Assembly: GCF_030028105.1 (NCBI RefSeq)
Contig: NC_092383.1
Location: 97,797,604-97,861,603, forward strand
Direction: 5' to 3'
Source of the DNA: Mobula birostris
Lineage: Eukaryota
DNA length: 64,000 nucleotides
Shown here: positions 1-64,000 of the stretch, in pieces
Layout of the letters: every line of letters starts with the position of its first letter
How positions within the stretch are numbered: the stretch's first letter is position 1
Position numbers and translations under genes: made by a program
The notes under the pieces: generated by a model
The model's input: only the letters and a program-made list of their open reading frames with translations
What the model was told of the DNA's origin: nothing
The model's database searches: none

Positions 1-660
1 TTCCTGTATATCGGCTAGACCCAACGCAAACTGGGAGACCGCATCATCAAAGTTCATTTCCTCCGCCTGCCACAAAAAGCGGGATCTCTCGGTGGCTACC
101 CATTTCAATTCTATTTCCCGTTCCCATTCCGACATTGCAGGCCATAGTTCATCTACTGCCATGACGAGGCCACACTCAGGTTGGAGAAGCAACACCTTAT
201 ATTCCGTTTGCCTATTCTCCAGCCTGATGGCATGAACATCGATTTCTCGAAGTTCTGGTTATTACCCCACCCCTTCTCCTGCGCCATTCCCCATCTTGTT
301 TCTCTCTCACGCATTCTCTACTTACGTGCGCATCACCTCCCTTTGGTTCTCCACCACCTTTCCTTTCTTTCATGGTCTTCTATCCTCTTCTACCAGATTC
401 CCCTTTCTCCGGCCCTTTATCTCCAACCAAACAGCTTCCCAGCTCTGTACTTCAAACTCTCCTTCCTCCCGTTTTCAACTATCACCTGCCACCTTGTACT
501 TCTTCCTCCCCTCCCCACCTTCTTATTCTGAGTTCTTCCCCCATCCTTCCCGATCCTGGTGAAGGGTCTCAGCCCGAAACGTCGACTGTATATTCGCACC
601 CATAGAAGCTGCCTCGCCTGCTGAGCTCCTCCAGCGTCTGCTGTACCTCTTGTGTCACAA
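1..660 (+). mobile_element. Penelope-like element (Neptune-type) 3' end: GIY-YIG C-terminus plus pLTR
   Basis: Decayed translation YIG.TQRKLGDRII...DLSVATHFNS...LEKQHLIFRL..LQPDGMNIDFS, a pyrimidine-rich spacer, then the pLTR tail gaagggtctcagcccgaaacgtcgactg...gctgcctcgcctgctgag shared with copies at 18.6, 20.6, 34.8 and 37.8 kb. Confidence 0.8.
551..585 (+). ncRNA. Degenerate minimal hammerhead ribozyme in Penelope pLTR
   Basis: CTGGTGA (core CUGANGA mutated at A6) at 556-562, stem II gggtctcagccc, GAAA 576-579, CGTC, GACTG; stem I 5' arm mutated (cgatc vs cagtc). Confidence 0.6.
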
Positions 661-715
661 GACTTAAAATGCTTCCTGCATTGACAGAGCGGCACGGGTC
701 AAATACCCCAAGAGC

Positions 716-900
716 ATATCTATCTATCTATCTGTCTGTCCATTTATTCATCATTCTACCTTTCCTTTATTTTGATCTTTCTTTTTACCTTTCATTTTGT
801 CTTCCTTCATTTCCCCTCCTTTGACCCATCTCCTTTTCCTTCCTTTGTCTTTCTTCATATTTTTTCATCCATTCATCCTTCTTCCAAATTTTCTATTTCT
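716..900. repeat. (TCTA)n microsatellite followed by pyrimidine-rich low-complexity tract
   Basis: tatctatctatctatctgtctgtc, then a near-pure C/T run. Confidence 0.8.
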
Positions 901-1129
901 TTCTTCGTAAAAGCCTGTAAACAGTCATGAGGTCTAATGACAGCCCCCAGCCCCATCACCGGAGGTCCATGCGAGTCTAATTCTAAAACCCATGATCGGC
1001 GATTCCTGGGATCGATACCCAGAGATTGGCAGTCCGATGACAGAGGCCTGGTGTGTGTGAGTCCGAGAGTCCAAGCCCAAGAGCAAGAGTTCCGGAGGTG
1101 TAGTGGAAAGGGAAGAAATTTATCTAAGA

Positions 1130-3275
1130 TTACAATGAGATCTAGATGACCTGGGGAAATGAGCAAAGGGATGGCAGGTGGAATTTATTTTGGACAGTGT
1201 GAGATATTGCATTTTGGTGAGTACAACTAGGGCAGGCTTACATGGTAAATATACAACAGAGAGACTCAGAGGCACTAGAACTCTCGAAAAGCAGTGATAC
1301 AGCTAGACAGGATGGTGAAGAAAGTGTACGTAATACTTGGCTTCATTGGTCAGAGAATTGAGTACTAGAGTTGGGATGTAATGAGACAATATACGTATGT
1401 ACCTGTCAGAATAAAAGGTAAAAGTAACAGTAACAGTGTAGGGAACCTTGGTTTTCAAGAGATATTGAGGCCCTGGTTAAGGAAAAAGAGGTGTGTAGCA
1501 GGTATAGGCTGGTAGGAACAAATGAGGTGCTTATGGAGTATAAGAAATGCAACTTAAGAAAGAAATCAGGAGGGCTAAAAGAAGGCATGAAGCTGCTCTA
1601 GCAGACAAGGTGACGGAGAATCCTGAGGGATTCTGCAGATACTGTATGCTAGGAATAAAGGGTTTTGCAAGAGCAAAAAATGGTCCTCTGGAAGATCAGA
1701 ATGGTAAACCATGTGTGAAGCCAAAAGACATGCGGGAGATCTTAAATACATTTTTTGCACCCATATTTACTCAGGAGATAGACACAGAGTCTATGGAAGT
1801 GACTCAGAGCAGCTGCAAGACCCTACATAGATTACAGAGAAGGTGTTTGCTGTCCTGAGGCAAATTAGGGTGGAAAAATCCCCAGGGCCAGACTGGGTTT
1901 TCCCTGAGACAGGAGGCAAGTATAGAAATTGCTGGTGCCTTGCAGAGAAGTTTAAATCATCTACAGCGACAGCTGACTTGAACTGGAGGATTGGAGGATA
2001 GCTAATGTTGTTCCACTTTTTAAGAAAGGCTCTAAACATAAATAGGAAATTATAGGCTAGTGAGCCTAAAACTTGTAGTGAGAAGGATATTGAAAGGTAT
2101 TCTAAGAGACTAGATATATAAGTTGGTGGTTAGACATGGACTGATAAAGGACAGTCAGCATGGCTTCATGTGTGACAGGCCGTGTCTGACCATTTTTATA
2201 GATTTTTCCAAGGCACTTACCAGGAAAGTGGGTGAAGGCAAGGCAGTCAATATTGGGCTACATGGACATTAACAAGACATTTGACAAGATCACGCATAGG
2301 AGGTTAGTCAAGTAGGTTCAGTCAGTCAAGATGAAGTAGTAAATTGAATTAGACATCAGCCTTGTGAGAGAAGACAGAGAGTGGTAGCATATGGTCACTC
2401 ATCTGGAGGCCTGTGACAAGTGGTGTGCCGCAGGGATTGGTGCTGGGTCCTTTGTTGTTTGTCATCGGTATCACTGATCTAGGTGATAACGTGGCAAACT
2501 GGATCCACAAATTTGCACATGACATCCAGACTGGGGTTGTGGAGGACAGTGAGGAAGGCTATAATGGGCAGTGGGATCTGGACCAGATGGAAAAATGGTC
2601 TGAAAAATGGCAGATGGAACATAATGCAGGCAAGTGCGAGGTGTTGCACTTCAGCAGGACCAACTGAGGTAGGTCTTGTACAGTGAGACACTGAGAAGTA
2701 CAGAAAAACCAAGGGATCTGGGAATGCAGGTCCATAATTCAAGGAAAGTGGTGTCACAGGTAGATAGGATCGTAAAGAAAGTTTTTGACACATTTGCCTT
2801 CATAAATCAAAGTATTGAGTGCAGAGAACATTTACAAGGTTGTTGCTGCATCTGGAGGACCTAAGTTACAAGGAAAGATTGAATAGATTAGTTTATTCCT
2901 TGGAAAGTAGAAGACTGAGAAGAGATTTGATAGAGGGTTACAAAATTATGTGGGGTATACAGTAAATAGGGTAAATATAAGCAGGCTTTTTTCACTGAGG
3001 TTGGGTGGGACAACAGCCAGAGGTTAAGGATGAAAGGTGAAAAGTTTAAGGGGAATATGAGGGGAAACCTCTTCCCTCAGAGGGTGGTGAGTGTGTGGAA
3101 TGAGGTGCCAGTGCAAGTTGTACATGGGAGCTCAATTTTGATGCTTAAGAGAATTTTGGATAGGTATGTGGATGGTAGGGGTAATGGAGGGCTATGGTCC
3201 CAGTGCAGGTCGTTGTGAGAAGGCACAGACTAGATGGGGCAAAGGGCCTGTTTCTGTGTAGTTTTCTATAACTCT
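1130..3275 (+). mobile_element. Decayed CR1-clade LINE fragments (ORF2/RT to 3' tail)
   Basis: KKEIRRAKRRHE...ENP, KSPGPD, ANVVPLFKKG, TSGVPQGLVLGPLLF, FAHD-like motif, RGHxxK...GNLFPQRVVSVWN and gggcctgtttctgtg tail; many stops and frameshifts. Confidence 0.85.
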
Positions 3276-3276
3276 A

Positions 3277-5595
3277 ACTGCACAAGGCATTGGTAAGACC
3301 ACTCTTGGAGTATTGTGCACAGTTATGATTGCCCAGCTATTGGAAGGATGTCATTAAGGTGGAAAGTATGCGGAAAAGATTCACAATGATTTTTTCAGGC
3401 CTGGAGGGCTTGAGTTGTAAAGAAAGGCTATATCTCTTTTCCCTGGAGTATAGGAGGTGGAGGGATGACTTTAATTAGGTATGTAAAGGCATTAATGATG
3501 TAGATAACATGGATGGTCTCAGATTTTTTTCTGGGGATTGGTATTTTAAAACTACAGGGCACAGGTTTAAAGAGGGAGGATTTAAAAGGGACTCCAAGAG
3601 CAACTTTTGTGGGTAAATGGAATGAGCTGCTTGAAGAAGCTGTGGAGGTGGGTACAATTGTGATGTTCAACAGATAATTATACAAATACATAAATCAGAA
3701 AAAAAACAGAGGAATATGGGCCATTGAGGGTGAAGGAACCATGACTGACAAGAGATATGAAACATCTAGTCAAGAGGAAGGAAAAGAGCTGACTTAAGAT
3801 GTAGGAAGCAATGATCAGTCAGGGCTCTGGTTAGTTACAAGGTATCCAGGAAGAAGCTGAAGAATGCACTTGGGAGAACTGGAGTAGGGAAGGGCAGGAG
3901 AAGGCTTGGTGAGTAGGATTAAGAAAAACACCAAGTTCTACTTCTGTATAAAAGAACAGAGCGATGGCTAAAGCGAAGATAGGATCGACAATGGATAAAA
4001 CAGTAATGTGCCTGCTGTCATAGGAGGTCTTTCATTCTTAATTTCAGTTTCACCAGTAAGAGAGTCCTTGACGAATATGATATCAGCATAGAACAGACTG
4101 ATATTTTGGAACATGTTGACATTAAAAAAGAGGACGTGGAACTTCTGGAAATATTAGGATAAGTAAGTCCCTTGGTCTGGATGGGATATACCCCGGGTTA
4201 TTATGAGAGCTCGGTGAAAGATTGCTGCACATTTGGCAGTGATCTGTGCATCCTCACTGGCCACAGTAGTAATACCAGTTAATTGGAGAGTGGCAAGTGT
4301 TATTCCTTTTTTCAAGGAAGGGAGTAACCCTGGGAATTATAGAGCAGTGAGACTTAATAAGTCTTACTTCAGTAGTGGGCAGATAATTGGAGAAGATTCT
4401 TAGAAATGGGATATAGAAGTATTTGGAGAAGCAGAGTCTGGTTAGGGATAGTCAGCATGGCTTTGTGATGGGCAGTCCATGCCTCGAGCCTAATTGAGAT
4501 CTTTGAAGATGTGACAAACCACATTGATGAAGATAGGGCAGTGGATTTAGTGTATATAGATTTTAATAAGGTGTTTGATAAGGTACACTGAGGCAGGCTT
4601 ATTCAGAAAGTCAGGAAGTATGGGATCCAGGGAAACTTGGCTGTGTGGATTCAAAATTGGCTTGCACATAGAAGGCAGAGTGTGTTTGTAGACTGAGCAT
4701 ATTCTGCCTGGAGGCTGGTGATTAGTTCTGGGAGCCTTACTCTTAGAGATTTGAATAAATGACTTGGATGAGGAAGTGGAAAGGGGGGTTAGTAAGTTTG
4801 CCGATGACATGGAGATTGGTAGTGTTCTGCATAGTGTAGAAGGTCATTGTAGGTTACAACAAGACATTAACAGGATGTGGAGCGAGGCTGAGAAGTGGCA
4901 GATAGAGTCCAAACCAGAAAAGTGTGAAGTGATTCATTTTGAAGGTCAAATTTGAAGGCAGATTACGAGTTAACAATAGGATTCTCAGCAGCAAAGGAAA
5001 CAGAGAGATCTTGTGATCCACCTCCCCACATTCCTCAGTTGCTGCATAAGGTGAGATTTGTCTGGGGGGTGGGGGGAGCATTAAACTCATGTGCCGCAAG
5101 GTAATGTTGCAGCTCTATAAGACTCTGATGTAGATTCAAAAGGAGTGTTATGTTCACTTCTGGAAGGGTGTGGAAGCTTTAGAGAGAGAGTGCAGAGGAG
5201 ATGTACCAGGATGCTGCCTGGATTAGAGGGTATGAGGATAGGTTCACCAAGCTGGGATTTTCACTTTGGAGTAAAGGAAGTAAGGAGGTGACTTGATAGT
5301 GGTGTATTAGATGATAAGAGTCAGATCAAAAGTGGAATTGGCAAAAACCAGGGAACATCATTTTAAGGTGTTGGGAAGAAAGTACAGGGTGGATATCAGA
5401 GAGAGTGATGGGTGCATGTGGTGGGGACAGAGCCAGATGCATTGGGGACATTTGAAGAACTGTTGCAGAGACACATGGATGACAGAAAATGGAGGGCTAT
5501 GCAGGAGGGAAATGTTAAGTTGATCACACAGTAGGTTAAAAGGTCGGCTGAATTTTGTGGGCTAAGGGGCCTGCACCGTGCTGTACTGTTCTATG
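3277..5595 (+). mobile_element. Further decayed CR1 LINE fragments
   Basis: LVRPLLEYCAQ-like 3' fragment (3277-3730), then RT region with SQHGF, SKFADD (4764-4955 ORF) and a CR1 tail ending ...gggcctgcaccgtgctgtactgttctatg. Confidence 0.8.
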
Positions 5596-5599
5596 TGAA

Positions 5600-5950
5600 C
5601 ACCGAGAAATGAACACAGAAGACACCCAAAAATGGGCACAGGTGTGGCACAGCAGTTTTTGGGACTACCTGGTGAAGGAAGCCATTGGAATAAAATGCAA
5701 GGAAAAGAACTTTGACAAAGACTAAGGTCTCGCTCCAAGTAAGAACTGGAATTTGATTGTAAACGAGGTGGGACAGTGGAAACCTGATTAGATAAAGACT
5801 AAGCAATCAGTAGTAATGGACAACAGGTATAAATACCATGGACTAGACATGCCCAGGCATCATCCCTGATGAAGATGGCAGAGTTTGTCATCGAAACGTC
5901 GGTTAAGATTGATACCTGTTCCCAGCTGGAAGCCTGAGAAAAGTTTTTTT
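5600..5950 (+). mobile_element. Penelope-like element, second family (Poseidon-type) endonuclease C-terminus plus pLTR
   Basis: Decayed FWDxLVKEAIxIK...KNFDKD.GLA.SKNWNLIV, then CCAAT-like boxes, TATAAATA at 5828-5835 and a hammerhead; paralogous copies at 20870-21180 (-) and 21190-21420 (+). Confidence 0.7.
5862..5904 (+). ncRNA. Minimal type I hammerhead ribozyme (second family)
   Basis: CTGATGA 5866-5872, extra A, stem II GATGGCA/TGTCATC, GAAA 5893-5896, CGTC 5897-5900, stem I ATCC/GGTT with one mismatch. Confidence 0.7.
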
Positions 5951-5954
5951 GGAG

Positions 5955-6140
5955 AATGATGTTCATCACATCAAGCTGTAGACTATCTGGGAAGTATATA
6001 AGGTATTTGGCCTCACCTTAGTAGTTGACAAGGCCAAGGATGGACTGATCTGTGTCGGAATAGGAAGAGGAATTGAAATGATATGCAATGAGAATCTCGG
6101 GATGGCCATTGCGGACAGAACGTAGGTGCTCACCAAACCG
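5955..6140 (-). mobile_element. Neptune-type Penelope GIY-YIG C-terminal fragment
   Basis: Reverse-complement similarity to 1-240 and 37320-37526 (gaacgtaggtgctca...; HLRSVR..HPEI..AYHFNS-like). Confidence 0.6.
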
Positions 6141-6403
6141 GCCAGCTCATCTCCCCGCACTAACCTCTGCTTCCAGTGTTCCCTCCATCACACTCGCATT
6201 CTCTTTCTCTTGCGCCTCGTTCCACTTCTCTTTCTTTTATGGCCTCTTTCTCTCTCTTGCTCTTCTCTGTTTCTCACTCTGTTCCTTCCTTATATGCTCT
6301 CTGTCTCCCTTTTGTTATTTTTCAACACACGCCCACCTCACATTTGGACTTTCCTCTCTTTCTCACTCTCTCTGTGTCTTCCCTTCTCTCCCTCCCCATT
6401 TCC

Positions 6404-6990
6404 ATAGAAACCATAGAAAAACCATAGCACAGAAACAGGCCTTTTGGCCCTTCTTGGCTGTGCCGAACCATTTTCTGCCTAGTCCCACTGACCTGCACAC
6501 GGACCATATCCCTCCATACACCTCCCATCCATGTATCTATCCAATTTATTCTTAAATGTTAAAAAAGAACCCACATTTATCACCTCGTCTGGCAGCTCAT
6601 TCCATACTCCCACCACTCTCTGTGTGAAGAAGCCCCCACTAATGTTCCCTTTAAACTTTTCCCCCCTCACCCTTAACCCATGTCCTCTGGTTTTTTTCTC
6701 CCCTTACCTCAGTGGAAAAAGCCTGCTTGCATTCACTCTATCTATACCCATCATAATTTTATATACCCCTATCAAATCTCCCCTCATTCTTCTATGCTCC
6801 AGGGAATAAAGTCCTAACCTTTTCAACCTTTCTCTGTAACTGAGTTTCTCAAGTCCCGGCAACATCCTTGTAAACCTTCTCTGCACTCTTTCAACCTTAT
6901 TTATATCCTTCCTGTAATTTGGTGACCAAAAGTGAACACAATACTCCAGATTCGGCCTCACCAATGCCTTATACAACTTCATCAACCTCA
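6404..6990 (-). mobile_element. CR1 LINE 3' fragment, well preserved
   Basis: ORF 6704-6994 LYKALVRPNLEYCVHFWSP...RGDLI; 6479-6670 GGFFTQRVVGVWNELP; (ttctatgg)n-type tail at 6404-6430. Confidence 0.9.
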
Positions 6991-7399
6991 TCATAACATT
7001 TCCTCTCTGGTAATACCCCTGTTTGCCCCAGAACCTATCAGGGTGGGTAAATTCATGACCAGTTGGCAGCTTAGCTCATGGTTTTCACTGAAGTTTTCGG
7101 ACAATGAGTTGCACTACACATGATAAAAGCCATTTTGAAAATTTCCCATGGTTTCCACCGCTAGCTGCCTGAGATTTCTGGTCAACACACAGTCAGACCA
7201 CAAGTGACCTCTGGGGATCTGTGTTTGATCCTGATACAGGTACTGTTTTGCAAGTACTCCCTGTAACCTGTGATACTCTGGATTCTTTCCACATCCCAAA
7301 GACACTCTGCTGGGTTTATTGTCCACTGAATTTGTGCCAAGTGTTGTGTGCAGCGACGGAAGTGTAGAGGGAGATCAGGAGAGAGGAAAGGCAGGTGGA

Positions 7400-7870
7400 A
7401 GTGAGCAGGACAATGGAGACACAAGAGACTACAGATACTGAATTAGGAGAAAAGCTACAAGTGTAGAGGGAGGGGAGATAGCCAGCAGAGATGAGGGAGG
7501 AGCTGGTGGACCAGCTGAGATGGGAGGGCGGTGATGGGCAGGTGGAGCATGGAGTGAGCAGTGAGATGTTGAGACAGATGTTGCTGGGTGGTAAGTGGAA
7601 CTTAAGGAGAGGGAGGACAGTAGAGGGTGGTGGATGGGGCTGTGTGAGGTGGGAGTGAATGTCCACTTCACCTGGACAGAATGTGCCAGATGTAGTGGGG
7701 TGTAGGGGCAGGTGTTACACCTCTTATATGGGAGTGTGCTGGGGCACCTGGACTGAACAAATGTTTGGAGAAGGACGAGCAGACCAGACAGTCACAGAAA
7801 GAGTGATCACTGCAGAAAACAGGAAGGGCTGAGGAAGGGAAGGTGTAGCTGATGGTGGAACAGTGGAAAC
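7400..7870 (-). mobile_element. Decayed Neptune-type Penelope fragment
   Basis: Minus-strand similarity to the HIFPSPP..AF.RD.SLRD.LV region and to the pLTR tail (agtctcttgtgtctc). Confidence 0.5.
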
Positions 7871-8798
7871 ACTCTCCCTGGGCCAGGGACCTCCTTCATC
7901 CCACCCATTGTTTATTTTTTTCAATTTACATCGGTTGCCATTCCCTGGGAGTCATGTACTGTTAACCTGTTGTGATCTAGAATGTTGTGGGAGGGGATCA
8001 TGTCTGAACGTGTACATATTTAAAAGTCCCCCTGATGTTGTGCCTGGGAAATTTTAATTGAGGCTGACAGAGAAAGATCTCTGTGTCCATGTGACCCCAG
8101 TGTTTCCCAAGGAGCTAACACGATTTCGGTTCCAAACCTTCGTATCCATCAAAGATTCTCTGCTGACTGAGGAAGATTTTACACCCAGTTAGTAAATTTC
8201 TCAGAAGTTTACATTGTTTGGAGAGGAACAATGAACTATAATTGGAATATCTAATTCCCTGCCCCACTTTGAGTGAGATCGGCTCTTCTCTCTGAGTCAG
8301 TCCCTTGGAAAAGTGGGGATGGTGAAGATGTCGGTATATACAGCACGGGACAGTGGAGAAGGTGAAGGGATTGGTGTACACAGCACGGGACAGTGGGAGT
8401 AATGGCATGTTACGTACCTTGCAGCCACAGTGTTACGAACAGATTGTCTTTCATCTCAATACTGGATCAACCTCGACAGCTGAGATTGCAGAAAGGAGGA
8501 AGTTTGTTCAGGAACAGCCCAAAAGAGGATGTGGTGGAGGTCCAAGAGAGCAGGATGTGGTTAACCTCCTCTTGCTCCAGCAGACAGGGAGGAGACCAGC
8601 CACAGGCATCAATTGACATATGTATCATATTCCATTCCAGGATCTTTATTCTCCAGAGCTTCATTCCTGTTCTCAGATACTGTCCCTGTGGATTCCCCTG
8701 GAGCATCAATTTCCTCTCACATCCCAAAGATTTGCTTGGAGATTAACTGTCTGCTTATATTTCCAACAGTTTAGCAAGGTGTTTGTGGATAATGGAAT

Positions 8799-11700
8799 AA
8801 GATGGTGCCGGTAACTGGCGACTTTGCGCGTACTCTCCCGAGCAAACTGCCCTCTCCACTATCTTATACCCTAGAAACCCTTCTAAACCTCCAATCTAGC
8901 AAGATCGAGATCAACAACACCCCGGCGAAGCTATTGACCCAGCTGGAGACCACCGCACCAGAATTGCTTCTTAAACACCGGACCGCACCAGGACCCAACC
9001 AGCGAGGCCCACCACGTTCCCGGAGACCCGCGGTCTGCTACCGTGCCGGAGCGCTTGGAGACACGGCCCATTCCGACCAGCACCTCTCCGGAGCAGACGA
9101 CCACACAGAAGTGACGGCGGAGACCTCAAGGTGACCCAGACACTTCCCCGGAGTGACCACCATAAAGCCCCGTTGGTGGCCATCCACAGCTGCCGGAAGT
9201 GAGGCCTCCGCTGCCGACGTCGGAAATTGAGCCCGAGGCTCGGCTGGAGCGGAGGCCTCCGCAACCGTGACTCGGTTTACAGACTTGTTTCAGCCAGGAG
9301 CCCGGCCCTCCGGGATTAAGTGTCGGCTTCGGGGCCCGACCCAATTGACAGCCCGGGCCCCCGGCAGCGGAGCTCCCCCCCCCCACCCACGTCACTCGGC
9401 CCGACCCGGAGTGCCCAACGATGTGACTTGCCGATCGATCCCCGCGGGACGCGTCCACCAACCTCAAAGAGCTGACAACAACACACTGCATCGATGGAAA
9501 CCTGGAAAGATGCACTACTTACCGAGGAAGTGTGGGAAAAGAGCTGGGCTGCTGGTCAGATTGAAGCTGAGGGGCTTCAGGGTCCCTGTGCCCACTATCC
9601 TACTAGCTAATGTGAAAGCCATAGAGAACAAGGTGGATGATCTTAAGGGAGACTCACCTACTGCAGGGAAATGCAGAACTGCTGTGTATTCTGTTTCACT
9701 GAGACCTGGCTCTCCCCTACCACCCCCGACTGTGCCATCTGACCGGAGGGATTTTCGATCCATCGGATGGACCGCACGGCGTCTTCGGGCAAGACAAGGG
9801 GAGGTGGTGTCTGCCTACTGATCAACACTGCGTGGTGCTCGGACACAGTGGCACTGACAAGCTCCTGCAGCCCGGACCTGGAACACCTGTCGGTGAAGTG
9901 TCGTCCCTACTATCTGCCACAGGAATTCACCTCGGTCATACTGACAGCAGTCCACATTCCCCCCCATGCAGACGTGGAGTGTGCTTGGAACATACTGTAT
10001 GCCAACATCAGTGAACTTGAGACCAGGTATCTGGAGGCTTTACTCATTACAGCCAGGGAATTTAACCAGGCCAACCTCAGAAAGGAACTGTCAAAGTTAT
10101 ACCAACATGTCTCCTGCCCCACTGGAGGCCCGAATATACTTGACCACTGCTACACAGCAGTCAAGGATGCCTACCGTTCCGTCCCACGACCTCACTTCGG
10201 AAAATCGGACCATCAGGCCGTACTCGTCCTTCCGGCTGACAAACAGAAACTGAAGCGGGAGGTCACAGTGTCAAAAGTAGTGTCGTGTTGGACGGAGGAA
10301 ATGGATGAGGTCCTCCGTGACTGCTTTGAATCGGTGGACTGGTTAGTATTCAAGGACTCGGCAGCTAACCTCGATGAGTATGCCTCAGCTGTCACGGAAA
10401 TCATTAGGAAATGCACAGAGGACTGTGTGTCTCGCAAGATGATCCGGGTATTCCCCAACCGGAAACCTTGGATGAATTAAGAGGTAAAGTCCCTTTTAAA
10501 GGCTAGAGCTGCAACTTTTAGGTCCGGGGATAGCAGTCGCGACACGGAATCCAGGCGTGAACTCCGGAAAGCCATTAAGGGCACCAAGAGGCAATATCGA
10601 GTCAAGTTGGAAGCCCAGGCTAATCAGAGGGATACCAGTAGATTAAGGCAGGGTCTAAATGAGATCACTGGGTGAAAGAAAAGGCTGGGAATATCAATAA
10701 CTGTGGCGCTTCTCTTCCTGACGAACTTAATGTATTCTACGCAAGATTCAAACAGAAGAGGAGCATCCCGCTCCCTCCGGATGAACCGGACCTGGTGGCA
10801 TCGAGATTCATCATCACCGAGGAGGACGTTAGAAGGGCCTTCCTGAAGATAAATACAAGGAAGGCGACAGGCCCAGATGGCGTCCCAGGACGGGTTCTCC
10901 GGGCCTGTGCAAGCGAGCTAGCTGGAGTGTTTGCTGACATCTTCAACTGCTCCTTGCTTCAGTCTAAGATCCCCTCGTGTTTTAAGAAGGCAACGATAAT
11001 CCCAGTGCCGAAGAAGAGCAAGGCGGCATGCCTGAATGACTATCGACCTGTGGCTCTGACATCAATTGCTATGAAGTGCTTCGAGAGATTGGTTATGGCA
11101 CACATCAACCACAGCCTACTGGTCAACCTCGACGCTTTGCAATTCGCCTATCGGAGCAACAGGTCAACAGCAGATGCCATCTCTCTGGCCCTACATTCCT
11201 CCTTAGAACACCTGGAGAATAAAGACACATACATAAGGCTCCTTTTTGTTGACTACAGCTCTGCCTTTAATACCATCATTCCAAATAAACTGATTCCTAA
11301 ACTCCGGAACCTGGGCCTTAGCACTCAGATCTGCTGCTGGATCTTCAACTTCCTCACAGACAGGATCCAGGCTGTAAAAATAGGGGACAAGCTCTCCTCT
11401 ACAATCACTCTGAGCACCGGTGCCCCAAAAGACTGTGTACTCAGCCCCCTGCTGTACTCACTGTACACCCATGATTGTGTAGCCAAGTTTCCATCAAACT
11501 CAATATATAAGTTTGCTGATGACACAACAATTGTAGGTTATATCTCAGGTAGTGATGAGTTTGAGTACAGAGAGGAAATTAAGAACCTGGTGGCATGGTG
11601 CGAAGACAATAACCTATCCCTCAATGTCAGCAGGACAAAGGAATTAGTTGTTGACTTCAGAAGGAGTAGCAGACCGTGCGACTCAATTTACATTGGTGGT

Positions 11701-12440
11701 GCACAAGTGGAACAGGTCAAAAGCTTTAAGTTCCTCAGGGTCAATATCACAAATGACCTGACTTGGTCCAACCAAGCAGAGTTCACTGCCCAGAAGGCCC
11801 ACCAGCACCTTTACTTCCTGAGGAAACTAAAGAAATTTGGCCTGTCCCCTAAAGCCCTCACTAATTTTTATAGGTACACCGTAGAAAGCATTCTTCTCGG
11901 GTGCATCACAACCTGGTATGGAAGTTGTCCTGTCCAAGACCAAAAGAAGCTGCAGAAGATCGTGAACACGGTGCAGCACATCACGCAAACCAAACTTCCA
12001 TCCTTGGACTCACTTTACACCGCACGCTGTCAAAGCAGTGCTGCTAAGATAATCAAGGACACAACCCACCCAGCCAACACACTTTTCATCCCTCTTCCCT
12101 CCGGGGGAAGGCTCAGGAGCTTGAAGATTCATACGGCCAGATTTGGGAACAGCTTCTTTCCAACTGTGATAAGACTGCTGAACAGATCCTGACCCGGATC
12201 TGGGCCGTACCCTCCAAATATCCGGACCTGTCTCTCGGTTTTTTTGCACTACCTTACTTCCCATTTTTCCATTTTCTATTTATGATTTACAATTTAAATT
12301 TTTAATATTTACTAATTGTTACTATTTTTAATATTTAATATTTGTAATCCAGGGAACGGGAAGCGCAGAATCAAATATCGCTGTGATGATTGTACATTCT
12401 AGTATCAATTGTTTGGCGACAATAAAGTATAAGTATAATG
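8799..12440 (+). mobile_element. Near full-length Rex1/Babar-clade non-LTR retrotransposon (APE endonuclease + RT), inactivated
   Basis: 5' AAGATGG start, CpG-rich leader, RKCGKRAGLLVRL...PTILLANV, APE motifs (GGGVC, GNFN-like, ILDHCY, GKSDH), 506-aa RT ORF 10672-12192 (GPDG, YRPVALTS, QFAY, DYSSAFNT, PQ-like, FADD), 3' UTR with AATAAA and (aagtat)n tail. Lesions: frameshift ~9645, stop 10478, frameshift ~10670. Possible 10-bp TSD ataatggaat 8789-8798 / ataatgtaat 12435-12444. Confidence 0.92.
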
Positions 12441-12519
12441 TAATGATGGGAAGGTGAAGCTCGGCACAGACTCAATGGGGTGCATGGCCTGTTTCTCACT
12501 GTGTAACTATAGGTAGCGT

Positions 12520-14080
12520 AACTTTGGAGCATGAAGGTCAACATGGCTGAGGGAGGGGACGATAGGATCAGGGTCAAAGTAGGAGAAGCAACCAGAGGAG
12601 CCATTGGGAATTGCCCCTGGAATGGTTAGCCCCAGATCATTCAACAAGCCAATCAGTATATCCTCATTTGAGTTGTTGAGCCAGCCAATCAGTGGTGGTA
12701 GGACTAATTTACTGGATGAACCAATTGGTGGCATCATACTTGAGTCAGTGCAAGAGCCAATCAGTGCTGTTGTACTGAGTCATTAGAAGAGACAAACAGT
12801 GCCAGCCTGGTTGAACCGTTCAATGAACCAATCAATGTTGCCATTGTTGAGTCATTGCAGGAGCCAATTGTAAACGCCATCAGTTGACAAGTCAATTAGA
12901 GCTGACATTTTGGTATAATTCAATGAGCTAATGAAGGCTGTTGAACTGGAATAATTGGATGAGTCCATTGGTGTTGCTGTACAAAGCTGTTGGGCTGGGC
13001 TCCAATGATGTGTCATTCAATAAGGTCACCAAGTGGCAATCCGTCTGTGGGTCAATCAGGGGGAGAGTTATTGGTTGGGAGACAATCCATATTAGTGATG
13101 GATAAGATACAATGGCTGGTGATGCTGGTGAAGAGCCAGTCATTTTGGTTATGGAACAGAGGCAATGGATGATGCAGTTGCTAAAGGACCGCCCACAGGT
13201 AACGGGTGCAGGGAGGAGAAGAGCCAGTCGTTGGGGTACCGGGGATGAGCTAATCACCAGCAAGACGGCCCAGGAGCTAAAAGGGCAGTAGGTGGAGCCC
13301 ATTGCAGAGGTGACATTGGTTGGCCACACAACGATATCAAAGCTTTTGAGCAAATCACCACCGCTGTTGCCACAGCCCCAGAGGCAATCGTGGGAGTCAC
13401 TGTCATTGTTGAAGAACCTCTTGCATATTACAGAGTCCTGGAGCCAATCACTGTTAAGGGCTTTGTCAACTAAACCAATGACAGAACCCGGCCTGGAAGG
13501 ATTGGTCTACCAAAATTCAAAGTAAAAATTATTATCAGAGTACATACATGTCACCACATACAACCCTGAGATTCCTTTTCTGTGGGCATATCGATGTCTT
13601 GGAACCAATCATGGAACTCCAATTTGGACAGATTGGCTGATGACATCATCATCTTTGATCCAATTATGTCAGTTGCTTTGGATGACCTGGTGGATGATGT
13701 CACGGTCCCAAGCCAATTGAGTTGGCTGACTTGGAGTAGTATTTAGCTAATTTCATCAGCTTGAAACTTTTAACCACAGTTTGAAAGGATTAGTCAATGA
13801 TGTCTGTGACCAATCGAAGCCGAGGGCTTGTTCGGCCCAGCTGGTGATGACATTGTTCTGGAGCCAGTCACAAATTCCAGATTGGAAGTATGGGTTAATG
13901 ATGTCTTTAGCTCTGAGCCAACCACATTGGTCGGTTTGGAAGGATCAGTCGATTATGTCAGTGTTCTGGGTCCAATCACTGTTGATGGTTTGGTTGACAT
14001 ATTCAGTGATATCATCGAACTGGAGCCAATGGTTTGGGCAGGAAGATGAAGAGGCCAGCAAATGCAGTGAGGAACTCCAT
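12520..14080 (+). pseudogene. Decayed acidic tandem-repeat coding-like sequence of unknown identity
   Basis: ORF pieces 12604-12786 (12-aa period: KPISISSFELLS/QPISGGRTNLLD/EPIGGIILESVQ) and 13828-14049 (18-aa period: EPVTNSRLEVWVNDVFSS/EPTTLVGLEGSVDYVSVL/GPITVDGLVDIFSDIIEL); broken by stops, frameshifts and an ~80-bp insertion at 13511-13590. Confidence 0.5.
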
Positions 14081-14369
14081 GGTTCTGTGGAGGGAAGGTG
14101 TTTTGTCACTGGCTGGGCTGGGTCTGTGCCCCTTACCTCCTAGCCCCAGCCTGGGGGTGGGGTTTGTGCATGAGCGAATGGATTGTCAGAGCGAGACACC
14201 ACATCTCCCTCCCTCCACACCTTCCACCCACCTATCACCCTGTGTCCTTCTCCTACTCCCCTCCGAAGTTTAGGGACACTCACTCTGACCTTCTCCCCGC
14301 AGAGACTGTCCCTCCCATTGGGGTCTCCTCAAATATCATGGGACCCCACATCTCAATCAACAGAATAAC

Positions 14370-16870
14370 ACAGCTCAGAAACGGAAACCGACCAGTCTCT
14401 GCTGATCAAGATCCCCACATGAGTCAGTCCTGTATCCTCAACCTTTCCTATCCATGTCCCTATCCGACTCTCTTTTAAATATTGTTAACGTACCTGCCTC
14501 AACCACTTCCCTTGGCAGCTCACTCCATATATGGACCGCCCTCTGGTTAAAAATAGTTGCCCCTCGTGTCCCTGTTAAACCTTTCTCCCCTCACCTTAAA
14601 CCTGTGCCCTCTGGTTCTTGATTCCCTAACCTTGGGGAAAAGTACTGTGGACATTCACCCTATCTGTGCCCCTCATGGTTTAATACATCTGTGCAAGGTC
14701 ATCCCTCAGTCTCCAACGCTCCAAGGAATAAAGTTCTAAATTGCCCAACCTCTCTCCATAATTGAGTTCCTCAAGTGCCAAAAACAGTCTCATAAATTTC
14801 CTCTGACTCTTTCTTGCAGTGAGGTGACTAAAAGTGAACACTCCAAGTATTGTCTCACTAATGTCTTGCTCAATTGCAACATAGCATCCCAACATCTGTA
14901 CTCAATGCCCTAAGTGATGAAGGCCAGTGTGCCAAATGCCTTGACCACCCTATCTACTTGTGCCGAAGGACACAGAGGGATATCGATCAGTTGCAGTCAT
15001 GGGTGGCGAAATAGCAGATGCAGTTTAATCTGGGAAAATGTGAGGTGTTGCACTTTGGGAGGTCAGATGTAAAGTGACGGGACACAGTTAATGGCAGAAC
15101 CCCTAACAGTCTTGAGCTACAGAGGGATCTTGGATTCTAGGTCCACAGCTCATTGACAGCAGCTGCACAGGCCAACAGGGTGGTAAAGAAGGAGTATGGC
15201 TTGCTTGTCTTTATTAGTTGAGGCATGAGTTCAAGAGTATATGAAGCATTGCATTCAGTTCTGGTCACCCTATTGGAGGAAGGGTGAGGGAGATTTGGAG
15301 AGGATGCAGAAGGAGTTCCCTAGGATGCTGACTGGAATAGAGAACATGAATTATAAGGAGTGGTTGGACAATTTTGGGTTGTTGTCTGGTGTCGTGGAGG
15401 CCGAAGGGAGATCTGATAGCAGTTGACAAGATCACAAAAGGCAAAGAGAGAGGAGACAGCCAGTTTCTTTTCCTCCAGGGTGCTCCAACTGCTCTGGGCT
15501 TTATGTCTATGGACTCGCTTTTGTTCTGAATGTTTTTGCTTGCTTTCATTGTTTGTAGGATGTATGTGTTTTTTTTTCTCTGTGCAATGTGTGTTTGTTG
15601 GTCTTTTTTTAATGGACTCTTTCAGGTTTCTTGCTTTGTGGCTACCTGTAAGCAGATGAATCTCAAAGCTATATAATCTATATATACTTTGATAACAAAT
15701 GTACAATCAACTTTGAAATGCCTGTTACTAGAGGGCATGCACTTAAGGTGAGGGGGGTAAGTTCCAGGGAGATGTGTAGGGCAGGTTTTTATTTACTCAG
15801 TGTGGTGGGTGCCCGGAATGTGCTGCCAGGGATGGTGGTGGAGACAGATACTAGAGAGGGGAATTTGAGACTCTGTTAGACAGACACATGAATGTGCAGA
15901 AAATGGAGGGATATGGCAATTGTATATGCAGATTATATTAGTTAAGCTAGAACATAGATTTGTAAGCACAGTACAGGCCCTTTGGCCCAAGATGTTGTGC
16001 TGACTTTTCAGCATACTCCATAATCAATCCAACATTTCTCTCCTACATAGCCCTCCATTTTCCTTTCATCCACATGCCTTAGAGTCTCATATATGTCCCT
16101 GTGAATCTGCCCCTGCTAGCACCGCCAGTAGTATGTTCCACATACCTATCACTCTCAGTGTAAAAAAGAAACTACCTCTCACACCCCCACTATACTTTCC
16201 CCTAATCATCTTATAAGTATATCCACTTGTATTTGGAAGAAAAGGCTTTGGCTGTTCACTCAATTTATGTCTTTCATCATCTTGTACACCTCTATCACTT
16301 CTCCTCTCATCCTCATTTGCTTCAAAAAGAAAAGCCCAAGTTCAGCTAATTTTTCCTCATAAGTCATGCTTTCTAATCCAGGTAGCATCCTAGTAAATCT
16401 CTTCTGTGCCCTCTCCAAAGTTTCCACATCTTTCCTATAAAGAGGCGACCAAAACTGTGAACAGTACTTCTCGTTTGACCTCATCAACGTCTCATACAAC
16501 TGCAACATCACATCCCAACTCCTGTACTCAGTGCCCTAACAGATAAACGCTAGCATGCCAAATGTCTTCCTCAGCACCCTGCCACTTTCAAGGAACCACA
16601 TACCTCTCCCCCTAGGTTCCTCTGTTGTACAACAAGGCCCAGTGCTCTGCCATCCAGTGAAAGTCTTACAATATTGGCATCCAAATTGTTCATATAGATG
16701 ACAAACAACAGTGATCCCGTACCAATCCCTGCAGCGCAACGTTGTTCACCAAATCTCCAGTTTGGAAAACATCCTTGTGCCTGCTACTACCGAGCCAATG
16801 TTGTACTTGGTCACCATTGGATCTCACCTTCCAAACCAATATATCACAAGGGCCCCTGTGGACACACCAA
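14370..16870. mobile_element. Cluster of CR1 fragments in alternating orientation, plus a short interspersed repeat tail at ~15500-15720
   Basis: CR1 3' ends on - (14370-14990; 15955-16560, ORF LQLYETLMRSN.KYCSQFWSP) and + (14990-15420; 15720-15955); RT VPQGSVLGPLLFVIY-like on - near 16690-16790. Confidence 0.75.
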
Positions 16871-17479
16871 AGCTTCCATCGCACTCCTGGGATCAGACAC
16901 AAGGTGAAACTCTACACCACTGCAGCCCTCGGACTTACAGTCGCACGTAGGACCGATCCAGTTTTGATGGTGTCTACCAGGTCTGAGATCTGGCAGAAAC
17001 TGCCTACACTGTCCCAGCGGCTGTGTCTTATCATGCTACTGGGAGACAATCAACTCTTTAGAGTGGAGGGGGGAGATTGTGAGGAGCATTTTACACATCA
17101 CTGTGGCAGGGGACCCATTTCATTCAACAGGACACCCCTCATTACCACTGTCTACTCTCCCTGCTGGACCCCAACCCTTTCCATTCATTCCCGCTGTCTG
17201 CAGTCAGCATGATCGAGGAACCAACTGTGGATTTGGTGAGGCAAAGTCAACAGAACACACAACAGTCCTCAGTGAGTGGTGGAAAGGGTGTGCTTCAACA
17301 TTTCAGAGAATCTGTCCCGAGCCAACACATCGATGCCATCTGGAAGAAAACTCGCCAGTGGCTCTACTTCACTGGGAGTTTCTGGGATCCATGATAAGAT
17401 AATCCAGTTGGTGCTGAACCAGTTTGGTCCAGATCCAAACCTTTCCAGTCCATGGAGCCATCCGAGTGTCTTTGAAACG

Positions 17480-17880
17480 GGAGGGAGGGATAGAGAAGGG
17501 GAGAGCAAGAGGTGGGAGAAATGGAGTAGGGAAAGGGGGAGTGTAGGGAAGGTAAGGGGCTGCAGAGAGAAGGGGCAAGGAAATGGGGAGGGAGGGGAGG
17601 GGATTGGAGCAGGTTGGAGAGTACAGGGTAGGGGAGGAGGATGAGGGGAGTGGAGAGAGGAAAGGTGAGGGGACAGAAAGGGAGAAGAGGTGGTGGGAGA
17701 TTGGAGAGATGGAGGAGGGGAATGAAAGAGTGAAAGGGAGGATGGGAAAGGAGGGAGTAAAACAGCAGGGGAAGGGGAGTGGAGGATAAAGAAGTGAGGA
17801 GAAGGCGGATGTGAGAGATGGGGAGGGATAGAAATGGAGGAAGGAGAAGGGTTGAGAGAAGGAGGGGGGAGATAGATGTA
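17480..17880 (+). repeat. Purine-rich (G/A) low-complexity tract
   Basis: ~400 bp dominated by G and A (ggagggagggatagagaagggg...). Confidence 0.85.
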
Positions 17881-18269
17881 CTGACTCAAGGGCACACTGT
17901 GTCTCTGAGGCAGTGTTGAAGACCAGAGAGAGGGACAAACAGGGAAAAGTTGATGTCAGGATAAGTCTGATGCCCAATTTTTGATGTGAACTGGACATTT
18001 TGGAAATGAGCTGCTCCAAAACACGAGGTGAGAAAGACACATTTGAGGAGGGAGAGCAGAAAAAATGGGAGGGATACAGGGAACACAAGACATCTCACAA
18101 TCTTTTTAGGTACCTTCTGTTGGGTTTTACAGCTTCCTGATCTTCTAGCTTATACACACACATGCAATGCAGGTGTCTCTCTCTCTCCAGGTATCTCATA
18201 CTCCCTCCCCCCGACACACATGCACAGATGCACCCCTCTGCCCCACTTGCTGATGTAAGGGAGGCTGCA

Positions 18270-18735
18270 CCAAGAGCATTGGATACAATAAATCACCCTG
18301 ACAAACTCATAGGTCAAGTATCGCCTCACCCTAGAGGGATGGTTTGGGGTCCTGAATGGTGGTGTGGGAGGAGGTGAAGGGACAAGTGTAGTACTTATTC
18401 CGCTTGCAGGCTCATGAGGTGGTAGGTAATGACAATGGGAAATGTATTGATCGCTGTTATGACAGTGGGGCGATTAGATTCCTCCTTCTTTAGATCTTTA
18501 CCTCTCCCACTGATCACCTCCCAGCTTCCCGTATCAACTCTCTCCCCCACCCACCTTCTCCATCACCTGCCTGCTTGCACTACTTCCCTCCCCCACCTTG
18601 TTCTGATGTGTCCCCTTCCTTTCCAGTCCTGATGAAATGTTGACTGTTTATTCCTTTCCATAGATGCTGCCTGACTTGCTGAATCCCTCCAGTATTTTAT
18701 GTGTGTTGCTCAAGATTTCCAGCATCTGCAGAATC
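18270..18735. mobile_element. Neptune-type Penelope remnants in inverted arrangement
   Basis: GIY-YIG piece on - (18270-18420) adjoining a + strand pLTR (18470-18735) whose hammerhead lacks stem II (ctgatgaaatgttgactg). Confidence 0.6.
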
Positions 18736-19319
18736 GACCTCTGCGTATCTACCCCACGACTCGACTAGCTGGTCATGTGTTTAAACTTTGCGACTCAACT
18801 TCCAGACTCTCACAGACCCACGACCACTGTGATCATGGGTGTGTGTTACTGGCCCTCATGACTCACACCTGTACAGATCACTGACCTGAGATTCGCCTAC
18901 TCAGGGATGTGATCTCCACAGTGCCTGCTGAACCAACCTCCAGGATAACTGTCAGTCTTCATTTACTGACACTGCCCCTCATCCCTGCCCCTAAAATCTA
19001 ACCTGACTCCAAACTCCCAGCTCTGTCCTACAAGCCTAATAAAAATCCCTACAAACCTAACAAACAATTCAGCTGCGACCTCAGACACTCCAGCTCAGCA
19101 CTATCGAAGTGGATGCCCTCAAGGCCAAATGAAATCTATCCCAGGCTAAGGAGAGAGGTAAATGAGGAGATTACTGCTGCTTTACCAAGCTCTTTAAACC
19201 CTCATGTGCCAAAAGCAAGGTTCCAGGGTACTGGATACAAGCAGATGTTCTGATATTCAAGAAGAGAGACAGGGATAATCCTGGAAACTATGGACTGGCG
19301 AGTCTCACATCAGTAGTAG

Positions 19320-19640
19320 GGAAGAGAGTACTGTGAAGAGTTTTGGGCACCATAACCCCTCCCCACTCACCCCTCCCCCCTCACCTCTGTCCTCCCCAAT
19401 CTTCCTCCTCAATATCCTCTCAAACTCATTCCTTCTTCTTCTCTCCTCTCTCCCTTCCACATTCATTCCCTCTCTAACCCTTTCCCCTCCCTTTTTCCTC
19501 ACCGTTCCCTGATCACTACTGCCCCTCCCACTTTTTTCTCGTCTCCCCTCCCACTGTCACCACTTCGCTCAGCTCACTCGCTCCCTCTGCCCTCCCTCTC
19601 CTTCCGTCCTTTCCCTAATCCCTTTTGCCCCTCCCCCCTC
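19320..19640 (+). repeat. Pyrimidine-rich (C/T) low-complexity tract
   Basis: ~300 bp of mostly C/T. Confidence 0.8.
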
Positions 19641-20700
19641 TACCACTCTCATCCTTCACCACCTCATCTGACCTTCCCCTCTCTAAGGTGGACTGGTCTG
19701 TCCTCAGCAAGGGACTTACCTTTGTCCCCAGGTGCCCACACCTCAGTGAGCTTTTCCTCCAACCCATTCACATCTTACCCTCCTCCCCCCACCCTCCATT
19801 TTCCGCAGGGATTGCTCTCCCCGACTCACTTGTGCCTCCCCACTGATCTCCCTCCTAGCATTTATCCTTGCAAGAGGAAGAAATGCTGCACCCACCTTTT
19901 CGCCTCCTTCCTCCCTCACCACCATTCAGAGCCCCAAATCATTCATGTGCCTATGTCCTTCCAGGTGAAGCAACATTTCAAGTGCAAGACCCTCAGGGTC
20001 ACCTACTGAATCCCTTGTTATCAGTGTGGCCTCCTCTGCATCAGTGAGACATGAGTAGATTGTTGAGCATCTTCACTCTATCTGCAACAGAGAAGATTTC
20101 CTGGTGGTTAACTATTTTGATTCTGCTCCTCATTCCCATTTCAACATGTTGGTCCATGGCTTCCTCTACAGTCACAATGAGTCCAAACTCGATCAACACC
20201 TCATATTCATCTGGGTAGACACCAATTTTACAACATGAACATCGATTTGTTCAATTTACAATAATTTCTCTCCCCCCTCCTCATTTTCCATTCGCCATTT
20301 AGCTCCCCTCCTACTCCTCTTCTCAGTGTCTATCATTCCCCTCTGGTGCCTCTCCATCCCTCTCTTCCATGGTCTTACTCTCCTTTTCTATAAGATTCCT
20401 TCTTTAACCCTTTACCTCTTCCACCTATCAACTCTTGCTTCTCGCATAATCCCCCTCCTCACTCACCCACCTTCCCCCTCACCCTGGTCTCACCTGTCAC
20501 CTGCCAACTTGTACTCCTTACCCTCCCCACACCTAGTTTCTAGCTTCTGCCACTTTTCTTCCAGTCCTGATGAAGGTTCTTGGCCTGAAATGCCAAATGT
20601 TTATTCCCCTCCATAGATGTTGCCTGACCTGTTGAGTTCCTCCAGCATGTTGTGTGTGCATTGCTCTGGATTTTCAACAACTTCAGAAACTATTGTGTTT
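19640..20700 (+). mobile_element. Decayed Neptune-type Penelope 3' half with pLTR
   Basis: VLSKGLTFVP, PPxAF.RD.SL.D.LV, C.RKKC.T, decayed GIY-YIG, pyrimidine spacer and hammerhead remnant CTGATGA 20567-20573 / GAAA 20587-20590 (GAAATGCC instead of GAAACGTC). Confidence 0.7.
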
Positions 20701-20869
20701 ATGTTTTGAGAAAGTACAAGGGAACAGGTCCACAGCAATGTTTTGAGAACTCAGTGTCAGAAGCAGCCTACGGCCTGCATAGTCCTCCATTTTTCTAAGA
20801 TTCTATGTAAGAACTTCATAAATGTTCCTATGCCATCACCACGTGCACCCATCACTCTCTGTGCTAAAA

Positions 20870-21420
20870 TACTTACCTACGATATCCACCTTATACTTTC
20901 CTCCCAACAACTTTAAATTAGTAAACTCTTCTCGGGCTTCCATCCAGGTACAGGTATTGATTTTAACCAACATTTCAGTGACAAACACTGCCATCTTCAT
21001 CAGAGATGATGCCTGCGCATGTCTAGTCCAGTGGTATTTATACCCCCATCATTCGCCCCTCCTGAACGTTTAGTTCTCATCCAATCATCTTTCCACTGCC
21101 CCACTTTACTTACAATCAAATTCTAGTTCTTACTTACACTGAGGCCTTCATCTTTGTTAAAATTCTTTTCCTCTAGTTTTATTTTTATGGCTTCCTCGCT
21201 CTAAGTAACAACTGGAATTTGATTGTAAATAAGGTGGGACAGTGGAAACCTGATTGGATGAGGATTAACCAATCAGGAGGGATGGACGCTGGGGGTATAA
21301 ATACAATGGACTAGGCATGCCCAGGCATCAACCCGGATGAAAATGGCAGAGTTTGTCGATATCTGTAACCGGCAGGAAGCCCGAGTAGAGTTTATCTGTG
21401 ATATACACCGGGAAAGCACT
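20870..21420. mobile_element. Head-to-head inverted pair of Poseidon-type Penelope pLTRs
   Basis: 20870-21180 is the reverse complement, and 21190-21420 a direct copy, of 5690-5950; both hammerheads decayed. Confidence 0.75.
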
Positions 21421-21950
21421 AGATCCTTTCCAACCTTAAAATTATGTCCTCTGGTATTTTCCATTTCCTTGCTGGGGAAAAAGTCTCTGGCTATACACTC
21501 AGTCTGTGACTATTATCACCCAGTACACCTCTATCAAATCACCTCCGATCCTCCTTTGCTTCAAAGAGAAAATTCCGCTTCATCATCCTGTCCTCATAGC
21601 ATACGCTCTGTAATCCCGGTATATCTCCTCTGCACTCTCTCTAGCTTCCACACTCTTCCTATAATGAGGCAACCAGAAGTGAGCACAATACTCCAACTGA
21701 GGACTAACCAGAGTCTTACAGAACAATATTACCTCACGGCACTTGAGCACAATCCCCTGACTAATGCAGGTCAACACGCCATGTGCTTCATGAACAACTT
21801 ATCATCTTATACAGCAACTTTGAGGAATCTAGGGATGTGGGCCATGAGATCTCTCTGTTCCCCCTCACTGTTATGAATCCTGTCATTAACCCATATTTTG
21901 CCTTCAAATTTGACTTTCAAAAGTGAATCACTTTACACATTTCTCACATC
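21420..21950 (-). mobile_element. CR1 3' fragment
   Basis: ORF 21583-21777 KCREVILFCKTLVSPQLEYCAHFWLP; NTRGHNFKV. Confidence 0.75.
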
Positions 21951-22972
21951 ATGAAGACCCAAGAGAGGCTGGGCCTGGCTCATCTCCGACCCCTGGTCAG
22001 ATTAGCCCTCGATCCCCTGCAGTTTGCCTACCAGGAGCACACTGGAGTTGACAATGCTGTCACCTACCTGCTGAACAGAGCCTACTCCCTTTTGGCAGAA
22101 CTACGAGGATCATGTTTTTTGATTTCTCAAGTGCCTTCAATATCATTCTGCCCTTATTGCTGGGGGAAAATCTCCATTCAGTGCAGGTTGACGCTTCCAT
22201 TGTATCCTGGATAATGAACTATCCAACTGGCAGATCACAGTTTGTGTGGTTTCAGAGCTGTCAGACATAGCTATAAGCTGCAGTGGGGCACACTTCCTGT
22301 TTACCCTGTGTACCTTGGACTTTAGATACAACAGTGAGTCATGTCAACTGCAGAAATTCTCTGATGACTCAGCAATAGTTGGGTATATAGAGGAAGGCAG
22401 GGAAGTGGAGGACTTTCGTCAAATGGTGCAAGTGGATAATCTGCAGCTCAACATCAGTCAGACAAAGGGATGGTGATCAACTTTAGGAAGACTAAGCCGG
22501 CATGCTCCCTGTTACTATTGATGGTGAGGGCCTACAAGTACCTGGGGGTGCACCTGGATGACAGACTTAAGTGGAGCACCAGCATAGATGCTGTGTACCA
22601 GAAGGGCCAGAGTTGCCTCTACCTCCTGAGGAGACTGAGGTCCTTTTGAGTATGCAGGCCTCTCTTTCACATGTTCCACCAGTCTGTTGTTGCCAGTACA
22701 ATCTTTTATGCAGTGGTATGCTGGGGCAATGACGTCAATGCGGGGTGATGCCAACAAGCTCAATAAACTGATTAGAAAGGCTGGCTCTGTTATAGGAGTC
22801 AAACTGGACACACTGAAGGCTGTGGTAGAACAAAAGATGCTATGGAAATTCCTGGCCATTCTGGACAATCTTTCTCACCCTCTGCATGCCACCTTGGCTG
22901 AACAGAGGAGCATTTTTAGTAGTAAACTAATACAATTGTCCTGCTCCAAATAGCACTATATGAGGTCACTCG
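21950..22972 (+). mobile_element. Rex1/Babar RT 3' fragment (different subfamily)
   Basis: LDPLQFAYQ..GVDNAVTYLL, LQKFSDDSAIVG, YKYLGVHLDD, KLNKLIRKAGSVIG, LDNLSHPLH. Confidence 0.8.
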
Positions 22973-22974
22973 GG

Positions 22975-23245
22975 GTATTTTTAGCTTTCTTAAGGGGTAC
23001 AGGGGTTTTTTTTATAGGATATGATGGATAAGCAGGAATAGGGTACTGGGATGGCCAAAGATTGGAGGATAAAGTGTAGGTTAGGGTATGTGTGTTTGTG
23101 TGTGTGTGTGTGAGAGAGAGAGAGATTGGGTGAAGGGATTTAGAATGTAAGTCTATTGCACACTCCGGAGCAGAAGGTGGCGGTAATGCACCATTAAGCT
23201 GGGTGCCAACCGCCGTAAAACAAGACGGAGAAGTAGTAGTTGTTC
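22975..23245 (+). mobile_element. Nimb/I-clade LINE 3' terminus (ORF2 end, 3' UTR), inverted relative to the Nimb body at 24128-31392
   Basis: VFLAFLRGTG.F.RI-like ORF end; GGCGGT...AATGCACC...GGTGCC-AACCGCC stem-loop and (aag/tag)n tail; internal (TG)n(AG)n at ~23090-23125. Confidence 0.6.
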
Positions 23246-23394
23246 CTTCATGCCCCCCACACCGCTCAATCTTCCACTAACTCACTCTCACCCCACCACA
23301 AGCAGCCTCCAGCGGCCTCAGGATGAGCTCTGTGAGGTGTCATTAGGTGTGTAGGAAATCGCCTTTACGCTCGGTTTGATGTCGCTAACTGAGT

Positions 23395-24125
23395 CACCGC
23401 TACAAACTGGTCATCTCTGAAGCTGTGGTACGCAGATGTTTCCAATGAGTGGCTAGTCAGAAGGTTGCGGGACCGGACGGCATCCCAGGGCAAATATTCA
23501 GAATGTGTACAGCACATCTGGCAGGTGTGTTTACCAACATTTTTAATCTGTCCCTCTCCCAGTGTACATGGAACATAGAATAGTACAGCACAGTACAGGC
23601 CCTTTGGCCCACAATGTTGTGCTGACCATCAAACCCTGCCTCCTATATAAGCCCCCACCTTAAATTCCTCCATATACCTGTCGAGTAGTCTCTTAAACTT
23701 CACTAGTGTATCTGCCTCCACCACTGACACAGGCAGTGCATTCCACGCACCAACCACTCTCTGAGTAAAAAACCTTCCTCTAATATCCCCCTTGAACTTC
23801 CCACCCCTTACCTTAAAGCCATGTCCTCTTGTATTGAGCAGTGGTGCTCTGGGGAAGAGGCGCTGGCTATCCACTCTATCTATTCCTCTTATTATCTTGT
23901 ACACCTTTATCACGTCTCCTCTCATCCTCCTTCTCTCCAAAGAGTAAAGCCCTAGCCCCCATTAATCTCTGATCATAATGCATACTCTCTAAACCAGGCA
24001 GCATCCTGGTAAATCTCCTCTGTACCCTTTCCAATGCTTCCACATCCTTCCTATAGTGAGGCGACCAGAACTAGAGTGCCCTCCTGCTTCAAATCATCCA
24101 CCATTGTCACTAAAAAAGGCCAAGA
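23395..24125 (+). mobile_element. Rex1/Babar RT fragment split by a CR1 insertion
   Basis: KVAGPDGIPGQI...LAGVFTNIFNLSLSQC (23395-23567) resumes as RVPSCFKSSTIV at 24074. Confidence 0.7.
23568..24073 (-). mobile_element. CR1 3' fragment nested in the Rex fragment
   Basis: ORF 23629-23940 RMRGDVIKVYKIIRGIDRV...RFFTQRVVGAWNALP; tail gtactattctatgttccatg. Confidence 0.9.
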
Positions 24126-24127
24126 TA

Positions 24128-27100
24128 AGGAATTCCTGCACTCCTAATTCCCTTAGATTAACTCTCATCATCTGTCTCTGTATCCCATACTTCTTGCAAC
24201 TCAGAACTATATGTTCTACTGACTCCTCTTCCTGACATTTCTCACACAATCCTGGTGTTTCCCTATCATTTTCAATGTTTTGTTTAATGCACAGTGCCCT
24301 AGCCTTAACTGAGTCCACACAGTTTCCTCTCTTCTGTATCCACTACCTACCCTAGTACCTGCAACACTCTTTTGTATTTGATATAAGTGCCTCCCTTTCC
24401 CCTCCCTGTCCCATTTTTCTTGTCACAATTGGTTGATTTTTTTCCCAGATTACACACTTAACCTCTGCTCTACTGATACTAATGTGCATTTCGATATTTT
24501 CTTTCTTTAACGCCCTCTTTGCCAATTCATCCACCCTCTCATTTCCCTTCACCCCTACATGTGCTGGAACCCATAGAAATTTTATCTGACCTCCCTGATT
24601 TGCAATTCTTGTGACTGACTGAAGGACTTCATAAAGTACATCTTGCCGACTGTTTAAGTGAAAAGACCTAAAACTTGTTAGAACTGAGGATGAATCTGAG
24701 CATATCAATGCTTTGACTTGTCTAGCTTTCTCCACCCATCACAACACAACCAACACTGCCAGCATCTCCCCTGTATGCACCCCTAATTTATTAGATGTTC
24801 TTCTGATTCCAATTTCTTTTGTTCGTATAGCCACTCCAAACCCTGTCACTCCTGTTTCAGGTTCCTTAGCACCATCCGTATAAATCTGAGTATAATCACT
24901 ATACTTTTCCATCACATGACAGTTAAATGCACTTACCAAATCAGTTTTATATTTTCCTTTCCTTCTTACCTCTAACAAATGCCAGTCTATGACAGGCCAT
25001 ACAAGCTTCCATGGAGTTACAACCGGATAAACTACTGAAGGACTTATCCTTAGATCAAACACTTCACATTCTTTAGCAATATCATTCCCTACCCATCTAA
25101 AGTTGTCCCTCTGAAACCTCCCAGTTTCCCAGCACTCCTGCAACACTCGTTTTGTAGGGTGAGAATACTTTATACTTTGTACTTCATTGTCGCCAAACAA
25201 TTGATACTAGAACGTACAATCATCACAGCGATATTTGATTCTGTGCTTCCTGCTCCCTGGATTACAAATATTAAATATTAAAAATATTAATAGTAAAAAC
25301 TAGTAAATATTAAAAATTTAAATTATAAATCATAAACAGAAAATAGAAAAATGGAAAGTAAGGTAGTGCAAAAAAACCGAGAGGCAGGCCCGGATATTTC
25401 GAGGGTACAGTCCAGATCCGGGTCAAGTTCCGTTCAGCAGTCTTATCACAGTTGGAAAGCTGTTCCCAAATCTGGCCGTACGAGTCTTCAAGCTCCAGAG
25501 CCTTCCCCCGGATGGAAGAGGGATGAAAGGTGTGTTGGCTGGGTGGGTTGTGTCCTTGATTATCCTGGCAGCACTGCTCCGACAGCGTGCGGTGTAAAGG
25601 GAATCCAAGGACAGAAGATTGGTTTGTGTGATGTGCTGTGCCGTGTTCACGATCTTCTGCAGTTTCTTTCGGTCTTGGACAGGACAACTTCCATACCAGG
25701 TTGTGATGCACCCTAGAAGAATGCTTTCTACAGTGTATCTATAAAAGTTAGTGAGGGTTTTAGGGGGCAGGCCAAATTTCTTTAGTTTTCTCAGGAAGTA
25801 AAGGCACTGGCGGGCCTTCTTGGCAGTGAACTCTGCATGGTTGGACGAAGTCAGGTCATTTGTGATATTGACCCCGAGGAACTTAAAAGCTTTTGACCTG
25901 TTCCACTTGCGCACCACCAATGTAAATTGAGTCGCACAGTCTGCTACTCCTTCTGAAGTCAACAACCAATTCCTTCGTCTTGCTGATGTTGAGGGATAGG
26001 TTATTGTCTTCGCACCATGCCACCAGGTTCTTAATTTCCTCTCTGTACTCAAACTCATCATTACCCGAGATACGGCCTACAATTGTTGTGTCATCAGCAA
26101 GCTTATATATTGAGTTCAATGGAAACTTGGCGACACAATCATTGGTGTACAGTGAGTACAGCAGGGGGCTAAGTACACAGTCTTGTGGGGCACCGGTGCT
26201 CAGAGTGATTGTAGGGGAGAGCTTGTCCCCTATTTTTACAGCTTGGGTCCTGTCTGTGAGGAAGTTGAAGATCCAGCTGCAGATCTGAGTGCTAAGGCTC
26301 AGGTTCCGGAGCTTAGGAATCAGATTATTTGGAATGATGGTAGTAAAGGCCATAGTCAATGAAAAGGAGCCTTACGCATGCGCCTTTATTCTCCAGGTGT
26401 TCTAAGGAGGAATATAGGGCCAGAGAGATGGCATCTGCTGTTGACAGGTAGGCTGTGGTTGATGTGTGCCATAACCAATCTCTCGAAGCACTTCCTAGCA
26501 ATTGATGTCAGAGCCACAGGTCGATAATCATTCAGGCATACCACCTTGCTCTTCTTTGGCACTGGGATTATCGTTGCCTTCTTAAAACACGAGGGGATCT
26601 TAGACTGAAGCAAGGAGCAGTTGAAGATGTCAGCAAACACTCCAGCTAGCTCGCTTGGACAGGCCTGGAGAACCCATCCTGGGATGCCGTCTGGGCCTGT
26701 CGCCTTCCTTGGATTTATCTTCAGGAAGGCCCTTCTAACGTCCTCCTCGGTGACGATGAATCTTGATGCCACCAGGTCCGGTTCATCTGGAGGGAGTGGG
26801 ATGCTCCTCTTCTGTTGGAATCTTGCGTAGAATATGTTAAGTTTGTCAGGAAGAGAAGCGCCACAGTTATTGATATTTCCAGCCTTTTCTTTGCGCCCAG
26901 TGATCTCATTTAGACCCTGCCATAGTCTACTGGCATCCCCCTGGTTAGCCTGGGCTTCCAACTTGGCTCAATATTGCCTCTTGGCACCCTTAATAGCTTT
27001 CTGGAGTTCATGCCTGGATTCCGTGTCGTGACTGGTATCCCCAGACCTAAAAGCCGCAGCTCTAGTCTTTAAAAGGGACTTGACCTCATAATTCATCCAA

Positions 27101-30100
27101 GGTTTCTGGTTAGGGCATACCCGGATCGTCTTGTGAGACACACAGTCCTTCGTGGATTTCCAAATAAAGTCCGTGACAGCTGAGGCATACTCATTGAGTC
27201 CTTAAATACTAACCAGTCCACTGATTCAAAGCAGTCATGGAGGACCTCATCCATTTCCTCCATCCAATGTGATACTACTTTTGACACCGTGACCTCCTGC
27301 TTCAGTTTCTGTTTGTAAGCTGGGAGGAGGAGTACGGCCTGATGGTCTGATTTTCCGAAGTGAGGTCGTGGGACGGAACCTTAGGCACCCTTGACTGCTG
27401 TGTAGCAGTGGTCAAGTATATTCGGGCCTCTAGTGGGGCAGGAGACATGTTGGTATAACTTTGGCAGCGCCTTTCTGAGGTTGGCCTGGTTAAAGTCCCC
27501 GGCTGTAATGAGTAAAGCCTCCGGATACCTGGTCTCAAGTTCACTGATGTTGGCATACAGTATGTTCAGAGCGCACTCCACGCCTGCCTGGGGGGGAACG
27601 TAGACTGCTGTCAGTATGACCGAGGTGAATTCCCGTGGCAGAGAGTAGGGACGACACTTCACCAACAGGTGTTCCAGGTCTGGGCTGGAGGAAATTGTCA
27701 GTGCCACTGTGTCCAAGCACCATGCAGTGTTGATCAGTAGGTAGACACTAGCTCCCCTCGTCTTGCCTGAAGACACCGTGCGGTCCATGCGATGGATCGA
27801 AAAATCCCTCTGGTCGGATGGAACAGTCAGGAGTGCCAGGGGAGAGCCAGGTCTCAGTGAAACAGAATACACAGCAGTTCTGCATCTCCCTGCAGTAAGT
27901 GAGTCTCCCTTTAAGATCATCCAAGAGAATCATTGTGCCCCTGCAAATTAGCCCATCAATTGCATCCTTTTTAGTTCCAAATGAATTACTCCCACTTCTA
28001 CCTCTAGGGCTGATACTGGTGATGTTTTGAAAGCCCCACTGCACAATCTCAAAGCCTGAGCCTGAATCACATCCAGTTTCCTTATAAGAGACCTAGCTGC
28101 TGATCCCTATACTATATTTCCATAGTCCAACACAGATCTTACTAAAACCACATACATTCTCTCCAACGCTGAACAATTTGCTCCCCATTCCCTACCAGTC
28201 AAATATCTCATCACATTTATTACTTTTTTACATTTCTCCTCAACTTTCCTGATATGTCTGCCAATGTTAATTGTGAATCAAATATAACTCCCAGAAATTG
28301 AAATGATTCAACCCTTTCTAATTCAATCCCATACATCCTTAACTTCTTCCCTACCTCAATTTGTTTCCTGGTAAAAAATACAGTTTGAGTTTTTTCTACA
28401 GAAAATCTACATCCCCAATCATAACCCCACTCCACCAATTCATCAATTGCTCCTTGTAGTTTCCTGATTACATGCTCCATGTTCCTGCCTCTTTTCCACA
28501 AGGCCCCATCATCCGCAAAGTGACCTACCTATATCCACTGATACCTTTGTGAAGACATCATTGATCATAATGATGAAAAGTAACGGGCTAATCACACTAT
28601 CTTGTGTGCCATTTCCCACTATGTACTGTTTTGATAATTCTGATCCAATCCAAACTTGAATTTTTCTACCAAACAAAAATCTTTAATCCAATTAAAAACT
28701 TCCCACCAACCCCCATCTTGTGCAGTTTGATTAACAATCATTCCTTCCACATCATATCATAGGCTTTTTCTATGTCAAAAAACACTGCAACTACTGACTC
28801 TTTATTTGCCTGGACCTTTCTTATTTCAGTCTCTAACCTTATCACTGAGTCCATGGAATTCCTTCCCTTCCTAAAACCACTCTGATAACTTGCCAGCATT
28901 CCCCTCTTCTCAAGCTCATACAATAACCTTCTGCTATCATCCTTTCCATTATCTTACATATATTTGATGTTAATGCTATTGGTCTATAGCTAGTGGGTTT
29001 TGACGGATCCTCGCCAGGTTTCCTTATTGGAATTACTACTGCTTCTTTCCATGCACTTGGTAATCTTCCCTCCTCCCACACTCTGTTATAAAAATGCAGC
29101 AACTTCAAGAGCACTCCTTCTACTAGATTTTGTAGCATATCAGATCTTTCCCTGGGGAGGTTGGTTTCAATCTCTTTAGTGCTCTCACCATTTCTGCCAA
29201 CGTAAATGGATCATCAATTATATCATCAGTTTCTTCCCTCCTGTTTAACACACCTGGGTGTTGACTCATTGTTCTTTCCCTTCTCCTTCTCCCTTCTTCA
29301 GACAAATTTTCTGAACTGTGTATCTGTACGAACAACTTGGGATGATCTCAGCCTTATCCCTACAGGAGACTGCGGTTTCCTCCTCAGGTATCATTGCTGG
29401 ATATTCCCATTCCCTTCCATCTCCTCCCATTCTCTTAATCATTCCCCATACCTCTCCCACAGGTGTTGTTCTTCCTATTTTGTTGCAAAAACTCCTCCAA
29501 CTTGCCCTTTTAGCTTGACGTATAGTTCTTCTCACCACTGCCTGTGCCTTCTTATATTGAATCAAATGCTGCATATGATGGGTTCTTTTAACTAGCCTGA
29601 ATGCTCTATTTCTGTTTTTTTTTACAGCCTGACAACATTCCTCTGTCCACCACGGTACCAGTTTTCTATTCTTCCTATTTTTACTCATGGGTATAGATCC
29701 TTCTGCGGCCATAATTGCTGAAGTCACCTGACTGTTTAATTCATCTATATTTCCAGAAATGTCAATCCTTGTCAATGCTTCTTCACTCAACTTCTGGAAC
29801 TTACCCCAGTCTGCTTTTCCAAACACCCACTTTGGGATTCCACCACCTGGTCTTACTTCAACTCTTTCACCCACTGAACATAAAACTGAGTAGTGATCAC
29901 TGCCTACTGCTGAAGCAGTCCAAACACCCCAGTTACTAACTCCAGCCAAGGTATTAGACACTGATGTATATCTAATACTGACTCCATTCCTGTTGTTATG
30001 TATATCCGTGTTTCTCTACCATCATTCATACACACCAAATCCCACTCTTCCATCAAATCTTCAATTACCTTTCCTTTTGAATCTGTAATCCGATCCCCCC

Positions 30101-31392
30101 ATATTGTGCTGTGAGCATTGAAATCTGCACACCACACTACTTTATGTCTGTTTTGTCCTTGTATTCTTAATAGGCTGTCCAAGTCCAACCTTTTACATGG
30201 ATTGTAGTAGGTAATTATAACCACTTCCTCCCCTCTCTCTCACACTTCCGCCACTATGTATTCCTGATCTTCTCCTTTTTCCAGTACCCTATATGGTATA
30301 CCTTGCTTGGTTAGCATAGCACAATCCCTTCATCCCCCTAGATTTCTATCTTTCCTTATCATTGTATACCCATATACCACAAAGTCTAAAGTTGGTTTCA
30401 ACCAGGTTTCCTGAATACACACTGCATCCAGTTTTACAACCATTTCTTTAATAAAGAGCTTGAACTCCTGGCTATTGGCCAGTAAGCTCCTTGCATTCCA
30501 TTGCAAAAGAATCACCATAATTAGTATTAACCAACCTATGACACTTCCTGGCTTGACTGATTAGTGAGGTTCTCCCTCACTTCTTCCCATGTCAGTCCTA
30601 CTACTAACCCTAAGTGGTTCACTGCTGCTTTGACCACCAGCTGGATTTTGTCACTTTTTGACTTTACCTCAGCCGTACTATTAATCACTCCTGCAATGAA
30701 TGTTAATAGAGCATTTTTGTCTACATAAATCCTGTCATTTGTTCTTTGTTGCATCTCTTGCGTTCCTATTGCTCCCTGTTCATTAGGAGCATTATTCTGT
30801 TCTCTTGACATTCTTACAGCTTCTGCATAAGTGATCTTTCTTTTCACTCTTATTTCTTGAATTTTATTCTCCCATCTCATAACCTCACACCCACTACACG
30901 TCACAATATCTCTACAATTGCAGCATTTTGGTTGCACTCCTATTCCGCACTTTCCATTTTCATGATCACCCCCACATCTAGCACATCTCCTCTGCCTTTT
31001 ACAGTTTTTAGCTATGTGTCCAAACCTTTGACAATTATAGCACCTCAATGGCTTTGGCACATACACCCTTACTGGGTAACTCATGAAAACCAGGAACACC
31101 TTCCTCGGCACTCTTTCTTCTTCAGATTCAATCAATACTGTTCCACTTTTCTTTTTCACTCCCTCCTTTGTTGTTTTCAGTCTTTGAACATTCATTACTT
31201 TTCCTCCTTTAATATTCCTCTAACTCCTCCATATTTATACTCATTGTTATCCCCACGATCACTCCTTTACAACCACCGCCATTTTGTGCTCCCACCCTCC
31301 CTGTGTCTTCCACTTTGCATTTGCTTATCTCTTTTCGCTTGAGTGCTTTCTCAAGTTGTTCCTCATTCGCACATCTTACCAAAAGGTTGCCA
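24128..31392 (-). mobile_element. Nimb/I-clade LINE (gag-like ORF1; ORF2 APE-RT-RNase H-zinc finger), decayed and interrupted
   Basis: ORF1 GNLLVRCANEEQLEKAL...PKPLRCYNCQRFGHIAKNC..CARCGGDH (CCHC knuckles); ORF2 MVILLQWNARSL...CIQETWL, YRPIALTS, QSGFRKGR, FFDIEKAYD, FADD, RNase H IYTDGAK / ICSDS / LWVPAHVGVKGNE, C-terminal CEKC...EHIVLSC. Confidence 0.92.
25167..27924 (-). mobile_element. 5'-truncated Rex1/Babar copy inserted into Nimb ORF2, with 6-bp TSD
   Basis: Close paralog of 9630-12440; TSD GAGAAT at 25161-25166 and 27925-27930; removing it rejoins Nimb ...ANLQGHND|SHPTKRVL...; internal deletion between two GTCAAC direct repeats near 26445. Confidence 0.92.
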
Positions 31393-31396
31393 TTAT

Positions 31397-32056
31397 TGTT
31401 AACTTAAAAAGGTTGCCGGACCAATAATCACACCACACAGTTACTAACTTTAACCTCTTCACCAGTTTATTGTTCAAGCTCAGCCGGTGTGAAAAAATTG
31501 AAGCTGGACATGAAAGAGACAGAGTTTATCTCTCTGTCCCTCTGGCAGCTCAATGAGCTTCTGATTTAAAAAACAGAAATACTACAATTTATAGAATGAG
31601 CAAAGAACACTCAGTTACAATGATATACCAAGTCAGTTAGAGCGAAACCCAGTTACTTTGATAAGAGTCCACTAAATCAGAGTTTAATTACAAATAGATA
31701 CATTGTCCACCCCATATCAGTCATTCCTGTCGCTAGGCCCCTGACTTAATTACAGACAGATGGCTTTATCATTGACCCTCTCCAAAGAAAAGACTTAAGT
31801 CAGTGGAGCAAAACAATAAGGTATGACCTATGTGAGCTCTGAGTAATTCCAGCCCTCATGTCACCTTGAAAAAGGCAGCTACAGGCTATTAATCAAGCAA
31901 GCAATTAATCTAAACAAACTGTAGGCATATTCTTCAGTGAAAGCAACAGAGTTTGTTCACTAACACACATAGGGTGGCACTTAAGTTTTTTTAACCCATT
32001 ATTTACAAGAGTCCAAGAATCATGTCTTACTTCCCCAACATCCTTAAACTTTATTA
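31397..32056 (-). mobile_element. ERV 3' LTR (U3-R-U5)
   Basis: Preceded on - by PPT AAAAAGGAGAGAA (32057-32069); TATAAA at 31588-31593, AATAAA at 31466-31471, ends ...TTAACA near 31397. Exact termini uncertain by ~10-15 bp. Confidence 0.7.
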
Positions 32057-32087
32057 TTCTCTCCTTTTTATCATCACATGATAACTT

Positions 32088-32250
32088 TCAGAACAGATTG
32101 TCACTTCTACAACATGATACAATACATAGCCACAAGCACCGTAGGGTACAGATAATAATCAAAGTTAATACCATTTTCCTTAATCCAAGGGAGTCCTTCT
32201 ACTCAGTTCCTTCAGTGACGTTTGCAGTCTGTTCAATGTATCCTCCGAGA
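32088..32250 (-). mobile_element. Remnant of ERV env transmembrane subunit C-terminus
   Basis: [16 protein letters not shown] (heptad-like), then after a frameshift GLRKMVLTLIIICTLRCLWLCIVSCCRSDNLF* (hydrophobic anchor with Cys cluster) immediately upstream of the PPT. Confidence 0.55.
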
Positions 32251-32253
32251 GTG

Positions 32254-33991
32254 CCCCTCCACAAATGCACTGGGTAGCTTATGGTACACAGGGGCCAGTG
32301 TTCGAATATGGCAGATTAATTCATCCAGGAGCATTGGCTCAATAAGGTCAGTTTCTTCTGCAATTAGAGGTTTTTCTGCCAATACAACTTCTTTTGCTGC
32401 CACTGGATCTGTGGAATGTAGACGCCAGTATATATAGCCGCGGTCTTTCAAGTCAAGGTTGTCAGAGTCCTGTGTCGCCAAGCTTAGAACTTGCTGCACC
32501 AGCTCTTGTATCTCAAGTCGTTTTTTTTATAATAGTTTTACAATAGTAGTCAAAAGTTGCAGTTGAACCTGTATGCTCTCATCATGGAATCCTTCCAGGA
32601 AGCGCTCTCATAGCTCATCAGCATTGTCAGTTCTTTCGGCATACTATCCATATCATCGCTACTCTTGTTTCTGGTTCATCCAATGAATCCAGATTTTCAC
32701 AAAGTGTTGCGATAACACTTTTATACTTGTTTGGGTATTTACGGAAAATGTCCATTATTACTACAATAGCTTCTTGGACGACGTAGTTTGCTTTTGTCTG
32801 AATGAAGTCAAGTAGCGTACTCATGCAGCATTCTGCTGATTGCTCATCTTTAATTGCACATCATCCAATTGCACGCACAGCTTTTCATACAAAGTCAACA
32901 TCTACTTCAGTGGCATACTCCTTCAATTCTGCCAAAACCTGCGCAATGTTGGCTTGAGAAGCCAATCAAATCACAATACCCAGTTTTTCCAGTTTCACAT
33001 ATATCTTTACAAAGAAAACCTTTGTTTTGTGCTTAAAAATCTCAGAACTTTTTTGTACAATGAGGTTGATGTTCTGGAGGGCAATATATTGGAGTTCTGG
33101 TTCTGCAGACAATAGCGTTACCAGTGGGGGAGCCAGTTTCTTCAACAAAGTGCCATAGTAATTCCAAGTCCTTTGAAAGCATTTCCATGAATTTCATCAG
33201 AACCTTTACAGCCAACAGGACAACAACTGAGTTGGCGTGAGATAGATGTGGCGTCACATGCTCACAGATGCTTTGAGCTTCTCAGTCATCCCTTGGGCTA
33301 TAAGTGGCCAAACAATCAAGGATAAATATCTGGCCCTATTCAGTACATTCATTTAAGGCTGTTAAAAGCTTGTCGATTGTCTGAAAATTGAAGTCTAACA
33401 AGTTGCTGTTTGGATGAGGTTCTGCGATCTCCGACAGAGCAGCCACAGCATTCGCAATGACCATTGGATTAGAGTCAGGTATCAGATCCTTTAGAATGTC
33501 CAGAAATCCCTGATCTTCTACCAGCTGTGAATTGATGTCATGTAGCTTGGCTACACAGACAGCAGCAGGTTTTTCGTACATAAGGGTCTTCATCCTTTAG
33601 ACATTTTCCGCAGGGGCTCACACAAATACTCAGTAATTTTATCCACATGGATGCAGCCTATTGTTCTCACAGCTAACACTCTGATAAATGGACTGGGATC
33701 TTCATAGTCCTTAACAAAAGTGTTGACAGCCACAATTGCCATATCTGGTTGGCTCTTTGCATAGTTCATTAGATAGAGGTACACCAGCTTCTTCAACTCC
33801 AAATCATCTGTCTGCATTTAGTTTATGACATCAGGAAAGAGGGCACTGACATCTTTGCCACCAGTCATTGACGTACTCACTTTCTTCACTGCTTCTTTCT
33901 TTTTCTCCTGCTTGTCACTATTGAATTCTGCTTTGACTTCGAAGATTTCTCCTTTATTGGTTGTTGCGAGATATTTAGAATCAGTCATGGC
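32254..33991 (-). pseudogene. AP1B1: Intronless AP-1 complex subunit beta-1 (beta-1 adaptin) copy, codon 1 to about codon 585 (trunk domain only)
   Basis: gccATG at 33988: [45 protein letters not shown]...; continuous to ...VYHK.PSAFVEG with no introns. AP1B1- rather than AP2B1-type residues ([49 protein letters not shown]). Stops (e.g. 33818-33820), frameshifts and a 4-codon deletion (VK[YNDP]IYVK). Confidence 0.93.
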
Positions 33992-34774
33992 GAGTGTGGT
34001 CCTCTCCACCGAAGTCCGAGTTTCCCTGGATCCTAATTCTTGACCAGGACAAAATCTCCAGGCTCACTCATGGGGTAGTCACCTTTCGGCTGGGTTTCGT
34101 CTTCCCGATAGGCCTGTCGTACCTGTAAATGCAAGCTTTAGAAAGTTTTAGTAATTTGCATAAATATTTTCCCATCTCCTCCGCCAAGGTATGCATATCC
34201 AATGTTGCAAGTAAGCTCTCAGGGAGGAGCAGCAAACAAGGTCGGGGTCCCATGGGGTTCTCATAGGCTTCCCGTAGATAATTTCTGCAGGTGATAACCC
34301 CGTCTTACTTGATGGCGTGATTCTCATATGGAATAGGGCTAAGGGTAAAACCTTCAACCAGGTAAATCCAGTTTCTTGTGTAAGTTTGGCCAACTTATCT
34401 TTCAAGGTACCATTGGCTCACTCCACTATGCCGGCTGCTTTCGGATGATGGGTGCAGTGGAACTGTTGTTTTATAGCTAACTCCTTGCAAATTTCCTCAT
34501 TTATTTTGGCAACAAGATACGGTCTATTGTCCGAGCTTATCATTTCCGGAAGTCCATAGCGAGGAATTATTTCTTTTAGCAATATTTTCACAACAGTCCA
34601 GGCGGCATTATTAGTTGTAGGAACAGCTTCAATCCATCTGCTAAGTACATCTACTATCACTAAGCAATACTTATAACAATGCACTCTAGGTAATTCTATA
34701 AAATCAAGTTGTAAACAAGAAAGAGGTCCACCAGGCAAGGGGGTAGTTCCAGACACACAAGGCATCCCCTTCTC
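33992..34774 (-). mobile_element. pol: Class I (gamma/epsilon-like) ERV integrase, core and C-terminal domain
   Basis: LQLDFIELP...LVIVDVLSRWIEA...EIIPRYGLPEMISSDN...HPKAAGIVE (DDE), LAKL.QETG.TWLKVLPLAL..MRITP..KTGLSPAEIIYG.P, then PGDFVLVKN*...LRWRGPH (GPY/F motif). Confidence 0.92.
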
Positions 34775-36445
34775 AGCAACACACATAAAAGCAGGTCAGG
34801 CAGCATCTCTGGGAAGAAGTACAGTCGACGTTTCAGGCCGAGACCCTTCGTCAGGACTAACTTACAGAAGAGCTAGTAAGAGATTTGAAAGCGGGAGGGG
34901 GAGGGTGAGATCTGAAATGATAGGAGAAGACAAGAGGGGGAGGGATGGAGTCAAGAGCTGGACAGTTGATTGGCAAAAGGGATATGAGAGGATCATGGGA
35001 CAGGAGGCCTAGGGAAAAAGAAAGTGGGGGGAAGCCCTGAGGATGGGCAAGGGGTATACTGAGAGGGTCAGAGGGAGAAAAGAGAGAGAAAAAGAATGGG
35101 TGTATATAAATAAATAAATGACGGATGGGGTATGAGGGGGAAGTGGGGCATTAGTGGAAGTTTGATTAGTCAATGTTCATGCCACCAGGTTGGAGGCTAC
35201 CCAGACAGAATATAAGGTGTTGTTCTTCCAACCTGAGTGTGGCTTAATCTTTACAGTAGAGGAGGCCGTGGACAGACATATCAGAATGGGAATGGGACGT
35301 GGAATTAAAATGTGTGGCCACTGGGAGATCCTGCTTTCTCTGGCTGACAGAGCGTAGGTGTTCAGCGAAGTGATCTCCCAGTCTGTGTCAGCTCTCGCCA
35401 ATATATAGAAGGCAGCATCGGGAGCACCGGACGCAGTATATCACCCTAGCCGACTCACAGGTGAAGTGTCGCCTCACCTTAAAGGACTGTCTGGGGCCCT
35501 GAATGGTAGTGAGGGAGGAAGTGTCAGGGCATATGCAGCACTTGTTCCGCTTACAAGGTTAAGTGCCAGGAGAGAGATCAGTGGGGAGGGATGGGGGGGG
35601 GGAACGAATGGACCAGGGAGTCACGAAGGGAGCAATCCCTGCAGAAAGCAGAGAGTGGGGGAGGGAAAGATGTGCTTAGTGGTGGGATCCCGTTGGAGGT
35701 GGCGGAAGTTACGGAGAATAATATGTTGGACCCGCAGGCTGGTGGGGTGGTAGGTGAGGGCCAGGGGAATCCTATTCCTAGTGGGGTGGCGGGTGGATGG
35801 AGTGAGAGCAGATGTGCGTGAAATGGGGGAGATGCGTTTGAGAGCAGAGTTGATGGTGGAGGAACGGAAGCCCCTTTCTTTAAAAAAGGAGGACATCTCC
35901 TTCGTCCTGGAATGAAAAGCCTCATTTTGAGAGCAGATGCGGCAGAGATGGAAGAATTGCGAGAAGGGGATGGCATTTTTGCAAGAGACAGGGTGGGAAG
36001 AGGAATAGTCCAGATAGCTGTGAGAGTCAGTAGGCTTATAGTAGACATCAGTAGATAAGCTGTCTCCAGACATAGAGACAAAAAGATCTAGAAAGGGGAG
36101 GGAGGTGTCGGAAATGGACCAGGTAAACTTGAGGGCAGGGTGAAAGTTGGAGGCAAGGTTAATGAAGTCAACGAGCTCAGCATGCGTGCAGGAAGCAACG
36201 CCAATGTAGTCGTTGATGTAGCAAAGGAAAAGTGGGGGACAGATACCAGAATAGGTTTGTAACATAGATTGTTCCACAAAGCCAACAAAAAGTCAGGCAT
36301 AGCTGGGACCCATACGGGTGCCCATGGCTACACCTTTAGTTTGGAGGAAGTGGGAGGAGCCAAAGGAGAAATTATTAAGAGTAAGGACAAATTCTGCTAG
36401 ACGGAGCAGAGTGGTGGTAGAGGGGAACTGGTTAGGTCTGGAACC
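34775..36445 (-). mobile_element. Neptune-type Penelope element, 5'-truncated (RT C-half, GIY-YIG, pLTR)
   Basis: TLNNFSF...LQTKGVAMGTRMGPSYA, YINDY, LPFLD, YKPTDSH.YL, GIY-YIG, EEQHLIF.LGSLQPGGMN, pLTR ending tgtgtgttgct at ~34775. Confidence 0.9.
34822..34859 (-). ncRNA. Apparently intact minimal type I hammerhead ribozyme
   Basis: Minus strand TAGTC-CTGACGA-A-GGGTCTCGGCCT-GAAA-CGTC-GACTG. Confidence 0.8.
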
Positions 36446-37526
36446 CAAAACCTATTCTGATATCTGGGGGACACTTTTCCTTTGCTACATCGACGACTAT
36501 ATTGGTGCTGCTTCCTGCACGCATGCTGAGCTTGTTGACTTCATTAACTTTGCCTCCAACTTTCACCCTGCCCTCAAGTTTACCTGGTCCATTTCTGACA
36601 CCTCCCTCCCCTTTCTACATCCTTCTGTGTGTATCTCTGGAGACAGCTTATCTACTGATGTCTACTATAAGCCTACTGACTCTCTCAGCTATCTGAACTA
36701 CTCCTCTTCTCACCCTGTCTCTTGCAAAAATGCCATCCCCTTCTCGCAATTCCTCTGTCTACGCCGCATCTGCTCTCAGGATGAGGCTTTTCATTCCAGG
36801 ACGAAGGAGATGTCCTCCTTTTTGAAAGAAAGGGGCTTCCTTTCCTCCACCATCAACTCTGTTCTCAAACGCATCTCCCCCATTTCACACACATCTGCTA
36901 TCACTCCATCCTCCCGCCACCCCACTAGGAATAGGGTTCCCCTTGTCCTCAACTACAACCCCACCAGCCTCCGGGTCCAACATATAATTCTCCATAACTT
37001 CTGCCACCTCCAACGGGATCCCACCACTGAGCACATCTTTCCCTCCCCTCCCCATGCTTTCTGCAGGGATCGCTCCCTTCACAACTCCCTGGTCCATTCA
37101 TTCCCCCCCATCCCTCCCCACTGGTCTCCCTCCTGGCACTTATCCTTGTAACTGGAACAAGTGCTAGACATGCCCTTACACCTTCTCCCTCACTGCCATT
37201 CAGGGCTCCAGACAGTCCTTCCAGGTGAGGTGATACCTCACCTGTGAGTCGGCTGGGGTCATATACTGTGTCCGGTGCTCCCGATGCGGCTTTCTAAATA
37301 TTGGTGTGACCCGACACAGGCTGGGAGATCATTTTGCTGAACACCTACGCTCTGTCGGCCAGAGAAAGCAGTATCTCTCAGTGGCCACACATTTTAATTC
37401 CACATCCCATTCCCATTCTGATATGTCTATCCATGGCCTCCTCTACTGTAAAGATGAAACCACACTCAGGTTGGAGGAACAACACCTTATATTCCGTCTG
37501 GGTAGCCTCCAACCTGGTGGCATGAA

Positions 37527-37715
37527 CATGTCACCTTGAAAAGGCAGCTGCAGGCTATTAATCAAGCAAGCTATTAATCTAAACAAACTGCGGGCATATT
37601 CTTCAGCGAAAGCAACAGAATTTGTTCACTAAGACACGTAGGGAGGCACTTAAGTTTTTTAACCCATTATTTACAACAGTCCAAGAATCACATCTTACTT
37701 CCCCAACATCCTTAA
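37527..37715 (-). repeat. Duplicated ~190-bp segment of the ERV LTR embedded in the Penelope copy
   Basis: Aligns by eye to 31857-32047 with about a dozen substitutions and two homopolymer indels; ends in a perfect 20-bp palindrome 37704-37723. Confidence 0.9.
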
Positions 37716-37757
37716 GGATGTTGCTAGTCATTAAGGACTAGCTAGAGCTAACCCAGT

Positions 37758-37795
37758 TAGTCCTGACGAAGGGTCTCGTCCCGAAACGTCGACTG
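37758..37795 (+). ncRNA. Apparently intact minimal type I hammerhead ribozyme
   Basis: TAGTC(37758-62)-CTGACGA(37763-69)-A-GGG TCTCGT CCC-GAAA(37783-86)-CGTC-GACTG; predicted cleavage after C37790. Confidence 0.85.
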
Positions 37796-37892
37796 TACCT
37801 CTCCCTAGAGATGCTGCCTGGCCTGCTGCGTTCTCCAGCAACTTTGATGTGTGTTGCTTGAATTTCCAGCATCTGCAGAATTCCTCGTGTTT

Positions 37893-38030
37893 ACCTTCTC
37901 TCTGAACTTCTTCATCTTCCTCACTTTCAGAGCTCTCTCCACTGTCATTTCTTATTCTTTTATTCCCTTTGTCTCGGTTTTCATCCATCCGTCCCCTCAC
38001 TATCTCATTTACTTTTATTTCTCCCCAGCT
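37893..38030 (-). mobile_element. Probable N-terminal ORF1 fragment of the Nimb element
   Basis: GEIKVNEIVRGRMDENRDKGNKRIRNDSGESSESEEDEEVQREG: basic then acidic/Ser stretch like Nimb ORF1 N-termini, same strand as the Nimb body. Confidence 0.45.
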
Positions 38031-38084
38031 GCCTACCCCGATCCCAAATCCCTATCCCGCTCCTTCCCCACTATCTCCCTCCCC

Positions 38085-39220
38085 CCAATCGCCTTGTCCG
38101 CCATTACCGGACCCGCGCTACCCCCCCCCCCAGCAACTCCCGAACCTTCCCCACTCTCTTTTCCTCAACACCCCCCCGTTGTCCGCCATTACCGGGCGCA
38201 ATTCCCGAACCTTCCCCACTCTCTTTTCCTCAACACCCCCCCATTGTCCGCCATTACCGGGCGCAATTCCCGAACCTTCCCCACGCTCTTTTCCTCAACA
38301 CCCCCCCATCATCTTGTCCACCATTACCGGACCCGCGCGACCCCCCCCCCCCAGCAACTCCCGAACCTTCCCCACTCTCTTTTCCTCAACACCCCCCATC
38401 ACCTTGTCCGCCATTACCGGACCCGCGCGACCCCCCCCCCCACAGCAATTCCAGAACCTTCCCCACTCTCTTTTCCTGAACACCCCCCCCCCCCCGTTGT
38501 CCGCCATTACCGGGCGCAATTCCCGAACCTTCCCCACTCTCTTTTCCTCAACACCCCCCCGTTGTCCGCCATTACCGGGCGCAATTCCCGAACCTTCCCC
38601 ACTCTCTTTTCCTCAACACCCCCCCCCCGTTGTCCGCCATTACCGGGCGCAATTCCCGAACCTTCCCCACTCTCTTTTCCTCAACACCCCCCCGTTGTCC
38701 GCCATTACCGGGCGCAATTCCCGAACCTTCCCCACTCTCTTTTCCTCAACCCCCCCCCCCCGTTGTCCGCCATTACCGGGCGCAATTCCCGAACCTTCCC
38801 CACTCTCTTTTCCTCAACACCCCCCCCCCCGTTGTCCGCCATTACCGGACCCGCGCGATCCCCCCCCCCAGCAACTCCAGAACCTTCCCCACTCTCTTTT
38901 CCTCAACACCCCCCCCCCCCGTTGTCCGCCATTACCGGGCGCAATTCCCGAACCTTCCCCACTCTCTTGCCGTCAACACCCCCCCCCCCATCACCTTGTC
39001 CGCCATTACCGGACCCGCGCGACCCCCCCCCAGCAATTCCCGAACCTTCCCCACTCTCTTTTCCTCAACACCCCCCCCCCGTTGTCCGCCATTACCGGAC
39101 CCGCGCGACCCCCCCCCCCAGCAACTCCCGAACCTTCCCCACTCTCTTTTCCTCAACCCCGCCCCATCATCTTGTCCGCCATTACCGGGCGCAATTCCCG
39201 AACCTTCCCCACGCTCTCTC
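38085..39220. repeat. CpG-rich minisatellite, ~15 units of two variants (~65-70 bp and ~85-90 bp)
   Basis: Core gtccgccattaccgg...cccgaaccttccccactctcttttcctcaacacc(c)n; variant order B A A B B A A A A A B A B B A (A = gggcgcaatt, B = gacccgcgcga(c)n agcaa). Confidence 0.95.
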
Positions 39221-39229
39221 CGTCAACAA

Positions 39230-39800
39230 GTGCCAAGCCACACTCCAGCATGAGGGAAGAGACCGGGTGAACAATAAGGCCGGGCTGCGGGCTCACTAAA
39301 TTCCTGCCTTTCCGAAAGCGCTCGCCGGCTGTAACCCATAACCGGAAACCCTTCCCGTCGTTTTCTCTCGACAGCCTCCGAGAATCTGGATCGCCCGAAG
39401 GCCGGCAGGTGCGGCGCTCTCTCTCCCCAGGATGGTCTCGTCCCTGCTCTCTGTGGCCGTCTGGGTCGCCTGTGTGGGTAAGGTCACCGGTACTGTAGTG
39501 GTTAGAGAGCAGGTTGTACAGCGGTGAGGGAGGGAGTGACCGCGGTGAGCCTTTCAACGCGCTGTGTGTGATCCGAAAGAGGAGTGATTGACCTCGGCCT
39601 CCCTTCACCTTTCCTTCCTCAGCCCCAACCGCAGCCCGAGCTCCGACAATCTCAGGCTCATTTTCTCGCCACCATTTCCGAGGTTTAGTTTCGGTGATGG
39701 GCTCTGCTTGTGGAGCAGTCAGTGCGTCGGGTGTTCACTGCAGGCGGAAGACCTTTCTGCCCGTCGTGGCATTCTCTGGGTCTGCTAGACCACTACGACA
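39230..39800 (+). promoter_or_regulatory. CpG-island-like promoter/first-exon region
   Basis: Non-repetitive GC-rich sequence with many retained CpGs in a window where old repeats are CpG-depleted; surrounds a signal-peptide exon. Confidence 0.5.
39432..39477 (+). CDS. Probable signal-peptide exon of the CD2/SLAM-like receptor
   Basis: ATG at 39432, MVSSLLSVAVWVACV+G, phase-1 donor G|GTAAGG at 39478; splices in frame to 61778 giving MVSSLLSVAVWVACVAGTGA-SPTTV. Linkage across 22.3 kb is inferred. Confidence 0.55.
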
Positions 39801-40221
39801 AACAGACTCATTCATAAGGCCAGTGATGTTGTGGGGATGGAACTGGACTCTCTGACGGTGGTGTCTGAAAAGAGGATGCTGTCCAAGTTGCATGCCATCT
39901 TGGACAATGTCACCCATCCACTACATAATGTACTGGGTGGGCACAGGAGTACATTCAGCCAAAGACTCATTCCTCCGAGATGCAACACAGAGCGTCATAG
40001 GAAGTCATTCCTGCCTGTGGCCATCAAACTTTACAACTCCTTCCTTGGTGGGTCAGACACCCTGAGCCAATAGGCTGGTCCTGGACTTATTTCATAATTT
40101 ACTGGCATGATTTACTTATTACTATTTAACTATTTATGGTTCTATTGCTATTTATTATTTATGGTGCAACTGTAACGAAAACCAATTTCCCCCAGGATCA
40201 ATAAAGTATGACTATGAGACT
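39797..40221 (+). mobile_element. Rex1/Babar 3' fragment
   Basis: ORF 39831-40073 GMELDSLTVVSEKRMLSKLHAILDN..HPLH...RKSFLPVAIKLYN; AATAAA plus (gactat)n tail. Confidence 0.85.
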
Positions 40222-40559
40222 CAAAGCATCCTCCCCTTCCCCCCCCCCACCCCGCCTCATTCTCTGGGTCTGCCAGACCACTACTAGAAGCAGACGCAAA
40301 GCATCCCCTCCCCACCACCTCACTTTTGCTGAGAAGCCTTGGATTATCAGACTCACCCCTCTCTGAAGTGTTCAGAGAGCTCTGTGTTTCTCTCCATAAA
40401 CTCAATCTCTATCCTCCTCTTTTCCCTTTCACTCTCTCTTCCTCCATGAGTAATCTAATGATGACAGAAATAATTTACATCTAACTGTAGGGTTGGAGAG
40501 AAGTGTTGCAGATGGTGCAAACATTCAGAGAATAATTGTGCTGTGGATGTCACTGGCTT

Positions 40560-40885
40560 TCGATAGATAGATACTTTCCTTACTGATTGTGGTCTGCTAG
40601 TCAGGAGGTTAAAGATCGAGTTGCAAAGGGAGGTAGGCGTCTTTACTGGATGAGGAGTCAAATGAGGGGACAGGGTGAAGCAGCCCTGTAGGTGGTGCAA
40701 GAATTGTTTCTGTAGACTGCAGTGAGGGGGAGAACTCCACACAGCAGGGAGAAGGAGATGGTTTGGTCAGGGAGGCTGTGGGATGTGGAGGGTGTTCTCC
40801 TGTATCCTTCCTGGTGGGAGAGGTGACAGGTTTGCAAGGTCCTGTCACAGTAGCTTGGGTGAGTGACTACAGTAGATTTTGCAGA
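40560..40885 (-). mobile_element. Decayed Rex1/Babar 3' fragment
   Basis: Frameshifted similarity to the IY..RC..KA..I..D.SHP...F.LLP terminal region. Confidence 0.5.
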
Positions 40886-41214
40886 TGGTGCACACTGCAC
40901 AGGATTGTGATATTACGGTTACCTGGCTGACTGGCAGCTCAGTGTTCCAGGGTACAGATGCTACGGGTATGATCATGGTAGAGGTAAGAGAGGAACAAGA
41001 GATGTAATATCGATTAGGGAGAACATCACAAAAATACATAAGCTTCAGGAGCAGAATTAGGCCATTTGATCTGTCGAGTTTGCTTTGTCATTCAGTTACG
41101 TTTCTCCTGACTTCACACTGCAATTCGTAACCCCTTGCCAATCAAGATCTCTTACTTAAATAACACCAAAGACCTCCACAGATTTACCACCATCTGTCTG
41201 AAGCAATTGCAGAA

Positions 41215-41530
41215 ATGCACCAGGGGTGCATGAAAAGGAGCTACTCAGGGTGACAACTGAAATTTCAAATGCAGAGTTTCGCAGCAGTTTCTCTGATTTC
41301 AGGAGCAACCAGTCAGCAAGAGGCATTGCAGAAAAAGAGCTACCTTTCAGTCAGATCTGCGTTCGAGATTTAAAAAGCAGAGCTTCAAGCCATTTCTCTC
41401 TGAGTTAGACAATCCACACCAAGGGTGCGTGAAAAGAGCTACTTTGTAATCAGGGCGGCGATCGAGATTTCAAAGGCAGAGTTTTGTGACAGTTTCTCTG
41501 AGTTGAGAGGTGACCAATCAGCAAAAGGCA
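41215..41530 (+). repeat. Degenerate ~100-bp tandem triplication
   Basis: Recurring gaaaa(g)gagctac...gagattt(c)aaa.gcagag..t...tttctct(c)tga(g)tt...cca(a/g)tcagcaa. Confidence 0.65.
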
Positions 41531-41599
41531 GTCCTTTTCACCTCTCTGCTCTTCTGAACCAAAGCACCAGATTCAGTGCTAGACACCGACACCCAGTGG

Positions 41600-41900
41600 T
41601 TTCTGCCTAGTCGTCCATTCTCCTTAAGAGTATCTAAAGTTAGATACTTAATATTGAGCAGAACGGCCACAGGTGTCCTCTGCACTGTGTTCACTTTGGC
41701 TTCTTCTGCTGACAGTCGCCCTGTTACCTGTCTCTTGCAACCTAGAGGTGACTACCTCCCTGTCACTCCTGTTCATCACCTCCTCATTCTCCTGGATGAG
41801 TGGAAGGTCATTGAGCTGCAGTTCCAATTCCTTAATACGTTCAAGACCTGCAGTTGGTACACCTGGTGCAGATGCGTTTATCTGGGAGACTGGAGGTGCC
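41600..41900 (-). mobile_element. CR1 ORF1 fragment (Cys motif plus coiled coil)
   Basis: ICTRCT.LQVL..RIKELELQLNDL.LIQENEEV.NRS.REVVT...TPVAV.LN.KY..LDT. Confidence 0.65.
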
Positions 41901-42479
41901 TGCCGTCAACCCTTAGTCCCTACAAGCAAATTTATGCTGAAAAATGAAATGCTGCCAAGCATACAACCCTCACCACTTTCTTCAAATCGGTGTCATTTCC
42001 TGCTGCCGGCAGTTCTAAGAGTTCTGTGAGTCTTCCTTCACACGTTGCTGTGCTTGATATGATCCTGACGACCACAACCATCCACCTTATCCATGTAAAG
42101 CTGCCTGACACCACAACAACCACTCATCTCCCAGAGCGAACTCAACTGCCACCTTTGGTGAGTACTGTACACCCTAGGATGTTAACTTTCTATGATTTAT
42201 TACATTGAATATTACCTTAAATTGATGAAATATAATACAAATGTTGTCTTGTGGTACTGCTTTTGTGTCGTGTTGGTATGAAAATGTGAATAAATTTCAC
42301 ATAAAACATATTTAGGAAGCCCTCTGGAACGCATCCCTATTTTCTCCATTTAAATAATTATTCATATTATGCGATTTCACATTATGCGTTGACTGCGAGA
42401 AACATATCCCCCGCATATAACTAGGATAGGGTGTAATCCAGTGTCCTCTCTTGCCTCTTTCTTAACCTTTATATACCCC

Positions 42480-43900
42480 CCCAAAAAATAACCTTTTGGA
42501 ATCTTATTTTATTGTCTACTGTGGTATTTCATCTTACAGCTACTTAGGTTGTCCTCAGTTAGGTTTTTACCCTTTTCCCAAACCTCTGGCTTCCCAGAAA
42601 TCTTTGCCATATTGTATGCCTTCTGTTTTGCTTTTATTCTGCCGGTGACACTCCCTTGTCAGCGACCATTTCCTCATCCTCCCCTTGGTGTCCTTCTTCC
42701 TTGGGATGAAATTCTGCTTTCTCCCAGAAACCCTTGCCATTGCTGCTGCACTCTCTTCCGTACTGGGACCCCTTCCAGTCAACTCTGGCCACTACTTTCT
42801 CATGCATTTGTGGTTATCCTTGTTCATCACAAGGAGATGTTGGACAGGTTAGAACTTTACTTAGTGCATAGGAGACAGAGAGATTTCATAGAGGTGTATG
42901 AAATCATGAGGGGCATTGATAGGGTGAATACATTGTCTTTTTTTCTCACTTCAGGAGAATCAAGAACTCGAGGCATAAGTTTAAATGGTGAGGGGAGTGA
43001 TTGAAGAGACACTTAAGGGGCAATTTATATACACGATGCGAAGTATTGATGTGGAATCAGCTGCCAGAGAAAGTGATTGAGGCAGATAAAATAGCAACTT
43101 TTAAAAGTTAGTTGGACAGGTACATGGATTGGAAAGGTTTAAAAGGTTAAGGGCCAAACATGACAGTTGGGATGAGGCATTTTGGTTGGCTTGAACCAGT
43201 TGGATCAAAGTGCCCCCATCTGTGTTGAATGACTCGATAACTAATACCATTACATTAGATTTCAGTTTCCCTGAAGCTGCATGGTGAAGTCTATCAGATT
43301 GTGATCACTGCCTACTAAGGGTTCTATCTCCTTTAGCTCCCTGATAGTCTACCTCTTTACGCAATATCCTGACCTAGACATACCTTTTTCCTTGTGCAAT
43401 CTACCTTATGTCGCTGTGGAAAGCCAGAAATTTGTTTTCCTGGAGTCTTCTGCCAGCCTGATTTTACCCAGTCTACTCTTCTTCCACGATCATTGTAACA
43501 TTGCCTTTCTCATGTTCCTTTTCTATCTTCTGGGAGAAAAAGCACATGAGAAGGGCAGTGTTTCTCACATGCCTTTTGTACCCTCATGCTGATTGCTATT
43601 ATACGCCCTGTACTTAAATCCCTTCAGGGTCTTGTAACCTTTGAAGTTTCTCAACTCTACCCACAAAGATTCTACATCTTCTGATCCTATCATCACTCAG
43701 TGCTATGGGTTTAATTTCATCTTTTTTACCGACAGTGCCACTCCTCCCCTCTGCCTTGCCACCTACCTTTTTGATGGGATGTATATCATTAGATGTTTAG
43801 ACCCCAGCTCTGACCCTCTTTCAGCCACATCTCCATAGTGTCCACAAGCTCGTACCCACCAGTTTTGATCATGCTAATACTTGGAGAGTCTATTTCTGGA
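42480..43900. mobile_element. CR1 fragments (endonuclease/linker on -, 3' end on + at 42830-43240)
   Basis: FIPRKK.TKGRMRKW.LT, RLELY.V.RRQRDFIEVYEIMRGIDRV, decayed APE motifs. Confidence 0.6.
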
Positions 43901-44136
43901 GGGTCATCCAGTGAGGCTATACATGTACAGCTTATAAGGGATGATCACTTTGAGGGATGTACTGTGCTGTAGGTCCCAGTAATCAGTGGGAATTAGAGAA
44001 GTTACAGATAGCTGTAGGAATAATAGGATTGTTACAGGTCCCTGATGGAGACTGCGACTGCCACAGTACCAGGGTATTGAATGGGATGGAATTAGTTGAG
44101 TGTGTCCAGTAAAGCCTTCTGAAGAAATATATAGAT

Positions 44137-45341
44137 CAGCAGTCCCCAACCACCAAGCCACAAAGCATGTGCTCCGGGCCGCGAGGCAACGATATGATTT
44201 GGCGATATGAAACGATAGGAGTGAGCTGCACCTTTCCTCATTCCCTGTCACGCCCACTGTTGAACTTGAACGCACTCGAGGTCATTACCCGCGCATCACC
44301 AAGTCAGCGCTGGAAGGAGATCAACTCCTCGAGCTTGCAAATGACGGCGGGCTGAAAAGTATGTTTGACATAACACCTCTGCCGGCATCCTGGATCAAAG
44401 TCAAGGCTAAATATCCTGAGATAGCCACGAAAGCACTGAAAATGTTGCTTCAATTTCCAACATATCTCTGCAATGAATGCAACGAAAACTAAATTGCGGA
44501 ATAGACTGGACAGAAGGAACCCCTTTCGTGTATCGATGTCTCCCATCACCCCTCGATAGGACCGTCTTGTTGCAAGAAAACAAGCCCAGGGCTCCCACTG
44601 ATTCAGCGATATGGTGTGTTGCAATGATTTTATATGTTCATAGGGGGAAAATATGTGCTGTGTGTTTAATATCCAAACGTTACTTAAAATGTTATGATGC
44701 TATTGACTTATAAGTGACTTATATAACCATATAACAATTACAGCACAGACATAGGCCATCTCTGCCCTGCTAGTCTGTGCCGAATGCTGGTCTCACCTAG
44801 TCCCACCGACCTGCACTCAGCCCATAACCGTCCATTCCTTTCCTGTCCATTTACCTATCCAGTTTTTCTTAGATGATAATATCGAACCTGCCTCTACCAC
44901 TTTTACTGGAACTTCGTTCAACACTTACTTCAAACTCCCCTGTCCTCCCCTGATAATTGACTTATCACTATATTCATGCAAGGAAAATATGCGCTGTATG
45001 TTTAATATTAAATTCGTTAGATAAACCATTTTAGAAACGAATTTGAGTGTATTAGCCATTTATCACCTATATTCTAGCCGTGATTAACACCCCCCCCCCA
45101 CCGAACAGAATCGCCAAAAACAATTTGTAGAAAAAAATAGGCACGTACATGCATGCGCAAGTCACACATGTGCACAGGTGCCCATGCAAGGCTTATGGTC
45201 ATGGTAGTCTTGGTAAACACAACATATTTGACTGCTACTCTTGTCCGTTGGCAACCCTACATCCCACCCCCCCCTCCCCCCCCCCCCCGCCGCCCCGGGG
45301 TCGGCCGGTCTGCAAGAATATTGTCAATAATAAACCGGTCC
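44137..45341 (+). mobile_element. Internally deleted hAT (Charlie/Buster group) DNA transposon
   Basis: Left TIR CAGCAGTCCCCAACC (44137-44151) preceded by ATATAGAT (nnnTAGAn-type target); transposase C-terminus DQLLELANDGGLKSMF...WIKVKAKYPEIATKALK.LL.FPT.YLC...TKTKLRNRLD...SPITPR*DRLVARKQAQGSH*; right end truncated at AAACCGGTCC; CR1 tail inside at ~44740-44920. Confidence 0.85.
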
Positions 45342-45514
45342 TTATATTGGAAGAGATATCAAGTCTCATTATATGGGATACTTTTAAAGCATACATCCAG
45401 GGTCAAATTATTTCTTATACTGCAAACATCATTAAGAAAGCTAACGAAGAGAGAACTGAACTAGCTAATCAGTTAAAATAACTGGATCATAAATATGCTT
45501 CGGTATTAGATTAG

Positions 45515-46190
45515 GTTATGAGAACACTCAGTCCTCTTTTATTGTCATTTAGAAATGCATACAGGCATTAAGAAATGATACAATGTTTCTCCGGAGTGGT
45601 ATCACAGAAAACAGGACAGAAACAGGACAGACCAAAGACTAACACTGACAGAACCACATAATTATAACATATAGTTACAGCAGTGCAAAGCAATACCATA
45701 ATTTGATAAAGAACAGACCATGGGCACAGTAAAAAAAGTCTCAAAGTCCCCGAGTCGATTGACTCCCGAGTCCCCAATAGCAGGCAGCAAAAGGGAGAAA
45801 CTCCCTGCCATAAACCTCCAGGCGCTGTCAACTTGCCGATACCTTGGAAGCAGCCGACCCCAGCCTACGCTGAGTCCATCTGTCCGAAAACTCCGAGCTT
45901 CTGAGCAGCCTCCGGAGCGCCATCCTCTGCCAAGCGCCTTCGACCTCTCCCCGGCTGCTGAAACACGCAAAGCCGAGGATTTCGGGGCCTTCAGCTCCGG
46001 AGATTCCGGTTACCGCACAATAGCAGCGGCAGCAAAGCGGGCATTTCAGAAGTTCTCCAGATGTTCCGCTGTGCTCTCACGTCTGTCTCTATCAAATCAG
46101 AATTGTGCACGGTCCCCTACTTGACAGATAAAAGATATTCATCACCGAAGTGGCCGCGCGCGCTGTTGTCACGCCACCATCTTCTCACCC
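45515..46190 (-). mobile_element. ~670-bp non-coding retroposon (SINE-like), inserted in L1
   Basis: 5' GAGAAGATGG..., CpG-rich body, 3' AATAAAAGAGGACTG...(ataatct)-type tail; interrupts L1 at KYASV|PDAE; related copy at 55555-56170. Confidence 0.7.
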
Positions 46191-49099
46191 TGATGCTGAA
46201 ACATATCAGAGATGTATTGAAACCAAAACTAAATATGATTTTTTTTAACGTATCCAGTTGAAAGCCAGCTTTTAAAAGATAGAAGTCAATTTTATATTCA
46301 TGGAGATAAAAGTGGCAAGCTACTGGCTAATCAATTGAAGCCATTTATAGCCAAACAGCAAATTAAAGAAATACGAAAAAACCAATGGGGATATGACAAC
46401 TGATCACTTTGAAATTAATGATGCTTTTAGGGAATTTTATTCCTAATTGTATAGTTCTGACTCTGTTAATGATAGTATTGCAATGAATAATTTTTTAGAT
46501 CAATTAAATATTCGCAGTTTTTCGATAGATGATCGTAGCCAATGGATCAACCCATTTCCCAGGAGAAAATTGCTCAGGCTATTCGAGAATTGCATTCTGG
46601 GAAATCCCCAGGACCCGATGGATTCTCCAGAGAGTTTTATAAGGCTTTTTCCTCCTTGCTTATACCACACTTATGTTCTACCCTTACAGATTCCTTCAAG
46701 GTAGGAAGATTACCGAAGTCTTTTTACGAAGCTTCCGTTTGGCTTATTCTCAAAAAGAATAAGAATCCTACTGAATGCTCTTCGTATAGACCTATTTCTT
46801 TACTTAATTTTGATACTAAAATTTTATCTGAAGTGTTGGCTCACAGACTTGAAAATATTATATCTTCTATAGTTTCGGATGATCAGGCAGGTTTTATTAA
46901 AAATCGATATTCCCATTTCAATTTACGGTGTTTGTTAAATGTTATGTATTCTCCATCTAAGGAAATATCGATGTGTGATACCTTTGGATGCGGAAAAGAC
47001 CTTTGACAGAGTTGAATGGAATTATCTTTTCACATCCTTAGAAAAATTTAATTTTGGACTTAATTTTATTCATTGGATTAAACTACTTTATTTATTTTCC
47101 TCCGCTTGGGTTCTTACTAATCTTCAAAATTCTAAACCCTTCAAGCTCCAGCGTGGAACTAGACAAGGTTGTCCTTTGAGCCCTCTGCTTTTTGGTATTA
47201 GAACCCTTCGCAATTGCTTTTCCAGAGTCTAAAGTAATTACAGGTATTTTAAGGAGAGGTACTATTCATAAAGTGTCGCTCTATGCTGATGATTTATTGC
47301 TTTTTATATCTAATGTTACAACCTCTTTACCATTTGTGTTCCGTTTACTGACTAATTTTAGTCAGTTCTCAGGATATAAATTAAATTTACATGAGTGAAC
47401 TGTTTCCTTTAAACAATTTAATACCAACTGATATCAACCTTCCTTTTAAAATTTTAAGAAAACAATTTACGTATTTAGGAGTAACAATTACTAAGAATTA
47501 TGAAGATTTATTTAAGGAAATTTTTTGACTTTAATGAATTACGTTAAAAAAACATTTTCTAATTGGTTGCCTTTCTCATTATCACTAATTGGCTGAATTA
47601 ATTCTAGTAAAATGAATATCTTACCTAAATTTATATACCTTTTTCAAGCTGTGCCTGTTTGTGTTCCTAAATCTTTTTTTGACTCTTTGGATTCAATTCT
47701 TTCTTCCTATATATGGAAGAATAAAAAACCTCAAATAAACAAAGCTCACCTTCAAAAAACCAAACAGAATGGAGGCTTTGCCTTACCCAACTTTAGCTTA
47801 TGTTATTGGCAGTTAATATGCGAAATATTATGTTCTGGTTATATTACATTAATGATGAGAATTGCCCTATATGAGTTTCTTTGGAAGTCAACTCTGTTAT
47901 GAAATTTTCTATTATTTCTTTACTTAGATCCTCGCTTCCTTTATCTTTAAATAAACCAACTGACAATGTGGTGGTCAAACATACTTTGAGGATTTTCTTA
48001 CAGTTTAGAAAACATTTTGGTTTATTGAGATTCTCCCTCTCGAGTTCCATCTTTTCTGATTGCTTTTTTAAACCATCTTTAATTGACCTATCTTTTAAAG
48101 AATGGGATAGATTGGGTATTAATTGATTTCAGGATTTGTTTGACGGAGGGAATCTCTCTTCTTTTGTGCAACTTTCAACGAAATTTAAACCTTTCCAATA
48201 CCCACTTTTTTCGATACTTACAGATTAGTGATTTTTTAAGATCTCAATTACATACATTTCCTACAAGTCCAGATAAGAATATAATAGATACTATTTTTAA
48301 TCTGAAACCCTTTGACAACGGTTCAATATCTTACACTTGCGGTTTGCTGTTGGGATTGAAAAAGGCCTGTAGGTAAAATTAAAGGAGACTAGGAAAAGGA
48401 TTTACAGATTTTCATATCTGAAGAGAGCTGGAAGATTATTTTAAAATTGATTAATTCTTCTCATTATGTGCTCCTCATTCTTTATTACAATTCAAAGTGG
48501 TACATAAAGTTCATGTGTCTCTCGTTTCTATGTGGATATTTCTCCCTACTGTGATAGATGTACTAATGGAGTGGCCACACTAATTCATATGTTTTGGACA
48601 TGTATGAGCCTTGAAAAAATTTGGAAAGATGTATTTCAAACTTTTTCTGTACTTTTCAATGTTAGTTTTAAGCCCGATCCCTTGTGACTGCCATGTTTGG
48701 TATTGTTGAGGGTTACAAAACTGAAGCAATCTAATTTGCGGGTATTGGCCTTTATGTCTGTTATGGCCAGGAGGGTGATCTTGCTCAAGTGGAAGGAGGC
48801 CGCCCCGCCCACTCATGTTCAATGGCTATCTGACATTATGTTATGCCTTGATCTAGAGAAGATTCTTTGTTTGATTTCTGATTCTAAACATGATTTTCTA
48901 ATGTTATGGGGACCCTTTCTGAGTTATTTTCATGATCTTTGAACTGTTATTAAAGTATGGATATGAGCCATTATTATTGTTATATGGTAAGGTATTTTTT
49001 TTTCTTCTCTCTTTTTTTTTACCAACCAGCTCATTTTGGTAGACGAGGTAGACTTTTTTTTAATAAAATACAATTATTCTATTCTATTTCATTTAATGT

Positions 49100-49900
49100 G
49101 AAGTTATCCACTTTGGTGGCAAAAACAGGAAAACAGATTATTATCTGAATGGTGGCCGATTAGGAAAAGGGGAGGTGCAACGAGACCTGGGTGTCATTAT
49201 ACACCAGTCATTGAAAGTGGGCATGCAGGTACAGCAGGCGGTGAAAAAGGCGAATGGTATGCTGGCATTTATAGCAAGAAGATTCGAGTACAAGAGCAGG
49301 GAGGTACTACTGCAGTTGTACAAGGCCTTGGTGAGACCACACCTGGAGTATTGTGTGCAGTTTTGGTCCCCTAATCTGAGGAAAGACATCCTTACCATAG
49401 AGGGAGTACAAAGAAGGTTCACCAGATTGATTCCTGGGATGGCAGGACTTTCATATGATGAAAGACTGGATGAACTAGGCTTATACTCGTTGGAATTTAG
49501 AAGATTGAGGGGAGATCTGATTGAAACGTATAAAATCCTAAAGGGATTGGATAAGCTAGATGCAGGAAGATTGTTCCCGATGTTGGGGAAGTCCAGAACG
49601 AGGGGTCACAGTTTGAGGATAAAGGGGAAGCCTTTTAGGACCGAGATTAGGAAAAACTTCTTCACACAGAGAGTGGTGAATCTGTGGAATTCTCTGCCAC
49701 AGGAAACAGTTGAGGCCAGTTCATTGGCCATATTTAAGAGGAAGTTAGATATGGCCCTTGTGGTTAAAAGGATCAGGGGGTATGGAGGGAAGGCTGGTTC
49801 AGGGTTCTGAGTTGGATGATCAGCCATGATCATACTGAATGGCGGTGCAGGCTCGAAGGGCCGAATGGCCTACTCCTGCACCTATTTTCTATGTTTCTAT
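49100..49900 (+). mobile_element. Young-looking CR1 3' fragment inserted in the L1 3' UTR
   Basis: Uninterrupted 211-aa ORF 49175-49810 to its stop; tail gggccgaatggcctactcctgcacctattttctatgtttctat. Confidence 0.92.
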
Positions 49901-50249
49901 AATTCAATTTTTTTTCTACATGATTGACTTGGAATATGGGATACTGTGATTTAAATGTAATGTAATTTGTATTACTTGTATCCTTATGAATTTTGTATTT
50001 GTATTCATGCAATTTATATAATATTAATAAAAATATTGAAAGAGGAACCGATCCCACACAATGTGAGCCGTTCCTTGGAGGTACCCTCTTCACCATTCTG
50101 TGGTGTGTGGAAGCAGTTCTTATATGGCCTGCTCCTGCACTCTACACTTCCTTATCCTTGTCTGCCAATGATATGTGCCCCAGTGCTGTTGTGCCATCTG
50201 GCAGGAGGGGAGATTCCCAGTGAAGTTCTCTGTGCAGGGACCTAGGGTG

Positions 50250-53200
50250 GAGTCTGTTGATCAGAGCGATCAGAATCAAATTCAGGGTTACTCATTTGAC
50301 AAGGTCTCACAATGGAGGCTGGTCAAGAAGTTGGTTCAGTCGTTTGGCATTCAAGCTGAGGTAGTAAATTGTTTAAGACATTGGCTTTGTGGGAGAAGCC
50401 AGAGTGTGGTAGTAGATGGTTGCCTCTCTGACTGGAGACTTGTAACTTGTGGAGTGCCACAGGGATCGGTGCTAGGCCCTTTGTTGTTTGTCACCTGTAT
50501 CAACAATCTGAACGATAAAGTGGTTAGATAGATACTTTATCGAACCCAAAGGAAATTGCAGTAGCATTACAAGTGCACAGATATACAAATATTAGAAGAG
50601 AAGTAAGAAAGAATAAAAAATAAGTTACCTCAACAGATTAACAGGAGGGGAATCATCACTTCCCCTGCTGTAGATTGATTCATTATAGGGCCTAATGGCC
50701 AAGGGTAAGAATGACTTCATATAACATTCTTTGGAGCTGCACAGTTGTCTTAGTCTATTACTAAAAGTACTCCTCTGTTCAGCCAAGGCAGCATGCAGAG
50801 GGTGAAAAATATTGTCTAGAATTTCCAGGATTTTCCATAGGGTCCTTTGTTATATTCCAGCCTGTAGGGTGTCCAGTTAGATTCCAATAACAGAGCCAGT
50901 ATTTCTAATCAGTTTATTGTGCCTGTTGGCATCACTCCTGTTGATGCCATTGCCCCAGCACATCACTGCATTGAAGATTGTACTAGTGACCACAGACTGG
51001 TAGAACATGTGATGGAGAGGCCTGCTCAGGAAGTAGAGGCGACTCTGGCCCTTCTTGTACATAGCCTCTGTGTTGGTGCTACACTCAGGTCTGTCATCCA
51101 GGGGCACCCCCAGGTACTTGTAAGTCCTCACCATCAATAGTAACAGGGAAGAATGGAGGCTTACTCTTCCTAAAGTCCATCGCCATGTCCTTTGTTTTAC
51201 TGATGTTGAGCTGCAGATGATTCAGTTTGCACCGTTTGACAAAGTCCTCCATCAGGGCCTTCTATTCATCCTCCCATCCTCCCTTTATACACCCAACTAT
51301 TGCTGAGTCATCAGAGAATTTCTGCAGAAGACATGACTCAGTGTTGTATCTAAACTGGATCAGCAAATTAATGGATGACATCAAGATTGGATGTGTATGG
51401 ACAGCGAGGAAGGCTATCGTGGTTTGCAGTGGGATTTGGACCAGCTGGAAAACTGGGCTGAAAAATGGCAGATGGAATTTAATGCAGATAAGTGTGAGGT
51501 GTTGTGTAATGAACTGGAATTGAAAGGAGAGTTTAAGGTAAAAGAGCCCTTTGGAGCAAGTGATTGAATTCACCCTGAACCTTGAGAAGGAGAAACTAAA
51601 GTCAGATATATCAGTTTTACAGTGGAGTAAATTGATTTACAGAGGCATGAGTGAGGAGTTGTCCAGAATTGATTGGAAAAGAACACTGGCAGAGCGGCAA
51701 TAGCTGGAATTTCTGGAGCAACTCAGAAGACACAGGACGTATACATCCCAAAGAGGAATAAGTATTCTAAAGGCAAGATGATACAATTGTGGTTAACAAG
51801 GGAAGTCAAAGCCAACATAAAAGCCAAAGAGAAGGCATATAATAGAGCAAAGATTAGTAGGAAGTTGGAGGATTGGGAAGCTTTTAAAAACCCAACAGAA
51901 GACAACTAAAAATGTCATTAAGAAGGTAAAGATGAAATAGAAAAATAAGCTAGGTAATAATATTAGAGAGGATACCAAAAGTTTCTTCAGATTCATAAAG
52001 TGTGAAAGAGAAGTGAGAGTGGATATCGGACTGCTGGAAAACTGCTGGAGAGGTAGTAATGGTGGACAAGGAAATAATGGACAAACTGAATAAGTATTTT
52101 GCATCTGTTTTCACTGTGAAAGACACTAGCAGTATGGTGGAAGTTCCAGGTGTCAGAGATCATGAATTGGGTAAAGTTACTATTACTAGAGAGAAGGTTC
52201 TTGGGAAACTGTAGATAAGTCAACTGAACCAGATGATGTACACTCCAGTGATCTGAAAGTGGTGACTGAAGAATTGTGGAGGCATTAATTCTGAGCTTTC
52301 AAGAATCACTGGATTCTGGAATGGTTCCAGAGGACTGAAAAATTGCAAATGTAACTCCACTCTTCAAGAAGGGAGAGAGGCAGAGGAAGTGAAATTATGG
52401 GCACATGATAAGGTAGGCCATAGCATTGTTTCCTCAGGGGAAAATCTTGCCTGACAGACCTGTTGGAATTCTTTGAAGAAGTAACAAGCAGGATAGATAA
52501 AGGAGAATGTTGTATACTTGGATTTTCAGAAAGCCTTTGACAAGGTGCCACATATGAGGCTGCTTAACAAGCTATGAGCCCATGGTAATACAGAAAAGAT
52601 TCTACCATGCAGTGGCTGATTGACAGTAGGCAAGGAGTAAGAATAAGGGGAACCTTTTCTTTTTAGCTGTCAGTGACTAGTGTTCCATGGGGTTGGGACA
52701 GATTCTTTTTTGATTATATGTCAGTGATTTGGATGATGGAAGTGATGGCTTTTTTTGCAAAGTTTGCAGACGATATGAAAATAGGTGGAGGTGCGGGTAG
52801 CTGTAATGAAGTAGAGTGGCTGCAGAAGGACTAAGATTAGGAGAATGGGCTAAGAAGTGGCATATAGAATAGTGTCGGGAAGTGTATGGTCATGTACTTT
52901 GGTAGAAGAAATGAAAGGGATGACTTTTCTAAATGGAGAGAAAATACAGAATAGTGAGGTGCAAAGGGACTTGGAAATCCTTGTGCATTAATTTGCAGGT
53001 TTGGACTGTGGTGAGGAAGGCAAATGTGATGTTAGCATTCATTTCAAGGGGACTAGAATATACAAGCAAGGATGTAATGTTGAGACTTCATTAAAGCACT
53101 GGTGAGGCCTCACCTGGAGTATTGGGAGCAGTTCTGGGCCCTTTATCTTAGAAAGGATGTGCTGATACTGGAGAGGGTTTACAAGTGGTTTATGAAAATG

Positions 53201-53410
53201 ATTCTGGTATTGGACTGTTTGTCATATGAAGAGCATTTGGTGGCTCTGGGCCTGTATTCACTGGAATTTAGAAGAATGAGGGGTGACCTCATTGAAACCT
53301 ATCAAATGGTGAAAGGCCTTGATAGAGTGAACATGGAGAGAATGTTTCCTATGATGGGAGAGTCCAAGACCAGAGGATTCAGCCACAGAATAGAGAGGCA
53401 TCCTTTTATA
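50250..53410. mobile_element. CR1 RT fragments (+) with an embedded Rex1/Babar fragment (-, ~50560-51350)
   Basis: TCGVPQGSVLGPLLF; KFADD; PHLEYWEQFW; Rex piece YKYLGVPLDD...YKKGQSRLYFL and LQKFSDDSAIVG. Confidence 0.75.
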
Positions 53411-53414
53411 ATTA

Positions 53415-54170
53415 GATTAGATTAGATTCAACTTTATTGTCATTGTGCCGAGTACAGATAAGCATTGAAGTGCATTTAGCATCTGACCAGAAATGCAAAG
53501 AATAGTGTTGTTTACAAAATAACTGCGAATAAAAAAAGTGCTACAGCACACAAATATAAAAGTACTGAGACAGTACAATATGGATGCAATACTGCTTAGC
53601 ACTGTGATGAGAGGTTCAGCAGTGTCACAGCCTCAGGAAAGAAGCTCTTCCTGTGCCTGCTGGTACGGGAGCGGAGGCTCCTGTAGCGCCTACCAGATGG
53701 GAGGAGAGTAAAAAGTCCATGGTTAGGATGAGATGCATCCCTGATAATGTTTTTCGCCTTGCGCAGGCAGCATTTATGGTACATGTTCTCAATGGTGGGC
53801 AGTTGGGTGGTGATAATCCACTGCGCAGTTTTCACCACACGCTGGAGTGCTTTGCGGTCGGATATGGGACAATTGCCATACCACACTGAGATGCATTTGG
53901 TGAGTATGCTCTCAATGGTACAGCGGTAAAAGTCTGTCAGTATCCTGGGAAAGAGGTGAGCTTTCTTCATGCTCAGCAGGAAATAAAGGCGCTGTTGCGC
54001 CTTTTTGATCAGGATTGAGGAGTTCAGGGACCAGGTGAGATCCTTGGAAATGTGGACACCAAGGAATTTGAAGCTTGATACACACCGTTGATGTAGATGG
54101 GGATGTGAGTGTGACTCCTGGCATGCCTGAAGTACACAATGATCTCCTTGGTCTTCTGGGTGTTAAGGGC
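53415..54170 (-). mobile_element. Rex1/Babar 3' fragment with (attag)n tail
   Basis: ORF 53596-53970 FYRCTIESILT.CISVWYGNC...DASHP.H.LF.LLPSGRRYRSL. Confidence 0.85.
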
Positions 54171-54289
54171 CAGATTGTTGTCGGAGATGAGGAGGAATTT
54201 CTTTAGCCGGAGAGTAGTGAATCTGTAGAATTCTTTGCCACGGGCAGCTGTGGAGGCCAAGTCTTATGTGTATTTGACACAGAGGTTGA

Positions 54290-55200
54290 TAGATACTTGA
54301 TTAGTCAGGCCGTGAAGGGATATGGGGAGAAGGCAGGAGATTGGGGCTGAGAGGAAAATTGGATCAGCCATGACGAAATGCCAGAGAAGATTTTGTTAGG
54401 CCAAATGCCTAAATTCTACTCCTATGCCTTATGGTGTTATTGCATTGCACTTTCGGAGGACCAACCAGAGTAGGTCTACACAGTGAATGGTAGGGCACTG
54501 AGGAGTGTGGTAGAACAAAGAGATCTGGGAATACAGGTCCATAATTCATTGAGAGTGGCGGCACAGGTAGATAGGGTTGTAAAGAAATCTTCTGGCACAT
54601 TGGCCTTCGTAAATCAAAGGAATGAGTGCAGGAGATGAGATGTTATGCTGAAGTTGTAAAAGACATTGGTGAGGTTAAGTGGAGTATTGTGTGTAGCTTT
54701 GGTCACCCTCCTACAGCAAAGATGTAAATAAGGTTGAAAGACTACAGAGAAAATTTACAAGGATGTTGCTCGTACTGGAGGACCTGAGTTATAAGGAAAG
54801 ATTGCATAGGTTAAGGCTTTATTCCTTGGAATGTAGAAGATTAAGAAGGGACTTGATAAAGGTATACAAAATTATGAAGGGTGTAGAGAGGGTAAATGTA
54901 AGCAGTCTTTTTCCACTGAGTTTGGGAGGGACTACAACCAGAAGTCATGGGTTCAGGGTAAAAATTGAAAAGTTTAAGAGGAACATGAGGGGAAACTTCT
55001 TCATTCAGAGGGTTTTAGAGAGTGGAACGGGCTGCCAGCACAAGTGGCGAATACAAGCTCATTTTCAACATTTAAGAGATAGCTAAATGGATGGTGGGGG
55101 TATTGAGGGCTAGGGTCCTAGTGCAGGCTGATGGGGGTAAGCAGTTTAAATGTTTTGGCACAGGCTAGGCAGGTGAAGAACCTGTTTCTGTTTCGTGCTT
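54290..55200 (+). mobile_element. CR1 3' fragments
   Basis: ORF 54763-55086 DLSYKERL..L.LYSLE.RRLR.DLIKVYKIM; RGNFFIQRV. Confidence 0.8.
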
Positions 55201-55204
55201 TTCT

Positions 55205-55450
55205 ACGGCTATGGTTCATTCATTATGTGCTGTCTCATATCATGGGCATGGCGCTCATGGTCAAAGAACATGATTTTTCTCGGTAAGTTTTTCTACTGAA
55301 GCGGTTTGTCATTGCTGTCTGCTGTGCAGTGTCTTCACAAGTTGGGTGAACCCAGCTATTGTCAATACTCATCAGAGATTGTATGCCTGGAGTCAGTGGT
55401 CACAAAAGTACGACTTGTGATATACAGCAGCTGCTCATACAACCATCCGC
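55205..55450 (-). mobile_element. RTE-related short repeat (SINE-like)
   Basis: ctactgaagcggtttgtcattgc... resembles the GAAGTGGTTTGCCATTGCC motif of RTE/BovB-derived 3' ends. Confidence 0.4.
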
Positions 55451-55554
55451 CACCAATTAGGTTTATTATCATTGACAAATGTTGTGAAATCTATTGTTTA
55501 GTGGTAGTGGTATTGTGCAAGGCGTGTACTGCTGCCATGATACAACAATTTTTT

Positions 55555-56170
55555 TAGATTATGAAGACATGCAGTCCTCTTTTATTGTCATTTAGTAATG
55601 CATGCATTAAGCAATGATACAATATTTCCTCTGGTGTGATACCACAAAACACAGTACAGACCAAGACTGAAAAAACTTAACAAAACCACGTAATTGTAGC
55701 ATATAGTTACAACAGTGCAACAATACCATAACTTGATGAAGAACAGTCCATGAGCACAGTAAAGTTCAAAGTCTCTCAAATGTCCCACATCTCACGCAGA
55801 TGGGAGAAGGAAGAAAAACTCTCCCTGCCATGCCCGACCACAGTCCAACTCTGAGTCGCCCAAAAACTTCGAGCCTCTGATCAGCTGTCTGACACCGAGT
55901 ATCGAGTACCGAGCACCATCTCTATCCGAGCAATTCGACCTCAATCTCGGTCGCCAACAGCAGGCAAAGCCGGGGATTTTGAGGCCTTCCCTCTGGAAGT
56001 TTCACGATCGCGCAGAAACGACAGCAGCAAACGGGCGTTTCAGAAATTTCTCCAGATGTTCCTCTGTGCTTTCACATCTGTCTCCATCAAATCAGAATTG
56101 TCCACGGCCCCTATTTAACGGGTACGATATCATTTTCACCGGAGGGCTGCGCACGCGTGGCCTCCTGCCA
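55555..56170 (-). mobile_element. Second, diverged copy of the ~650-bp non-coding retroposon
   Basis: Shared blocks cagtcctcttttattgtcatttag and tttcagaa.tt.tccagatgttcc.ctgtgct.tcac.tctgtct...atcaaatcagaattgt with 45515-46190. Confidence 0.7.
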
Positions 56171-57214
56171 ACTACGCTAAATTACAAATAGTAAACTGTG
56201 CCAAAGAGGAATAGTAAGGTATTGTTACTGGGTTCATGAATGTTTCAGAAATCTGATGGTGGAAAGGAAGAAACTGTTCCTGAAACAAAGATTGGGTGTG
56301 TTCAGGTAGTAACACAAAGGGACCGTGTTCCAGATGGTGAGGGTCCTTAATGATGGTTCCCACTGTCTGTTCTCAATGATGGGGAAGGTTGTGTCCATAA
56401 TGGAGCTGCTGTGTCTACAGTCCTCTGCAGATTCTTTTGATCCTGCACAATTGACCTTCTATACCAGAGGATGATGTAACCAGGCAGAATGTTTTCCGCT
56501 GGTCCTCTGTAGAACTCTGCAGTTGATGTTGTGACTCATCAGCTGTGGGTTGTCTTTGCAACTTTCAAGTGTCCATGCTTCGTACCGATGTGGAGAGCGA
56601 GAGGCTACAGCCCCATTTGTTTATTTACTGGGGCTGCTCCTCAAGGTCCAGTCACAGTTCAGCCTCAATTCCAGATATTTGGGCACAGAGTGTGAAGTGA
56701 GGCTAGTCATTTGAGGTATCTCCTCATTGGTTTGCTCCTGGCGTGAATTCAAGGTCTTGGAAGTCGGCAGTCTAGGGTTCTGTCCAAGAAGAATGTCTGC
56801 CCTGCTTCACTCACCCCTGCTTCACTCCCACAATCAATGGACTCACTTTCAAGGATTTTTCATTGCACATTCTTGATATTTATTGTTTATTATTATTGTT
56901 ATTATTAATTTATTTTTGTATTTGCATGGCTTGGTGACTTGGTTGAATGTCCAAGTTGGTGCTGCCTTTCATAGATTCTATTATGGATTTGTTGAGTATG
57001 CCTGCAAGATAGTATATGGTGACATATATGTACTTTGATAACAAATTTACTTTGAACTTAATGCATTAAACTTCGTAAACCTACTTTATCTCCTATATTT
57101 TGAACTGCGCTCCGAAACTGTAGAATTTAATACCTAAAAACAATAAGGGATGCAGACTCAGTTGACACTTTTAAATGCCAGCTCAAAACCTAGTTATTGA
57201 ACCTTGCTTTCAAC

Positions 57215-57640
57215 TAACATCTTCTTGTACACGCTGGAATTAAGGAGATTGAGGGGGGATCTAATTGAGATATATAAGATTATTAAGGGATTGGACAAGA
57301 TAGAGGCAGGAAATATGATCCAGATGCTGGGAGAGTCCAGTACCAGAGGGCGTGGTTTAAGAATAAGGGATAGGTCATTTAGGACAGAGCTGAGGAGGAA
57401 CTACTTCTCCCAGAGAGTTGTGGAGGTGTGGAACGCGCTGCCTCAGAAGGCAGTGGAGGCCAATTCTCTGGATGCTTTCAAGAAGGAGCTAGATAGGTAT
57501 CTTATGGCTAGGGGAATCAAGGGTTATGGGGACAAGGCAGGAACCAGGTATTGATAGTAGATGATCAGCCATGATCTCAGAATGGCGGTGCAGGCTCAAA
57601 AGGCCAAATGGTCTACTTCTGCACCTATTGTCTATTGTTT
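57215..57640 (+). mobile_element. CR1 3' fragment
   Basis: ORF LYTLELRRLRGDLIEIYKII...RNYFSQRVVEVWNALP and CR1 tail. Confidence 0.9.
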
Positions 57641-59244
57641 TTTATCTTCATGGTTAATTTACTTAGTTATTTTTAATTTTAATTTTATGTTATATTCATG
57701 TTCGCAGTTTATCCCATTGTAGAGCACTTTGAACAATGTTGTCTGTGTGAAAGTGCTCCTTAGATAAGTAATTATTATTTTTGCTAATAAAGATAGCACA
57801 GGGAGACCCAGAATGAAACTCCTTCACTCGCCTACATAGGCCGATTGTGGAGGTGGTCCTTTCTGCTTATACTGACGACAGACTCCATGTGATCTGAGAC
57901 TCCTTTGATAGAGGTTGAATGCACAAGTGCCCGGAGGCCTTTTCAGCCATCTCCTTTATCTGGGGGTCTTCCTGAATCCAGCTGAGGCAGCCCAACCAGC
58001 AAATTGCCAGGAGATAGAAGTCACCACTCAGTGTGGGTGCTGGATGGACTGCTATGAGTGCTTTCTCACGGGCCAAACACTGGCGATATGAGTCGTGGAG
58101 CTTTACTGCATGGAAACAGCCCAACATGTCCATTGTAATTCTGCTTCCTCCCTGAGTTCATTCTATTTGGCCCAAATCCCTCTGAACCCTTGCTATCCGT
58201 GTACCTGTCCAAATGGTTTTTAAATGTTGTAACTGTACCCACCTTTTCCGCTTTCTCTGACAGTTCATTCCATGTATCCGTCACTCATGGTTTGAAAAAC
58301 CTGCCTCTGAATAATCCTCCTTTCACCTTAAACCTCTGCCCTCTAAATTTTTACTCCCCTACCCTGGGGAAAAGTATGTGATTATTCATCCTGTGTTCCT
58401 CAAGATTTTTCCATACCATTTCAAAGTAGAATTAGGACATTAATGTCATGGCGGAATTTGGTTTCCTCTGTCTCCCGTGATCACTGTAATGTTGCCTTAT
58501 GTCCTGGTGTATTATACACCACATCCAGACTACTACTCAGAGGCTCGTGCACAACTTCCGTCGGTTTTTACCTTTGTAGTTTCTCAACTCTAACCACAAG
58601 GATTCTACATCCTCCAATCCTATATTGTTTCTTACGATTGCTTTAAATTCAATTTCAACTAACAGGTCCACCCCCCCCCCCCCCCCCCCCCGCCACCTAT
58701 ATGCCTGGCTTTTCAATGAGATGCATATCCTGAGATGTTCTGCTCCCACCTCTGATCCTCTCTCAGTCATGTTACTGTGATGTTCATGACATTGTACCCA
58801 CCGGCTTTGATCTGCACTGTAAACTAATTGATCTTGTGTGCGTTCAAATACACGTACAGTATATCTATAATGTCAACCTTCAGACTCCTCTCCTCCAGCA
58901 GGGTAAAAAAAAAGACAGGTTGTTTTGTCTTTCATTATAACTCGAGCACCTCCGGCCCTGGTAACATCCTAGGATGTTATACGGTATATAGCATCCAGAA
59001 GATCTTAATGAGCAATGCCTCAAAAAGTTGGTGTCCATTTTGAAATGTCCCCATTACCCAGGACATGCCCTGTTCTCATTGTTACCATGAGGAAGGAGGT
59101 ACAGAAGCCTAAAGGCACACCTTCAACCATTCAGGAACAGCTACTTCCCCTCAGCAGTCAGATTTCTGAATAGACATTGAATCCATGAACACTACCTGAC
59201 TATTTGTTTTTTTGCACTACTTATTTAGCCTAATCCTTGTGGTA

Positions 59245-59248
59245 TATA

Positions 59249-59295
<47 letters not shown>

Positions 59296-59310
59296 TGTGT
59301 GTATATATTT
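59245..59310. repeat. (TG)n(TA)n(TG)n compound microsatellite
   Basis: Direct observation. Confidence 0.95.
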
Positions 59311-59699
59311 CAGTTTTTTTCTCTCTATTAACATGTATCGCAATGTCCTGCTGCCTCAGAGTTAACTAATTTCACGACATATTCTGGTGATATTAAACCC
59401 AATTCTGATTCCGATCTGATAGTACATACCCTGTAGTTTGTGAGGGAGAAGATAAAATCAGTTGTTTAATTTTCAGGTTGATTTGCTGGTAAGGATGACA
59501 AATGCAATGTTTGCAATCATTTTGTGAGAACCAGAATATAAAATCAAGAATGTAAAGCTGAGGCTTTAGAAGTCACTGGTCAGACCACACTTGCTGTACT
59601 GTGAGGGGTTTTGGTCCCCTGATCAAATAAAAGATGTGCTGGCATTGGAGAGGGTCCAGAGGAAGTTCGTGAGAATTATCTCAGGAATGAAAGTTCTTC

Positions 59700-60520
59700 C
59701 AGGGTTGTATCTCTCATCACTATAGGTCTATTGCTGGTGCAGTTTATCCTCATCTCTTCTATTTTATCTACGTTTGGTCTTAGACCCAGCATGGTGGAGT
59801 TAGTGGTCAAGAGTGCTGATCTCTCTTATATCTGTTGGTTAGAGTGAGACAGTAGGGTGATGTTATCTGCAAACTCAGTCATCAAGTTGCCACATAGTGC
59901 ACTGGATTCCATTTTATTTTTCACCTGTTGTCTGTTTCATAATCCTGCTTATTGCCAACAGGAACAGGAAAGGACCCAAACATTCCAGCTTCACCCCAGT
60001 GTTGACATTGAAGCTTTCTGCCAGTTTTCCCACATGTATGACTTTGCATGACATGTTGTAGGAGTTCCTAAAGATATTGACAAATTTCTGCAGTATTCCA
60101 TAGTGTTTCATCAGTTTCCATGTTAAGTATTGAAGGTTTTGTCAAAGTTGATGTCAAGAGAAGTATTCCATTCCATTGGCTGTTCTATCATTATTCTTAA
60201 GGTAGCTGTCTGGTCTGTGTAGGAGTGATTTTTCCTAAAGCCTGCTTGCTGGTCCCTTAATATTGTGTCAACAGTTTGTTGAAGGTGTTGCAGAATAATT
60301 CTGTTTAGTACCTTTCTGACCACAGATATTAAGGATATACCTCTGTAGTTTTCATTTTCTCATACCTCACCTTTCTTTGGACGCTTGATGATATTAACAT
60401 GTAGAGGAGAGAAGTTGAGGCCAAGATTAGATGATGTGGACACTGTTGGTCCACCCTCGAGAAACTGCTTCAGAAAGAAGGATGATGGAGATGGGGGGTG
60501 TGGGTCATCAATGGCCTCTG
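59700..60520 (-). mobile_element. RTE-clade LINE RT fragment nested within a CR1 fragment
   Basis: KVLNRIIL..L...VD.ILRDQQAGFRKN.S.TDQ.ATLRI.IEQ..EWNTSL.INF.K.F; MKHYGI.QKFVNI; FNVNTGV...C L.PFLFLLAI; CR1 pieces on both sides (59500-59700, 60540-60740). Confidence 0.8.
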
Positions 60521-61777
60521 CTCTACCTGGAGCTAAGGGTCAAAGAAGATGAAAGGGTTAATGTTCGATGGCTTTGGGCCTGTACATTTTGAGAATGATG
60601 TGTGTGGCGGGGGTGGGGGGGGGAGTTGGTGGAATCTCGTTGAAAACCTATTGAATATTGAAAGACCCATATAAATGGACATGGAGAGAATGTTTCCATA
60701 TAGCAGGGAGACTCTTTGACCAGAGGACACAGCCTCAAAACACAATGATGTCCCTTCAGAACAGAAATACCCCTCCTTATTCCATTTCTCCCATTGTCCT
60801 CTGTGCTCTCCTATCAGACTCCTTCACCAGCCCTTTTCCTTTCCCCACCCACTGTCTTCATCTATCATCTTCAAGCTATTTCTCCATCCCCTCCCCCACC
60901 TTTTTATTCTTTTTATTCAGATATGTTTCTCCTTCCTTCTGAGACGAAGAGAGCTCAAAATACTGACTTTTTATTCATTTCTGTAGATGCTGTCTGACTT
61001 GCTGAGTTCCTCTCACATTTTGTGTGTGTTGCAAAGGAACGTGACCACAAACTCCTCTTTTATACTACAAAGCTGGTGGGATGGGTTTTCCATCAGAAAC
61101 CTGTGAGCAGATACTGGCTGACAGAGAAACAGCAGAGTACTGCCTGAATCACGATTCAGCTCTGTAGACAAAAAGCTACAGAAAGCTAATACCAAACATA
61201 CTGCAAGTTTCTAAAAGTTAAAAAAGAGGTGATTATTCGAACATAAAGCTGAAAGTTCAAGGAAAAGCGCAATTAAAAAAAAACAAATTTAGACACGAAT
61301 CCAACAATGTCACTGTGAAGAACCAGTGGTCAGGGTCAGCCAAGAGGACTGGTGCCACGGTCGACCTCTGCAGAAGGACAGGGTGGACGAGCTTCATTCT
61401 GTACATGACCTGTGCACTGGGAGTGGGTGAAGGGACAGTGTAGATGGTGGTTCCTGCATTCCCTCATTGTGTTCACTCTCTCCAAACACCATAACCACCT
61501 TTTCTCCAGACTGGATCCCATTTGCCATGTCTGTGCTCTGCTGTCATGACCATTGATATCTGGCTGCAGGCTGCAATTCCCTTCCTCAGGGGCGGGTGCG
61601 GAGAGTCTTCACTCTGTTCCCCCATGGGCTCACTGTGTGATGCAGGAACTATGTGCTGGGACACTCAGGGTCAGAAGCCAGATGAAGGGCCTGCTCCTGT
61701 ATCTGTGGTCCTCTGGGCTCTGATTCATCCTAAAGTCACTGAGTTCACCTGCTGACTGTCTCCTCTTGTCTCCTCAG

Positions 61778-62098
61778 CTGGGACTGGGGCTTCCCCTACC
61801 ACTGTGAATGGAACTTGGGGACAGTCGGTCTTCTTACCTCCTGGACTCCCAGTCGGACCGGACGTTGCTGAGGTTGTGTGGAGACTGTTAACACCCAGAA
61901 AGAAGATAGTGACATATTCAAACAAGATCAGTGACTATTACGGTCCTGAGGAGTACAAGCGACGGATAACTTTTCATCCCGGGAACTTCAGTCTGGAAAT
62001 CCGTGATCTACAGATAGAGGACATTGGTGATTATGAGGTGACTGTTACAGCAAGTTCAGGAGCACAGACTCAGAACAAAATGCGACTGAAGGTGTGCG
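61778..62098 (+). CDS. Ig V-set exon of a CD2/SLAM/HEPACAM-like receptor (no canonical B-F disulfide)
   Basis: Branch CTGAC plus polypyrimidine/AG acceptor (tctcctcttgtctcctcAG 61777), phase 1-1, donor GTGAGT 62099; (A)GTGASPTTVNGTWGQSVFLPPGLPVGPDVAEVVWRLL...YKRRITFHPGNFSLEIRDLQIEDIGDYEVTV...MRLKVC with G.SV.L, W, R, SL.I.DL..ED.G.Y motifs and two N-glycosylation sequons. Confidence 0.9.
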
Positions 62099-63081
62099 GT
62101 GAGTGAGATGCCGTGGAGGGGCCTGGGTTTCATCAGTTCCTGAAATGTCCCTAGTTAATGGGCGAGGGGTGATCCTGTGTGCTCCCCTGTTTTCTGAATC
62201 CTACTGTCTGTCTGCATCCAGAGCTGGGCTCATGGTCCCAGTGTAGTGTGGCTGAGTCAGTGTGAGGCTGGAGGACACACTCACCACATCTGCGGAGACT
62301 GGACCAGAGACTGAAGCATCGAACTGTCAATGGGGAGCCTTGTGACTCCGATGCTGGAGGGGATGAGCAGATTGAGAAGGGGGAACAGGAGAAAGGCCGA
62401 TCTGGTGGGAGGGACGGATGATTGGATCCCACTGTATCCTGTCAAAGGCCTGGTCTGTCATGTTCAGGGATCCCATTTTCCCAGGATACTGCTTGTTAAT
62501 TCCCTAGCCTGAGGTCTGAGCTCAGCAAGGTGTTTATTCCTCAGCCTTCGTGCTGTGCTGAGTGAGAGCCTGTGTATTCATTACACTGAATGTAGTGTCC
62601 CAGTGAGTGACACAGTACACGGACACAACAGCACACTCACACACACCAGTATGGTTCCTGACTCACCCTAACAGTAATATAACATTCACAATTATCTCAC
62701 TCAGCAACGTCTGTCTGAGAAATCTCCTCCACCCCAGGTTTAACGGGTTCCATTGGAGGGAGGAGAATGTCAGAACATGGGGAATAGAACATCACAGGAA
62801 CAGCTCCTCAGCCTCATGATGTGCTGCCAAACTCATTGCTAATGGAATCCAGTTAAGCTAATCCCTTCTGACTGTTCGTGCTCCATATGCCTTTATTCTC
62901 TACACATTCATGTGTGTATGTACAGCCTCTCAAAAATCTCTTTGGCCTTTGCCTCTATCACAACTCCCGGCAGCCCATTTCAGGCTCCCACCACTCTCTG
63001 TGTAAAGAAAAACTTGCCCTGCACATCTCCTTTGAATTCACCCCTGTCACTGTAAATGCACAATCTCTGGCATTAGCCACT

Positions 63082-63382
63082 TTTTAAATGATTTTTAAAA
63101 ATTTTATCGAGATACTGCGGGCAATAGGCCCTTCCGGGACTTTGAGACTCGCAGCCCAGCGATTCCCCCAATTGTAACCCAGCCTAATCACAGGGCAATT
63201 TATAATGACCAATTAACCATCCAATCGGTACATTATTGGACTGTGGGAGGAAACCAGAGAACGCAGAGGAATCCCACGTGGACATGGGGAGAATGCACAA
63301 ACTCCTTACGGGCAGTGGGAATTCAACCTGGTTCACTGGTATTGTAAAGCGTTGTGCTAACCACTAAGCTATCATGCCACCC
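63082..63382 (-). mobile_element. tRNA-derived V-SINE (HE1-like) inserted in a CR1 3' fragment
   Basis: A box GGCATGATAGCTTAGTGG, B box GGTTGAATTCC, V-domain-like GTTTGTGCATTCTCCCC...GGTTTCCTCCCACAGTCC, CR1-type tail GAAGGGCCTATT; CR1 sequence on both sides (62850-63080, 63383-63700). Confidence 0.85.
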
Positions 63383-63711
63383 CTGGGAAAAAATCCTGTC
63401 TGTCTATCATCTGTGTCCTTAAAAATGTTATAAACTTGTATCAGGTCAATCCTCAACCTCCGGCACTCAGAGGAAACAACCCAAATATGTCCAAACTTTT
63501 CTTCCAGCACATGCCCTGTAATCCGGGCACCAAGATGGTAAATGTCTGTTCCCTCTCCAAAGCCTTCACATTCTTCCTTTAATGGGGTGGCTGGAAATGA
63601 ATGCAATACTCCAGATGTGGCCTAATTAGAATTTTCAAAGATGTAGCATAACTTCTTGCCTTTTGAACTCAGTGCCTCGACTGATGAGGACAAGCATGTA
63701 AAATCCCTTCT

Positions 63712-64000
63712 TTTTTTTAATATAATTTTTATTAAATTTTCAAAATGAATACATGGAAAGATAATATCTACCCTACCTCCTCCCCTTAACCCTTCCCCCC
63801 TCCCCCCCGTATGTAGTCCTACCTAAAAAGAAAAGAAAGAGAAAAAAAGAACCGCCTGGGTATTGGGAGGTTTCCACATGCTCCATGGGATTTAAAATAA
63901 ATTTAGTATACTTATTCGTTAGTTTCCCCAAGGGACCAAGATCTTTATCGGAGCAATTAAATATGCCATCCTACCTTTTGTAAATAAGGGCGCCAGATAT
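63712..64000 (-). mobile_element. L1-clade LINE 3' end running off the window
   Basis: IWRPYLQKVG-type ORF2 end, polypurine/AT-rich UTR, AATAAA and poly(A) at ~63712. Confidence 0.6.

Follow-up and report, generated by a model that had tools for sequence, protein, structure and literature searches.

A reverse-transcriptase-less endogenous retrovirus carrying a spliced AP1B1 messenger in the genome of Mobula birostris

The window analysed here, a stretch of 64,000 nucleotides of the Mobula birostris genome (C18:97797604-97861603), contains on its minus strand, in this order, a retroviral integrase core, an AP1B1 sequence, a short viral stretch, a polypurine tract and an LTR (Table 1). This order, obtained by reading the sequence and from Pfam matches, agrees with the original prediction. 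The integrase core matched the Pfam family rve (E=1e-14) and, in the PDB, retroviral integrases, while the host-derived insert matched Adaptin_N (E=2e-82). The 3' LTR has the termini T(G/A)AT...ACA, as in all the copies described below. As had been anticipated, the insert is complete at its 5' end, with the ATG at 33988 overlapping the new stop of the integrase, is truncated at its 3' end, which corresponds to codon 584, and shows neither poly(A) nor a target duplication at its borders, the longest word shared by the flanks being of 6 nt and located away from them. This copy of AP1B1 is broken by 7 in-register stops and several frameshifts. The stretch following AP1B1 (32256-32088), in contrast, had been read as some 50 codons of TM, and only about 28 codons of it, encoding the membrane anchor and tail, proved to be so; the remainder comprises the last 19 codons of the integrase, a spacer and the env ATG. 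Upstream of AP1B1 there is a motif that probably represents, judging from its sequence, a candidate env splice acceptor; a search with a strict pattern recovered it from 11 of 17 AP1B1 copies and from all five sisters, where it lies 225-259 nt upstream of the env start. The insertion that replaced the gag-pro-RNase H region of the window copy is, presumably, Penelope-like on the basis of its motifs, and a Pfam match was obtained for none of the three ORFs tested in it.

Table 1. Coordinates of the features of the AP1B1-bearing element in the window, followed by the proviruses that carry DNA2 elsewhere in the genome
Feature	Position	Strand	Basis
3' LTR, 660 nt	31397..32056	-	two-LTR copy on C27, 86% to each of its LTRs
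Polypurine tract	32057..32069	-	sequence; position common to all copies
env remnant, in which the start codon abuts the membrane anchor and cytoplasmic tail of TM	32088..32174	-	aligned with the env-bearing sister L071
Final 19 integrase codons, continuing the frame of AP1B1 codon 584 as far as the pol stop	32199..32256	-	MLVIN_C spans the place in sisters
Captured spliced AP1B1 mRNA (11-13 nt of 5' UTR, then codons 1-584, the trunk domain)	32255..33999	-	parent exons; PDB
Integrase core and first half of C-terminal domain, to GPY/F-type motif	34000..34778	-	Pfam rve; PDB retroviral integrases
Splice-acceptor-like motif (branch point, pyrimidines, ACAG/G boundary)	34123..34153	-	strict pattern; 134 nt before AP1B1 ATG
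Later insertion with inverted arms, replacing gag-pro-RNase H of the window copy	34790..37827	.	inverted repeats I2, I6, I24
5' LTR remnant, its beginning folded back into a palindrome, without the target site	37527..37715	-	92.7% to 3' LTR over 191 nt
DNA2 carriers	L074:6060-7680 (C29:61.84 Mb); L072 (C1:175.29 Mb); L075 (C4:190.65 Mb)

The parent AP1B1 gene was located at C36:23.907-23.938 Mb, where 12 matched exons with GT-AG borders splice to 598 stop-free codons. When two of these exons were compared with the PDB, the best match was AP-1 beta-1, and one of them was identical in 82 of 82 residues. The window copy, 6.7% diverged from the parent, spans 11 of 11 parent exon joints, and the same is true for 12 of the 22 copies in the genome, the other 10 missing part of the stretch. 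The capture of a spliced mRNA by an endogenous retrovirus (ERV), with loss of viral sequence at the joints, is thus borne out by these 11 exon joints and by the disappearance of 40 nt of virus. These 40 nt belong to the integrase C-terminal domain; they are present in 5 of 5 close sisters and absent in the chimeras, and AP1B1-free sister proviruses read through the domain (MLVIN_C). At the 5' joint, virus and host overlap by 3 nt exactly, or by 6 nt against the more distant sisters L081 and L082, and at the 3' joint the overlap is of 1-5 nt and imperfect, all these being raw values. In the host, the 5' joint falls within an exon, about 10 nt downstream of the acceptor; in the virus it falls within the integrase codon run, a position with no splice site.

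The family to which the element belongs is a peculiar vehicle. The N-terminus of the reverse transcriptase (RT) is joined straight to RNase H in 33 of the 34 members with a match, among 44 examined. The alignment of an RT-bearing batoid protein with the family extends as far as the QYPLK motif at the RT N-terminus, and RNase H begins at most 36 nt later. Because the RT core is missing, the family is non-autonomous, env-bearing members included, and RT would have been needed in trans. Among the 12 of 102 RT-like matches that were compared, no close RT-bearing helper was found, only short stretches at 68-82%; an ERV protein of Mobula hypostoma gave a 93% match at one place in the genome. The hallmarks of class I were a match to MLVIN_C (E=1e-9 to 1e-10), another to TLV_coat (E=1.6e-8) and a CX6CC motif in L071 and L082. 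The primer site that follows the 5' LTR shows complementarity to the 3' end of tRNA-His genes, and the four loci submitted to ARAGORN were all called His; a primer binding site for tRNA-His is characteristic of epsilonretroviruses. From its integrase tail, TM and primer site, the family can be placed among the class I (gamma/epsilon-like) ERVs. The AP1B1-bearing genome, with both its RT core and env deleted, is replication-defective. As for the tRNA-His genes, an array of about 35 matches to their 3' end, many of them 10 kb apart and two called as tRNA-His genes, occupies C4:116.5-117.3 Mb. In addition, both this family and RT-bearing batoid ERVs possess, between protease and RT, a domain characterised by PHVT and HTT motifs (L052:4852-5223, L053:4470-5018, P0001). 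We assume from its motifs that it resembles a 2H phosphoesterase; no Pfam match to it was obtained, and the term was not found in the literature searched.

The original prediction placed AP1B1 in place of env. This did not hold, as what AP1B1 replaced was the 40 nt of integrase, and the deletion of env is a separate lesion. When this deletion was mapped, as had been proposed, on the env-bearing sister L071, whose env matches TLV_coat (E=1.6e-8) and contains CX6CC, about 1.1 kb was found to be missing at one breakpoint. In the 19 copies read at this place the joint is direct in 15 and carries an insertion in two; the window copy lacks a further 40 nt, and one copy has lost the joint. A precursor-like form is the provirus L198 (C21:0.569-0.578 Mb), which has both LTRs, a CCTC duplication, the identical env deletion and an intact integrase tail, with no AP1B1. 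Because the env deletion also occurs in this AP1B1-free provirus, the loss of env and the capture of AP1B1 were separate events. The simplest order would place the loss of env before the capture, although the C21 provirus could be a later recombinant instead of a precursor.

The distribution of the chimera in the genome was established by locus searches with both ends of the insert, in which all candidates were scored (33 of 33 and 30 of 30) and 30 loci were fetched from each. Of the loci fetched, 27 of 30 spanned the 5' joint and 29 of 30 the 3' joint; the exceptions were host exons and two halves of copies into which something had later inserted, and no AP1B1 retrocopy outside an ERV context was found among the loci from both searches. 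After merging segmental duplicates, the chimera occupies 22 insertion loci on 14 contigs, some of them without one or both joints through later deletion. Full copies measure about 7.8 kb from LTR to LTR. Among the 10 copies with both outer LTR ends, five have perfect 4-bp target duplications (CATC, GGTA, TATC, AGCA and GTGA), three have duplications with one mismatch, and two (C11a and C12b) have none. The LTRs of eight pairs differ by a K2P distance of 0.034-0.096, which would correspond to 77-218 My at the rate assumed in PMC4422223; this rate is described as uncertain in that paper itself, and the age is best stated as tens of millions of years or more. The identical joints at dispersed loci, the paired LTRs and the 4-bp duplications indicate, therefore, that the chimera was re-copied as a unit. 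The original prediction had named identical joints with different flanks as the sign of such copying, and these are what was found; likewise, the alignments to sisters and to the two-LTR copy confirmed its view that the LTR and the TM remnant belong to the integrase-bearing family. Contigs from public sequencing runs bridged the 3' joint in organism A (with no single record showing both joints), the 5' joint in organism B and the 3' joint in organism C, so the chimera is older than one species; in organism D (run X12), no joint-bridging contig was present among the matches listed, and this organism was counted neither for nor against. None of the runs listed as containing the sequence was recorded as RNA.

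The segmental duplicates that were merged comprise two copies on C18 (99.6% alike with their flanks), seven on C38, two on C32 and, on C9, a cluster that has been rearranged. A second copy of the window element and its surroundings, covering at least 6.9 kb at 99.6%, lies about 283 kb from the first (C18:97.55 Mb, L070), as a result of either a recent duplication or an assembly artefact. The region C38:14.6-16.5 Mb contains one insertion in seven copies and in both orientations, with an identical 3' flank in three of the seven checked, and constitutes a large segmental duplication array in which RT-bearing ERV copies also occur. Dozens of near-identical family copies with env remnants are concentrated on contig C17, which may reflect segmental or heterochromatic amplification.

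The evolution of the cargo was followed by counting substitutions relative to the host coding sequence over codons 1-583 in the 22 copies. Changes private to one copy amounted to 167 synonymous, 484 non-synonymous and 23 stop changes, whereas the mutation spectrum leads to an expectation of 26.7% synonymous (P=0.28). In the same order, changes in exactly two copies numbered 52/98/4, slightly above expectation, those common to at least three copies 29/80/10, and the non-CpG changes that define five clades 14/36/1 (P=0.88). The cargo is neutral on both terminal and internal branches, with no purifying selection during or after the spread, and all near-full copies are broken, with no intact, selected ORF. 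In a tree of 18 AP1B1 copies (C9y, C11b, C11c, C6c and C16 were left out as duplicate or short), the topology is star-like, with one firm clade of seven copies (bootstrap 100). A +1 insertion near nt 380 is common to the members of this clade, and those that cover the place also have a 12-nt deletion in common; copying therefore continued after the frame was broken. Thus, the comparison of shared lesions and substitution ratios with the parent gene, recommended at the outset, yielded a common frameshift in the seven-copy clade and neutral ratios. The host differs from nearly all copies at 22 positions, of which 19 are synonymous (4.9% on 390 sites) and three are not (M110I, R520K and S572P). 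The latter, although unpolarised, are likely to have arisen on the viral stem because the residues are conserved in solved beta-1 chains. The 4.9% synonymous divergence, also unpolarised, would fit the evolution of the host gene since the capture. In the integrase tree, from which C19, C3, C6c and C11c were left out, the AP1B1 copies do not form one clade, its deep branches having 27-66% support and two copies grouping with sisters (73 and 78). Given this lack of monophyly, the flanks may have recombined with those of sisters.

A second cargo was identified in three sister proviruses (Table 1), all six candidates of the corresponding search being scored. It consists of a 1.6 kb spliced piece of DNA2 in which three introns are gone (Pfam Dna2, E=9e-18) and whose parent, at C25:20.02-20.04 Mb, stays open for 548 codons across the matched exons; a comparison of the DNA2 exon with the PDB gave no match. 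This piece starts in the middle of the gene and replaces env from the ATG, which is destroyed, through to the TM anchor, with an overlap of 6 nt at the 3' joint, again a raw value. Its private changes, 53 synonymous, 146 non-synonymous and 5 stop, indicate neutral decay. No third cargo was found on reading the sequence that precedes the TM remnant in 16 of 30 fetched loci, known AP1B1 copies being excluded, and that which follows the integrase in 23 of 30; the stretches held env remnants, DNA2 or repeats, and five unexplained ones had no Pfam match to a host gene. More cargos may exist, because 40 of 75, 40 of 370 and 40 of 478 candidates were scored in these searches.

All these observations are very probably integrated by assuming that the element is a dead copy of an RT-less ERV whose lineage gained AP1B1 in a single event, through two template switches involving a co-packaged mRNA, and which was then copied by helpers as a neutral passenger. 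The family, devoid of the RT core, would have relied on the enzymes of a helper, with RT acting in trans. The env gene would have been lost first, giving rise to the AP1B1-free, env-deleted form that exists on C21. Minus-strand synthesis would then have left the integrase tail for codon 584 of the mRNA, and a second switch, just upstream of the AP1B1 ATG, would have returned it to the virus. A burst of intracellular retrotransposition in the germ line would have followed, with a later wave after the ORF had suffered the frameshift, and the cargo experienced no purifying selection during and after the spread. The DNA2 form would represent an independent capture in a sister lineage by the identical route.

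A different proposal, which we regard as unlikely, is that the cargo was at first a selected accessory gene of the virus, in which env splicing made the AP1B1 ATG the first start, and which decayed after endogenisation. Its product, as deduced from the sequence, would be the AP-1 beta-1 trunk without hinge and ear, and it could disturb the sorting of host membrane proteins; the AP-1 hinge is known to bind clathrin. The ends of the insert are suggestive, since it begins 11-13 nt before the ATG and finishes at codon 584, where the trunk constructs of PDB 1w63 and 7r4h (584 residues) stop as well, but this neatness was noticed post hoc. AP1B1 also runs in frame into the integrase tail, to its stop or near it, in 13 of the 18 copies read, and the acceptor-like motif lies 134 nt upstream, with no intervening ATG in 6 of the 11 copies bearing it. 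A precedent is provided by the crocodilian captures, reported to be under purifying selection (PMC4299795). Against this, the ratios on internal branches are neutral, and the spread went on after the frameshift at about codon 127. Moreover, M110I, R520K and S572P alter residues shared by the host and the solved AP-1 beta-1 chains, and the 19 synonymous differences (4.9%) match the age of the copies, so that a selected viral stem is not needed; the DNA2 cargo, which starts mid-gene and destroys the env ATG, is neutral as well. The trimmed in-frame trunk and the upstream acceptor-like motif make an early expressed trunk possible, and nothing shows selection for it. Extending the idea, the RT-less family might be a repeated gene-capture vector whose AP1B1 lineage began as an expressed accessory gene, with the trunk fused to the integrase tail via the env splice, a scenario we consider just as improbable. 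If it were true, a clathrin-uncoupled adaptor subunit would have acted on the sorting of host membrane proteins, and this would be the first retroviral capture of an adaptor hijacked by lentiviral Nef and Vpu.

The two remaining explanations fare worse. A transduction of the classical oncogene type, with a provirus at AP1B1, a read-through or spliced hybrid RNA and a template switch at the 3' joint only, would account for the sense orientation, the complete 5' end, the truncated 3' end and the dependence on a helper. It is nevertheless very unlikely, as the 5' joint lies about 10 nt past the host acceptor and inside the integrase codon run, not at a splice site, and no match to integrase or LTR was found in the 60 kb around the parent gene. 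Segmental duplicates do occur (C18, C38, C32 and C9), which would suit either a LINE-made processed pseudogene landing in a provirus or a single locus spread by segmental duplication; yet the absence of poly(A) and of a duplication around the insert, the 3' truncation and the loss of 40 nt of virus, together with the distinct host flanks and LTR-flanking target duplications at other loci, leave this reading with almost no chance, and the last-named duplications refute it for most loci.

With the capture by two template switches as the preferred reading, the element can be compared with known systems. Acutely transforming retroviruses carry spliced host sequence in sense orientation, have lost viral genes and need a helper, and the AP1B1 element shares these traits. 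Unlike them, the AP1B1 element has no intact or selected ORF, no oncogene and no env and, lacking env, gives no sign of infectious spread. The functional likeness to oncogene transduction that the original prediction drew is not sustained, given the neutral evolution of the cargo and its spread after the frameshift. A closer parallel is found in the LTR-mediated retrocopies described across animals, with this layout and with secondary copying, by Tan et al. 2016 (PMC5131818), who cite human FAM8A1 and maize Bs1 as examples. In both, an intronless partial mRNA replaces part of an ORF of the element, is devoid of poly(A) and of a target duplication belonging to it, and leaves both LTRs in place, with secondary non-autonomous retroposition; the short overlaps at the joints of the published cases may have their counterpart in those measured here. 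The present case differs from those in its occurrence in a cartilaginous fish (the first found in print searches), its 22 loci, its precursor-like empty form and its two cargos in one family.

Multi-copy captures by ERVs, namely CrocERV31-nectin3 and CrocERV29-KIT-ligand, with 6 and 9 copies, were reported by Chong et al. 2014 (PMC4299795). According to that work, these are also multi-copy ERV lineages with a host mRNA near or in env, for which an env-less spread by retrotransposition was proposed; they are ERV4/ERV3-like and have kept their ORFs under purifying selection. AP1B1, in comparison, resides inside the integrase of a class I family and was neutral from the start of the spread, and the nectin3 layout, with env replaced, is matched better by the DNA2 lineage. 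As to the vehicle, the class I ERVs of epsilon-like type known from cartilaginous fish (Han 2015, PMC4422223) have the same MLV-type integrase tail, gamma-type TM, tRNA-His site and 4-bp duplication, whereas the RT core is deleted in the AP1B1 family. The mechanism, that is, LTR-mediated retroposition or ERV capture of mRNA, has thus already been published for crocodilians, fish, birds and mammals and is not new here. The statement that no case had been described does not stand for this kind of event, in view of PMC4299795 and PMC5131818; for AP1B1 itself, no published retroviral capture was found, although subscription journals, Repbase entries and supplements, outside the scope of the search, may hold one. 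The matches listed in the literature on shark and batoid ERVs included no such capture, and the main text of the mobulid genome preprint mentions neither AP1B1 nor retrocopies.

What this genome offers is an unusually complete fossil series, comprising env-bearing, env-deleted empty and AP1B1-carrying forms, the latter in two waves, and an independent DNA2 form. Retroviral capture followed by wide re-copying needs no benefit from the cargo, and the series provides a clean neutral control for the selected crocodilian captures. LTR elements are, in addition, to be counted among the sources from which multi-copy pseudogenes arise in cartilaginous fish, and such pseudogenes can mislead the counting of AP1B1 and DNA2 gene families.

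Three other observations were made in the window. The host site of the provirus is the first ORF of a LINE, with a zinc knuckle and an endonuclease (28800-31396). An inverted pair of 2.7-kb repeats, about 92% alike, occupies positions 9645-12432 and 25177-27911. Finally, a G-rich minisatellite with units of 65-90 nt (38050-39800) adjoins a GC-rich stretch resembling a CpG island, possibly a host promoter or first exon.
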